A stretch of DNA of 64,000 bases from Cystobasidiomycetes sp. EMM_F5 (lineage: Eukaryota), in the NCBI GenBank assembly GCA_051047955.1, contig JBPGPT010000026.1:62001-126000 (forward strand), given 5' to 3'. Shown one piece after another: positions 1 through 64,000 of this stretch; position 1 is the first letter of the stretch; each line of letters opens with the position of its first letter. A program made the translations under genes and the position numbers. A model generated the notes under the pieces. The model ran no database searches. It saw only the letters and a list, made by a program, of their open reading frames with translations, and was not told the DNA's origin.

Positions 1-90
1 CATAAGCAAGGATTGAGGACTTCATCGACCCGAATGCAGCATCGTTCCGGAAACTTCCAGCCAGAATTGAAGCAATCGAAACATCTCATG

Positions 91-2755
91 TCACTCGTTA
101 TCGCTGTCAGTAGAATCGTGAACATGGGCAGCGTCTTCGGCGATAATGACGCAGGCCACGGGGATAGAATCGCAGCGATCGGTTGCTATGTTCATGACCT
201 TGATTTCCGTCAGGGCTCGATTCTGCCCCGTCTGATCCTCGACAAGTCGATCATCTGGAGCACAAGACTCAGCTGAATTTGCGAAGATCAGTTTCTTCCG
301 TACAGTGTTTAGACGCTTTTGTGTAAAAAAGACGAGTTGATATAGATCGATGGTTTGCAGGCGTATTTTGCATGATGGGCAGATCGAAGACGATGCTGAA
401 GATGTCCCTCCCGCTCGTGATCGTTTGAGAGTTACTATCTAGTCACAGTCTCGAGTCAGTAGCCAGTGAATTAGTTGTCGTTGGCCATCCCTCACTGTTA
501 ATTGTCCGGAAATTGCTCAAATCAATTAAGTCGAAGGAACCATCGTTCTCGTTCTTGTGTCGCTTCTGTTGCTTTCCTGTATGCCAGGTGATTTGCCATT
601 CGACCTGTGCGCCACGAGGAAGCTGTGATGTTTGCACTATCAGGAAGGGGGGCGTAGCTGTGCCCTTTTTATATAGTTCATCTCCTTCCAGGAGCATATG
701 CCATGCTGTCCGGACAGCATCGCGTTTGCCATCGAAGGTGGAAGCAGGTCCGGATAACCAGCAGATACAGCTTTCTAACCAGCCCTTGAACCCGCCTCCT
801 GTTCCTTGCTGTACAGCTCGTACTATTCTACGTACGTGCTGCAGAGACAGGGCGACCTCGGTTGCAAAGGACGGCGGCTCGGGCAGCGAAAGGTCACCAG
901 GTCGCAGAGCAATCTGTCCTGCAATGAATACCCGTTGATGAGCCTATGATGATTGCATTAGCAAGGGTGACGCGGTAACATGCAGATGTCCGATTGCACA
1001 CGCCTTCACTGCCTGGGAGTACGGGCCAATATTCGCCGGGGCCCAGTAGCTGAGACCACGCACATGAAGCGCTGATCGCGATCGTGAATCACAGCCCTTT
1101 TGCGCAATGATGTCGATTTTGACGTTGAGGCCTACTTCGAGAAAGGCCGTAACGCAAGCTCGGGAAGGCGGCGAGGGCCCAAAGAAGGTGTTGTAGATGG
1201 CATTGACGCGCGGAAATAGGTTCATGTCGCTGAGATATAGATTTACGTGCGATATGTGCTGAAGTTCTAAGTCATTCTCGGCAAGAAGTGCTTTTCGGTA
1301 CAGGAGTCAGCTTGGATCAGATATTGCTAATTTCGACATGCCAGCTCACTCCTGATTTGCGTGAAGCAACCACTGATCTGAGCTTCGACTGTGCCAGCTG
1401 GGTATGTCATGTTGTTGATACCTATCCAGCTATCGCTTTGTGAGACGGAGACAGCCGATGTGCTGCTTAACAACTCCATTACGCTGATATCGTCTATCGG
1501 CAACTCCGCAGTCCGCCAAGGCTGGAATTCGCTCAACACATCGCGTAATTGGGTAGCCTTTTCGTCCAGCAAAGCAGGAAGATAGACCAGTTCCTTTAAT
1601 TGCTGCATCGAAACGTCTGGTTTGTCAACGAGTCTTGCGCCTTTAATGCGTAGATATGCAATTGTTCCCATCTCATCTCGAGACGTCCCCTGAGCCAAGA
1701 CTACTGTCTCGCTGTCGGTACTGAATAACCAGTCAATAATCACGCGGATACCAAAGCAGACAAACGTGCTGACATCTCGATTCGTCGACGAAACAATGGG
1801 CAGTCGACAGTGAAGGTCTCGTACTCGCCTCCTTCCCCGGCAGGATGGGTCCCCCACTTTGTGTTCTGTGCAAACTTGTTCTTCAGATAGCTGACCCTAC
1901 GCATCGGCTGACTTACCAGGCGGTCTAGTTCATCCTGCATATCTTGGCTACAAACATTCATGCCAATATGTCGCAGACCGAGACCAGCTCCTGCAACCTT
2001 GATGATTACGCTGTTCATGCCAGCTGCCGCCATGTTGTGCAACAGTTGTGACTGGTCATACTGCCAGAGATACGATAGAGCTTGTAGATTTAACCTGGCG
2101 CAGCTGAAGATTATTGATGTCTCAGTCAGTGTAGATCATACTACATCTGGGTATGCCAGCGTACACATGCTCAACTCGGATGCGCTGATAATTGGACAAA
2201 ATGGCTCCAGCTGAAACACCTTTAATGTCAGGATGGGTGGTCTGCTCGGATGATTAGCTTCGTGTACGTCGGTTTACATAACGTTCAGTCATCAGATATC
2301 CTCACAATGACATCTTTCAGCAATTCATACAGGTCCTCAGTTTCGTCACCCGTCACAGACCCCTTCTCCCGGGCATCGGCAGTAGTAGCATAATCATTGC
2401 TCTGGTCGACTGCAGTGCCACTTATCTGTCGTCGAAACAGGGGTAGTCCGAGGGCTTCTGCAATAAAGTGCAGTCCGTCCTGGCCGACCGTCTGATATAG
2501 GTAGGAATCAATTTCCTCTGAGTATTTTGTTGACAACGTGGGATGAAGGGTAAGCAAGGGTGACAAAATAGTAAGGAGCAGTGCATCGGCCGCAGCGTTC
2601 TATATGGAGCTTGTTGAAGAAATATGATTGAACCCACCTTTTCCACCTGACGGCCCTAGACTAGCGACAGCTACGACGTCGTGACCTTGAGCGACGCAGT
2701 GACAGAGATTGTAGCAGCTGTCCTTCCCGCCGGAAAGTAGTCCAACGACCTTCAT
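91..2755 (-). CDS. DPH6: Diphthine-ammonia ligase with C-terminal RidA/YjgF-like domains (multi-exon)
   Basis: ATG at 2755 gives MKVVGLLSGGKDSCYN. Also contains EIDSYLYQTVG, GAILSNYQR, HPAGEGGEYETF and the YjgF-like motifs FGPSPPSRACV, HVRGLSYWAPANIGPYSQA and LPRGAQVEWQ. The 3' exons were joined manually to a TGA at 91-93, so this end is less certain. Confidence 0.9.
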
Positions 2756-3208
2756 CGTTGAGTTCGTTCGGCTCCTGTAGCAAAAATGGTGTACACAGAT
2801 CAGAATTTCACTCGTTCTCTATGGCAGTCAATCATGGACAAGCCATTTCTGGCTTGGATCTTGAAAGCCTCAAACGACGAGGGTGTCTTCATAGATTCTT
2901 GCAGTATTTTGCATGTTTCGTTGCATTTGCGACATCAACACGCAGCTTCGAGGGCGATGACCAGGTGAAAGAAAGAGCTGGTATCGCTGAAGCAGAGTCT
3001 GCGGAGCTGTGAAACCTCCTCGTCGTCGTCTTCGGCTGGGACATCGCTCGCTTTCAAGCCTACCTTTGCTATCTTTGCATTTCCATTCGGTCGCTGTCCA
3101 AGCTGCACGCTAACTTCTCAGCCGCTGACCAGCCCTTTTGCTTTTACCTTCAAGCAGCTGATTCGAATAGTAACCTTCACACTACAAACGCACTCCAACG
3201 CTGCCATC

Positions 3209-4514
3209 ATGCCCGCCGTGCCCGCTGGTTCACTCGTCCTCGTCACAGGCGCGAGGTGCGTCACGACAGAAGCCGAATATCAAGTTCCGAAAGCGAGCTG
3301 ATGTTTTTTGCAATTGCTGAAATTGGGCTTGCTTGTGTTGGTTGATGATGTAGCGCCTTCATCGCTGTGCACGTCGTCCAGCAATTGCTAGACTCCGGCT
3401 ACCACGTAAGAGGCACGGTCCGGTCGGATGAAAAGGGCGAATGGCTCGTCAACAAGTTCAAAGGAAAGCCGTTCACTTATGTGATTGTCGAAGATCTCGA
3501 GAAGGAGGACGGTTTTGATGAGGCCGTCAAAGACTGCGATGCCATCCAGCATATTGCCTCGCCCTTCCATACCAATGTGACTGATCCGTACAAGGATCTG
3601 ATAAAGTAGGCAGGCTTTGTTCTGCCCGAATCGCTTAATTGACCTGCTCTGTAAAGTCCCGCCCTCAATGGCACTTTGAGCGTGCTGAAGAGCGCAAAGA
3701 AGCATGGCAACAAAGTCCGCCGTATCGTCATCACTTCATCATACGCTTCAGTCGTGGATTCTTCCGCAAAGCCAGTCACAACGTTCACTGAAGCTGACTG
3801 GAACGAGACCTCTCCGAAAGTGCTCAAGGAAAAAGGCAACGACTGCCCTCCGATTGAAGTCTACCGATCTTCGAAAACGCTAGCGGAGAGGGCGGCATGG
3901 AAGTTTATCGAAGAGGAGAAGCCACAATTTGATATCGCGACTGTCATGCCTCCTTTCGTTCTTGGACCCATCATCCACCAATGCAAAAAGCCCGATGCGC
4001 TCAACACATCGGTCGCTGGGTGGTACGCTTATCTGTCCGGCAAAAAGGGCGGAGAAGGTGCCGATGGCCCGTAAGTCATTGAGTATTTCCATTCAACCCC
4101 AACCTTCCGACATTGACACCTCATCCAGCGCTGGAAACATGGTCGACGTCCGCGAAGTCGCACGTGCTCACGTGGAGTGCATCAAGCAAGAAAGTGCTGG
4201 CAACAACCGCTGGGCCATCACAAACTGCCCTTTCACGTGGCAGCAGGCTTTGGATGTAGCCAACGCTGACGAAAATGTAAAGAAGGCTTTTCCTAAGCTG
4301 CCTACCGGCACAGCTGGGTCTGGCGATAATACAAAGCAGAACAGTGCGTTGGAAAGTTTAAGCGTGATTGATTTGCGATGTGCTTACGAACAATGCAGTC
4401 TACGATGGCACAAAGAGCAAGACGAAGTTGGGCATCCAGTACCACTCGTTCAAGGATTCGATAATCGACATGAGTAATAGCCTCGCGGAATATCAAGCAG
4501 CGGGATGGTCATAA
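3209..4514 (+). CDS. NAD(P)-dependent aldehyde reductase / extended SDR epimerase family (GRE2/ARI1-like)
   Basis: VLVTGAS|AFIAVHVVQQLL..GYHVRGTVRS, HIASP, ITSSYA, catalytic YRSSKTLAERAAW, VDVREVARAHV. Spliced gene ending AAGWS*. Confidence 0.9.
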
Positions 4515-4930
4515 TGTAATAATCATCATCGCATAGATCCGTGTAATTAATGCAACAATACGACAATCTTACTAGTACACTATGATGCGCACGAGCCAGC
4601 TCGAGCGAAAGCGGAATGCTAATTGATTAAACTATGAGAAGGTTGATGTTCCATGAGAATCTGTAGCGAGCGCCAAGAGTGCACGGGTATAAGCGTAACT
4701 AATATCATTAATGACTGGCAGGAAGCTGATTGAAGCGGGTTGCCGTTATTAGAGGCGCAAAGCTTGAATATATAGACGAGATTCTGTAAAAGGCAGGCAG
4801 TGAAGCACGAAAGGGTGTATGCAGCCGAATAAAGCCGAAGATTGGGTATAGTATGCAGAACTGAAGTGCGCTTCGTTAACGATAGGAAATCATGTCGCAT
4901 GTAGAGTACGGGAAATAACCCGACGTTCGG

Positions 4931-7900
4931 TTATTTGCGCCGGAACGTCTTGTTGAGTAAGGCAAGCACCTTGTCGACGTCCAGTGAGACATACTCGAGG
5001 TCAAGCGTTGTCACGTTGTCCTGCCGTTTTTCAAGCAAGTCGTCGATTTTGAGGTCCATCTCGAGAATAGCCTTTTCGCGGCCTTTATAATGTAGAGCAA
5101 TGATGAACGTTCCGGGCGTAGGTGAAGATATTTGGCTGTAACCATCTCGAATCAGCTACAGCTAGCGGGAATCCTATGTATGCCGACTCACAAGAAGATG
5201 TTAGCGCGCCTATTATCGGGCACATTCGTGTCGACAATAACTCCGTCCTTTTCAAATTGAGCATGTGTAAATTTGTATGGACCAAGAGACTGAGACTTTG
5301 CCGGTTTCTTCTCTTGTCCGTTGACGGAAACGACACCAACACCAGCAATCTTGCCCTTCTGACCTACCCCTGCAGAGTTTGCTCGCACATTCTGCAGGTA
5401 GGCCTTGTACTGTTCAAGCTGAGAGCGGAGGTAATTGTTATGATCGCCAATAGTCTTGTAGACAGAGTCTAGCGATTTCATCTCTGCAATAACCTTTTCG
5501 CGAAGGTTTCCGAGATGGGTAAGTTCGTTTGCCACTTCGTCCGCGAGCAGCTTGTAGCCGTCTTTACGCTCGACAAGCTTGATTTCCTCTAGCTCGCGCA
5601 GCATCTCCTCGACTTTGATACCTTTGCGTACCAATGTCGCGTCCTTGGCGGTAGCTGCCCTCTCTGCAACAGCGGGAAGGTTGATGGGTCTTCGATCAGT
5701 CAAGTTGGGTATTGACCGAAGGATATGGACAAAGATGGATTTAGCCTCCATGTAGAGAATGTCATTTTGCGTGAGATTGTTCTCCGCCATCAATGCAGTC
5801 GTAATGTCTTGGATTGGCGCCTCCCAGCGAGAAAACAGAGCAAGTTCGACTGCTCGATTGTCCTTCCGGGCAACTTGGGCAGGGGCAGCACCCAGTTCGT
5901 CGAGAAGTATACGCAGATGAGAGCGATCTGTGGGAGCCAGAGCGTCTACATGCTGGCTCAGCAGAGATTGGGTGTTGTACAATTCATTCAGGGTAATATT
6001 GATCTGAAGATCCTTCTTGGACAAGGCCATATATTGATCCATCTGGTGTTGTTGTATTAGCATGGCCACCTCCACAATTGGCACCTGAACTCACTTCGAG
6101 CGTATCGTAGAAATCGCCAACTTCGCACAAGCCCATGAGGAACAGGTTGATCTTTTGCTTGTGAGCCTCTACAAACGGATTCAAGCTCATCATGTAGGTC
6201 TCTTTGGCATAGCTAGGCTTGTTTGCGAGGTTCTGCAGCATCTTTGCAATGAGCGTAAGCGTCCTGCGAGGATGCTTTGCGGATGTCGGTAGACTGTCGA
6301 TGAGCATGTACGCATGCGGGGTCACAATGGCGGGGTTGATGAAACGTAAAAAGAAGAAACCGCCAATCAGCGAACAGATGGCGTAATCGGTTGCGTCTGG
6401 ATATTTGCGCTGTAAGCAAAAAGACAGTACAAACTCAGCCCGCTGTCGCTAGTAGTGCAGTCCTGCTGTGATATCACTCACTTTGGTCAGACTCTTAATC
6501 TGCTTGCATATCCACCTGATACCGTAGGGCACGGCATCCATGCTCTCGATAATCGTAAGCAGAAACGACTTTGCAATCTCCATGAGCATCGTCAACCTGG
6601 GTGCAATGATATTCTGTACGTCTTCGTTTGCCGCTGCCACTTCTTGTGCGACACTCCTGGGCAGCGAGTCCGGCAGCGAACCAGTCTCATCCTCAATCTG
6701 CGTCACCATCTGCTCGTACACTTTCAGCGGATTTATTTCGAGATTGAGGTCCTTGTGCTCTATTAGGCTGTTGATTCGCTCGGCCAGCACAGATTTGAGA
6801 TAGCCCTGTCCAGGTCCGCGACGAGTATATGTCGTCATCATACGCGATACCGGTGTATTGGCGCGTAGTAATGACCCAAAGTCGGTCGCCGTTTCGAATT
6901 GAGCCGATAGCACCGACTGGACATAATCATTAGACGAATACTAGCGTGAAATGACAACGACGACATACCTGAAACATTGTCAGAAGGAGGTGTTCTTCCC
7001 TAGACTCGTATTGGTTCCCATATAGCGTAAACATGACTGTCTGCAGGAGCGTGTCTATCTCGCTCATGCTGACGAGTCGGCACAAGGTTGCAATATGACG
7101 TGGTTCAGACTGCAACAGGAAGAAAAGGTTGGAGTATACCTGGCGGAGAATGACGAGTAAGCACGGGTACAAGCCAACAGTCTCGTCTGCCACACCTCTT
7201 GTTTCCGATTATCGATAAACTCGCCGTGTTGTACTTCGCCGGCCTCTTCCAGATGCTCGCGTACCTCCTCTTGCTCCTCCAGGGCCATGCGCTGTACGAG
7301 ACGACACATCAGTGTAGTCGACTGATGGATCGATGCTATCCAGCTCACATTCTGTATGAGCAGAGCTATCCTCGAGTCCAAATACCGGACATCCCTTTCA
7401 AGCAGGAAATTCTTCTTTGATTGGTTTGATATACGCGACTTTAGTTCGCGCAGTCGTTTCTGAGCTGTTTGCAGGGGTGGACAGTCGATGAGCGCTAGAC
7501 GAGTCTCTCCTCTCGACGCGACTCACTCCTCGCCAGGTCATCCTCCACCTCCGAGTCCTGCTCGGCCGCCATACTGTATAGCTGCGTCATGCTGTAGCGT
7601 TGTGTTGTCCTATTTGACGCATGCCCGTCCAGCACACCACTGCTCCCACTCGCAGCCGGCCCCATCGAGCCGTGAAAGTGCCTGTTGCCACGCCTGCCGG
7701 TTGCACTGCTCGTTGACCTGGCAGACGCGGGCTGGGGCGGAAGGGGAGCAGGTTCATCGTTGTCGTGTGAGGTGTATGCATTGCCCGACAACGTCAGGGC
7801 GCTCATGCTGGTTGTCGGGGTAAAGTAGCCACTGTGACCAGCGGCGGCTGAAGTGGACGTGGATGGCCCGCTCGAGGCGGACGAGTACGCAGCCATGCCT

Positions 7901-7941
7901 GGTGACAGACGCGGTGGAATGAGTGCAGCTACGCCAGCCAT
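4931..7941 (-). CDS. Ras GTPase-activating protein (S. pombe Gap1/Sar1-type, RasGAP plus RasGAP_C domains)
   Basis: [68 protein letters not shown]-terminus ...LLNKTFRRK*. Confidence 0.92.
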
Positions 7942-8356
7942 GGCTGTGTGTATGTTATCGACTGGGTTGTATGCTGTTTGGCGTGTTATGGAACGCGGTG
8001 CCGACCACAGGCCCGATAGGACAGTGTCACGATGCCAGACTGTGTTCCAGTGATGCCAATAGCCAGCTGCTGCTCCTCGTATTTCAAGTCTGCCCAGTCG
8101 ACGTGTGACCAAGTTGCTCGCTTGCCCTTTTGCGCGCTTCCAAAACACCCACGTCAAAGGGTCTGTGCGGGTCAATCCAACGCCAACAATGCTCGATGTT
8201 ATGGCAAGACTGTAGAATGTTTACTGGTGCAGTCAGATGGTTGGAAAGCTCGTTGAATGGAGAGTGTTGCAGTCTTGTTGGCTTGTGTCATTGTCGCTTT
8301 GTTGTAGAAACGACTTTACGCATCGGACAGTTGGTCTAGGTATTACTCTGGTTGGA

Positions 8357-8364
8357 ATATAAAG
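8357..8364 (+). promoter_or_regulatory. Putative TATA box of the DUF4188 gene
   Basis: ATATAAAG about 80 nt upstream of the ATG at 8443. Confidence 0.4.
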
Positions 8365-8386
8365 GGTCAAATCATTGCTCACAGGC

Positions 8387-8427
8387 TCTTGATCTTTGAT
8401 CTTTAATCTTTGACCTTTGATCTTTGA
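8387..8427 (+). repeat. Tandem 7-bp repeat (TCTTTGA) x ~6
   Basis: tcttga tctttga tctttaa tctttga cctttga tctttga, read directly from the sequence. Confidence 0.9.
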
Positions 8428-8442
8428 GCAACATCATCAACC

Positions 8443-9513
8443 ATGGACAGGCCACCCAGAAATCCACGGCCCAGAGACCAGAACCAGGGAAGCTCGCTCT
8501 ATGCAGTCTACATACGGGACCAGATGGGCATACTCAGCTGGCTGGCCACTGGGGCAGTCATCCAAGCTGCCCTCATGACGTACCCGCCCCGTTTCCTCTA
8601 CAGCCGGCTCGAAGCGTGGTGGATGGCCATACCCCCCGCAGCGTGGCTCGTCTACGGCATACTCAGAGCACTCGTAGCAGCTTCAGCGTACAAGCCGGCC
8701 AGCTACGGACAGTTTACGACAAAGTTTACGGCAAACTTTGAACGAGATCCAGAGTCCGACGGAGGGGTGTGCGTGCTGCTGCATAGATTCAAGTGCTACC
8801 AGTGAGTGGGCGTCTTTTGGGCAAACGTTTGATTCTGTTGACCTAGAAGTAATTTATGCCTTCCTTCCGATCCACCTACGTTCGTTTAAACCCCTCGTTT
8901 CACTGCACCTCAGTCCGCTAGGCATGCTCGCATCAAGACAGACTGAACTGCTCAAGCTCCTATACGCAATGAACGACGATCTTCGAGAAAAAGCTGAAGA
9001 GCACGGCTACCTCGGCGGCAACTACTACCTCGGCGCTTCCGAATCCGAAAGCAACAATGAGATACTCATGATTTACTACTTCAAAAACTACGACAGTGTG
9101 ACCAAGTTTGCGCATTCTGAAGTACACAGGAAAGGGTGGAAATGGTGGAACGATAACTTGCTAGGCTTGGGCCACATGGGCATGTAAGCTTCACTACCAT
9201 CCTCTCCCAAAACGGACACTACACTGACGGATCTCGCACGCTCTACAGATCCCATGAGATTTACCAAGCACAAGCGGGTAGCTGGGAGACGATATCCATG
9301 AATTTCAAGCCGAGCGGATTGACAGCCACAACATTTGCCGGTGTGGACGACAATGGCGACAAGAAGTGGATGTCGCCCGTCATCAGTGCGCGAGGCAAAT
9401 ACCTCACGTCTGCAGGTCGCATGGGACACGGAACAGGCGACGAGCACAAGCAATACGATGACGCTATGCTGGCGTCTGAGAAGCACAGCTTGGTGGATCT
9501 GCCAAAGTTATAA
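8443..9513 (+). CDS. DUF4188 / af470-like putative monooxygenase with N-terminal hydrophobic segments
   Basis: SPLGML, GYLGG, IYYFKNYDSVTKFAHSEVHRKGWKWWN, H(E)IYQAQAGSWETISMNFKPSGL. Three exons. Confidence 0.75.
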
Positions 9514-9738
9514 GAGACTATTGGCATCGTGGCTGGCAGTCAGTGTAGTTCATCGCAGCTCATTATAGCATACATTCAGTCCGCACGCGTCTAGCTGCAA
9601 TTCAGCAAAAACATAGATTGTAAACGTACAGTGTGATACCAACTTAAACACATCCGCCGTCACCCTTATTGTGCGCGAACTGTGTATACTGATTCCAGTC
9701 GCATTGTCATGCAATGACTGAGCTGAACACTCTGGTTC

Positions 9739-11728
9739 TCAAGTCTGCTTGAGCCTTCCATGCCTGTCAGTTTCCTGCACAGGACCGGTGTATCCAATCC
9801 TTGCACCGCATGACCGTAGGAAGTCTACCTTATCTGCCCACTGTCCGTCTCGCTCGAGCGCCAGCAAGAGATCAGCGGCAGCGTTGGCCGCCTCACTCCG
9901 CTCCCTCAGCATTCGCCTGGCGTTACCCCCGCTACTCTTCTTCGCAGTATCCTCCACGGCGGTCGATGAGTCGCTCTGCCCAGTCCCAGTTGAGGCTTGT
10001 AGTTGCTGCTTGCCAGTCGAGAGCAGCGTAGGCCACCATATACTAGCCAAGACGCGCCACGCCACGACCAACCGTTTCCACTGCTTGTAATTTGCGTCCA
10101 CGAGCCTGGTATGGTACACTGAAAAGGCAGCTGTCCATCCTAATGCAATGAAGAGTCCGATCGGAGTGAAGAGGCACAGTGCCCACGTAAAGAAGAAGAT
10201 GGCGGGGTAGATGAAGAGCAGCAAGACGAGTAACGAGAATACAATCTTGTTCTGTGCGAATTCTTCGGCATCGACGGCATTGACGTAGTATTGTGTTGCT
10301 TTGCCAATGATGTAGATTGGAAGATGGGCAAGTAGAGGGAGAATAAAGAAGGGCAAGAGTTTCAGCGATGAGAAAGTAGCTTTGAAGAGCGCCCAAAGCG
10401 TGCGAAGTCTGTCTGGAACCGGAGCGGGATGCAGTGGATCCAGTATCCTTGGCAGCGGAATAGCATTGAGCGAGGCATTCGTATACCGCAATTGCCGGAG
10501 AGTAGCATCGTAGCGGACGAGTGCAGCTTTAGCATGAGCAGACTTGTCAGATGTGTGCGCGTTGGGCGAAAAAAGCTCAATCATGCTGAATACCAGCACC
10601 CGTTAGCTTTAGCAAATGATTCACAGCTTGTGAGTACGCACGTCTGCGTGATGCGAGTCCATTCAGATAGTGGGACGTTGTCGTCATCTCCCCAAAGTAG
10701 TTGACGGGCCATCTCTGCAGCGTGAAGAGTGTCCCAATCCGGAGAATTGATGGTCATACTTTCCATGGTTCTCTTGATTTTGGCAGTCAGCGCTTTCACT
10801 GCTTTCTTGTGAGCTGCGAGCTCCTTTTCTTGAGCTGTTGCTGTCGAGTCTATATTCTCAGTCTGCTTATCGGGCTCTGTCGAGCCCCGAATGAAATCCT
10901 CCTTGTACTGCTCCAGATCTATCGGCGGGCTGAAGGATACGACCACTCTGCTCCTATAGTCGGTCTTTTTGGTATAGACGATACTAGCGACGACCATCTG
11001 TACGTTTTTCGATCTACCCTTATCCTTTGCATCGACCGCACGGTCCTTTTCGTACTCGAGTGCCGCCCAAGCTGCACCCTCCTTGATATCCTGCATGCTT
11101 GGCTGGGTGTACGACGTACCCTCGGGGAAGATGGCGACGCATTCTCCTAGCCTCAGTACGTCGAATGTCCCGCTAAAGAGCTTCTTGTTATCCTTTGTCT
11201 TGCGGTCGACGGGGATATTACCGGCATCGCGGAGAAGCGCCGACACGGGCGCGTTGATGAAGATGGTCGACTTTGCCCAGCTGGGAGCGCGGGTAAGGTT
11301 TGGACGTTGAATCAGCGAGACTTGGCGTGCACAGCGAGTATTGCCTACTGACTAGTGGAGCTTCCGCTTGTGCGGGAACCAGCACGAGAGGATAGCCGGC
11401 TGTGGTATATGGAGTGTCAGTCGTTGATTCGCGTGTCCCGTTGTTGCCTGTATCGATCAGTGCCTCACGTCGACCTGCAGACATACATGCGCATCAACCG
11501 CAAGTCAGTCGGATACCGCAAGCGGCGTCGCTTGCACAATGCACAACACGGCCGCAGGGTCAACATATGAGGACGACGCACAATCATGTTCCAGTGGGTG
11601 CAGCACACGAGGAGGGGGCCGTCGACGGGGACATTGTCTGAGCCCTCGACGTGCACCTCGGAGAAGAAGCCAGACATGGCTGCCCGTGCTGCCCGGCGTA
11701 GTATACGGTGTGATGGCCCGAATGGCAT
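9739..11728 (-). CDS. Glycerol-3-phosphate/DHAP O-acyltransferase (Sct1/Gpt2 family)
   Basis: Spliced motif I THWNMI|VD|PAIL, then HYWAKS, GNIPVDR, IFPEGTS and INSPDWDTLHAAEMAR. C-terminal TM helices. Confidence 0.9.
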
Positions 11729-12186
11729 GGCTGGAGATGGCAGACCAGAGTATGACGCGCAGGGTGGTGTGAATGAAAGATGACGCCGAGCGCTGGCCGG
11801 TGACGTGCTGGAAGCGCTCAAGAGGCTCATATACTAGACCAAAATGAAATGCAACTACAGCTTGTACTGTGTATGGCTTGTAGAGTTACTCATTCCGTTG
11901 ATTGATTTGCTTGCTTGCTGTCCGGCCATGTTGCGCTCTCCGCTCTCCCCAAGGGACTGCTTCAAACCACCACAATCGACTACTCGTTCAAGCCCAGCGA
12001 TTCCAATCCATATTCATTGCAACAGGTGTGTCACACATACTGCTGCGTGTCTGTCCTGGGTAGTCTGCTGACGTTTCCACCATCCTGGTCCGCCGTCATC
12101 ACCTGACGCGCACTCGCTGTTTCTGCCATTGCCTTCCATCACACACTGGCCAGCGCATCACCTCAGGACGCTCTCCATCCACCACC

Positions 12187-12827
12187 ATGACATCCACTCA
12201 GTCTGTCGCAGGCCACCCCATTGCCAGTGAGTGCCCGCTCTGCTCGAGTCCCCGTCATCCCTTACCCCTTTGTTCGCCAAACTGCTCCACAACAACCGGA
12301 GATGAAGACACAGACACAGAGCTGACACTCGAGTATACTCCACAGTGAAAGTTGGGGGAAGGAGACTGAGCGTGTCGAAGAGTCCTGTTCCCAAGTCACA
12401 GTGGGTGTGACCTGGTGCATTTGCACGAGTTGACACTGATGCCATCCCCGTGTGCCTGTCGATGCGCATCACCAGCCTGTCCACGTCCCCCACAGCTACC
12501 AAGGACACTGGCAACTCTGCAGCAAAGGAGCCCGCAGACGCCAAAGTCTCCGAGTCTGCTCTCAATCCAGACTATCCCGTCGCTGATCCAAAGGACAAGG
12601 ATGCAGCACTGGCAACTGCAGACGCGTATCCTCGTCCACAGAACGGTGCAGCAGCAGGTCAGGAAGGTGGTGGGGAGGTGCACAAGGACGACGCAAAGAA
12701 GGAGGAGCAGCCGCCTAAAAAGGAGGCAAAGAAGCAAGTCTTTGAGGATTCAAAGCACGCACACATCAACAAGAACCCGCACAGCGTAAAGAACGTACCC
12801 ATCAAGCAGCCAGGTGGAAAGATGTGA
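12187..12827 (+). CDS. Small disordered DAP (death-associated protein)-like protein, 148 aa; exons 12187-12226, 12346-12400, 12476-12827
   Basis: Two canonical introns (GTGAGT..GCTGAC..CAG; GTGGGT..CTGAT..CAG) join in frame. Product is MTSTQSVAGHPIAMKVGGRRLSVSK...KNVPIKQPGGKM*. Confidence 0.75.
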
Positions 12828-13394
12828 GGAGTCAGCGTGTGCGTGTTCAGCAATACGAATGCTGCAAAAATAAAGCGAGCAAAACAGAGAACGCAGGAGG
12901 TAAAACTGTAGCAATAGCCAAAAAAACACAAAGTGATTGATGAATAAGCAATCAGGCAATAAATCTCGTACATTTCGGCAGACACTTGCTGAAGCTGAGC
13001 TACAACGGGTCGACAGCTGTTTGACTTCGAGCACGCTTTCAGGCAGGTCTAGTGATATGATGGCCCTTTCGTAACGTTAGAATGATACGCGATGACATTC
13101 GGTGTCGGGCAATTACACGCTGCAACGTAAAGTCGGCGGCTTGTCTCGACCACGCAATCCTTTGCCAGTCGCAATTCGGTGCACCGGTCGGCGGTCAACG
13201 CATCTCGGCCAAACTTCGGCCATACGACTGCAACAGGGCATCCGGGCACACTTTCGGGACATGACGACAGCAGCGATGCGCTGATGCAGAGGGTATGTAG
13301 CATGTAGACTTATGATGACTTTCCTTTCTGTTCCCGTACCTTACACCATTTCCATCCCAAGCTCTGTCCTTGTTCGCAAGGCGCCCCGCAAAGC

Positions 13395-13998
13395 ATGATC
13401 ACCTCCACTATCGAGATTTCAGCTCCGCCTGCCATTGTCAGAGATGTGGTAAAGTCTTTTTTTCTTTCTGAAGAGGGTGAATGCTGTCATACTGACTCGG
13501 TTCCGTATCTTATCAAGTGGCTCAATTTCAAGGACGTATCAGAATGGCATCAAGGCTTCATCGAATCTGTCGAGGTTGAATACTCTTCTGAGCCGGGACT
13601 CGTCTCCGGGCACAAATTAAAGCCAGGCGATAGATTGCATACGTTTGCTGCGGGGATGGAATTTCACCAAACCATACTCGAAAACGATGAGGAGCATATC
13701 AAATGGTACGGGCCGTGGTGGGGCTTGCTAAATGGGACACATGGTGAGTCACCGCACCCTCTGGTAGACCACTCAAATAGCTCTCTGCTGACTCTCACAT
13801 ATTGCAGAATACTCCTTCAAACCGTCATCCGTCACTCCAGGAGGTACCACCTTTACGCAAACAGAATGGTTCTCCGGCATTCTCTCTCCCTTTATGTTAC
13901 CGAGCATGCCAGGCGGCAAGAAGACTCAACTTGGCTTCGACTCCATCAACAAGGACGTCAAGACAAGAGCGGAGAGTCTGTTCAGTCAGACAATGTGA
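13395..13998 (+). CDS. SRPBCC / polyketide cyclase-dehydrase (START-like) family protein
   Basis: ITSTIEISAPPAIVRDV|WLNFKDVSEW, KWYGPWWGLLNGTH|EYSFKPS..GGTTFTQTEWFSG, GFDSINKDVKTRAE. Confidence 0.85.
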
Positions 13999-14469
13999 AT
14001 ATCGAATAGTATTGCGGGCTTTTTCAGTGATCTGCCGAGTAATCTGTCTCATCGTGTAGTGCAGTGTTCGAGTAGTTAGTGTCCTCTTGTTGATGCCATG
14101 CTCGGTTACGGAGTACGCGACTGTGCCTGAATGTAAATTGCGACCCAACGGGCTTCATACACCTACCAACTCGAAAGCTGAACGATAGCACGTACAATAT
14201 GTCAATAACTCGATATAATGATGATGACCGTGCTCCGTCGTATCCGTCCAAAACCTTTCCCAATCTGGCGGGGGGTATTGAGGGTGGCGCGCCGGTTTCC
14301 TGGGATGGATGTCGAAAACGAGATCAATATACTGCTTATTGGTAAATTGCAGGCACGAAGAGTACACGACTGAACTGAAGACTCTGCGTAAAGATGTCGT
14401 CGCTCCTCTTCCACCCTTCAGGCCGCTCGAGCGTTCGGAAGTACTGATTTCGGACAGGACGCAGTAGAC

Positions 14470-16277
14470 ATGGTGCTGCATCAACGAGCAAAGAGCGAGG
14501 CTAATCTCGGCTTGGGCATAGATGGAATGAAGCGTGACAGTCGAACTTCATTACTAGGACACGGTGAGCGAGCAGTGGATTCGAGCGCTCTTGAAAGCCA
14601 AGTCTAGGACTGACGGGAATATTCGACAGACGTGCGCAGGGGCAGCTTTGGAAGGCACAGAAAACAGAGCCGACATCCGCTGCTCCAAGGCCATATTCTG
14701 ACTGCTCTGGCTGCGTTGGTGCTGCTCATCCTCGCAATCGCCTTGATCCTCCAAGATGGTGTCAAACCAAACCTGGATGTTTTGCGAAGATGGCAGCCAG
14801 CTCCGGTTGAACAGGCTGTATTCCAGACACAAGCACAACGAAAAATCTGCCCGAGCTGTAATTGCTCCGATTTTGGGTCGTATGCTCTATCCAGCAAGCA
14901 CGGGAATTTGCCGTCTCTCGACAGGATCTACAGCGGCAAATCAACACCATCAGAGATGGCTCAATACCTCGCGACAAACATCTACATGCGATCGCAGGCA
15001 GATCCGACACCTATGGGAGACGATATACGTGCGCAAATGCTCTCGCACTTCCTGACTTGCCCCGACAAGCTCTTTTCGTACTCGTTTGACGGAATCCAAC
15101 TGCGGAGACCTACATCCTATATTTTCACCAGAGTGGGCGGCGGCGACCGTCTAGGAACCACGCAACTTCGTCTCAAGTATCTGCAAAGGCACGCGGACAC
15201 AATGAAGGAGTACAATAGTATGGTCGAGAAAGAGGGCTTCATGGATGGACTCGCTGCAAAAGACCGGCAGCTGCTGTGGATTGTGGTGGAAGACGATGAG
15301 GGCATCGACACCAAGACTGCTAAATGGCTCGCCAACTCTGGCATTCGTAAGTTGCAGTTCGTCAGGCAGTATTTTCGTGATCAGACTCATTTACCGCCGA
15401 CTGCCTCAGCGCACTTGTATTTCTCATGGGGTCCGACAAGGTGATTTCCCTCATCACGCATGTCGCTATGCAGCTGCTAATTGGTTTCGCTCCATGAACA
15501 GAACGATAGGCCTTTCTCAGTGGAGAGTAGTTTTGCGCACCATAGAGTTCCTTCGCGAAGACCTCCTGGCGTGAGTAGAGGTACAATGTGAACAGCGTAC
15601 GGCTGCTGATGGCATCTTTTCGCACAGCGACGGACCGGTCTACTCGCTGGATGCTGATAACTACGTCAAGCCAGAGCTGTTGAAGCGGATATGGCAGGTT
15701 GAAAAGGTCATAGTCTTTCAGATAGGTGGTTTCCGCACTGTCTACCCCGCTGGCATTGACAGCGACTGTGAGTCATATGCTAAGGATGTCATTTCGACGC
15801 GCAACTCACTGCAAGTTCCTCACAGGGGAAGGACCATTTGTTGAGGATGGCCGCATAAAGCACTGGCAGTCCGGTTGGCGACCAGAACGCACTTTCCCTA
15901 TCGACATGGGCGGCTTCGCTATCAATTCCTCTGTGATCGGACGTGAAGTAGCTGGGCGTGAGTGGTAGTGTGACTCTGCGGACACAGCGTATCGATGCTG
16001 ATGACTGGACCTTAGCATATTACGTACCATACAAAGAATGGACCGATATCGACACAAGCAACGAGAGCGAATTCCTCGCACAAATCTATGACGACAAAAG
16101 CAAAGCACAGCTGCTATGCAATGACTCTGTGAAGGACAAGTGCTATTTTGTAGGTCACGCCGTCCGTCTTTTGGATTTCTGGGCTAAAATTGCGGAAATC
16201 AGGCATGGCACAACCATTGGATGGAGGAGGAGATTGCCGAGAGGGGATGGCCAGCTCCTACAGCGCCGGACTACTGA
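14470..16277 (+). CDS. Glycosyltransferase family 43 (B3GAT/IRX9-like), type II membrane protein
   Basis: N-terminal TM (ILTALAALVLLILAIALIL), LLWIVVED, YSLDADN (DxD-like), EGP..WQSGWRPERTFPIDMGGFAINS, ESEFL, WHN. Confidence 0.85.
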
Positions 16278-16553
16278 TTAAGCGTCTCTTCCTCAATCAG
16301 CGGGTTCATAGCGAATTGTCAGCATAATTAAGGAACAGGCTGTCGGGTGAAGTGCATGGCTTGTTGCGGCTTGCAGTAGAGCGTAGTGTAAGTTGTTGTT
16401 GTTGTTGTTGCTGTAAGGCTATCTTGCATAGTCAATGTACTTAGGACTTCTTTGCATTTACACTTATTGCCTAGGTTGTTGCGAAACAGCGTGTTGACCT
16501 TGCTCCATGTGCCTTGACCCAATTCTGCCCCATCTGCGCGAAACCTGAGCAGC

Positions 16554-19424
16554 ATGAATCTGAATGAGATATCGCAGCGGATCCAAGCGCAGTTGGCGCA
16601 GACTAAAGGGCGGTCGTACTTTGGAGGTCCAGCGAGAACCAGAGGCAAGTGGCAGATTGGGCGTCAATGGTCATGGCAAAGCTGACCGCATGTCTGTATG
16701 CAGGCGAGGTCGCAGAGCTTCAACGACAGGTAGGCCATTGGCAGAGAGCGGGGTCTCCTTGTAACGATTGACCGGATGTCGATACAGCTCAATGCGAACG
16801 CGTCGTGGGAACGCAAAGATGCCATCAAAAGAGTGTGAGCTGGACGCGAGTCTTCTAGTCAACACCATCGCAGAGTGCTGATGGATGTATCGTGCGCTCC
16901 GTTTTGGTCGGCTTATTCTGCGTGCATCTGCAGCATTGCAAACATGACTATCGGCAAAGATGTGTCTGGTCTGTTACCCTCGGTGCTCAAGAATATGCAG
17001 ACCGAGGATCTTGAGCAAAAGAAGCTCGTGTATTTGTATCTCATCAACTATGCAAAGACCCAGCCGGAACTGGTCATTCTTGCAGTCAATACGTTCGTCA
17101 AGGTGGGACTGATGCACCTCCAGATACGGCACTATAGGCTTACACGATGGCCCTCGTACCTTCTCACATAGGACACCGACGATGCGAATCCGCTTATTCG
17201 TGCGCTGGCGATACGAACAATGGGTATGCTCAGAGCCGACAAGATTATCGACTACATTTCCGATCCGCTCCGTAAATGCATACGGGATGACAACCCATAC
17301 GTACGCAAAACCGCTGCGTTATGCGTGGCGAAGCTCTACGACATCAAGCCGGACCTGGCTGTTGAAAACGGCTTCATTACAATGCTGCAAGAGTTATTAG
17401 GCGATAGCAATCCTATGGTGTGTGCTAATTGGCCAATACGTGCTTTTGCCGATTATACTGAGCATCGCATGCTGTTCAACAATAGGTCGTAGCAAACGCG
17501 GTGACTGCCCTTTCGGAAATAGAGGAAGTCGCCACAGAAGAGTCTGGCGAGAAAGGCACCATATTCAAACTGGATTCCGACTTGCTTGTGAAGTTGCTGG
17601 TTGCGCTTGGTGAATGTACAGAATGGGGTCGAATAGCCATCCTATCGGCGGTCGCCAAATACAAAGCAAAGGATGAAAAGGAAGCAGAACATATCTGTGA
17701 GCGCGTTGTGCCGCAATTCCAGCATGCGAACGGAAGTGTCGTGCTTGCAGCAATCAAGGTGTGAGAATTGACTGTTAGTAGAGTTATGCTGATCGATGAA
17801 TTCAGGTCATTTTGGTCAATCTGAGGAGTGTAACGCGCGAAGACTTTATACGCGCAATCACGAGAAAAATGGCTCCACCTCTTGGTGCGTCTTCTTTCTC
17901 AGAGTACCAGTAGGTCGTATTCGCAACTGATCACGCCTTACAGTCACACTCGTCTCATCCGCTCCTGAGATACAATGGGTTGCGCTGCGAAATATCAATT
18001 TGATCCTGCAGAAACGGCCAGACGTGCTCTCGAACGAAATACGCGTCTTCTTCTGTAAATACAACGATCCGTCCTACGTCAAACTCGAAAAGCTCGATAT
18101 CATGATCAAATTGGCGAGCGAGAAGAATATCGATACACTACTCTCCGAGCTGAAGGAGTATGCGAGTGAAGTCGACTACGATTTCGTCCGCAAGGCAATT
18201 CGTGCGATAGGGCAATGCGCGATAAAGATTGATACAGCGGCCGAGAGATGCGTCAATGTGCTGCTCGACCTCATTGCGACTCGCGTCAGCTATGTTGTAC
18301 AGGAGGCAATTATTGTCATCAAGGTGAGTCTTACTGGGTTTCACAATGATGACGCTGATTGAGCTTGATTATCGTAGGACATCTTCCGGAAATATCCCCA
18401 TCGGTACGAAGGAATTATACCTACGCTTTGCGCGTCCTTGGAGGATCTGGACGAGCCGGAAGCTAAAGCCTCTCTGATTTGGATTCTCGGAGAGTATGCG
18501 GAGAAGATTGATAATGCCGACGACCTTCTGGGCACCTTCCTAGCGACCTTTGGCGACGAAGCGCCATCCGTCCAGTTACAAACGCTAACAGCTATCGTCA
18601 AGCTATATTTAAAGAAGCCAGATTCTGCCGGCGAACTAGTCACGCGTGTGTTGGAATCATCTACGAAAAAGTGCGATAACCCGGATATTCGAGATCGGGC
18701 CTATGTGTATTGGCGCTTATTGAGTACTGATCCGGAAGCTGCAAAGGTGAGGATAGCAAAGTGCCAGTAGCCCGCAGAAAATGCTGAAGATACTTTTATG
18801 CAGTCTGTCATTCTCGCGCAAAGGCCGCCAATCAGCATACCTCAATCGACTGTCTCACCGGCTTTATTGGAGGAGCTGACCAACGAGATCTGTACACTTG
18901 CGGCAGTTTACCACAAGCCGACGGAAGCCTTTATCGGCCGCGGTCGTTTGGGAGCGGATGAACTTGGTCGCAAAGGACACGCAGCTGCCATGGAAGCCGA
19001 GGGTAGTATGTCTGGGGAGGGTGCTATTGCCGCTCTACAGACTGTAGCACAGGGGCAAAGAAGCGAGAATCTGCTAGATTTCGGTCTGGACGACGATGTT
19101 GGTGAAGTCAATACGCTTGGCGCAGCTGTCCAACAGGCTGCACTGAACGGGTTAGCGATGGGCGGGGCAGCAAAAGCGGCACCTGTCACCAAACCTGATG
19201 CAAACCCTATGGATGACCTTATGTCGCTGTTTGACAGTGCAGGCCTCGGGTCAGCCGCATCCGCTCTACCTGCGGCAATGCCGGCTAGGCCAACGCAAAA
19301 TGGACGCTCGGCGGATCCATTCGGAGGTCTCAATTTTGGTGGAGCATCACAAACATCATCACCTTCGCCTGCGCAGCCTTCTCAACCGAAAAGAACCGAT
19401 GATCTGATGGGAGACCTGTTCTAG
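16554..19424 (+). CDS. Clathrin adaptor complex beta subunit (probably AP-1 beta, Apl2-like)
   Basis: [81 protein letters not shown]. Ends in an unstructured hinge region. Confidence 0.93.
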
Positions 19425-19777
19425 GGCATGCTGCCTCTTGTAGGGAGGCTCGTGTTGTTACATGCTTTGCAGAGTTGCGTTCAGCAGTGTAGTCCTTCGT
19501 GATGTACCATATACGATAGAATGTTACGGGCATGAACGCTTTCGTGCGGAAGTGTCTGAGCGCATGCGGGTTCCATGTTACTCCCAAAACCCCGTCGGTC
19601 AGCAATCTTCACACAGTACCGCCACGTTGAGTGATTAGTGAGTCGTGTCAGCCAATCACTACGACATTAAGGCATGCAAATCTCCAGCATTGGCAGAATC
19701 ACATATGCTTGATTGCGCTCATTGCACCACATGGCAGTTTGTATATGGCAGTTGTCTGTTTGAGCATTGGCATGTAT

Positions 19778-20391
19778 CTACTTCTTTGCGTTCTTCTCAG
19801 CCTCCTTTGCCTCGAGGGCATCGAGATCCTTCTTCTGCTGCTCGAGCTTCTGTTGTGCTAGACGGTACTTTTCCTGAGTTGGAGTAATCAATACGGTGAG
19901 CGAGTCAGAGATGCAGAGTACGTCTGGAATGCTCTAATCTCACCCGCTCTTGTTGCTAAATGTGGTTTTCACGAGGTCGAAGCAAGCCGCCAAAGACACG
20001 TCAGTGACGTCCATCAAACGCAATACTATACGATACTGCCTCCGGCTGCTGTGTTGTATAGCGAGCAACCGTATCTGCACTTACAACGATGTACTGCTCC
20101 TCCTGCGCCTTCTCTATAAGTTGGTTCCGCATCATCAGCTCCCCCGTCGAGCATGACCGCATGACCATTCTCCCTCACCTCGTTTGGCGAATGAGCCGTC
20201 CCGGGTAGTATGACCAGCGTCACCACGGCCGTCTGCAGCACTGCGGAATGCGAAATTGGTGTCCATTGTGAGCTCTGTGGAATGGGGTGGTTGGATGCGA
20301 TGCGATGAAAGGCGTACCGGAGACTGGTTGTCGCAAACGAGCGGCGGACTGGGGCGCGCAGGGCCAACGACACTCGCGAGATGGTCATCAT
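19778..20391 (-). CDS. INH1: Mitochondrial ATP synthase inhibitor IF1
   Basis: Arg/Ser-rich presequence, then spliced DGSFAKREKAQEEQYIV|QQER|EKYRLAQQKLEQQKKDLDALE coiled coil. Matches the IATP FxKRE.A.E..Y motif. Confidence 0.88.
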
Positions 20392-20572
20392 TGTTGAGAT
20401 TTGTGTTGCTGCGTTTATGTGCGGCCTGAGCTTCAACTATCGTTTGAAACGAAACCCGGTTTGCAATTATCTTTTTGGCGGAGACTGTGACTGCCTTCTG
20501 GCCCAGCTCGAATACGGCAAAGTACGGCAACCCTCCCTGCAGCGGGACTTGATATTCGACATCTAGAACACA

Positions 20573-21357
20573 ATGCTGGCAGTACGTAGAGCAGCAGTGA
20601 CCCTGTCGGTGAGCTCGAAAGCCTCATCTGTTAGCGAGCGAGATGGGCGGAAAGGCTGATGGATGGGATTTCTCGCGGGGACTATGTGGGTCACTCTTTG
20701 CGGTCGCAGAGGAGTGTAGTACGATCCAGCGTAGTACAGCGAGGACTGGCGACGTCTGCCTCGCTCAGAAAAGGTCAGCCGTGCTCTCTGCGTCTTTGTC
20801 TGCACGGCCGGTGGGCATCAGCAGCAGTGGATGGCTCGACGGGCAGATGGACGAGCCGTTGGGAGGTATGTACTGACATTCTCAAACTGCTGCAGACTTT
20901 GTGCAAGATCTATACCTCCGCGAACTCAAGGGCTACAAGCCAAAGGAAGTTGTGCGTCTTTTCCCGTCAATCTCGAGTGGGAATCGGACTGACGGTACGC
21001 ATACATCGATGGGCACACTCGTAGGCCGCCAACGCCCACGTAGGTAATGTCAAGGAGTTCCACAGCCCCTCCGCACCAAAAGCGCCCGTCGTGCCCACTG
21101 GCGCAGATCTCGCCAAAGAGCTAGAGGCATACGACGCCGAGGTGAGTTTGTCCTCGGATTCCCTCAATCCAAGCATCTTTGGAATACATCATCTAATTCC
21201 AATCACACCGTCACAGGAACCATCTCTTGGAGCAGCCAAAACCGACGCATCCGCTTCCTCTTCGTCAGAGTCGGAGGGTTCGGATCAGTCCGCCGACGAA
21301 TACTTGGCCTTTGTAGAGCAGGAGGCAAAGAGGCAGCCAGCTCCAGCGCATCACTAG
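20573..21357 (+). CDS. ATP14: ATP synthase subunit h (peripheral stalk)
   Basis: Presequence, then DFVQDLYLRELKGYKP, AHVGNVKEF..PSAPKAP, DLAKELEAYDAE, ending in AHH*. Confidence 0.9.
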
Positions 21358-21644
21358 AAGCACAGAGACCAGCAGTATACGTGTCGAAAGGACGAAGAAG
21401 AGGGTGCAGACAGATGCCATAGCACGGGGCTCCAGCGATAAATGATGTAAGATTGCATCTCATGTCCCTCGTCAAGACTTCTTTGGCAAGCTGCGCACAT
21501 GTTACCAAGATTGACCTGGGCTGAATCGGTAACGTCGCCTGGATCAAACCCTGCGGAACTCCATGACTCAATCGCTCATCCTACCTGAACATGCGACTAT
21601 ACTGCTTTTCAGATACTCACGCCAGCACATTCCCTACCCTACTA

Positions 21645-23460
21645 TTACACTGACAATTGCGCTTCGGTCGCATTCTTGAGTTCACTCTCGTACGGTTTCA
21701 GCGCCGGCTTGACCCATTCCTCCAGGAATTTTACGACCTGCTGAGGGGCGCGCCCAACAAACGTGTTTGGGTCTAGCAGCGAATCGAGCTGCCCATGTAT
21801 AGGAGCAAAGAAAGAATCCTTCTTGACTCGCTCAATCAGGTCATTTTCCCCTCCTTCTTGCTTGACAACCGCCGCAGCCTCGTGAGACAGGACGCGAATC
21901 TTTTCGTGCACTATTTGCCGGTCGCCTCCTGCTTTGACCATGGCCATGATGATATTTTCAGTTGCCATGAATGGAAGTTCCTGATTTATCCGACGACGGA
22001 TGATGGCAGGATAGACGACCAGTCCCTCTGAAATGTTTTGCAGGAGGGTAAGCAGGATATCGGTCGTCAGGAACGCTTCAGGAATAGATACCCGACGATT
22101 CGCAGAGTCATCCAGAGTACGCTCAAACCATTGTACACTGGCTGTTGCAAGAGCATTCTGTGGCAGGATCATAAGATGCCGAGCGAGTGAGCAGACGCGC
22201 TCGCACCGCATCGGGTTACGCTTGTACGCCATCGCAGACGACCCAATCTGGTCTTTTTCGAATGGCTCCTCGACTTCCTTCAAGTTGGCAAGAAGCCGGA
22301 TATCGGTTGCGATCTTGTGAGCTGTGGCACCAAAAGAAGCGAGTGGTTGCAAGACATCAATGTCAATCTTGCGCGAATACGTCTGTCCGGAGACTGGATA
22401 TGCGTAAGGGAATCCGTTAAGCTCTGTGACTAGTTTGTCCAGAGCCTCGACCTGATTCATCGAAGCGGAGTTAGATGAACCGACCGCAAATCGCAAAACA
22501 AGCGCTCACTTTATCATGATCGCCGTCAAACAAGGTCAAGAAGCTCGCTTGTGTGCCAGTAGTGCCTTTCACTCCTCGGAAGCCTAGATCTGAGTAAGCG
22601 CGTTCGATATTCCGCAAGTCCCACAGCAGTTCCTGGATCCATAGAGTCGCTCGCTTTCCGACAGTCACGAGCTGGGCGGGCTGAAAGTGTGTCCATCCCA
22701 GTGTAGCTAGATCCTTGTACTTATCGGCCCAGCGAGAGAAGCGGTCAATGACGATGGCGAGCTTTGAGAGAACGAGCTTCAATCCCCGGCGCAGAAAGAT
22801 CAGATCTGCATTACTGACAGACAGAGGTTTGGATGAGGTACAAAGCACGCAGACGAGGAATGACTTACTCTGTGACGAAGCAGGAGGTTGCGCCCAGATG
22901 AATGATTGGAGCAGCGGTTGGAGCTACGAGGCCGAAAACGTGGACATGGGCCATCACATCGTGACGACGTTTCTTTTCTTCCACCGCGGCCTGCTCCATC
23001 TGCTCAGCATCCAGAGTCTAAAGAGATACGACATTGTATGAAACGAGATGTGTTGCGAGAATAGGAGAAATTTTGTAAAAGACAGGAATGGTCAAATGTC
23101 AGCCTTGGCGGTCATGTCGTGTACGAGTTCCCGCACGCATGAGCTTACCAGATGTTTCTCCATTTCCTCGATAGCCCCGTCTGGAATTGGCAGGCCGAGT
23201 TGCTTCTCTGCTTTTGCCAGGCTTAGCCATAGCTGTCTCCAAGTGCCAAAGCGAGTCTAGATATATCATATCACAGTCAGTAAGGAAGTCAGCAAGATCC
23301 AATGAAAACCCACCGCATTCGAAAAGAGTGACGACATCTCTTTGCTTGCATATCGCGACGACAGGCTGTTTTAATTTGCGGGAAATCAGCCTGTGAATGT
23401 GCAACTTTCTTGCATTCTGTCGTATTAATGATGAACCCACGGCGTCTGGTAAGAATCCAT
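21645..23460 (-). CDS. ADE13: Adenylosuccinate lyase
   Basis: [33 protein letters not shown], signature [16 protein letters not shown]. Confidence 0.97.
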
Positions 23461-23592
23461 GGTGTCGTATGGATGATTTCTGGTCGAAAGCAAGAACTGC
23501 GACTCCAAGCTACAAAGGTTCAAGCTGATCGGATACTGTAGCCAGGTATGATCCTGCACCAACGCCAACCCAAGACTTGAGCTACCTGCAGC

Positions 23593-25326
23593 ATGACCAC
23601 CAAAGGCAGCAGCAGCGGTCACTTTGCTGCAGTCACCGACTTTCCCGTCTATGCCGTGGCCTTTGCGAGCGAGAATGAGCTTATCGTAGCTGGCGGTGGT
23701 GGACCATCAAAGAGCGGGATAAAGAACAGCATTGTGAGGCTGCGAAGCGCAATTCAAAAGTAAAGTATGAATTCATGGATGAGTCTGACGCGCTGTGCCA
23801 TGCGTCTCTGCGGCGCCTGCCAGTCCATATACAACCTCAATACAACCCAGCAGCAGGTCGAGCGTGCGCAAGAGCTCGAATTGTCGCGCTCAGAAGATGC
23901 CCCAAGCACAATAGCCGTACATCCAAAGGTAGGTGGTGGTGCCCGCCGCCCTTCACCTTGGTAGCTGCGTTCAAGACCGCATGACGTATAGACTGAAACA
24001 CCACTCCTTTGCACGTTTAGCGGAAAGAACTCTTTGCCGGCATCAATTCGGAAGCGCGACTCGTTAAAGAGGGTACCAACGAAAACCTGCGCCTCTTTTC
24101 GTACTCTGATGGCCCGTTCGTGACTCTGCCAAATGTAGCTGAACCTGCTACGCGCTCTGACAGCATTCCCTCATAGCATCACACACGTCAGGTCAAAGAA
24201 GACACTCTTGACAAAGGATCCCGAAGTGTATCAGAAGATTACGACATTTTCAAAAGACGGCACCAAATTGGCAGTGGGCAGTAGCGCAAGCCAGGTGAGC
24301 CGGTCACACATACAATAGGAACGGATCAATCTAAATGCGCAGGTAATACGTTGTCTCAGCTGACGGTGCTATCATTGCCTGAGCTGGAAAATATTCTACC
24401 TCATCTAGACTTTGCGGATGATGAACTGTTTGACGCAGATTTTAGCGAAGATGGAAGCCTGGTAGGCTGATTGTACGCAATCCAGATTGGAACGCACGAT
24501 TAACTGACCGTGCCTCAGGTGCTGGGCGCATCGTCCGAGCGCATATGCGTGTGGAGACTTCCCGAAACCCCATCAGCGTCAGCCGATCCTCCGGAACCGC
24601 TACAAGTTATCGAACGACCGGTACTCAAGTCGTCTTTACGATGTACTTTCCGCGCCGCCCGATTTGGGCGGGGTGACACTGCAGCCCGCTTATTCACCGT
24701 CGTCAATGCTCATCCAGCATCGTCCGCTCAATCCGCTGGACGAAAGCGGAATTCAAAGGGTGTCGAGAGGAGAGCCTTTGTTTCCGTATGGGATGCAAAG
24801 ACCTGGGCCGTGACGACCACGAGGACTGTCTCGAGGAAGCCGGTGACGAGTTTTGATGTTTCGCCAAACGGCAAGCTGCTTGCAGTAGGGAGCGCAGATA
24901 TGTCTGTCGGCATCTTCAGTGCAGACGGTGTCAGGGTGTGTTCAAGACACTTCGATGACATTGATTTAATTCCGGACAAGACTGACTTGTGCCACTTTCC
25001 CACAGTTTCTGGTTAATGTCCTCTCTGCTCATAACTTCCCAAGCACCACATTGCGATTCTCTCCGTCATCGCAGTTACTTGTGTCCGGCAGTGCAGACTC
25101 AACGATACGAGTCATACTGGCAGACAAGGCTCTGCATCCAGGTATGCATGCATATTCAAAAGGAGGAGCTCAGACTGACGTACGTCCTGCTTCAGACCGG
25201 AACTCAAATGCCAAGACATTCGTGGCGGCCTTCATTGTTATATTAATCACGGTACTCATACGACTATATGGATCTCAGCATGTCCATTTGGCGCTAGAAG
25301 CTGCTAGACGGCATTTACATGTTTAA
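23593..25326 (+). CDS. SEC12: Sar1 guanine-nucleotide exchange factor Sec12/PREB (WD40 with C-terminal TM)
   Basis: FPVYAVAF..AGGGGPSKSGIKN K-loop motif, WD repeats (FRAARFG, SPNGKLLAVGSAD, LVSGSADSTIR) and a C-terminal TM helix. Confidence 0.88.
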
Positions 25327-25783
25327 TGTTCGCTAATACCTATAGAATGGCATTATTGCAGATTGATCAGGGTTCAGCAATCGCTGTAAAATCTATTCCT
25401 ATACTCACTCAGCATCTATAAGATCTCACAGATTGTCTCATGCCATGAGCAATCTGCATACGCATGTGAGGGAGGCCTGTCCCTCGATGCGAAAACCGAG
25501 TTCGGTCACCACAACACTGAAGATTCCGCTCCGAATCGCTCGCCATAGGGAGTAAGTACTCTACATCCTTGACAAAACAGCCGCCCTAGAACGTCAGACC
25601 CTTTCAATGGTACGGCGCGATTCCACTCGACTGCACAGCTTGTTTGATGAAGCTGTATGACAGGCTGTGCCAAAGCGGAGCACTTATGATAACTTGACGG
25701 TTCTCTCGTATTCGTTTGGGGTGGGTTTAAACCTGTGTGGCTTCTGAAGTTTGACCGGGCACTGCGACGCCGAAGCCATTACT

Positions 25784-26314
25784 ATGAATACGGTCATCAG
25801 CGGAGTAGTGCTGACTGCTATACTGGATTTCGAGGTAACCCGTCGCGATGCGCAAGATGATCAGCACTACGTACTGTCACAGGGTATGAAATCTTACATT
25901 CTGAGGCGAATCGTCAAACTTCCCCGACTATCTCGTCTTCGACAAGACTGGACTCCGTATATCTGCCAGTTGTACGACAATGGGCAATTGACAAATTCTC
26001 TCTCGATTAGAGCCGTCTACGATGGCAACACGTTGACGCGTCTCGCCCGGCGGGTAGAGCACGCGGCCTGCGCAAATTTCTATATCGATATGGATGTCCG
26101 GGTGCAGGCTAAATACGAATACAGACCGCATTCGTTCACGCTGGCGGGAGACTTGCTTGAATTGCAAGAGCGTGATGGATATTGGCGCAAACAGATACTC
26201 AGGAAGGGATCACGCCGAGGCTTGCTAACATATGCTTGGCACACCCATGCACCAGTCAATCCTGCGACCCATATAGTCTACATGTATCCGCCAGTGGGTC
26301 TGTTCAGGACATAG
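25784..26314 (+). CDS. Hypothetical protein, no recognisable family
   Basis: Uninterrupted 176-codon ORF from ATG 25784 with globular-type composition, lying between SEC12 and the NIPA gene. Confidence 0.45.
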   Translation: MNTVISGVVLTAILDFEVTRRDAQDDQHYVLSQGMKSYILRRIVKLPRLSRLRQDWTPYICQLYDNGQLTNSLSIRAVYDGNTLTRLARRVEHAACANFYIDMDVRVQAKYEYRPHSFTLAGDLLELQERDGYWRKQILRKGSRRGLLTYAWHTHAPVNPATHIVYMYPPVGLFRT

Positions 26315-26436
26315 AATTCGACTAGAAAACTGCTAAAATTCGTTGTCTTTGCCATTGTGATGCCAAAAATGCTGTGATATGACAACAGTTACAACATACC
26401 TGCTACAGTAAAGCAAAGTTTCGTTACTCCAGCCCA

Positions 26437-28863
26437 CTAAACCGTGTCTCTTCTGCTCATAGGAACGCTGGATGTATTGCCATTAAAATGATGCGGTTCC
26501 TCAACAGCAGTAAAGTCAGCAGCAGACTCTCCTGGCGGATCACCTTCGCCAATTGCTGGACTGGCGCCACGGCTCAGATGAAGACGCTCAGAACTGCTGG
26601 AGCTATCGAGTCCTGATATACTGTTCTCAAGATCCTCAACGTCTACAAGCGAAAGCCGCGGATGATGCGATCCTTCGAATCTGCTGGCGATGAGCACGTA
26701 TCCTGGCGAGAATATGCGTGACGTCGCAAGGCTATGACCAGTGCGTAGAGGGATACCCGTTGCAATTGCGGTGGATGCCGGATCACTACGGGTAAAAGTA
26801 CCGAATGACGAGTACTTTCGAATCGTTTTGTGCGTTGGCTGAGAATGCCGCCTCGTCCGAGCTGGTGACGATTCCGATGGAATAGAAAGACCAGTCTCGA
26901 TGTTGGCGGATGGAGATTGCGCAGTACTTCCAGCTACTGGCGATACTTCCGTTTCGCGAGATCTGATGCGACGAGCGGCATCCGAAGCCGTTGCTGTGTT
27001 GACCTCTTCATCTGTTGGCGCGTTTTTCGCTCTTGTAAGCGTCACTACACCGATAAAGACCAAAATGCAGCCAGTAACTTTGCACCCTGTTTAGCAGCGT
27101 CACAAATACGTTTGACTATATAACTTACAGAACACGAAGACATCCCGCAAAGACACGTCTTCGAAGTCACGGAACAGGATAGCGGAGCCAACGATGGCAG
27201 ATATTGTGAAAGAAACGAATTGAGCGGGGACTACAACCTAATAAACCGATAAACTCAGGTGAGAGAGGAGCGACAGACGAAAGTACGTCACTAACTCTGG
27301 CTTCAAACCTCCGTAGCGCTCCTGACCAATTACGAACGTAAGTCAGCTTTGTCGAAATGCAACATTGTGTGCACAACTGACGGTTCAGAAATGCAATCTG
27401 TATGATAGCGGTACTGATAAGCACCGCGAGAACCGGGTATGTGATCCAATACCTAAAGCTGTACCTCTCGAGTCAGCTTTGCGCCCAGTACCAGAATAGG
27501 CAGTTTGCGTACCAGCCTAGGAAATATATAGTTAGAAAGCTGCCAAAGGCTTTCGTGCTCAAGACGGTGAAACCGCCCGAGAAAGCACAGACGAGGATGT
27601 CTATGGCAAGGTATTGGCTACCTGCACGGGTTTGAGACAAGCCGGACAGGATTCTGCAGGTCCCGTCAGTAACCCACTCACCCGCGTAACATTGCAAGAC
27701 TTACAGGATTAGTGCGAGACAAATGGAAGAGTATACAATGAATGCAGGCTGAGATATGGCTGCGATGAGTTCGGGAGGCCGTAGCTATATTATTTTAACG
27801 TCAGTTCGTAGGTCTCGCAAATATCTAAGGGAGCTAGGCCTACTGAGCGGTTGGCTTCGTTGCCAGCCAAGACGACAATGACAGCGCCAGCTACAGAGAG
27901 AGCTATGCCTACCACGTCCTGCTTGCGAAACTTCTCTTGCAAGAGGACTGGCGCAATAAAACAGTTGGCAATCAAGGCGGTCGTTCCAAGCGGGGCGACA
28001 ATCGATGCTGGTGCAAAGGCATAACTTACAGAATTTTGCGTCAGAGTTTGGTAGCGATGCATGGGGCTATAATTACCTGGTGAAATTACCCAATTCGCCG
28101 ACGGCCATCAACGCCAGACCCAGCCACCATACCTTTACATTCGCATCAGCGAGTTGTTGCAAAAGCCTTCAGAATTGCAATCTCAGCTCACTTTGCTTTT
28201 CAAATATAGATCAGGCTCCCCGTCCCGACTATGGGCTGAACTTCTGCTGATTGTACTTTCAGTTGTTATCGGCCTAGGCCGCTGTCGCGACGCCCTTGAT
28301 TCGGCCTTGATGTTGCGTCTACCGGGACTCAAATCTCTTATTCGATCGTCACGTATATGAATAGTTGTTTGAATTTTCCGCGAGCCAGAGAGACTGCTGG
28401 CTGCCAAGATGTTGTCGCTATTGTTACGACGGATATGCAGCCACTTGCGACGCAATCGGTCAGACTTCGATTCTAATGGTATCGGAGCACTTGATTCGGT
28501 CTCAGGGATTGTCTGTATCCGCCCTGGCTCGTATATGCTGATAGCTTGTACATCGCCAGCGACAATTTTCGATGTATCTCCGGTTCTATCATTCAATAAT
28601 GGAACCACCTCGAGTCGTTCAAGCGCTTTCAGAGGTGATCCGGTGCGCTTTCTATGTGAGGCATCCCTTCTTGTACGCTGTTTCGGCCTCGAGAGCCGTT
28701 CATGCGCCAGCTTTTGCGTACTAGAAGGTCACCATAATTTCAGTCTAAGCCCATTCACGAAACGCTTCGAAACCAACTTGAGGGCGAAAGCTATCAGGAT
28801 ATTTCCCCCAATTGCGAATGCTGACCCAACGTAGCTCGAGGATATCCAGCCATCCAGCAGCAT
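26437..28863 (-). CDS. NIPA-family (DUF803) magnesium transporter-like protein
   Basis: GGNILIAFALN.QKLAH, YLKSK.WWLGL, GELGNF.SYAFAPASIVAPLGT..LIANC, GGFTVLSTK, QIAFLNRALRRFE. Confidence 0.9.
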
Positions 28864-29089
28864 TGCTCAGACCGGTCTTCGCGAGCGGTACCTAACTGGC
28901 GCTTTTGAGACAACTTTCCCGGTTTCTGCCAGATCATGGAGTCCAGCTAGGAGCTTGCACAGCATATTGTCATGGCTTGATATACGACAGTGCGGCAGCT
29001 GTCCGTATTCGGAATGGTGAAGAGCTCAATAACCACAAAGGAGTCTGGCCCTTGTATCTTTTGATCAGCTGCCAATTACGCGCAATATC

Positions 29090-29971
29090 ATGTCGCAAGC
29101 TGAGCAGAGCTTCCGAAACCAGCTGCAAGGGTGCGAATATGTTTATGAAGATACGACTGGCGCTGATTCGGTCTCAATCGTCGCAGCTTTCGGTGGGCTC
29201 GCGGCGTCCAGGATGACAGCGGACGTGGAACAGCAGCTCCCGTTAATGGAGCAAACGGCACCACTTCCTCGCCCTTCTCACGACTCAGTAACACCCTAGG
29301 CTTGTCGGGGTACATCCCGCTTCGGTCGAATGAGCGAACAAACGAAGAAGAGGCGTATTTTGCCTTGTCGCGCTGGGAACGATTCCTTGGGTTTCTACTG
29401 TGCTGTGCAGGCGCAGCGATATGCTTCTTTGTCGCATTCTTGACGCTGCCCCTCCTGGCGGTCAAACCACGGAAATTCGCCCTGGCCTTTTCTTGTGGTA
29501 GCATCCTCTTTATGTTTGGGTGAGCGCAGTCTCATCGATACACGCCGAAGATTCCTTTGTTTTGACTCGGATTGGGTGTCATTCCAGATTCATGATACTG
29601 GCTGGACCCATTGCGCACCTCAAGCACATCACTTCGAAAGAACGACTACCATTTACTGCAGCCTGGCTAGGCAGTCTGATTCTAACACTGGTCTTCGCAA
29701 TTGGAGTATGTGAAATTGGAGCAGGCGAGGTGTGCACAAGACGTGCTGACGCCTTTGGCACAGAAACGGGCGTACCTTGCAACTTTGGTGTGCGCAATAA
29801 TTCAGATAGCGGCCCTGGTTAGCTATTTGGTGGCATACTTTCCGGGAGGCTTGACAACACTGCAGTTTGGTGGTCGGATGGCTTTAAGGGGGTAAGACCG
29901 TCCACGTTAGCATGTCGCGCCAAGGCTAATCGAATCTCGCAAACAGCGCTGGATCTATTTTACCAGTCTAG
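29090..29971 (+). CDS. SFT2: Golgi transport protein Sft2
   Basis: YIPLRS..EEEAYFALSRWERFLGF, KPRKFALAFSCGS, GPIAHLKHITSKERLPFT, YFPGG, ending GSILPV*. Confidence 0.92.
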
Positions 29972-30053
29972 TACTGCTGTAGCATAATTGTAACAATGAA
30001 CTGGTAGTCTTCGTTAAGAGTACAGCAAGCAAAGTCTGGCCAAGCGCTAAGCT

Positions 30054-30110
30054 GGCTTGCGGCTGACAACAAGGCTTGCGGCTGACAACAAGGCTTGCGG
30101 CTGACAACAA
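30054..30110. repeat. Perfect 19-bp tandem repeat x3 (GGCTTGCGGCTGACAACAA)
   Basis: Three identical adjacent copies between the convergent SFT2 and CTP1 stop codons. Confidence 0.95.
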
Positions 30111-30124
30111 TGATACTCACAAGT

Positions 30125-31651
30125 CTAAATACTTCTACCGCCAAGCAGAGTGATTACATTCTCATATCTGGCCAAGTAGTCGAGATTAGCCAAAGGCTTA
30201 AGGGTCGTTGCCAGCCATACTCACACAGTGAAAACAATACCACCCGATAACTGCAGTTGCGAATCTTATTAGGCACAATCTCACCACCGCAATGCAAGAC
30301 TTACTATCAGACGACCTAATCTGGGTGTCGTACCACGCCAGAAACTGCGCAATGGATAGAAATGAACAACGCTCATTTAGCAATAGATAGGTTCTCACCT
30401 CAATACACCTTCTTCACTGAAGATTCGATATGCTGCATGAAACGAATTCCTGTATTGCTCCTTAGCTCCGAGTGTTTGCATGCGCGTCTTGATTGTGTCA
30501 AGGGGCATGGTAGCTGGTACTAGCTAGTCAGCACACCGTTTGATAGCACTAACAATGTGCACGGCTAGACTCACAATACACCGTGATTGTACCCGCAGCT
30601 GCTCCAATCAAGAAAGTAAGCGTGGCGGGGAGACGTTCACCCGCTCGGGCGCTGCCCTGTACGAGTGACTGCAAAAGAAGCGTAAGCCAAGGGTACATGG
30701 ACAGAGCTTGGAACTTACCTTGAGTGATGAGTAGCTGGAGAAACGAACTGCCGAATTGGCACTCTGCCGCATGATGACGGGTACAAGCCCTCTGGCCGGG
30801 AACCTTCAGGGTCGTTCATGGCTCTCGTACAGCGGGAATGCACACCTGTATATCCCTAGGATTCCTTCCTCCCTGATGATAGTAGATGTACCATGTAATA
30901 AGCCGCGATATCTTGGATTAGCACTGCGGCGGTCATCGATAAGCTTAGTCCTGACAATGTCTTAAATCAGTATGAAAGCGAAATGTTCAGACTACATTGT
31001 CTGACTTGATAGTCTCTGAAGGTGTAACTGCCAGGATGGCTTCCATCGTGCCAGCGCCGAGTCCAGCTGAATATCAATATCATCAAATTGATTCGTGTGT
31101 AGTTCAGATGGGAAATTGCTAACCAGCTAGACTCCTCGGACCAGAGAGCTTTCCCTGATGACTGAACGATTTAACAACGGGCACAGTAAGTTCGAGACAT
31201 ATACGGGGCTCACGTCTTTATCCGCCAAAAGCGTCTTGAACTGGTCGTATGAAAAGAAACGGACGGCGGCCTTGACAGCATTCCCCGCTACCAATGCATT
31301 ACATCCTACGTAGAAGCCTTTGACTCCTCTTTGATTGAAAGTCTCCTTTGCGACGGTGAATGGGCTCGTTGACTATTTATGACGATCTTGGATCAGCACA
31401 TTTCGGTCCATGAACTTGCTGGCTTCCGAACCTTGCTAGAAGCGCCAGCTTTGCGTGCAAACTGCGATTGAGTCTTTACGAATTCGAACGGGTAAGTGAC
31501 AAAGCCTTCGATAGCACCGGCAGTTGCCCCGGCGAGCAACGCAGCAGATTGCGATTCATTCTGGCGAATGTAAGATCAGCCAAACTTGCTCATACCCGCA
31601 GGAGCTGTAGATGGTATTGCAGACCTTCTTGACCGGCTTGACTTGCGACAT
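30125..31651 (-). CDS. CTP1: Mitochondrial citrate/tricarboxylate carrier (SLC25)
   Basis: LLAGATAGAIEGFVTYPFEFVKT, GNAVKAAVRF, VTPSETIKT, FWRGTTPRLGRLILSGGIVFTVYE. Confidence 0.88.
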
Positions 31652-31732
31652 AACGCAAGGCTTTCAAGTTGGAAGACTTGGACGACGGAATCCCTACATG
31701 CCTCTCGACATCCTGCCAACACGCCATGATCG

Positions 31733-32542
31733 ATGCCAAACCATGTGCTACTGGTCAAGGAGCCAAAGGGACGTGCTGAGAATGACCCGTACACCCGAGA
31801 GCTGCAGCCATTCTACGCAGCCAGCTTCCTGCCGGCTTTGACGCACGTACTGTCCAACACCGAAGAATTGCAAGAAATAGTACGACAAGGCAATCATCAA
31901 CGCTTTGCCGGGGTCATCGCAACCTCGCAACGTGCAGTAGAGGCGTGGGAGACGGCCGGACGCGCTGTGCAGGCAGCACCTAGCCTATTTTGGAGCACAA
32001 CGCCTTTCTACGTAGTCGGTCCAGCTACCGCCGCGACAGTTTCGCGACTGCCAGTGCACATACGTCCCACGCAAGACAACATCATAGGTTCGAGCAGCGG
32101 CAATGCCGAGTCGCTAGCAGATCTCATGTGCGACCAGCCCAGCAGTGCACCGAATCTGCCGTACTTGTACCTCGTAGGCGACAAGCGGAGAGAGACTCTG
32201 TCTAGACGCCTGATAAAAGCCGATCGGCTCGTGCACGAGTTGCAGGTCTATGAGACTGCGCCGTCACCTACCTTCTTGCGCGATCTTTCCCGAGTCATTG
32301 CCGCGATATCTCCCAATTCTTTCGACTGGATCGTCTTCTTCAGTCCTTCCGGTGCCAAGCTCTTGCTTCCACTGATGCATGCACTACCGTCCTCAGCCAA
32401 GATTGCTGTAATTGGACCAACCACTCATGACTTCGTGTCCAAAGTCCCCTCTTTCAGCGTTCATGCTACGGCACAGAGCCCTTCTCCAGAGGCATTACTT
32501 TCTGCCCTACGGTATTTTGATGATATGTGCCTACCCCCATAG
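31733..32542 (+). CDS. HEM4: Uroporphyrinogen-III synthase (intronless)
   Basis: DPY, IATSQRAVEAW, FYVVGPATA, GNAESLA, YLVGDKRRETL, VYET, VFFSPSG, IGPTT. Confidence 0.92.
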   Translation: MPNHVLLVKEPKGRAENDPYTRELQPFYAASFLPALTHVLSNTEELQEIVRQGNHQRFAGVIATSQRAVEAWETAGRAVQAAPSLFWSTTPFYVVGPATAATVSRLPVHIRPTQDNIIGSSSGNAESLADLMCDQPSSAPNLPYLYLVGDKRRETLSRRLIKADRLVHELQVYETAPSPTFLRDLSRVIAAISPNSFDWIVFFSPSGAKLLLPLMHALPSSAKIAVIGPTTHDFVSKVPSFSVHATAQSPSPEALLSALRYFDDMCLPP

Positions 32543-33049
32543 TTCGCTGTGCAATCTCAAGCAACATTCCGGCTTCATGCGCACGGGAAGGCTTCGATCA
32601 ATCCATACATAGTTCCTGGAGACGCAGCAGCACCTCGGCAAAATCTGGCTTGAATCGCTGGAACCTTAGCCAGAAACAGGTCTGAATCCAGATCTGTCTA
32701 GGCAAACAGGTTCTATTGCGACCGATTCGAGTTCGTTCCACAGCCGTAGATACACCCTCGTATAGGCAGTATCTGAAACGAGACCTACATATCATAGAGT
32801 ATGAAATCCTGTATCAATGCCAGACGATCTAGTGTTCCTGGCCTCCTTTGCTGTAGCACGAGTCGTGCGTTGTCAGCATAGCTAATGAACAGCATTTACT
32901 GGTTCGGCGCGGATCTGCGTAGCATTACGCCTGTTGCCTTATTAACATGACCATGCCTACTATGAAGACCGAGCGATTATTCATGCTGTTTGTGGACGAA
33001 TATGTACAATTCGAGAATCTCTGCGCATATGCACTGCACCCGGGATGCA

Positions 33050-34962
33050 TTAGAACCACAAAGCCTTGTTCCACCACGCGTTGGCAGGCGTGTCAAGTAC
33101 GTCTGGTCCGATCGCTACACCAGTGGTGTTGATGTTAAGCACGTTCTTGGCGTTTGAATATGTCGGCCAATTGGTTGACTGGTTGAAACGTCGATTTGGG
33201 TCACCCGTCAAAGCGAACGACAGTAGATATCGTTGTATCGTAAGCTAGAGAGGGTACAATATTGGCTCGCGTCGTGCATGCTCAATGCAATGCATAAACT
33301 TACTGCAACATCTGGGTAGGTAACATTAGCACCGAACTCATTCGTGCCGCGATAAAAGTAGTAAGGGACATCGCTGGTGTGCGCAGCTCTGTGACATCGT
33401 CATTCAGCTCGTTTACGTCATAATTACTGCTGATTGATCCGCAGACTTACGGGGGCACTCCGAAGTTGTAATTCCAGGTAGCATTGCCAAGTGCTCGGTT
33501 GACTGATGTGTGAGCTTCGTGTCAGTACGCAATACGTGAACAGTATCGCAGGAGACTTACCAGCCGGGATCTTTGATACGAATTCAAAAGACTGATCAAT
33601 ATCAGCATACCAATTGCTGTAGTTGCCGCCATAATCCGACACGTTGTAGAAGGATAAAGCGGTATTGACGGCCTCTGGACGCATTAGAGGGAACACAGCA
33701 GACAAAGCGGCTGCGCCGGCGGCGGTGCTATTAATACCTCGACCAGGCCAAGCAGCGGCCAGAGGATTAGTTGGTGGAGGTAGAAGGTTGATCTCATGTT
33801 CGCAGTGTCCGATGATCATTGCACCGGTGTAGTTCATGTGACCTGTCGCAATGAGATACTCATACGGGTCGGTAAGGTAAGATCCGTCAACGCGCGGCTG
33901 GAGAGTGATGCCTGCTGCTTGTGCCAGTACTGTCGATGCATTTTGAATTGCAGCGAATGGTGCTTGTCTCATGCAGGTAACGCTGCCACCAGCGCAGCCT
34001 ACTGCAGCAGACACGTTCTGCCAAAGGGCTTCAGCTACATAGTTGCCGAGACTCGGTCGCAGAGCCGGTGAAGCGATGAATGCACGTGCGAACAGTGCTT
34101 GCCGAGTGCCGCCGTATCGGGTCAGGGACATAAGGATTTGACTGGCGCCAGCAGATTCTCCGAAAGCCGTTACTTGCGTAGGATCGCCGCCAAAGGCGCT
34201 GATATGCTGCTGAACCCATGTAAAGGCTGCGCTGACATCACCAAGTCCGACGTTTCCGGCAGCGGACGTCGTTTGCTGCAGTGTCGGACCTGAGGCAAAG
34301 CCCAAGTAGCCAAGCTAACCCGGAAAACGAAAGTTAGCGAAATAAGAACACGCATCTCGGGATGTTGCTTACGCGATACTGAATCGAGACGAAGATGAAG
34401 TTGGGTTCCAACATGAACAGACCTTCTGGTGTATCGCTGTTCTTGTCTAAGTGAAGGAATGATTGAGTTGAATATATCCGCCCTGGCTATGATCAGACTT
34501 ACTACCGGCTCTGAATCCACCGCCTACATAGGATCACAGCACACACGCAGCAATCGGACAGAAGCTACATCAGCAAAAGTTCTGTTTAATTCATTCTCTG
34601 AGGTGCGCACCGTGAACCCAAACAATTACAGGCAGTCTACCCGTGGCATTTATGGGCGCCCATACATCGAGAAATAGGCAGTCTTCGGCCAATGTGCAGC
34701 CGTTTGTGCCATTTGAAGCTGGGCTTCCGGTATTTGTGGCGTTCTCTTGTAACGGGGGCTGGGCCATAGCCCAACGAAGATTACCAACAGGTGGAGCAGC
34801 ATATCTGATGTTTTTGTATGTTGCTATTCCATTGCTGACGTTGGTAGCTTGACAAGTTGAATATCCCAAATTTACGGATGGAAGCGATGTTGCCTGTCGG
34901 GTAGAGATGGTTGCCGCACTAACACAACTTAGTGAAAAAGTCAGAAAAGTAAGAATGAGCAT
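33050..34962 (-). CDS. Secreted type-B carboxylesterase/lipase
   Basis: Signal peptide, NIRYAAPPVGNLRW, EDCLFLDVWAP, VHGGG, QYRLGYLGF, FGGDP..GESAGA nucleophile motif, HTSDVPY. Ends WWNKALWF*. Confidence 0.92.
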
Positions 34963-35384
34963 CTCGAAAATGTGTAATCAGCGGTCGTAGAAGAAGCAAA
35001 GCAAAGCCTTCGATGTAGAAGCTGCCGGCGTAAAGGGTCTGAGGACGTCCGGAGAAAATCACGGGGTAGCCGACGGGACATTTAGCTGGGCAAAAGTCCG
35101 GAAGCTGCGGTTGCGGATACTAAGGGCGCAGCAGCAGGCTCCCCGCAAAATTGCACTTCATAAGGCTTAAACCCGCTTTGAAATCCCGCTTTTCGACGAC
35201 GGAAGCTAAACGGGCTTTAGTTTCCTAAAAAGGAGAATGCAAGACCGGCGTCAGCGGCGGACATGATGCGTGAAGAACTGCCTTGCGGTCATGATCAGTC
35301 TTTTTTGTCACAATCTCTATACAATAGAATACATTCCCTTCTTCTTACTTATTATTAGCGGCATGCAACATTTGGGCGAGTTCG

Positions 35385-37200
35385 TCACCGAGAATCACTT
35401 CCGCTTCCCGTCGACGGTCTCGGTGTCCGCGGTCTGGGCATACCTTCGTTGCTCTCCGCTGTCGTACTTAAGAATGGGTTTTGACGAGGTAGAGGACTAG
35501 AGGTCGCTGAGGACGAGGCTTGCTCCTGCGCGTCGGAGCGAAGTCCAGATATGCTGCTGCGTCCAAGATGTGGCGGATTTTGCGAGCTAAAGACGGCCAG
35601 TGTCGAAGAAACACTTCGAGATGGCGATGCAGCGCCTGCCCGTGAAGGCGTCGACGCTCCAGATAATGTAGGGAAAGAAGGAGGGGCAGATCGCGGCGAG
35701 TGCAGTTGATCTGGCAATGAGCTACCTTGTACAGATCCGGCCGCACTTGATGGCAGCCTTCGGCTTGGAGCTGGAGAATTGTATGCCGATCCCATGGGAG
35801 TAACGTACGCTGATTGTCCGGGCGTCGGTGTCGGAGAAATCGCTCGGCTGGAAGAAGCAGCTTCTGCGGATGATATCGTGTCGTCCACAGACGCATTTCT
35901 CGATCGTTGAGATATGGGCGGCATTTCGTAGTCTTCTGGACCTCCGTTGGTCTGGTTCAGGTGCTTGTACCCAGACTCTCCGTCGTCTGTTATACCATTC
36001 ATGCCATTCACTCCAGCGCCAGGGAACGCGAAGGATGTACCTATGCGAGCACCAGCATTGGTAGCGGAGGTTGCATTTTGCATGCCAGGTTGTCTCGACA
36101 GGCCCCAATCGCGCATCCACGGGTCGGCATTCAAGAAGAAATAGAACGATCCAACAGCGAGGCTGGCACCCGCGACTAGATCAATGAGGTAATGGTGAGT
36201 GAGATACATGGTCGACCAGTATAGCCACAAGACGTAGACGACATAGATCACGCGATAGCGCGGGAAAAAGTGATTCAACAGAAGCGCGTCGGTCGTCGAG
36301 CATCCCGCATGCAATGAAGGGAAAGCGCCAAATGGCATAGGCGAGTTGGTGAAAGTATTGGTGTAGCCATTGCCGCCAAAGAGGGCGTCTATCCGAGCCA
36401 AGCCGCCAGGAGAACCTTTCATCGTGAAGTCTGCTGGAGCCATGCCGTACAATAGTTCGTACCCTGTACCAGAGCGTGGACCGTTCAGTCGTGTGGTTCA
36501 GGGAGATGAGGGCAGACTTACATGGCGGGGCGCAAGGAAAGAGACATTGGATGGTCACGCCAACGAAATTCATCCAGCCGAATACTTTTGCGAAAAACTT
36601 GACTGCTCCGGGTCTATTCATTTGGCCCATGATTAGCAAAGCTGCATATGTTTACGCATATGCGCATGCAACTACTTACGGGCCGAATATCCATATCAGA
36701 GCCGCGGCTACAAAGGGGAAGGAGAAGTGCATCACGCCATACGGTAGCCAGGCAAGAATGTCGAGAACGGAGCTAGTGTAGCGAGTTAGGATATCCGAAA
36801 TATTTGCGCCATAGAGGACAGATTCGAGGGTCGGGAGGACTGATACCCATATATGTGGACGGAGGAAGAGGATTGTGTATTTGGAAGAGAAGTAGTGCAG
36901 CAGCCACGAGAAGATTGGCGTCGCTGGCAGAACGAATTGGCCGGTGAAGGGTACCAAGACGAGCGTCGAGTATCCAACAATGACGATAGCTGGTCCCTCC
37001 CACCCTGGCATGACGTACATGTTGCAAGCCGCTACGGTGAGCAGGACGAGGTACTGAGCATCGCCTCGCCATGTAAATTGATGGTGCTGCAGTCGCTTTA
37101 TCGATATCCGTGGATCAAACGAGAATTCCAGTCGCGATATCGCGGCGAGGAGTGGGCCTGCAAGCCATTTTGGCAGAGAGATTGTTGCTAGGGATGGCAT
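35385..37200 (-). CDS. AUR1: Inositol phosphorylceramide synthase catalytic subunit
   Basis: VLPTLESVLYGANISDIL, AWLPYG, FPCAPPW, GSPGGLARID, FGAFPSLHAG, MYLTHHYLIDL. Long Ser/Pro-rich tail. Confidence 0.95.
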
Positions 37201-37672
37201 GGAAAGGGTTGACAGCCGGGGTGGTTGCGATGTTGTGTTCTAGGAGGATGCTTGTCCAATCTGCAATTATCTCTGCTTTCCTTTGCCGCTGCTAGACTTG
37301 CAATCCACGAATCGACTGGCCTGAAGCAGACTACGACGTCGTGACACTCGTATGATGCGACCTTTCTTTGCACCCAGCCAGAATTGCTACCCTACTCGTT
37401 GTAAGTCTGCCCGCCTCTGCCCTCTGTGCTGGGTCTTGCTTCTGTCCCGCCAAGCTACCACGGTCGCCGATGGGTCTCTAATCAGATATCCGCATAGTTA
37501 CCATACTGCATCCATGCATGGTTGGCAGCAAGTCATACAAGTATTGCTTGTATGTTCCAAGTCTTGAAATCCGATCATTCATTTGATACTGCTCCTTGAC
37601 GGCCTACCATGCAAGACTGACTGACTGACTGCGTGACTGCCATCTGCTAATTCCTTTCCATCCTGTCCCACC

Positions 37673-39432
37673 ATGACTGCCGCTGCCCGTTCTGCTCACC
37701 TCGCTCGTTCACTTATGAGAACCCCTATACTCACACCTCGTCGGCTACGAGGGTATGCAGCTGCTCGTCCGCTGAGCTCGTCCAGTCCCATACTGCGGTA
37801 TCGCTCTCTCCCGGGCGAGGGATCAAGATGTCTCTACAGCCGCTCGTACGCTACGCAGGGGTCAACACCGACAGGAGATACGGTTAGTAAAAGCAATCCT
37901 TGTAGTGCTGCTCAGACCGGCCATATCGCTCACTCGCTGAATTGTGACGCGAATGCTCTGTCGTTGCAGGCTTCTTCAAACGCAGCACCTCTCTGCAAAA
38001 CTCCCTTGTATGACCTACACGTCGAGCGGAAAGCGAAACTGGTCCCCTTTGCAGGCTACGAGATGCCACTTACGTATCAAGATGGCGGACAGCGTAGGGA
38101 ATATGCTATACCCGTCTCTAGCCTACTCTGACCCATTCTCCAACGCTCAGTCAAAGAACATGCCGAAGTACGTAACGCAGCAGGTCTGTTTGATGTTTCC
38201 CACATGGTGCAGAGCGTGTGCGTGCTCAGTACATCGTGTTCGGTCACTCGCTGAACACGTCATTGCAGCGTCGAAGGTGACGGAGCTACCAAATTTATGG
38301 AGTACCTGCTTCCCGCCTCGCTAGATTCCCTTTTATTGGGCGAGAGCAGCAACAGCGACTTCAAGAATACATCGAGCGTCGAAGGGCCCTTCCTCAGCAG
38401 CCTGAGCGTCATGCTAAACGAAAACGGCGGGATCATCGACGACTTGCTAGTCACTCGACAAGGCCAGGACAAGTATAGTTGTGTGTCTTGAGCCGGCTGC
38501 TGCATGCTAAGTGTGTTATACATTCCAGATACTATGTTGTCACGAATGCAGGTAGACGTGAAGAGGACTCCAAGCATATGCATGCAGCCCTACAGGAGTT
38601 CAACAGTCGCAATGCTACCCAGGTTACACTGAAGACTCTAGAGAACCAAGGTTTACTCGCACTTCAAGGTACGTAATGTAAACAGGCGAACGATAACAGT
38701 CTAAATGCTGCTTCAGGTCCCAAGTCTGCATCAGTGCTGCAATCGCTCATCGAAGACGGAGTAGACCTTTCCAAACTCTACTTTGGACGATCCATCTTTG
38801 CCAATCTCAATCTACCTGGAAGTGGTCAACAGGTTCGAGTGCATATTGCTCGAGGTGGATATACCGGCGAGGACGGCTTTGAGATTTCTGTCGACGAAGC
38901 CTCGTCGATACCCGTCGCAAAGGCTCTTTTGGATGGACCAGAACCTGTCCGCTTGATTGGACTCGCTGCACGAGATTCGCTTCGACTTGAGGCGGGGATG
39001 TGCTTATACGGCAACGATCTAACGGAGGATGTTGGACCTTTCGAAGCGAGTCTGGCGTGGGTTGTCGGATCCGACCGTCGTAGTGGCTCGAAAGCGTCGT
39101 TTATTGGCGCTAAACCCACACTTGAAGCGATTGCCTCCAAGAAATCGCCAACGAAGAGAGTGGGCTTGCTTATTGAAGCTGGACCGTCAGCTCGTGAAGG
39201 AACGCGGGTGTACGCGAAAGGGTCGGGAGAGAGTGACGAGCCCATCGGATCTATCTCGTCCGGTATACCCAGCCCGACGCTGAAGCAAAATATCGCAATG
39301 GCGTACGTCAAGTGGGGCCATCACAAGATTGGAACAGAGTTGGAAGTGCGCTTGAGAAACAAGACAAAGCAGGCCAAAGTCGTCAGTATGCCATTCGTAC
39401 CGTCGAATTATCATAGAGCGCCTAAAGCGTAG
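37673..39432 (+). CDS. GCV1: Glycine cleavage system T protein (aminomethyltransferase), mitochondrial
   Basis: KTPLYDLH..VPFAGYEMPL, GLFDVSHM, GGIIDD, RGGYTGEDGFEIS, GLAARDSLRLEAGMCLYG, SPTL. Confidence 0.96.
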
Positions 39433-39626
39433 CGAATACGCATCTCATGTTAGTCACCGAGCTCGGTCGTTGCGCTGATGAAATTACTGCACTTGTGCCG
39501 CTTGATTGTATGCTGCAGTGGCGGATTGCGCAAGCGTACTTGAGTCTTGAAGCTGCCTTGCATCGCATCTTCAACGAGCACACGCGACAATCTTGCCGGC
39601 TCATACACTCTTATTGAAGTACTGCC

Positions 39627-40197
39627 ATGGCACCAGCCGACACCAAGGACAAGTCCAAGCAGGGCGAGGGGACATCAGCCCAAGCTGGAACATCGACGAC
39701 GACGACGACGACAGCGGCCGCCGACGATGCAAAGAAGACGCTGCCTCAGCTGGGAGCGCTAGAGGAGGACGACGAGTTTGAGGAGGTGGGATACATTGAT
39801 TCTGTGTCTATGCAAGGGCCGAGATGCTGACGGTTGCAGTGAACTTGGCTGCAGTTCGAAGCTGAAGGTGCCGTCGTGATGACGGAGTGGAAAAATGGGC
39901 TAGGGCAGAGCTGACTCTGCATCGTCGAATGGGCTACAGACTGGGATGATTCAGAAACGATGGAAGCAGCCGACAAGGCAGCGCTGGCCAGCCAGGGTGG
40001 AAACTCACAGGATCTCTGGGAGGACAACTGGGACGACGATGATATCGAGGACGAGTTCAGCGTGCAGTTGAGGTGAGTGCGGTCGGTATCGTGGACGGGC
40101 GGTACAGCTGAGCGTAGCATTGCCTTGCTCCATGGCCCACAGGAAAGCTATTACTGAACATCACAACGGACCCGAACAGCAAATGACTACGGCGTGA
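39627..40197 (+). CDS. SEM1: 26S proteasome subunit Sem1/Dss1
   Basis: LGALEEDDEFEE|FEAE|DWDD, LWEDNWDDDDIEDEFSVQLR. Includes a 13-nt exon at 39855-39867. Confidence 0.93.
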
Positions 40198-40638
40198 ATG
40201 AAAGGCAAGCGGACTATGGTGCACTCGGCGATGCTGGAGCCAGAACGGGCAGACCGCGCGACCGAGGTCCCCACTACTGCTTCATCAGTAAAATGGTTGT
40301 TCGAGACATGATCATCACCATAGCGCACCCGTTGCTGCTGGCAGAAGGAAGATGCACTACATTTCAGGTGTGTCACGATATTGCGACTGCGCGTCTCGTT
40401 GTCCATTTAGCCAACCAGCCATCTGTGCCGGCAATCTGCACAAAGGCAAGCCATTGATCATATGTGCCGGCCTTGCAACTTGTCCAAACGACACCGAGGC
40501 TGCGATAAATCAGAAGTCTGAACTTGTGAAACTGCTGGCGCAGTCCCCGTCTAGCCCGTCGTAGTGGACGGCTGCACGAGAAGCCACGTCTGAGTCGGAT
40601 ATCGTCAGTCTGGACCACAATCATCAAACCGGCCAGCG

Positions 40639-40811
40639 ATGCAACGGCGTCCAGCTCCGTCCGTGGGCAACGCGGCATCGCTCTTTGGGGCTACATCGTC
40701 GCCGTCGCCAGCAACAACGCCGACGCCCGTGGACGGCGAATCCAACGCGGTCGCAGCTGGGACTGGCGACTTCTTTTCGAGCAAGCCGCAGCAGCACCAC
40801 GGCCAGCGCGT

Positions 40812-40851
<40 letters not shown>

Positions 40852-43800
40852 CAGCCTGCCATGTCCAGTGCAGCAGAGTCGGATGAGACCACGGCAAACC
40901 TCTTTGGGGACGACAGTTCCGGCCAGAGCTGGCTAGGCGGGTCGCTTGGAAACGATGCTCCTCAGCTACACCACCAGAATCAGTACCCAGACGCGCAGCA
41001 GTACGACTGGAGTGCTGCTCAGCAGCCGCAGGTCGACAGTGCCTCGTACGCCAATGCCGGAACCTATCAGGAACAGTACGCAACCTACGATGCACCAACT
41101 ACGACTTACTTCGGACAGCAATACTCGTCGCAGCATCAGCAGGATCAGAGTTTGTACTACGATCCCGCCGCTCAGCAACAGTATCAGCAAGGCTTGCAGG
41201 CTCAAGCGCATTCGGCTGGTCCATCGAGCTCGTCGGGGTCATACACGAATGAGCAAGGGATGCAATATCAGCATAATGGATATGCAGATGCGTACGCGGG
41301 ACAACAGACCAACTATCAGCCGTATCAGTCGGAGACTCCATATCAATATCAACAACCCAGCAGCCAGTATGCACCGTACGGCAATCAGCAGCAATCGTCC
41401 TACGTTCCTCACTCGTACCAGAATCAACCTCAAAGTGCATACGCAACTTCTGCAACTCTAACACAGCCACATAACTCATCGCAGCCGTATTCTGCTCCAG
41501 CGGCTGCCGCGTTTTCACCTCAAATGTCAAACGCGCAAAGTGGATACAGCCAATATACGAACTCCCCTCAACAAGCGGCAGCCCACTCTGGTACATACTC
41601 TGATGCGTACGACCCTTATGCACCACCACCCGTGAATGCGATTGCGCCAGAACGAAATAATCAGCAACCGCGCTTGTCGCATGCCAAAACGACGGCAAAT
41701 CTATCTTCAAACACGACTGGCTATGCATCTCCCCAATATGCTTCTCCACCTACTCTGCATCACGCGAATTCCTTTGCACCTCAAACGACCTCTGCACACC
41801 CGGTCCAAGCAGTCGCAGCACAAGAAAAGACACTGAACAGATCCAAATCTTCTTTTTTTGCAGATCTACCGCCTATGCCACAGCCGAGATCGCGACCGTC
41901 GACGGCCATGTTGCGAAACGCATCGTCGTCACAAGGCAGTTTGCCTCAGATGGCAGACGCAGCGAAAAGTGCACCTTCTCCTCTACCGCCACCCCCGCCT
42001 AAAAGCCGAACACCGTCAGGCTGGGCGAGCAGTGCATCGCAGACAAGTCAGCAGTCGACTGTACCTCGGCCTAGTTCAGTCATTTCAAACACGTCACATT
42101 ATGGATCTTCTGGGCGTCCGCCGTCCCGAGGACCATTGCGACAGTCATCCTCGCGAGTCACTTCACCGATTATGTCGGCAGGCAGTAGGGTCTTCTCTCC
42201 TCCGCTGCCCAGCACGGTTGCAGTCGAGCAGGGTGCAGCGCATTCGAATTACGGCCAAGCCCCATATTTTACGCAAACTGAGTATGAACAGCAGAGTGTG
42301 CCTGCGCAACAGTCATATACTGCTGGACCAAATCAGTATAGTCCATCACCCCATCAATCAGACGAACGACATCCTGGACAGCCACAGCAGCCTGTTCGCC
42401 AATACAGTGCTCACGCACCTGGACCTCCCGTACAGGAACATTCTGTATCACGGGCTGCCGCGAATGGTTCCCGGTATACGCCGACGTCTCCACTTGCAAG
42501 TCCGCAGATGTACAATAATCGGGTACTTGCCTCGCCCCCGCCTGGGCAAGGGTACGCTCCCATTCAACGGCCTTCCATCGATGGCGTCATGAGCCAATCA
42601 ATCATGCCCCAGCCAAACGGAAGAGAATCTCATGTGTCAACTAATCCGCCATACCCGAACCAGCAGAGCGGTCATTCGCCTTTGGGCCATCAGGGACCGC
42701 TGCTCATGCAGACAAATGCACACTTGGACGCTGAACAATTTCTAGTCAAGTCGCAGCCCGCACACTCGCCAGGACCCGTTTCGCCGAGGACAGGTCACGC
42801 GGAGATACATCGAAACCATTCGCCTATTCGTCCCGCTGAGCTTTCATACAACTCAGGTCAGGTTGTAGTACCTGCAGCTCCTACCCCATCGATAACGAGA
42901 CCGTCGTCCGCGACTACGACGGATGCTTCACAGACGCCTGCGGTACCAGCAGTAAATTCCATGCCCAGCCAAAATGATGCTACGCCCGCTGGCAGCGCTT
43001 CCGCAACACAAGCGTCCAGCCGGAGTGTTACGCCAGTACGCTCTGCCGCGTCGGCCTTCCCTCCGACTGTAGCTTCTCCTGTTGTGCCACAACAGGCGCC
43101 AACACTCACTCAGTCACGAGGCCCGTCACTGTTGTCAAAAGAGCGGCAACATCCTGATGCGGATATGGAGAACTTATCTGCTTCTTTGCAGGCGACGAAG
43201 CTTGGGACCGCGGTTCCGCCAGCGCAGTCCGCCCGGCCGACGCGAATGTCAGCAGCTCAAGCGACGCAACCTCTCGAGCCTGCAACGCCAGTGAAGCCTC
43301 TATTTGTACCCGCTCTTAACGTGACCGCCCCTAGCCCGGTGAATGAAAAGCAGCAATCTGCTCTATTTGAGACGGATAGCACGGTCATAGATCATCAGCC
43401 ACAAAACTCGATGCAGGAAATGGACCTGGAATCTGCCGAAGACGCCTGGAATTTGGACGAGGATTTGAACATTTCGGCGCCGCCCTCACCTGCCGTTCAG
43501 CGAACACAGCCAGCAGCAGTCAAACGCGAGTCGCCTGTGCCTTTCAAGATTGGCAATATGGCACCTGCATCATCCAGCGCGCAGGTCAGTGCGAGCTCCA
43601 CCGACACAGCAGACGTCGGCATCGACTCGGACTCAGCGAACACTTGGGATATTCCCGAGGTCGGTACTGAGGCAGACGCATGGGGTCTCGATGACGACTT
43701 GCTGCCTGAAGAGTCGGTGCCGCAGCCGGACATTCTGTCGCAGCCCGCAAGTCATGAAGGCTCTGCGCTCCACACGGCAGTGGAGCCTGGTCTGCAATAC

Positions 43801-46800
43801 TCGCCTTCAATCCGTGCAGGCGTGCCACCAATTAAGCAAGAAGTCGTGGATGAGCCAGTCTCCAATCAGCAAGCTCAGCCTGCCTCGTCGACGTCCCATT
43901 CTGTCGGAATCTACGGGGGAATCCACGTCAAGGAAGAGGAGACTGATGAAGTCTTTCCTTCGTCAAGGCCGTATGTACCGCCAGTGCTCTCTTCAGATCC
44001 AGAGTTGGAGCCAAAAATGGAAGAATCCGAGAGTCTATCTCCGAATCCTCAAGCCATGCGAGTTTATGAGCACGACCATACTGCTAAACAAGAAGTTGGA
44101 AATTCCATGGGCAAAACTCAGGAGTCCAGTACTGAGAAGCCAACATGGGTTCCATCATCTTTGGGCGCCCTAGAAATACAAGATGGTGCACATACTTCTT
44201 TCCCGATCGCCGAGCAAGAGTTCGAGAGACGCTACATTGCTGACGGAGACTTGGAGACTGAAACAGAAATGCTGCAAGGTCCGTATGAGCAAGCCACGGG
44301 GGCAAACGAAGATGGCAGTAAGATGCAGTCCGGTAAGTCAAATTTATCTTAAACGCAACAATGCGCTATAGTTCAACTGAATAATTCGTACAGTCTATGG
44401 ATACTCGCAACCTCAAGACGATCACTATGTGCCGCAAAGTGCCTCCACCTTAACGAAAGAGCCAATGCTGTACGACGAGACTTCGTATGCCAGCCATCAA
44501 CTGTCCCACTCGATGTATCAGCCTGACTACACCCAATATCACCCGCAAACCGAGCCATCGGCGCAGTCAACAGTGTACAACTCAGCCTCTGCATCGGACG
44601 ATATACCGTATGGCGTGCAGAGGAACGATCATAGCGCAGAAGTTCATCAGTATCCACAACAAACTTACCAGGCTCCTATGTCAGATCTCACTGGCTATTC
44701 TCGAGACGTTCCACGCTCGCCGTACGACTCAGGCTATGGTGCTCCTGATGCTATCGCGGATAGAAGTTATGGATTTGCTACTAATGCTGCGAATCATGCG
44801 GGTCCGCAATATGGATATAGTGACAATCGACCATCTGTGTCCGATGATGCATCAGGTTATCTCCCGCACGACTTGTCACAGACAATACCATCCAATCAAT
44901 ACGTGGTAGCTTCTCAGCGTGTAGCAGATGTCCTATATGCAGATACTCGGAATCCTACACTGGAGCAGACAGTCAAAGACCCGATAGGCAACTTAGATGA
45001 TCACTCCGACAGCCCGGCTCATGGATTCCAAGCCGTCTACGATCCATACTCAGTTCCTACGGAACCGACACCAACAAAGCAGGTATCAGACGCCGGGTTG
45101 CCTAGAAGATTGGCCGATGACAGCCAACGGCCGGCAATTCCGGTAGCCAAGTTTACTTTTAATGGCAAGCTCATGACTTGCTTCCCTCAAAGCTCTTCTC
45201 AAACATCGACCTATGGAGCTCCTTATTCCGAAGCATCATCTAGCTCGGCTGCGGTCAAGCTACAGCGCATTTCAGAATTGCTACCCAACGATGCCAGCCT
45301 TCTGGAGGCCTTTCCCGGACCATTATACCAAGATCAGTCAGCATCGAGCGCCAGCGCAAAGACCAAAAAACGACGCGACGTTCTGGCCTGGCTGGATAGT
45401 CGCGTAGAAGAGGCCAATCTAACAGTCAACTACATCGGTGCCGGAGGCGATACTGCGCAAAGATATGAAGCGGAAGGTAAAGCCGTACTATTACGAGTCA
45501 TCAAGGCACTACTGGAAAACGATGGGCGGCTCCATGGCAGGTGAGCGGTTCGTGTGTCTAGGTCAGGCGCGTATCTAAAGTATGTTTATGATTTGCAACA
45601 AAGCCCCAAAATCAATGAAGCTGTACGTGATGCCTTGCTTGCCGGTTCCGCGCTACTGGATTACAGTGAAGTAAAGTCGGCAACGATGCCAACCGCGGTG
45701 GACCTGGGAAACAAGCCTGTGGCTGCTGAAACCAGTACTGTACCAAGTGCGGCAGTCTCCGGCAAAGACCTTACTGCGATACAGTCGCATCTGCTTCGCG
45801 GCGATAGAGTCTCTGCGGTCAGGTATGCTCTGGATCGTAAGCTGTGGGCGCATGCACTGGCACTTGCACATGGTGCAGACAAGGAATTACAGACTACTGT
45901 CATGAACGAATTCTTGCAGTCGGAACTCAACGCTGCCGTCTCGCCAAGCTATCCAGCGCTTAGACTGGCATACAGCATGCTTTCAGGCAGTGGCGCCGCG
46001 TCAGGTGCGTCTTCCCAACGCGAACTGCTGTGTGCCGCAGACTGAATCTGCTGTTGTATAGTGCGGGACTTTCTTCCAGTGCGGCCGCTTCTGCAAGCAG
46101 CAAGTGCGGTTCCCCCTCCTGCTCTGCTCGTGCCTTCCGAGAGCGGACCTGGAATGGCAATGTCGCGTACACCTACGCCTACGCTGCCAAGTCCAATTGA
46201 ATACCCCAGCGATGTTGGAATAGATGTGCTGTGCAATTGGCGAGAGGCTGCTGCTTATATTGTCATGAATCGCCCAGTTGGCGACTCTCAAATTCTGGCT
46301 GCTTTAGGTGATTTACTTAGAGCGAATGGAGGGTTGTCAGCAGCACACACATGGTCAGTGCTCAATTTCATCCACCTTTCACGCAGCCTGAATTGCCTCT
46401 CTGCAGCTACCTCTTGTCTCCCTCTACGTCATTGTTGCAAAATGGAGGACTGCCAACCGGGCGATACTCTATTCTGGGGGTTGCTAATCCACTCATGAGT
46501 CCGACATCCGTTCTTGATATGGAAGCGATATTAGTGACAGAAATTGTCGAGTATGCATTTTCATTTGCAACCGTGCCTAAAGGACAAGAAGCGTACTCCG
46601 GTCTGCCACACTTACAGGCCTACCGCTTGTTACACGCGCGAGAGCTGGCAGGTCTGGGGCTGCATGCTCAAGCACAGAAGTACTGTGACGCGATCGGCGC
46701 AACGCTCAAACTTGCTACGAAAGGGTCGCCCCTGCTCAATGCGACGTTGCTTGGCCAGGTGAAGGAGCTGTCCGATCGATTGTCGCGTGTTGCATACAAC

Positions 46801-48240
46801 GATAAAGGCGGCTCGTGGATCTCCCGCAAAGTGCAACGTCCTACTCTCGACAACGTCTGGTCCACCCTTGAAGGTCGATTTGCTAAGTTCGTTGCGGGAG
46901 ATGAATCGCCAAATACGGCTTCTGCGTCTAGCAGGCCGACTGTGGAAGAGCCCGTCAAGGCTACCGCTGGACCATTTGCTCATTACAGCTCGATTACGCC
47001 AGCCGGACCAGACAGCATCTCTCGTGCTACCTCTGCGACTGACCTGAGTCGACAGTCACCACCTCCGCAACCGCAGCCCTCATCTGCGCCAAATACCGTC
47101 ACGAGGGGCAATAAGACCACAGGACATCATAGACGATCCTCAAGCTACAGTTATGGGCCGTATGGGGCTGAGCCGTATCCGCCGTATGTGCCACAAGTAC
47201 CCGAGATGGCGGAAGAGCCGGAACAACCTGAGTATCAGCCACAAGTCAATAACGAGCCTCATTATGGGTACGTCACGCCCCAAAATGACACTGGCTGGTG
47301 GTCTTCTGCCAATGGATCCAACGGAAACGTATCAGACCCTGCTCAGCAGGAATCGCCATTTGCGCATGGGGGCAGTTCCGGATACATGTCGACACCGATG
47401 TATTCGCCAATGGGCAACGAACAGTATGGAGGCAGCCATGAGGGCCTTATGTCACCAATGCAGATGCAAGCAACCACTCAGCATGCCGCTCCTCCCAGTC
47501 GTTTGGCGCAAGTCTCCACGCCCACAACCATCGAGGATATATACGAAGATGACCTCGGACTTGGGAATAACGCTAACAAGAAAGCCAAGCAGACCACTAC
47601 CGATGACAAAGTCCAGGACACGACAAAACCCGAGTCCACCACTGAACAATCGAAAAAGGAAGAAGATAAGAGTGAGTAGCAAAGGCGCATCAAAGAAAAC
47701 TTGCAGTTGAGCTAATACACACATGCGTTAGCCGCTGTCAAGCCACCCGAGAAGGGCAATTCATGGCTTGGACGCATCTTCCGGAGGGAGGGTGGTTCGC
47801 CTGGACCCATCAAAGCCAAGCTTGGTGAAGAGACTTCGTTCGTGTATGATCCAGTGGAGAAGCGATGGGTGAATAAGAAGGCTGGTTCCGACACACCTCC
47901 GCCCGCGCAGACTCCGCCACCGCCGCGATCTCAGACTTCGTCTCCTGCGAGTATGGGTGTGCCACCACCGTCTCGCGGAACATCTCCCGTCCCGCCCCAG
48001 ACATATGCATCTTCCACCCCTCCTCCACTTTCAAATGTCAAGACGGAGCACTCCTCGCCTCTTGCTGCTCCACCTCTAAGCACAACACCGGCCCTGCCCT
48101 CACTCGGTGCGACTCTCCCGCCGATACCCCGATCTGGCGGCTCAGAAACCCCGCTGCCGCCGCGTAAAGCAGGAGGAGCAGCTGGAGCAGGCCGAAAGAA
48201 TATTCGCTCGCGTTATGTCGATGTCCTTGGTCAGCAGTAA
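40639..48240 (+). CDS. SEC16: COPII coat assembly scaffold Sec16
   Basis: Very long disordered N-terminus, [53 protein letters not shown], ending RSRYVDV. Confidence 0.92.
40813..40848 (+). repeat. (CAG)12 microsatellite encoding polyQ in Sec16
   Basis: Pure CAG run, in frame. Confidence 0.95.
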
Positions 48241-48457
48241 TGATAGTATATAACGGCAACGCCTCTGAACGGGATGAAGCAGTCCCAATAACGAATTGTT
48301 CATGATGATGTCTACACATAGTAATGGATTGTACCAGCTAGACGTGCGATAACGGTAGTTCAATCTGATAATCCCTACTGGTGCCTGATTCAATCAGCCA
48401 CTGTGCGATTGGACCGGTTCTCTTTTGCACGCTCTGCTTCACACCAAGTCCAGCAAT

Positions 48458-49223
48458 ATGTCCTTTTCTGCAGCTCGACGACTTGGACTGAGGCTATCTG
48501 ACCGATCCAGCGCCTGGCGCACGCTCGTTCTGCCGCTAGGACCCGTTGCAGGCCGGAGTGCCACACCACCACGGGCATCGACGTCCAGGCCGCCTAGAGC
48601 GTACAAGCGAGCAGATGGGAGTGCGTTTGCGACGAGTCTGGTGGATGAACGACGAAGGAGCTTCCATTCGGGGTGCCGTCGGTGCGCAGAGGAAGCCAGT
48701 ACCCTCCCACTCGAGACGGGTGAGTCGCAGGATACCACATACGTATCGCAATATTGGTGATGTGTCGCACTTTCATAGACATCATGAACCTTCTCGATAA
48801 GAATCCAGAATTCCGGGAGGCGACAATGGCGTTTGCAGCTCGCATGAAGGACTTACTCGGTCTCGACATTGCGTAAGGGAGCTGCATTTTGTAAGGCGTA
48901 TGTATGACTAACAAGTATAATACCGATATCCTTCGTGCGACGTGTCGTCCTGTCTCTACGTGCAGGAACGGGCAAATGCCAGGCCCGAAGGACATGTTGG
49001 CGCTAGCCGGGGACAGCGAATTGCGGACTCTGGCAACTCGGTGCGTAGAACAAGGACGTTGCACCGTCAAGTATCGCTGACGTTGCGCCGCTCTCCGTGT
49101 ACATGTGCAATCGCACTCGGTCACAGTGTAATGACGATTTTGACGGAATCAAACATCAATATTTCAGAAGACTCGGTCAGGCAGATCTACGGGATGCTCA
49201 TGTCTGGGCAGCTCAAGCGCTAG
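48458..49223 (+). CDS. Uncharacterised small protein, probably mitochondrial (4 exons)
   Basis: Arg/Ser-rich presequence ending RRSFHSG..R. Three canonical introns join in frame to DIMNLLDKNPEFREATMAFAARMKDLLGLDIANGQMPGPKDMLALAGDSELRTLATRVMTILTESNINIS...KR*. Confidence 0.7.
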
Positions 49224-49480
49224 GAGTAGGTGGAGTAGAAGACCGGAGATGGGTTACAGTAACGTATGTAGCATAAAGATCGGCCTCGAGCATGGCTTTG
49301 CACACTCTGAATGAGCAGATACCAGCCGACTCGAGTGTGCGATTGTATCATATCCGTGTGCCGTGCTTGCTCCACTGCTTGTTTTGCAGAAATTTAGAGG
49401 GGGAGACCTTGACCGGAAGTGACCATAGGCCGTCAAAATTGGCCTACAGCGTTACTCGCAACCGACTCCAGAGGCCCGCC

Positions 49481-52400
49481 ATGCCATCAGCATCGCAGGC
49501 AGCAAAGAACAAGAAGAAGAAGCTCAAAAAGCAGCAGCAGGCCAAAGAACTGTCGCAGCAGCAGGGAAACACGGGAAATGCAGCTGGAAAACGGGCAGCA
49601 GCTGCAGCAGCGGCAGCAGCAGCGCAGGAAATGGACGACGACCAGTTCTTGGATGCTGCCCAGGCTCAGGCAAACCTCGAAAGGCTGAGACTGGCCCAGG
49701 CGAGAGCAGCGGCGGCGGATGAGCTGTACGACGAGGACGACTTGGACGAAACCGAAGACGACGATGAGCCCGACGACGAGCGAGAGCTGGACGACAATGA
49801 CGGAGGCCTAGACTACCTCAGCGACGGCCAGGACGCTGGGCACCGTCACCAGCCAGCAGCGACCGCCGTCCGAGGGCGAAGTAGTCTGGATCCGCAGGAG
49901 GATTACATCGACGACGAGCGAGTGTACCGCCAGCAGCAGCAAACGCAGCGTAGTCGGATGGCCAGCGCGGGAGCTGCGTCAAGTCCCCTCGCCCACGCTC
50001 CTCCACCGCACACTGCGAGCAGCGCAGATTTGCTCGGTACGGCAAACGACCTGTACAAGCAGATTGAGAGCGCAGCAGCAGCGGCACTCTCTGGTCACTT
50101 TTCCATTCCGCCCTCGTCTACCCATCCGGGCACTCTGTCGCCCGCGACGCAGCAGCAGCTCGCCCAGACTGGCATGATGACTGGCGAAGAAGACGACGCC
50201 TACTGGCTGTCTCTGCCTTCGCATCTGCGCTCATTCATCAGATCTGCTCTCCCTCTGGCTGCAGGACTGTCCAACCAAGCCAACGCAATGAGCGAACGGG
50301 CAGCCGGCGGACAGAGTGCCAATGGCAGTCCCATCAATTTCGCAACGGCTGGCCTACGAGACGGATTGACCGCTGCAAGCGCGGCAGCCGACGTCATGAA
50401 TAGCTCACTCCCCGGCCAGCTCAACCTCACACCAGACCAGATGGCGGCCGCGGCCGCGCAATTGGCTCAAGTCGTGCAGAACGGGTGGCAGAGTACCCTG
50501 AGCAAGGAACCAGCTCATAGAGGCAGCAACGGGCAAAATCACTCTACGATGACTTCTCAAACGTCTGGAAATACAACGACTACCACGACAACCATCCCGC
50601 TAGGCGCTTTTGCTCTCCCTTTACCGCTTCACCCCCACCCAGACTCGCCGGAAGCCGCAGCAGCGTTCCAAGCAGCGACAAATGCGGCCGCTCAAGCTGC
50701 TGGCATGACATCGCTTGGTCCTAATTCAGCTCAAGCCAACGCTCCCTTTCCTTCACTTGCCAGCTTGCAGCAATCCTTGCAGACCTTGGCCAGCATGCAC
50801 GGAGGGCTCCCTCCTGTGAATTATGGAACAAATACCACACCGCACAGTCAACAACAGCAATTGCAGCAAGCGCATTTTCAGCAGCAGGCCCCTATCGCAC
50901 CATCGAACGGTGGCGATGGCCTGGACGATGTGATTCCAGGAGAAAGCAAGTCTGCAAGAAAGAAGCGAAAGAAGCAATTGGCAGCTGCTGTGCAAGCAAA
51001 GGCAGAGGGGATGGTCATTTTGCAGCAGCAGCAGCTGGCCTTTGAGCAATTTCAGAGGGAAGAACGCCAGCGGGAACAGCAGCAGCAGCAGCAGCAGCAA
51101 CAACAGATTCAACAACATCAACAGGCACAACAGCAACCCCAACAGCAGCCGCAGCCGCAGAGGCCAGGTTTGCCGCCTATAAACCTGCCGCTCCCGCCGG
51201 CGCCTTCCACGAATGGAGTAGTAAGCTTTTGTTCATACGGTAGTTTGCCCCTATGACTGACATTTTATACGACAGGCTGAGGTGCGACCAGTTCCAAAGA
51301 TGCCTCCACCCCCAACAGCCAGAGCTGCCAATGCGAAGGGTGCAGCAGCGCCTCAAACAGCTACCGCTCTTCCACCGAGAAGTGTTCCTCCACCAACATC
51401 TGCACCACCTCCTACGCCCACCATGAAGCAGACTGTAGCGGCAGGCAAACAGCCGCAGACAGCAAGACCGTCCAAGCCGCTGCCCGCGCCAGACGCTGCT
51501 CAGACCGCCCAGACAAATGCAGCTAGACAGCGACCTGCTCAAGCTCCATTGAACAATAATAATCCAATCTCTCCTCCGCCAGCTCAAAAGCCTCTATCGG
51601 CCGTAGCTAGCGGTAAGAGACCTTTGGTCGCCACGAAATCGGCAGTGCCTGTCGTGCCGTCAGCTCCAGCGAAATCTGTCACCGGCAATACGGTTCAGAA
51701 TCCACCTGCGCCGCCCGCTGCCGCACCTATTACAAATGCTGGGAAGCGGGCCGTCAATAACGCACGCAACGACGTGGCGGCACAGCAATCTCCCGCTGCG
51801 GCGACGTCACCAGCGGTAGCAACAGCTGCTTCTGCGGTTGCTGGATCGTCACTACTGAACCCAGCAGCTGCTGGAGAGCGTGAGAAGATTCGTGAATTTT
51901 GGCTTGGGCTGAATGAGAATGATCGACGCAGCCTAGTCAAGGTTGAGAAGGACGCAGTCTTGCGCAAGATGAAGGAACAGCAACGACATGGTTGTACATG
52001 TGCTGTTTGCGGGCGGAAACGTCAGGCTATCGAAGTTGAGCTGGAGGTTTTGTACGATGCGTACTATGATGAGCTGGAGAGCTACGCAAATCATCAAGCA
52101 GAGTATCGCAAGTCTGGCGGTACGATTCCTCCCCCGGCTGGCCCAGGGCCTTTTCCTGGTAGCGTCGACGTGGAAAGGCTGCTGCCAGCGCCCGCAACTG
52201 TACCAACGACTGCGAAGCCTGCTGCGACTGCTGCCGGCAAGAAACAACTCCCGCCGCCCACGTCTGGACGCGGTGCTGCCAAAACGCCTGCTCAGCCACA
52301 GCCTCCTGTTAACAAAACGACAGCAAAGGCCAAAGATCCACATCATACGCATAGTCCTTCGTGTCCACACTATCCTCATACACATAATCATCCGCATCAT

Positions 52401-55400
52401 CACCATCATTCAGCACCCCTGACCGCGCAGAATCGCGGCAAAGGCGTTCAGAACCCTCCGCCTGTGCACGACGAGCACGACCACAAAGAATACTCGGACG
52501 AGGAAGAAGAGTACGCCGAGGATGGCGATGAGGACTATGATGATGATGATGAAGGTTCGTATAGTTTGCAATGCTGCCACGAGAATGCAACATTGACATG
52601 TTTACGTTGTCTACAGAATACGATGAAGAAGATGAGATGGAAGAGCAAGATAGTCTTCCTCCGCTCGAAGGTATGGATAGCGGTGAGGAAGACGAAGTCG
52701 ATGCTCCGTCTCCGCCTCTGCAACATAATCCGCATCAAGGCAAGCATGTTCATCGCACGCATACTCAGCCGCCTGCCAAGTCACGTATAGCAAGTGAAGC
52801 GCCCCTCCCTCCATCTGATCGCAACGCGGTCGCGGCCACAAAGAAAGCTGTCCCCAAGACTGCGACTGATCCAGGTGACGATTTCTTTGGGTTCGGCTCT
52901 TCCTTGACCGTCAAGGGTGAGTCCAATTGAAATTTTTCTCCATACAAGTGTGAGGGCTTTCTCTGAGTCGTCCTGATGTTTGCTCCTTGTTTCTTTCGCT
53001 ATCTTTGTGTATATTCACTCGGTGGCTTTTGCTGTTATCGCTTTCTCACTAAGGAGGTATTCTCACCGTTGCCGACGATTTGCTCAAGAATGACGGGCAA
53101 AAATTCCTCGAAATGATGGAGAGCTTGGCCGACAAGCGTATCCAGCGCGAGCGCGAAGCGGCCGAAGGCCTGTTAGACGACGAGGATGAGGACGATGATG
53201 AAGATGACGATGAAGAGTATGACGACGATGAAGGTGAGACACGAGCGTACTTGTATGAGGCCACCCGCATGCTAATGTGCTACATGTTTTGGGCAAACAG
53301 AGGATGAGGAAGAAGTAAATAGCGTTTCATCGAAAGATAAGCATATTTTGACGCTTACTGATTCTCCGTTCTTCCCTTAGGATGATCTCGATGACGAAGA
53401 GGGCGACGAGGAAGTCCTTACAGAAGAGCAACGTATGGAAGAAGGTCGACGGATGTTCCAGATTTTCGCTGCAAGAATGTTTGAGCAACGCGTTCTTTCC
53501 GCATATCGGGAAAAGGTGTCTCAGGAACGGCAGCTGCAGCTACTACGTGAGCTGGAGGACGAGGACCGAGCCGCAGCTGAACGTGAGGCGAAGAAGGCCA
53601 AAGACGCTCAGAAAAAGAAGGACAAGAAGAAGTTGGCCAAACAGGCAAAAGATCAGGAGAAGCAGCAAGCAGATGAGGCTCGTGCAGCAGCCGAAGCGGC
53701 AGCGAAGGCCGAGGCAGAAGCAAAGGCAGAAGAAGACCGACGTCGTGCTGAGGAGCAGAAGGCCAAGCGGGAAGCCGAGCGCAAGGCTAAAGAGCTGGAA
53801 GCTCAGAAGCGCGAGGAGGCAAAGAAAGTCAGACTTGCTGAAGAAGCTCGCAAGAAGAAAGAAAGGGAGGAGAAGGCTCGAGAGCTGAAAGCCGCTCGCG
53901 ACAAAGAAGAAAAGGAGCGCAAAGCAAAGGAGGAAGCTGAGCGTAAGGCCCGACAAGAGCGTCAAGAAGCTGAACGCAAGGAGCGTGAAGAGCGGGAAAG
54001 ACAGAAGCAGGAAGCTGCAAAGCGTGAAGCGGCCGAGAAGAAAAAGCAGGAAGAAGAGCAAGCTGCAAAGGAGGCGGCAGCGAAAGCGGCGAAAGCGGCT
54101 GCAGCCGCAAAGGCAGCAGCAGCGGCAGCCAAGCAATCAGCTGCTACTGCTCGCATCGTGTCCGCAAAGACTATTCCCGGCCTGCCGAAGCCCCCTGCCG
54201 GACCGGCCGTCGCTGCTGCGACACCGTCTCAGTCGCAGCTCGAGGCTTCAACACAAGGTATGGCCTCCAATGTGCTACCAGCCCATCCAGGCTTTACGTC
54301 TGCACTGGCTTCCGGTCAAGGCAAGACTTCACAGCATTCTGCCAGTTCAGGCCAACCTCGTACCCTATCTGGAAGTGCTCCAGCTTTCAACAGCGCTACT
54401 GCGGGTACACCGTCTTTGGCTGCGAGACCCAACCCACCAGGCTTTTCGCCAGCAAACGCATCACAGCCAGCATACCTTCAGCAATCCCCGGCTTTCAGCT
54501 TTGGATCTGTTGCTGCTATACAGACGCCTGCCTCGCCATCCGTCCAGACGCGAGCCTCCTTGCAGCAGCAGAATGTCCAGTCTAGCCGACACTTCAGTCC
54601 ACACGTACAAAGTTCGAATGTTCCACAGCATGCAGTGAACGCCAATTCCCACAATGCCAGTCAATCGCAACGTGCCTTCCCGGCATTTACATCCGGTATG
54701 GCTAATGTGACTTCAGGTCATCCGCCTTCCGTTGGTCGACCAGTTCCGCTAGGAGCAGATTCGAGTAACTACAATAATTCGTCTCCTCAAGGTGTCGGAT
54801 ATGGTCCCCCACATGGTGCCTTTGCTCACAGTACTGGATTGCAGCATACAGGTCCGACTGGATCCCAGACTGTCAACGGACTAGGCTATCAGCACGCACC
54901 GTCAGGGCTTGCTGCACTGAATATGGACTCACAGGTAGTTGCACGTTCCGCTGCACCATCAAGTACGCAAGCCATCGGGGTCTCTCCGCAGGCTTCGAGC
55001 AGCATACACAGCAGCAGTGCTGCCCCAGGACACGCTCGGCGAGCCTCGAACAGTGTGCAACCCATTGGTCGCCCTAGGCTTGGCGATGGCAGCTTTCACG
55101 CTGGCATGTCGGACTTTGAGAGCACGCTCAGCTCCTCTGCTGGCGACAATGATGACATTTTCCCAATATCAACGTCTGCCAGTCTACGATCGATATCACC
55201 ACCTCCTGTTGTTCTCGGTTCTGGCTCACTACTGGATGACATGGTCGAGGAGGACGATGGGCTTAGCGGAATGTCGCCAAACACTAACCGATTTATGCCG
55301 CCTGCTCCATCGACTTCGTCATTCTTTGGTAACAGTGTATTTATGCCACCCGGACTCGGTTCTATCGGTCGTGCGCCTACTGCAGCTGCTGAGGACATCT

Positions 55401-55825
55401 GGGCTAGCGGACCGTCAACGAGCGACATTAGTCCGGGCAAGCGGGGAGGAGTGAGCGTGGCAACCACTGCTCCCGGATGGACTGCGCCCATCATTGCGCC
55501 GGACCGCGTCTCTGTCATCAGGGATCGCGCTCGTATCGCCTACATGCACTTTGATACGTCATCTGGACGAGAGGCGTACCCTGTCGCTGATGTCTACCGC
55601 GTCTTCCAAGCGCTGTACCCCGACTCGACCAGCGTGGATGTCAAGGAGTTTTTAGAGGCATGCGTCGTACCGGGCAACGCAACCAATGGCGGCGGATCCT
55701 TCAATTTCCAACAGAGTGGACACATGCTTCTCATGCTCTACTCGCCAACCAAGCTCGGCATGTACGGACACCCGGATCAAACTCACCAGAGTCATCATCC
55801 AAACGAGCCGATAGGTGCCCGTTAG
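49481..55825 (+). CDS. NST1: Stress response protein Nst1
   Basis: [80 protein letters not shown]. Confidence 0.93.
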
Positions 55826-56390
55826 CTTCAACAGATTCGTAGCTGCCGTTCCCTTCTCATCACGCTCACTCCGTTGTCCAATTTCCCCGAAATTTAAAAC
55901 ACTTGACCTCGGCTTTCGTTATTGTGCTGTGTACTGCCAGTGTCTGTGACCTTGTCCTTGTCGCCGTTTGTTGCCTTTGCGCTGTTTGTGCTCCACCTCT
56001 GCCTAAACTGTACAGTTTGTAGAGTGCTATAAAGTCTGAAAAGCGCCGTCTGCTTGCCTCTGGAGTGACTGATTTGACTGGACACCCAGCGAGCCTCCAG
56101 CTGAACTGGCGACGGAGGGAGGGCAACATCGCGACACCCCAGCCAGCTCAGCAGTGTCCAGCAGCCCAGCACCCAGCACCCAGCCAGCCTCTGTCGCCCC
56201 CATTCAAGAGTCGGACGAATTGGGTTTCGTTTCCGGCGAGCACTGCAGTCCAAGCGAGTTCTGACTGGGATCCACTGGTTGGTCTCTCTCGACAGTATCC
56301 CAGTGACGCTCCAGTCTCATCCACCGCTGTCGCCCCCGGCGAGTGCTTAGCTGCATCTCGCGTCGTGTCCGTTCAATCCGACTTTCAACA

Positions 56391-57510
56391 ATGTCTGGCT
56401 ACAACTCGTTTGCTCCGGGCACTTCACTCGCTCTACCCGTCGCATCATCAGGACTCTCGTTCCCATCAGCCGCAGCTTCAAGCTCAGCCGGTCCCGGCCC
56501 ATCGACGACGGGGTTTGTGCTGCCACCCCTACCGACTCCTGCCAAAGCGCCCGATGCGCCCGTAGCTGGATCATCCGGTGCTGGCACGGATGCTGGCAGC
56601 GCTCTGCAGGTAGCAAACACGCCGAGTCACGGCATTACGCCCACTTTGCAGTATGCCTTACCATTCTGCAGCTTTCCGTGAGCTGGCGAGGACTGAATTC
56701 GTCATCAATCAGAAACATCGTAGCGACCGTCAATCTCAACGTGAAGCTCGACTTGAAGACCATCGCTTTGCGTGGGTTGTCCATGGCAGGCTGATGCATG
56801 TTGGCAAAGCGTTTATGCTCATTTGCTTCTTGTCCCTTTGGCTGTTGACAATGGCATGTGCGGGTGTTAGACGCACGAAATGCCGAATATAACCCAAAGG
56901 TAGGCGGACAGTGTCTGTGTGGACGCGCTAGCTATTCTAAACGGTGATCGTTGGGTGGAATAGCGGTTTGCGGCAGTCATTATGCGAGTCCGGCAGCCAA
57001 AGACTACGGCCCTCATCTTTGCGAGCGGCAAGATGGTCGTGACGGGAGCAAAGAGTGAAGATGATTCGAGATTGGCGGCTCGGAAGTATGCCCGAATTAT
57101 TCAAAAGCTCGGGTTTGAAGCGCAGTTTAGCGACTTCAAGATTCAAAACATGGTAGGGTCATGCGATGTCAAATTCCCCATTCGCTTGGAAGGTCTCGCA
57201 TTTTCGCACGGTCATTTCTCAAGCTACGAACCAGAGGTGTGCAGAGTCTGACGCGGCACTACCCGGATTGCACAAGACTGACTTTGTTGTTGCACCAGCT
57301 GTTCCCCGGTCTCATCTATCGCATGGTCAAGCCCAAGGTCGTATTGCTGATCTTTGTGTCTGGCAAGGTTGTCCTCACGGGTGCAAAGGTACGCTTCCTG
57401 AATGTTACTACCTCAGCGCAATCACATCTGACATTTGTTATCAGTTTCGAGAAGATCTCAATGACGCATTCAACAACATTTACCCAGTCTTAACAGAGTT
57501 TAGAAAGTGA
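56391..57510 (+). CDS. SPT15: TATA-binding protein
   Basis: [54 protein letters not shown]. Confidence 0.98.
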
Positions 57511-58274
57511 ACGAGCGGTGGTGATGCCATTCCACTGTTCTTGACGTCAAGCTCATGCTTTGCCCTTCGAGGACGGCATGCCAAACCTCCATGCCATGAT
57601 ACGAGCATTTACGATTGCATGCTCTTTGATGTATCATTGCAAACCCAGACAACCATGACAGCGCATCCATCGTTGTATGTAACGGTGATGCTCTGTAATT
57701 GAATGATTGTACCCTTGCAGCCTGCTGTGTTGGCGGTTTATATAGGTGACACCCAGTCGGCACTAGCCCTCTGGCAGGTATGCATCCATCGATATCCTGC
57801 TCGTCAATATTGCGGGCAACGTATATCCGAGTCTTGCGACGGCCTTGCTGGTGCTGCTGGCAGCTTGGACGCCCGCCTTTATACGCTGAGTCTGACGGGG
57901 ACGTCGAGCTAACGAGTGACGAAAAGCAAAGAAGCCAATCCGCATTCTCAAGCTTATTGTAGTAGCGTGCATAGTTTGCCTGTGTTAACGCAACCTACTA
58001 ACGTTTAGGTAGGCCCGGCTTTACCAGTGAAAGTTTCAGAGCGGGGCATGTTTACATTCCTCAAAAGCATGGACGAGGAGAAGATCCCCAGAGGCTCTCC
58101 AAATGCCCTTCCTTCCTTACAGACCCCATTCTGCTGTACGGCATCGCTGGTCTGACGATTTCTACGCATCTTAAACACATCTCTGCCCTATTTATTTGTT
58201 TCGACGGCACCGCTGCCTTCTACGGCACCATACCAAGATACGAGTAGCCTGGCAACCAATTTTTGATTGCAGTA

Positions 58275-59654
58275 ATGCAATTATCTCACGTACTGCCCAA
58301 GCGGGCGTTTGAAAAACGAGTGCGTCTATGTTCAGTTTGAGCTGCCGCCGCATACTTCTGACCTAATACTTCCGCATCGCCCACAGCAACAGTCTGCAAA
58401 CTCAGGCGGAAGTGCTTCTGGAGCTGGAGGAGATTCCAAGTCTGGTCCGTCATCATCGCCTACTGCCTGGCAGGCGACCGCCGAATCTACAACCTATTAC
58501 CTTCGTCCAGCCGAGACACCCTCTTCTGCTGACCCGCCTGCATCATCTCCAGCGCCTACGCCATCTAGCTCCTGGCAAGCGCGCGCTTCATCCTCAGCTC
58601 CTGCATGGACAACTCCTTCATCGCAACAGCAGCAGCAGCAACAACAAACTCAGCAACAACAACAATCGCAGCAGCAGGCTTGGACTCCTACCTCGTCGCC
58701 CAGTGACGGAAACAACGGAAATACGTGGCAAGCTAGTCCGAGTCCAACTTATAACGATGGCCAATGGACGCCATCCTCCGCCGGCAGTCAGAATACTTGG
58801 GCGGCATCGTCAGCTGCTCCCTCGGGAGGAACAGATGCCGTTTCCACGGGTGGGAATGGGGCATCGAGGGCAGGAAGCAGCTCTGCCGCGCGAGCGTCAT
58901 CAGTCAACAACGGCAACGCTGCTGCAACAGCCGCCACCAACGCAGCGGCCACTGTCATAGCCACAATGGCTACCGCAGCTTCTGTCGTCTCGAACGGCAT
59001 TGCTGGTGTCGGGAATGCTTCGTCAAATCAGAGTGTTGACAGCTCTGCGTCTACAACAGGCAAGAGTCCGCTGAGCAAGGGTGCCGTTGCTGGCATTGTC
59101 ATTGTCGTCCTCCTGGTAATCTCTGGAGCGGTGGGTGCAGCATTATGGCGACGACGCAAACGACAGCAAGTCCAGCTGGATGAAGATAGCAGTAAGGGCC
59201 TCCTTTCTAGCACAACCACATCACTCTCGCTAAAAGTACATCTACAGTGATGGCAGAGTTCTCCGGTAGCCAGACCCAAGGCTTCGTTCACTTTCGAGAC
59301 GATGCTAGCTCCCGCACACTGGCAGACGCGACATCCGCACCGGCATCGACATCGTTATTCCCTGTAAATCAGAATAACGACCGCGATGACACGTCTATCT
59401 ACTCGATAGAGGAAGACGCTCAGAGACAAAGGCCCGTCTCTGATTATTATGGTCACCCCGGCATGATGCAGCCTAGTCTACCGCCGAGAGCTATCACGCC
59501 CCCCTACTCACCAACCCCGAGCGTTTCGTTTGCGTGGCATCGAAATCCCAATTCTTCCTCGAACGAACATGTGAATATGCAACCAGCTTGGGACGGTGGG
59601 CTCGATCGGTCGCGGAGCCTCATGCACGAAAGTCACGGGTATAGTCGCTACTGA
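58275..59654 (+). CDS. Ser/Thr/Gln-rich single-pass membrane protein (Mid2/SKG6-like architecture)
   Basis: Low-complexity ectodomain, LSKGAVAGIVIVVLLVISGAVGAALW TM followed by RRRKR, and a disordered tail. Start codon uncertain. Confidence 0.7.
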
Positions 59655-59773
59655 GCCCGATCTAGCTTTTGGCGTGTAGCCCATCTGACGCTATACCCGG
59701 CTGTCCTGTGTAGCAATACATGATCGTAAACAATGCACGCGACGCTGCGCTGCGCTGATCGCATGAGTGCATG

Positions 59774-61502
59774 TCAAGTGGTTTTGGCCTTTTGCAGGCG
59801 TGCTGCGAGAGCCTTGACCGCATTGCGCTCGGAGTACAGCCTCGGATGGCATTGGCCTCAGCTTTGGAACGGCCCGTACGTGCACTTTGTGCTTACCCGA
59901 TACATGCGCAGGGCACGAAGCAAGCGATGCCAATGGCTACGTGCTGGCACAACCCAGTCAGCAGACGCCAATTCAGATTATTGGCAGACCAGCGCAAAAG
60001 AGGGGTCATCGCAAAGGCGGATAAGACCGTCCACTTTGCCTGCAGCAGGCTTTTGGTGATCTCCGCCCGTACACCTTGATGTTCCGTAAAGCTTCGAATG
60101 AAGAATGTGCTGTATACGATTCGGCACAGCATCGCGATGCCATTGGCATAGATGAGCGCCTCCTCCTTCATGCCAAGTATCGCAACGAGAATATAGGTAC
60201 TGAGGCAGTAGATTCCACTGAAGACCAGTAATGCCCAGCTCATATTGCCAAGCTGCTTTTGGGTAGCCACGGCTTGCACGAAGGCCTCCAATACTCCGTT
60301 GAATCCTAGTAGCGGGAGCAGAAACAAATACCGCTGCAGAAGAGCAGGAGCACTTGTAGACATCCAGCGAGAGCCACGCAATACGTGATAGAGGAGAGGT
60401 GTTGTGTAGAAAGGACAGAAACACACAAAGACAATACCAAGATATGATTGCAGCGCCAGAAGCCGCTTAAGCAAATTGATACCTTCTGTTACGTTCCTCT
60501 TGGACGAATCTTTAACGGGCTTCGCGTCTGTTCCGATATGGCTTGCAACGGTCTGCGAGTAGAACATCCTGGAGGATTCCTCTAAAGGTTGGAACACGAT
60601 CCGTGCTATTAGCGAGCCTATTCCACAGTGATCAGTCAATACTTTTGTGCAGAATTCAGACTGCTATCCTACCATAATTCAATGCTAAGCCATATCCGCC
60701 TTGATCTTGTATAGGACTAATGCGCGACACTATCAGCTTATCACCTTCCGTCAAGGCTTGCTTGAAGAACGATTGCTTTGTCAGTGCGAAGGCCAACTCC
60801 AGTGTTGGCCGGTCAAATCCGCTTTCAAGAGCGAAAAAAGTAAGCCCGATTCCGGTCAATACCGAGTAGTAAGTCTCACGATGTTGTACTGTGGGCGATG
60901 GCTCGGTCAAAGTGCCACCAGTACCGTAGCAGCATGATTACGGAATATGTACATTGCCCGACCGCAAAGGCCAGTAGCGCGAGCCTATCACGTCCATACA
61001 AGATGACGGCTAAGGTAGCCACAGCACGGCCTATGACGGCGCTGCCTTCGATGGCTACTCTTAGCCTCACATTCTGTGCTACCTGCGCTCGATTAAAGTA
61101 GGGCTCGGCAGCGAGTTCGATACATGTCGCGAGGCCGTACAGCAGTACGGCAGGGGAGAAGAATGGTTGAAGATGGACCGCAGCGGAAGTGTGTCTCGCA
61201 TAGTAGGAGAATGCGGTCAAAGATAGCGGTATGCCCAGACCGAGCGGAATCAAGGAGATCCTTGCGATACTGCCTTCAGATGTCTGGGTGCCTTTTGTTC
61301 TCAGCAATGCGTTTCGTATGCCTTCGCGCGTTAGGAAAAGTACAGTGTTGAGCAGCGGTTCCAGCTGTATTGTCGCCGTGCCAAAAGCTGCTGGTGTGGT
61401 GAAAGAGAGTAACGCTTGGTTCAGTGCAAACGTAACGAGCCTGGAGCCTAGTTGAAGCAGCAGTAGCAATGACGCGGTGCTAGCATTGGAACTAGCCGGC
61501 AT
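59774..61502 (-). CDS. RFT1: Man5GlcNAc2-PP-dolichol translocation protein
   Basis: LQLGSRLVTFALNQ, LFLTREGIR, IELAAEP, KQALTEGDK, QGGYGLALNYGSLIARIVFQPLEE, NGVLEAF. Last exon uncertain. Confidence 0.93.
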
Positions 61503-61676
61503 AATCCGGTGAAAACGCTTCTGGTCGAATCGCTTGAAAGCTAGGCGGTCACGATTCTCGTTTGTACGCGAGACGTTAATCGAATATGTAACTGCGACAG
61601 GTTGGGTACAATAACCAACAAACTCAATTGCCAAGACTACTACTGTATGATACTGCAGCCACTGGGCAAAGGGCGA

Positions 61677-63072
61677 CTAGACAAACTCTGTGCGAAGGGA
61701 AGAGGACGGCAATCCTGCTGGGTGGCCGTTGACAGGAGATGTACGTCCCGAGGGTGCTGGTGTATACTCCGAGTCATGATCCACTTTGTACATGTACACT
61801 GCCAGATCCAACAGTCTTTGCGAGTAGCCGACCTCTGTTGAGGATTGTACATGATCAGAAATAATCTTCTAGAACTGGCCGAATGTTGCAATACGCACCG
61901 TTATCGTACCAGGCAATGATCTTGGCTGTAGTTGAGTTGAGCATCAAGGTTGCTGCCGTGTCGACTATGCAGCTTTGCGTCCAGCCCAAAAAATCGTGAC
62001 TGACGAGCTCCTCATCGTTTACAGCAATGACATCCGTGAGCGGACCCAATCTTCGCATAGTTCGACCCTCTGCAGCGTCTCGCAAAGGTTGCAGCAGCTC
62101 CTCCTTGGACGCGATGGGCTTGCTGAAAGTTACGCTCAAATCGACCATTGAGACGTTATTGACTGGGACGCGCACGGATATGCCGGTGAACTTGCCATCA
62201 AGTTCCGGCAGGACAAGTCGAATAGCAGCAGCAGCGCCTGTTGTGCTTGGGATGATGTTTGTTGCGACAGCTCGGCCTAATCGCTTGCTTTTTTTGTTGA
62301 ATCCGTCCAATACCTGATTGGACGCAGTGGACGCATGAACCGTCGTCATCAATGCAGATTCAATGCCGAAATTGTCGTTCAGTAATTTTGCTAGCGGTGC
62401 AAGACAATTCGTCTGTAGGCATAACAGTTTCAGCATTAATTTATCGGTATGGCTATTGGTCCAGTAACGCACTGTGCAGCTCGCGTTGGATACGACCTCC
62501 ATGCTAGGATCATATACTCTCCTGTTCACGCCAACGACGATGGTAGGCGCATCCTTTGATGGAGCGGAGATAACGACCTTCTTTGCTCCTCCTATAATGT
62601 GTTTTCGCGCAGATTCGACAGTCGTCATCTTGCCAGTACATTCTGCGATATACTCTGCTCCTGCAGACTTCCAGTCGATGAGAGTAGGGTCTCTCTGGCT
62701 GAACAGGGCGATACGTCGGCCTCGAAAGAACAGAGCGCCATCCTCGATTGACAGATCTTTTGAATGTCGGCAGATACCATGCGTAGAATCGTACTTGATG
62801 CCGTGCAATAAATGATCAAGTGATGGCGCTGTGTGATTTATTGCAACAACTTCAAGACCAAATATCAGTCGCGTCCCTTGGTTCAAGTGGCGACTGCAAA
62901 GTCACCTAGGAGATCACTTCGGTCGAGCGAAGCACGGAAAGCAGCTCTGCCTATTATTGACAGAATCTCAGCTCGTCTCGTCCTTGCTTCATGGATTTGG
63001 TCACCCACCTATTCTTCCAAAGCCATTGATGCCAATGCGGCACGGTTGCTGACTGCCGTTGCTTATTGCCAT
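61677..63072 (-). CDS. Glyceraldehyde-3-phosphate dehydrogenase, divergent paralog
   Basis: RIGINGFGRIGR, KYDSTHG, ECTG, ISAPS, catalytic SNASCT|TNCLAPL, IIPSTTGAA, WYDNE.GYS. About 30-aa C-terminal extension. Confidence 0.93.
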
Positions 63073-63446
63073 TCTTTAGGTATTACTGCAGCCTTGTATG
63101 GTTGAGAATGTTCGCGCGTGAGTCGAAGAATGCAGACGAGCCAAAGAGCTGCCAGAAAACTTGCGTACAGCTGCAGCCCGGCAGCTCCGAAATGGCCCGG
63201 TGTGGGGAAGAGCGGACGAATCCATCTCCGTCCCCGGCTGCAAGCATCCGAGGGGCGCAATTCGGGTTGTAAGAGGTTCAGCTTGCAAGGATAGTCACGG
63301 GGAACTTGGTGTCAGCGCAGTCTTCGCTCTTGGGGTAACATCAGAGATTGCTGCTGTTGTTGCGTTTGGCCGAAAGTTTCGGATCCTGCCTTGCCTTGCC
63401 AGCAACAACGACAGACCGAGTGTGCATCGAGTACCATCAGCATGCC

Positions 63447-64000
63447 ATGACTGACGTCCAAGCTGGCATGCTGGGCGGCTATGCCGTCCAGTCGACTTCT
63501 GCCCGTCTGGCCGCTGGCACTGATGGGGAGCACGAAGAGCACCCTGTGTTCTCAGACGACGAGGCAGAACAGCCAGACAGCGAGCACAGCCATTCCCTGC
63601 ATTATCATGGTCACCGTGCAGCTACGTTCGTCTCGCACGATATTGACGAGTTGACTGAGCTGAGGGCTCGCCGTGAGTTGACGCATGAGGACAATCTGAA
63701 TATTACAGCAACCACCGTAGCTGAGAGCGACACGGCTTCGCTATCTATGACTCTGCCCGCATACTCTACAGAGCGCACATTCGAAGGGGCATACCAACGG
63801 ACGGCTCTGGGAATGGCGGCCTATGCCATCATAGTCCTCAAAATCTTCTCCGACGCCTTCGCTGCCAGTAAGCCAGCAAGCCTCACTCTGCCATAAAGTT
63901 ACCAACTCGCACACACTTTCTCTCACTCTCCCTACTTTTTTAAGTCGGCATATGCTACGTCGCCATGGCTGCCCTGCTCTTGATCGTTTCTTACGTTCGC
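63447..64000 (+). CDS. DUF202-like membrane protein (3' end outside window)
   Basis: Spliced ELTELRAR|QRTFEGAYQRTALG..YAIIVLKIFS followed by TM helices. Confidence 0.7.

Follow-up and report, generated by a model that had tools for sequence, protein, structure and literature searches.

A three-exon gene on the forward strand

A small gene lies on the + strand at nt 12187–12827 of the window, that is, of the whole 64,000-nt stretch of Cystobasidiomycetes sp. EMM_F5 DNA (contig JBPGPT010000026.1) analysed here. Its three exons join into a 447-nt coding sequence for 148 aa, which runs from a start ATG (nt 12187–12189, context CCACCATGA) to a TGA stop (nt 12825–12827). Exon 1 (nt 12187–12226, 40 nt) begins with the ATG and holds 13 codons (M1–A13) plus base 1 of codon 14. 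The first intron (nt 12227–12345; 119 nt, phase 1) is bounded by GTGAGT..CCACAG, carries a CTGAC at nt 12322, 20 nt 5' of the acceptor, and is placed by these sequence signals. Exon 2 (nt 12346–12400, 55 nt) completes Met14 and is followed by the 75-nt intron 2 (nt 12401–12475, GTGGGT..CACCAG), which has a CTGAT at nt 12436 and an in-frame TGA at nt 12408–12410. Exon 3 (nt 12476–12827) supplies the last base of codon 32, a further 116 codons and the stop. In a stop-to-stop ORF view only this last exon appears as a long frame (nt 12411–12827), and the proposal in the first-pass annotation of a hidden three-exon gene with a 148-aa product was reproduced here with exact coordinates and an in-frame splice. 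An open frame alone carries little weight, since 665 one- or two-intron GT..AG combinations also stay open within nt 12187–12827.

The removal of intron 2 is seen in contigs from two runs (X1 and X2) that belong to two studies, both contigs being 100% identical to the window. In run X1, a 156-nt contig joins nt 12346–12400 straight to nt 12476–12575, with no differences from the window across the 55 + 100 nt flanking the junction, and the intervening 75 nt with GT..AG ends are absent. In run X2, a 227-nt contig spans nt 12476–12692, and the 10 loose letters before it are those of nt 12391–12400. Since nt 12400 is followed directly by nt 12476 in these contigs, with GT..AG at the ends of the missing piece, intron 2 is removed in real molecules, and as the GT..AG ends read on the + strand, the gene lies on that strand. 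The simplest reading is that both contigs derive from cDNA. An intron-less DNA copy remains formally conceivable as their source because the library types of the two runs are unrecorded (entered as 'RNA?' and '?'). None of the runs recorded as RNA that were searched for this stretch contains it. Three antisense ORFs (nt 12158–12571, 12396–12749 and 12659–13048) were dropped as candidates on account of the + strand GT..AG joint.

Exon 1, intron 1 and nt 12693–12827 have zero contig cover in the matching runs. The X1 contig stops at nt 12346, with one unaligned letter past it, and this end is a weak hint in favour of the intron 1 acceptor. When that acceptor is fixed at nt 12345, eight combinations of ATG and donor stay open, and a GTRNGT donor is found only in the pair 12187/12227. 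The ATG at nt 12187 is the first of its frame after a stop, and exons 2 and 3 contain no Met in the coding frame until the last residue, so that the start must lie on an upstream exon. Of the two splice junctions first proposed, that between exons 2 and 3 is borne out by spliced contigs from two runs, and that between exons 1 and 2 stands on sequence signals.

The reading frame is supported by comparison with P0002, the one relative recovered in protein searches (described below), which is 60% identical to exon 3 over the aligned part and differs from it in length by whole-codon gaps. Codon choice is also biased: two-fold codons end in C or G more often than in the long ORFs of the window, with AAG at 17 of 20 (0.68 in the long ORFs), GAG at 7 of 8 (0.55) and AAC at 5 of 6 (0.44). 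A second + strand ORF of 139 codons (nt 12370–12789) shares sequence with exon 3, and in the spliced RNA its frame remains open over 114 codons. Sequence composition probably accounts for this ORF, which was dropped as an alternative frame because P0002 is conserved in the other one.

The most sceptical view of the locus would be that no genuine coding gene is present, the model being an artefact of the many open splice combinations, or the product coming from another frame. The number of such combinations, the 114 open codons of the alternative frame and an exon 1 without read cover are all in keeping with such a view. Against it stand the exon 2–exon 3 junction in contigs of two runs, the conservation of P0002 in the proposed frame, the biased codon choice, and canonical splice signals with a unique consensus donor, and it is considered very improbable. 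A spliced fungal gene for a basic and, by prediction, disordered protein of 148 aa is regarded as confirmed.

A Pfam scan of ORFs in the window found a family in 3 of the 9 scanned. Upstream of the gene, an ORF on the – strand (nt 10581–11351) has an acyltransferase domain (E 1.4e-08) and belongs to a divergent neighbour within nt 9739–11833 (–). The minus-strand ORFs extend to nt 11833, which leaves a shared upstream region of about 350 nt before the ATG at nt 12187. Further away, an ORF at nt 35385–36497 (–) carries a PAP2-superfamily phosphatase domain (PAP2_3, E 6.7e-16). Three long same-strand ORFs of 1252, 387 and 452 aa occupy nt 40594–47679 (+). The last of them (nt 46321–47679, +) has the Sec23-binding domain of Sec16 (E 6.4e-43), the first was without a Pfam match at 1e-5, and all three may represent one large, intron-containing Sec16 gene. 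A 659-aa ORF at nt 49277–51256 (+) likewise matched no Pfam family at 1e-5.

A basic protein with a single detectable relative

The product has a mass of 15.5 kDa, a pI of 9.35 and a GRAVY of -0.99, with 19.6% K/R/H and 10% Pro. Its composition is of low complexity and rich in Ala, Lys, Pro and Glu: the 148 residues include 20 Lys, 20 Ala and 15 Pro, and 23 that are hydrophobic or aromatic. AlphaFold2, applied to the 116 residues of exon 3, returned a model that is nearly all coil with one short helix (mean pLDDT 60.2, pTM 0.13) and offers no fold usable as a structure-search query. Composition and model agree with the earlier description of the 148-aa product as disordered, and the protein is predicted to be intrinsically disordered. 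Residues 8–21 read AGHPIAMKVGGRRL and the C-terminal sequence is ...HSVKNVPIKQPGGKM; the final 25 residues contain no acidic residue and 8 K/R/H. The two S-P motifs pointed out previously are present as SKSP (residues 26–27; nt 12381–12386, exon 2) and STSP (residues 36–37).

In public protein collections the gene appears solely as an ORF-called fragment, and a single relative appears likewise. Of the 11 candidates from a word-indexed search with exon 3, two were matches, one being the window's own ORF and the other P0002. A phmmer search of 1.84 billion representatives returned the same two sequences, leaving P0002 as the sole relative, and a profile built from both found the same two again among 219 candidates at E<=10. 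P0002 is itself an ORF-called protein, so that the comparison covers the exon-3 part, the N-terminal exons not being in it.

Conservation between the two proteins is concentrated in three islands: LSTSPTATKD at the start of exon 3, which includes the second S-P site and is identical in P0002, DAYPRP in the middle, and a C-terminal block. Identity reaches 22 of 30 in the final 30 columns of the alignment, whereas two 15-column blocks from the middle of the linker have 3 of 15 each. Within the C-terminal block (the last 30 residues, nt 12735–12824), which is the candidate tunnel-inserting segment considered below, N-K-N-P-x-S-V-K-N-V-P-I-K-Q-P-G-G is kept in P0002. The Gln of the C-terminal motif is also retained there, followed by 6 residues rather than the 5 of the window protein, and the acid-free tail of P0002 is 26 residues long with 7 K/R/H (25 with 8 in the window protein). 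The expectation that both terminal motifs would be conserved among fungal homologues therefore holds for the C-terminal one, in a single relative and over the exon-3 part, the N-terminal one lying outside the compared region.

Pattern scans added no relatives. Automatic patterns run against metagenomes gave 591 matches, none of them a relative. The degenerate pattern N-V-P-[IV]-[KQ]-Q-P-G-G occurred at 11 metagenome loci, none gene-like by eye, all without an early stop after the motif (10 open for the 20 codons shown and one for 14), and at 10 loci in prokaryote genomes, all of them bacterial records. These loci in metagenomes and prokaryote genomes were taken as chance matches.

An 814-aa ORF at nt 53381–55825 (+) encodes a relative of NST1, a stress-response protein of fungi. 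The proteins closest to it are unnamed entries of ENA/Logan (at best 55% identity), and the best named match, from a Microbotryomycetes sp., is 37% identical over 29% of the query. From these matches it follows that the collection searched has no close annotated relative of the source fungus, which is consistent with the missing annotated orthologues of the three-exon gene. By its gene content the window is fungal, and a basidiomycete is a plausible source.

Terminal motifs compared with those of DAP and Dap1b

Leesch et al. (10.1101/2021.11.03.467131) print the N-terminal motif of DAPs as P-A-V-K-A-G-G-M/K-R and the C-terminal motif, which sits in the exit tunnel, as I-Q/H-Q-P-R-K/R-x. The motifs given by the first-pass annotation are consistent with the printed ones. 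In the fungal protein, residues 12–20 (I-A-M-K-V-G-G-R-R) are identical to the published N-terminal motif at 5 of 9 positions, and three more are similar by eye, though unscored (M for V, V for A, and R for M/K). Intron 1 cuts codon 14 after base 1 and so divides the motif, leaving A-G-H-P-I-A (nt 12208–12225) on exon 1 and K-V-G-G-R-R-L (nt 12348–12368) on exon 2. Residues 8–21 match a longer, 14-residue form at 9 of 14 positions; this 14-mer is the form quoted in the first-pass annotation.

At the other end of the protein, I-K-Q-P-G-G-K-M (nt 12801–12824) is a candidate DAP C-terminal motif that agrees with I-Q/H-Q-P-R-K/R at 3 of 6 positions. The I, Q and P are kept, and the departures are a Lys at the Q/H position and G-G in place of R-K/R. 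Gln143 (nt 12807–12809) may correspond to the Dap1b Gln that is invariant and contacts hypusine, and has exactly 5 residues after it. In Dap1b the tail likewise reaches 5 residues beyond the invariant Gln (10.1101/2021.11.03.467131), so the spacing from Gln143 to the end of the chain matches the Dap1b geometry at the level of sequence. Both terminal motifs thus occur in the order and positions originally claimed (residues 8–21 and the extreme C-terminus), as degenerate matches.

The chance occurrence of such matches was estimated from 200,000 composition-preserving shuffles of the protein. A 9-mer with at least 5 of 9 matches within the first 25 positions appeared in 3,547 shuffles, and a C-terminal motif with at least 3 of 6 at the end in 2,592. 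Both published motifs together appeared in 41 of the 200,000, or about 2e-4 per protein of such composition, and on the published motifs alone roughly one such chance protein would be expected per fungal proteome. The case therefore depends mainly on the longer N-terminal motif: the 14-mer reached at least 9 of 14 in 2 of 200,000 shuffles, which makes a chance match very unlikely, though the string is that of the first-pass annotation and not of a printed source. Taken singly, the short motifs are common. In six-frame translation (about 197,500 positions) there are 39 matches to the N-terminal motif at 5 of 9 and 1,308 to the C-terminal motif at 3 of 6.

Profile and structure searches were made with single-exon or read-through pieces, none of which has the whole N-terminal motif, and the Pfam and PDB tests are weak because intron 1 cuts that motif in two. 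In Pfam at E<=10, exon 3, its last 40 aa, the read-through halves of the N-terminal motif and P0002 matched no DAP family (presumably accession PF15228). PDB sequence searches with the pieces at E<=10 gave chance matches (E 0.38 to 3.9) or none, and no chain of Dap1b or Dapl1. In the ESM Atlas the top score, 0.76 for two unnamed 120-aa clusters of Ascomycota, fell short of a usable level, and no named match was found.

The main rival to kinship with DAP is that the gene encodes a lineage-restricted disordered protein unrelated to this family, for example a hydrophilin-like stress protein or a binder acting through short linear motifs, whose ends resemble DAP by chance or convergence. A single relative from such large protein searches is what this would predict, as are the lack of a Pfam family for the pieces, the ESM Atlas result and the low-complexity composition, and the published motifs match at just 5 of 9 and 3 of 6 positions. 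This rival has less to say about the two motifs lying at the right termini in the right order, about their rarity in shuffles both jointly and for the longer N-terminal motif alone, about a Gln-to-C-terminus spacing like that of Dap1b, and about a size, charge and disorder that are those of the family description. It is considered somewhat unlikely.

The papers searched in full text contained no description of a fungal DAP or Dap1b counterpart, and a text search for the motif strings found no relevant paper. The fungal 'Dap1' of the literature is an unrelated heme-binding damage-resistance protein. DAP and Dap1b are treated as an animal family (10.1101/2021.11.03.467131; PMC11102965, in the parts available). 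The gene is probably a fungal member of this known family that is new to the literature searched. Homology to DAP is something we infer, and the suggested kinship rests so far on short motifs.

A putative plug of the ribosomal exit tunnel

The explanation that we prefer, with a probability of roughly 45%, is that the gene encodes a divergent DAP-family protein whose tail would occupy the exit tunnel beside eIF5A in idle ribosomes. Every ribosome-binding step in this proposal is drawn by analogy with the animal factor. In an idle 80S ribosome, the acid-free, basic C-terminal 25–30 residues would thread the tunnel from its exit side; about 30 residues is the approximate length that an extended chain needs to span it. 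Gln143 of I-K-Q-P would take the place of the nascent chain's last residue and touch the hypusine of eIF5A in the E site, and the last 5 residues would continue beyond it in the direction of the peptidyl-transferase centre. The motif A-G-H-P-I-A-M-K-V-G-G-R-R at the N-terminus would remain outside, close to the tunnel exit. Under starvation, in stationary phase or in dormant spores, a ribosome occupied in this way would be blocked and kept in reserve, and its release through phosphorylation at the two S-P sites is a speculation.

Several features are in keeping with such a role. The peak of conservation with P0002 falls on the last 30 or so residues, of which 25 to 26 are acid-free in both sequences, and this appears to count in favour of a tunnel plug. 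DAPs are described as unstructured, basic proteins of about 15 kDa with 15% Pro (10.1101/2021.11.03.467131), and the fungal protein matches this description in size, charge and predicted disorder, its Pro content being 10% as against 15%. Deletions of exon 1/intron 1 in zebrafish dap and dap1b leave proteins of 18 and 20 aa (Leesch et al.). The zebrafish exon 1 must therefore be about as short as the fungal one, and a short first exon common to zebrafish dap/dap1b and the fungal gene is a hint of relationship.

Other features count against a plug. The fungal protein has G-G where DAPs have the basic R-K/R, and a Lys for the first Gln, which contacts rRNA. In fungi the tunnel site with eIF5A is already filled by SNOR (see below). 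Membership of the family is also no guarantee of function, as zebrafish Dap failed to repress translation in vitro and the Dap of Drosophila showed no binding to rabbit ribosomes (10.1101/2021.11.03.467131).

A DAP homologue could instead have the role of mammalian DAP1 and restrain autophagy under the control of TOR, with an S-P phospho-switch and no stable plugging of the ribosome. The end motifs are evidence for this as much as for a plug, and two S-P sites are present, the second of them in the LSTSPTATKD island that is identical in P0002. DAP1 is an mTOR-regulated negative regulator of autophagy, and certain DAPs bind ribosomes poorly (10.1101/2021.11.03.467131). Less easily accommodated is the fact that the best-conserved part of the fungal protein is the extreme C-terminal block with its Gln, the ribosome-binding element of Dap1b; the autophagy role, moreover, is given in the available part of the same preprint as one without a known molecular mechanism. 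On balance an autophagy brake acting without a plug is judged unlikely, and the two roles are not mutually exclusive.

If the plug reading is preferred, a tentative and possibly correct corollary is that the Dap–eIF5A tunnel module predates animals, and that the fungal orthologue would serve as a hibernation plug of ribosomes in spores or stationary phase, alongside SNOR or alternating with it. On the same reading, the orthologue would have been missed in annotation because the gene is tiny and has three exons, with the N-terminal motif split by an intron. Should this be true, a fungal member would date the DAP–eIF5A tunnel plug to before the animal–fungal split, would provide a microbial system in which to study the insertion and removal of the plug, and would raise the question of how the tunnel is shared between a fungal DAP and SNOR. 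The gene is also an example of the way in which disordered proteins encoded by short genes with several exons escape notice.

The closest known system is Dap1b/Dapl1, the exit-tunnel factor of dormant egg ribosomes in vertebrates (10.1101/2021.11.03.467131). Its invariant Gln occupies the position of the nascent chain's last residue and bonds with the hypusine of eIF5A, and mutation of this residue abolishes ribosome binding; the N-terminal motif of DAPs lies near Rpl31 at the tunnel exit, and this region crosslinks to Rpl31 in frog and fish (Leesch et al.). The fungal protein resembles Dap1b/Dapl1 in being basic, Pro-rich, predicted to be unstructured and about 15 kDa in size, with an N-terminal x-A-x-K-x-G-G-x-R and an extreme C-terminal I-x-Q-P whose Gln is 5 residues from the end. 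It differs in that the host is a fungus and not an animal, in having G-G for R-K/R and Lys for the first Gln/His, in giving no significant sequence or profile match from the pieces searched, and in that its ribosome binding is putative. The fungal block N-K-N-P-x-S-V-K-N-V-P is not part of the animal motif as printed in the preprint (10.1101/2021.11.03.467131). With DAP1 (death-associated protein 1), a substrate of mTOR that suppresses autophagy, it shares the same family motifs and S-P sites in a disordered linker. Plants have no known DAP1 homologue, according to the available part of a plant review.

A more general likeness exists to Stm1/SERBP1/Habp4, Lso2/CCDC124 and MDF1/MDF2, which are also small, basic and largely unstructured, and which occupy functional sites of idle ribosomes (PMC11102965). 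These factors use the mRNA channel, the A/P sites or the E site and not the tunnel, according to the available part of that source, and Pfam searches with the pieces gave no match to their families.

Among fungal dormancy factors, the nearest comparison is SNOR, an SBDS-domain factor of ribosomes from glucose-starved S. pombe, which occupies the peptidyl-transferase centre and the tunnel together with eIF5A and is present in 87% of the annotated Basidiomycota genomes surveyed (PMC13345908). No sequence relation is seen between SNOR and the fungal DAP-like protein. The likeness lies in a C-terminal tail that enters the exit tunnel and contacts the hypusine of eIF5A, as is here proposed for the DAP-like protein; the difference is that at the peptidyl-transferase centre SNOR places a folded, SBDS-like domain, whereas the protein described here is predicted to be disordered throughout.
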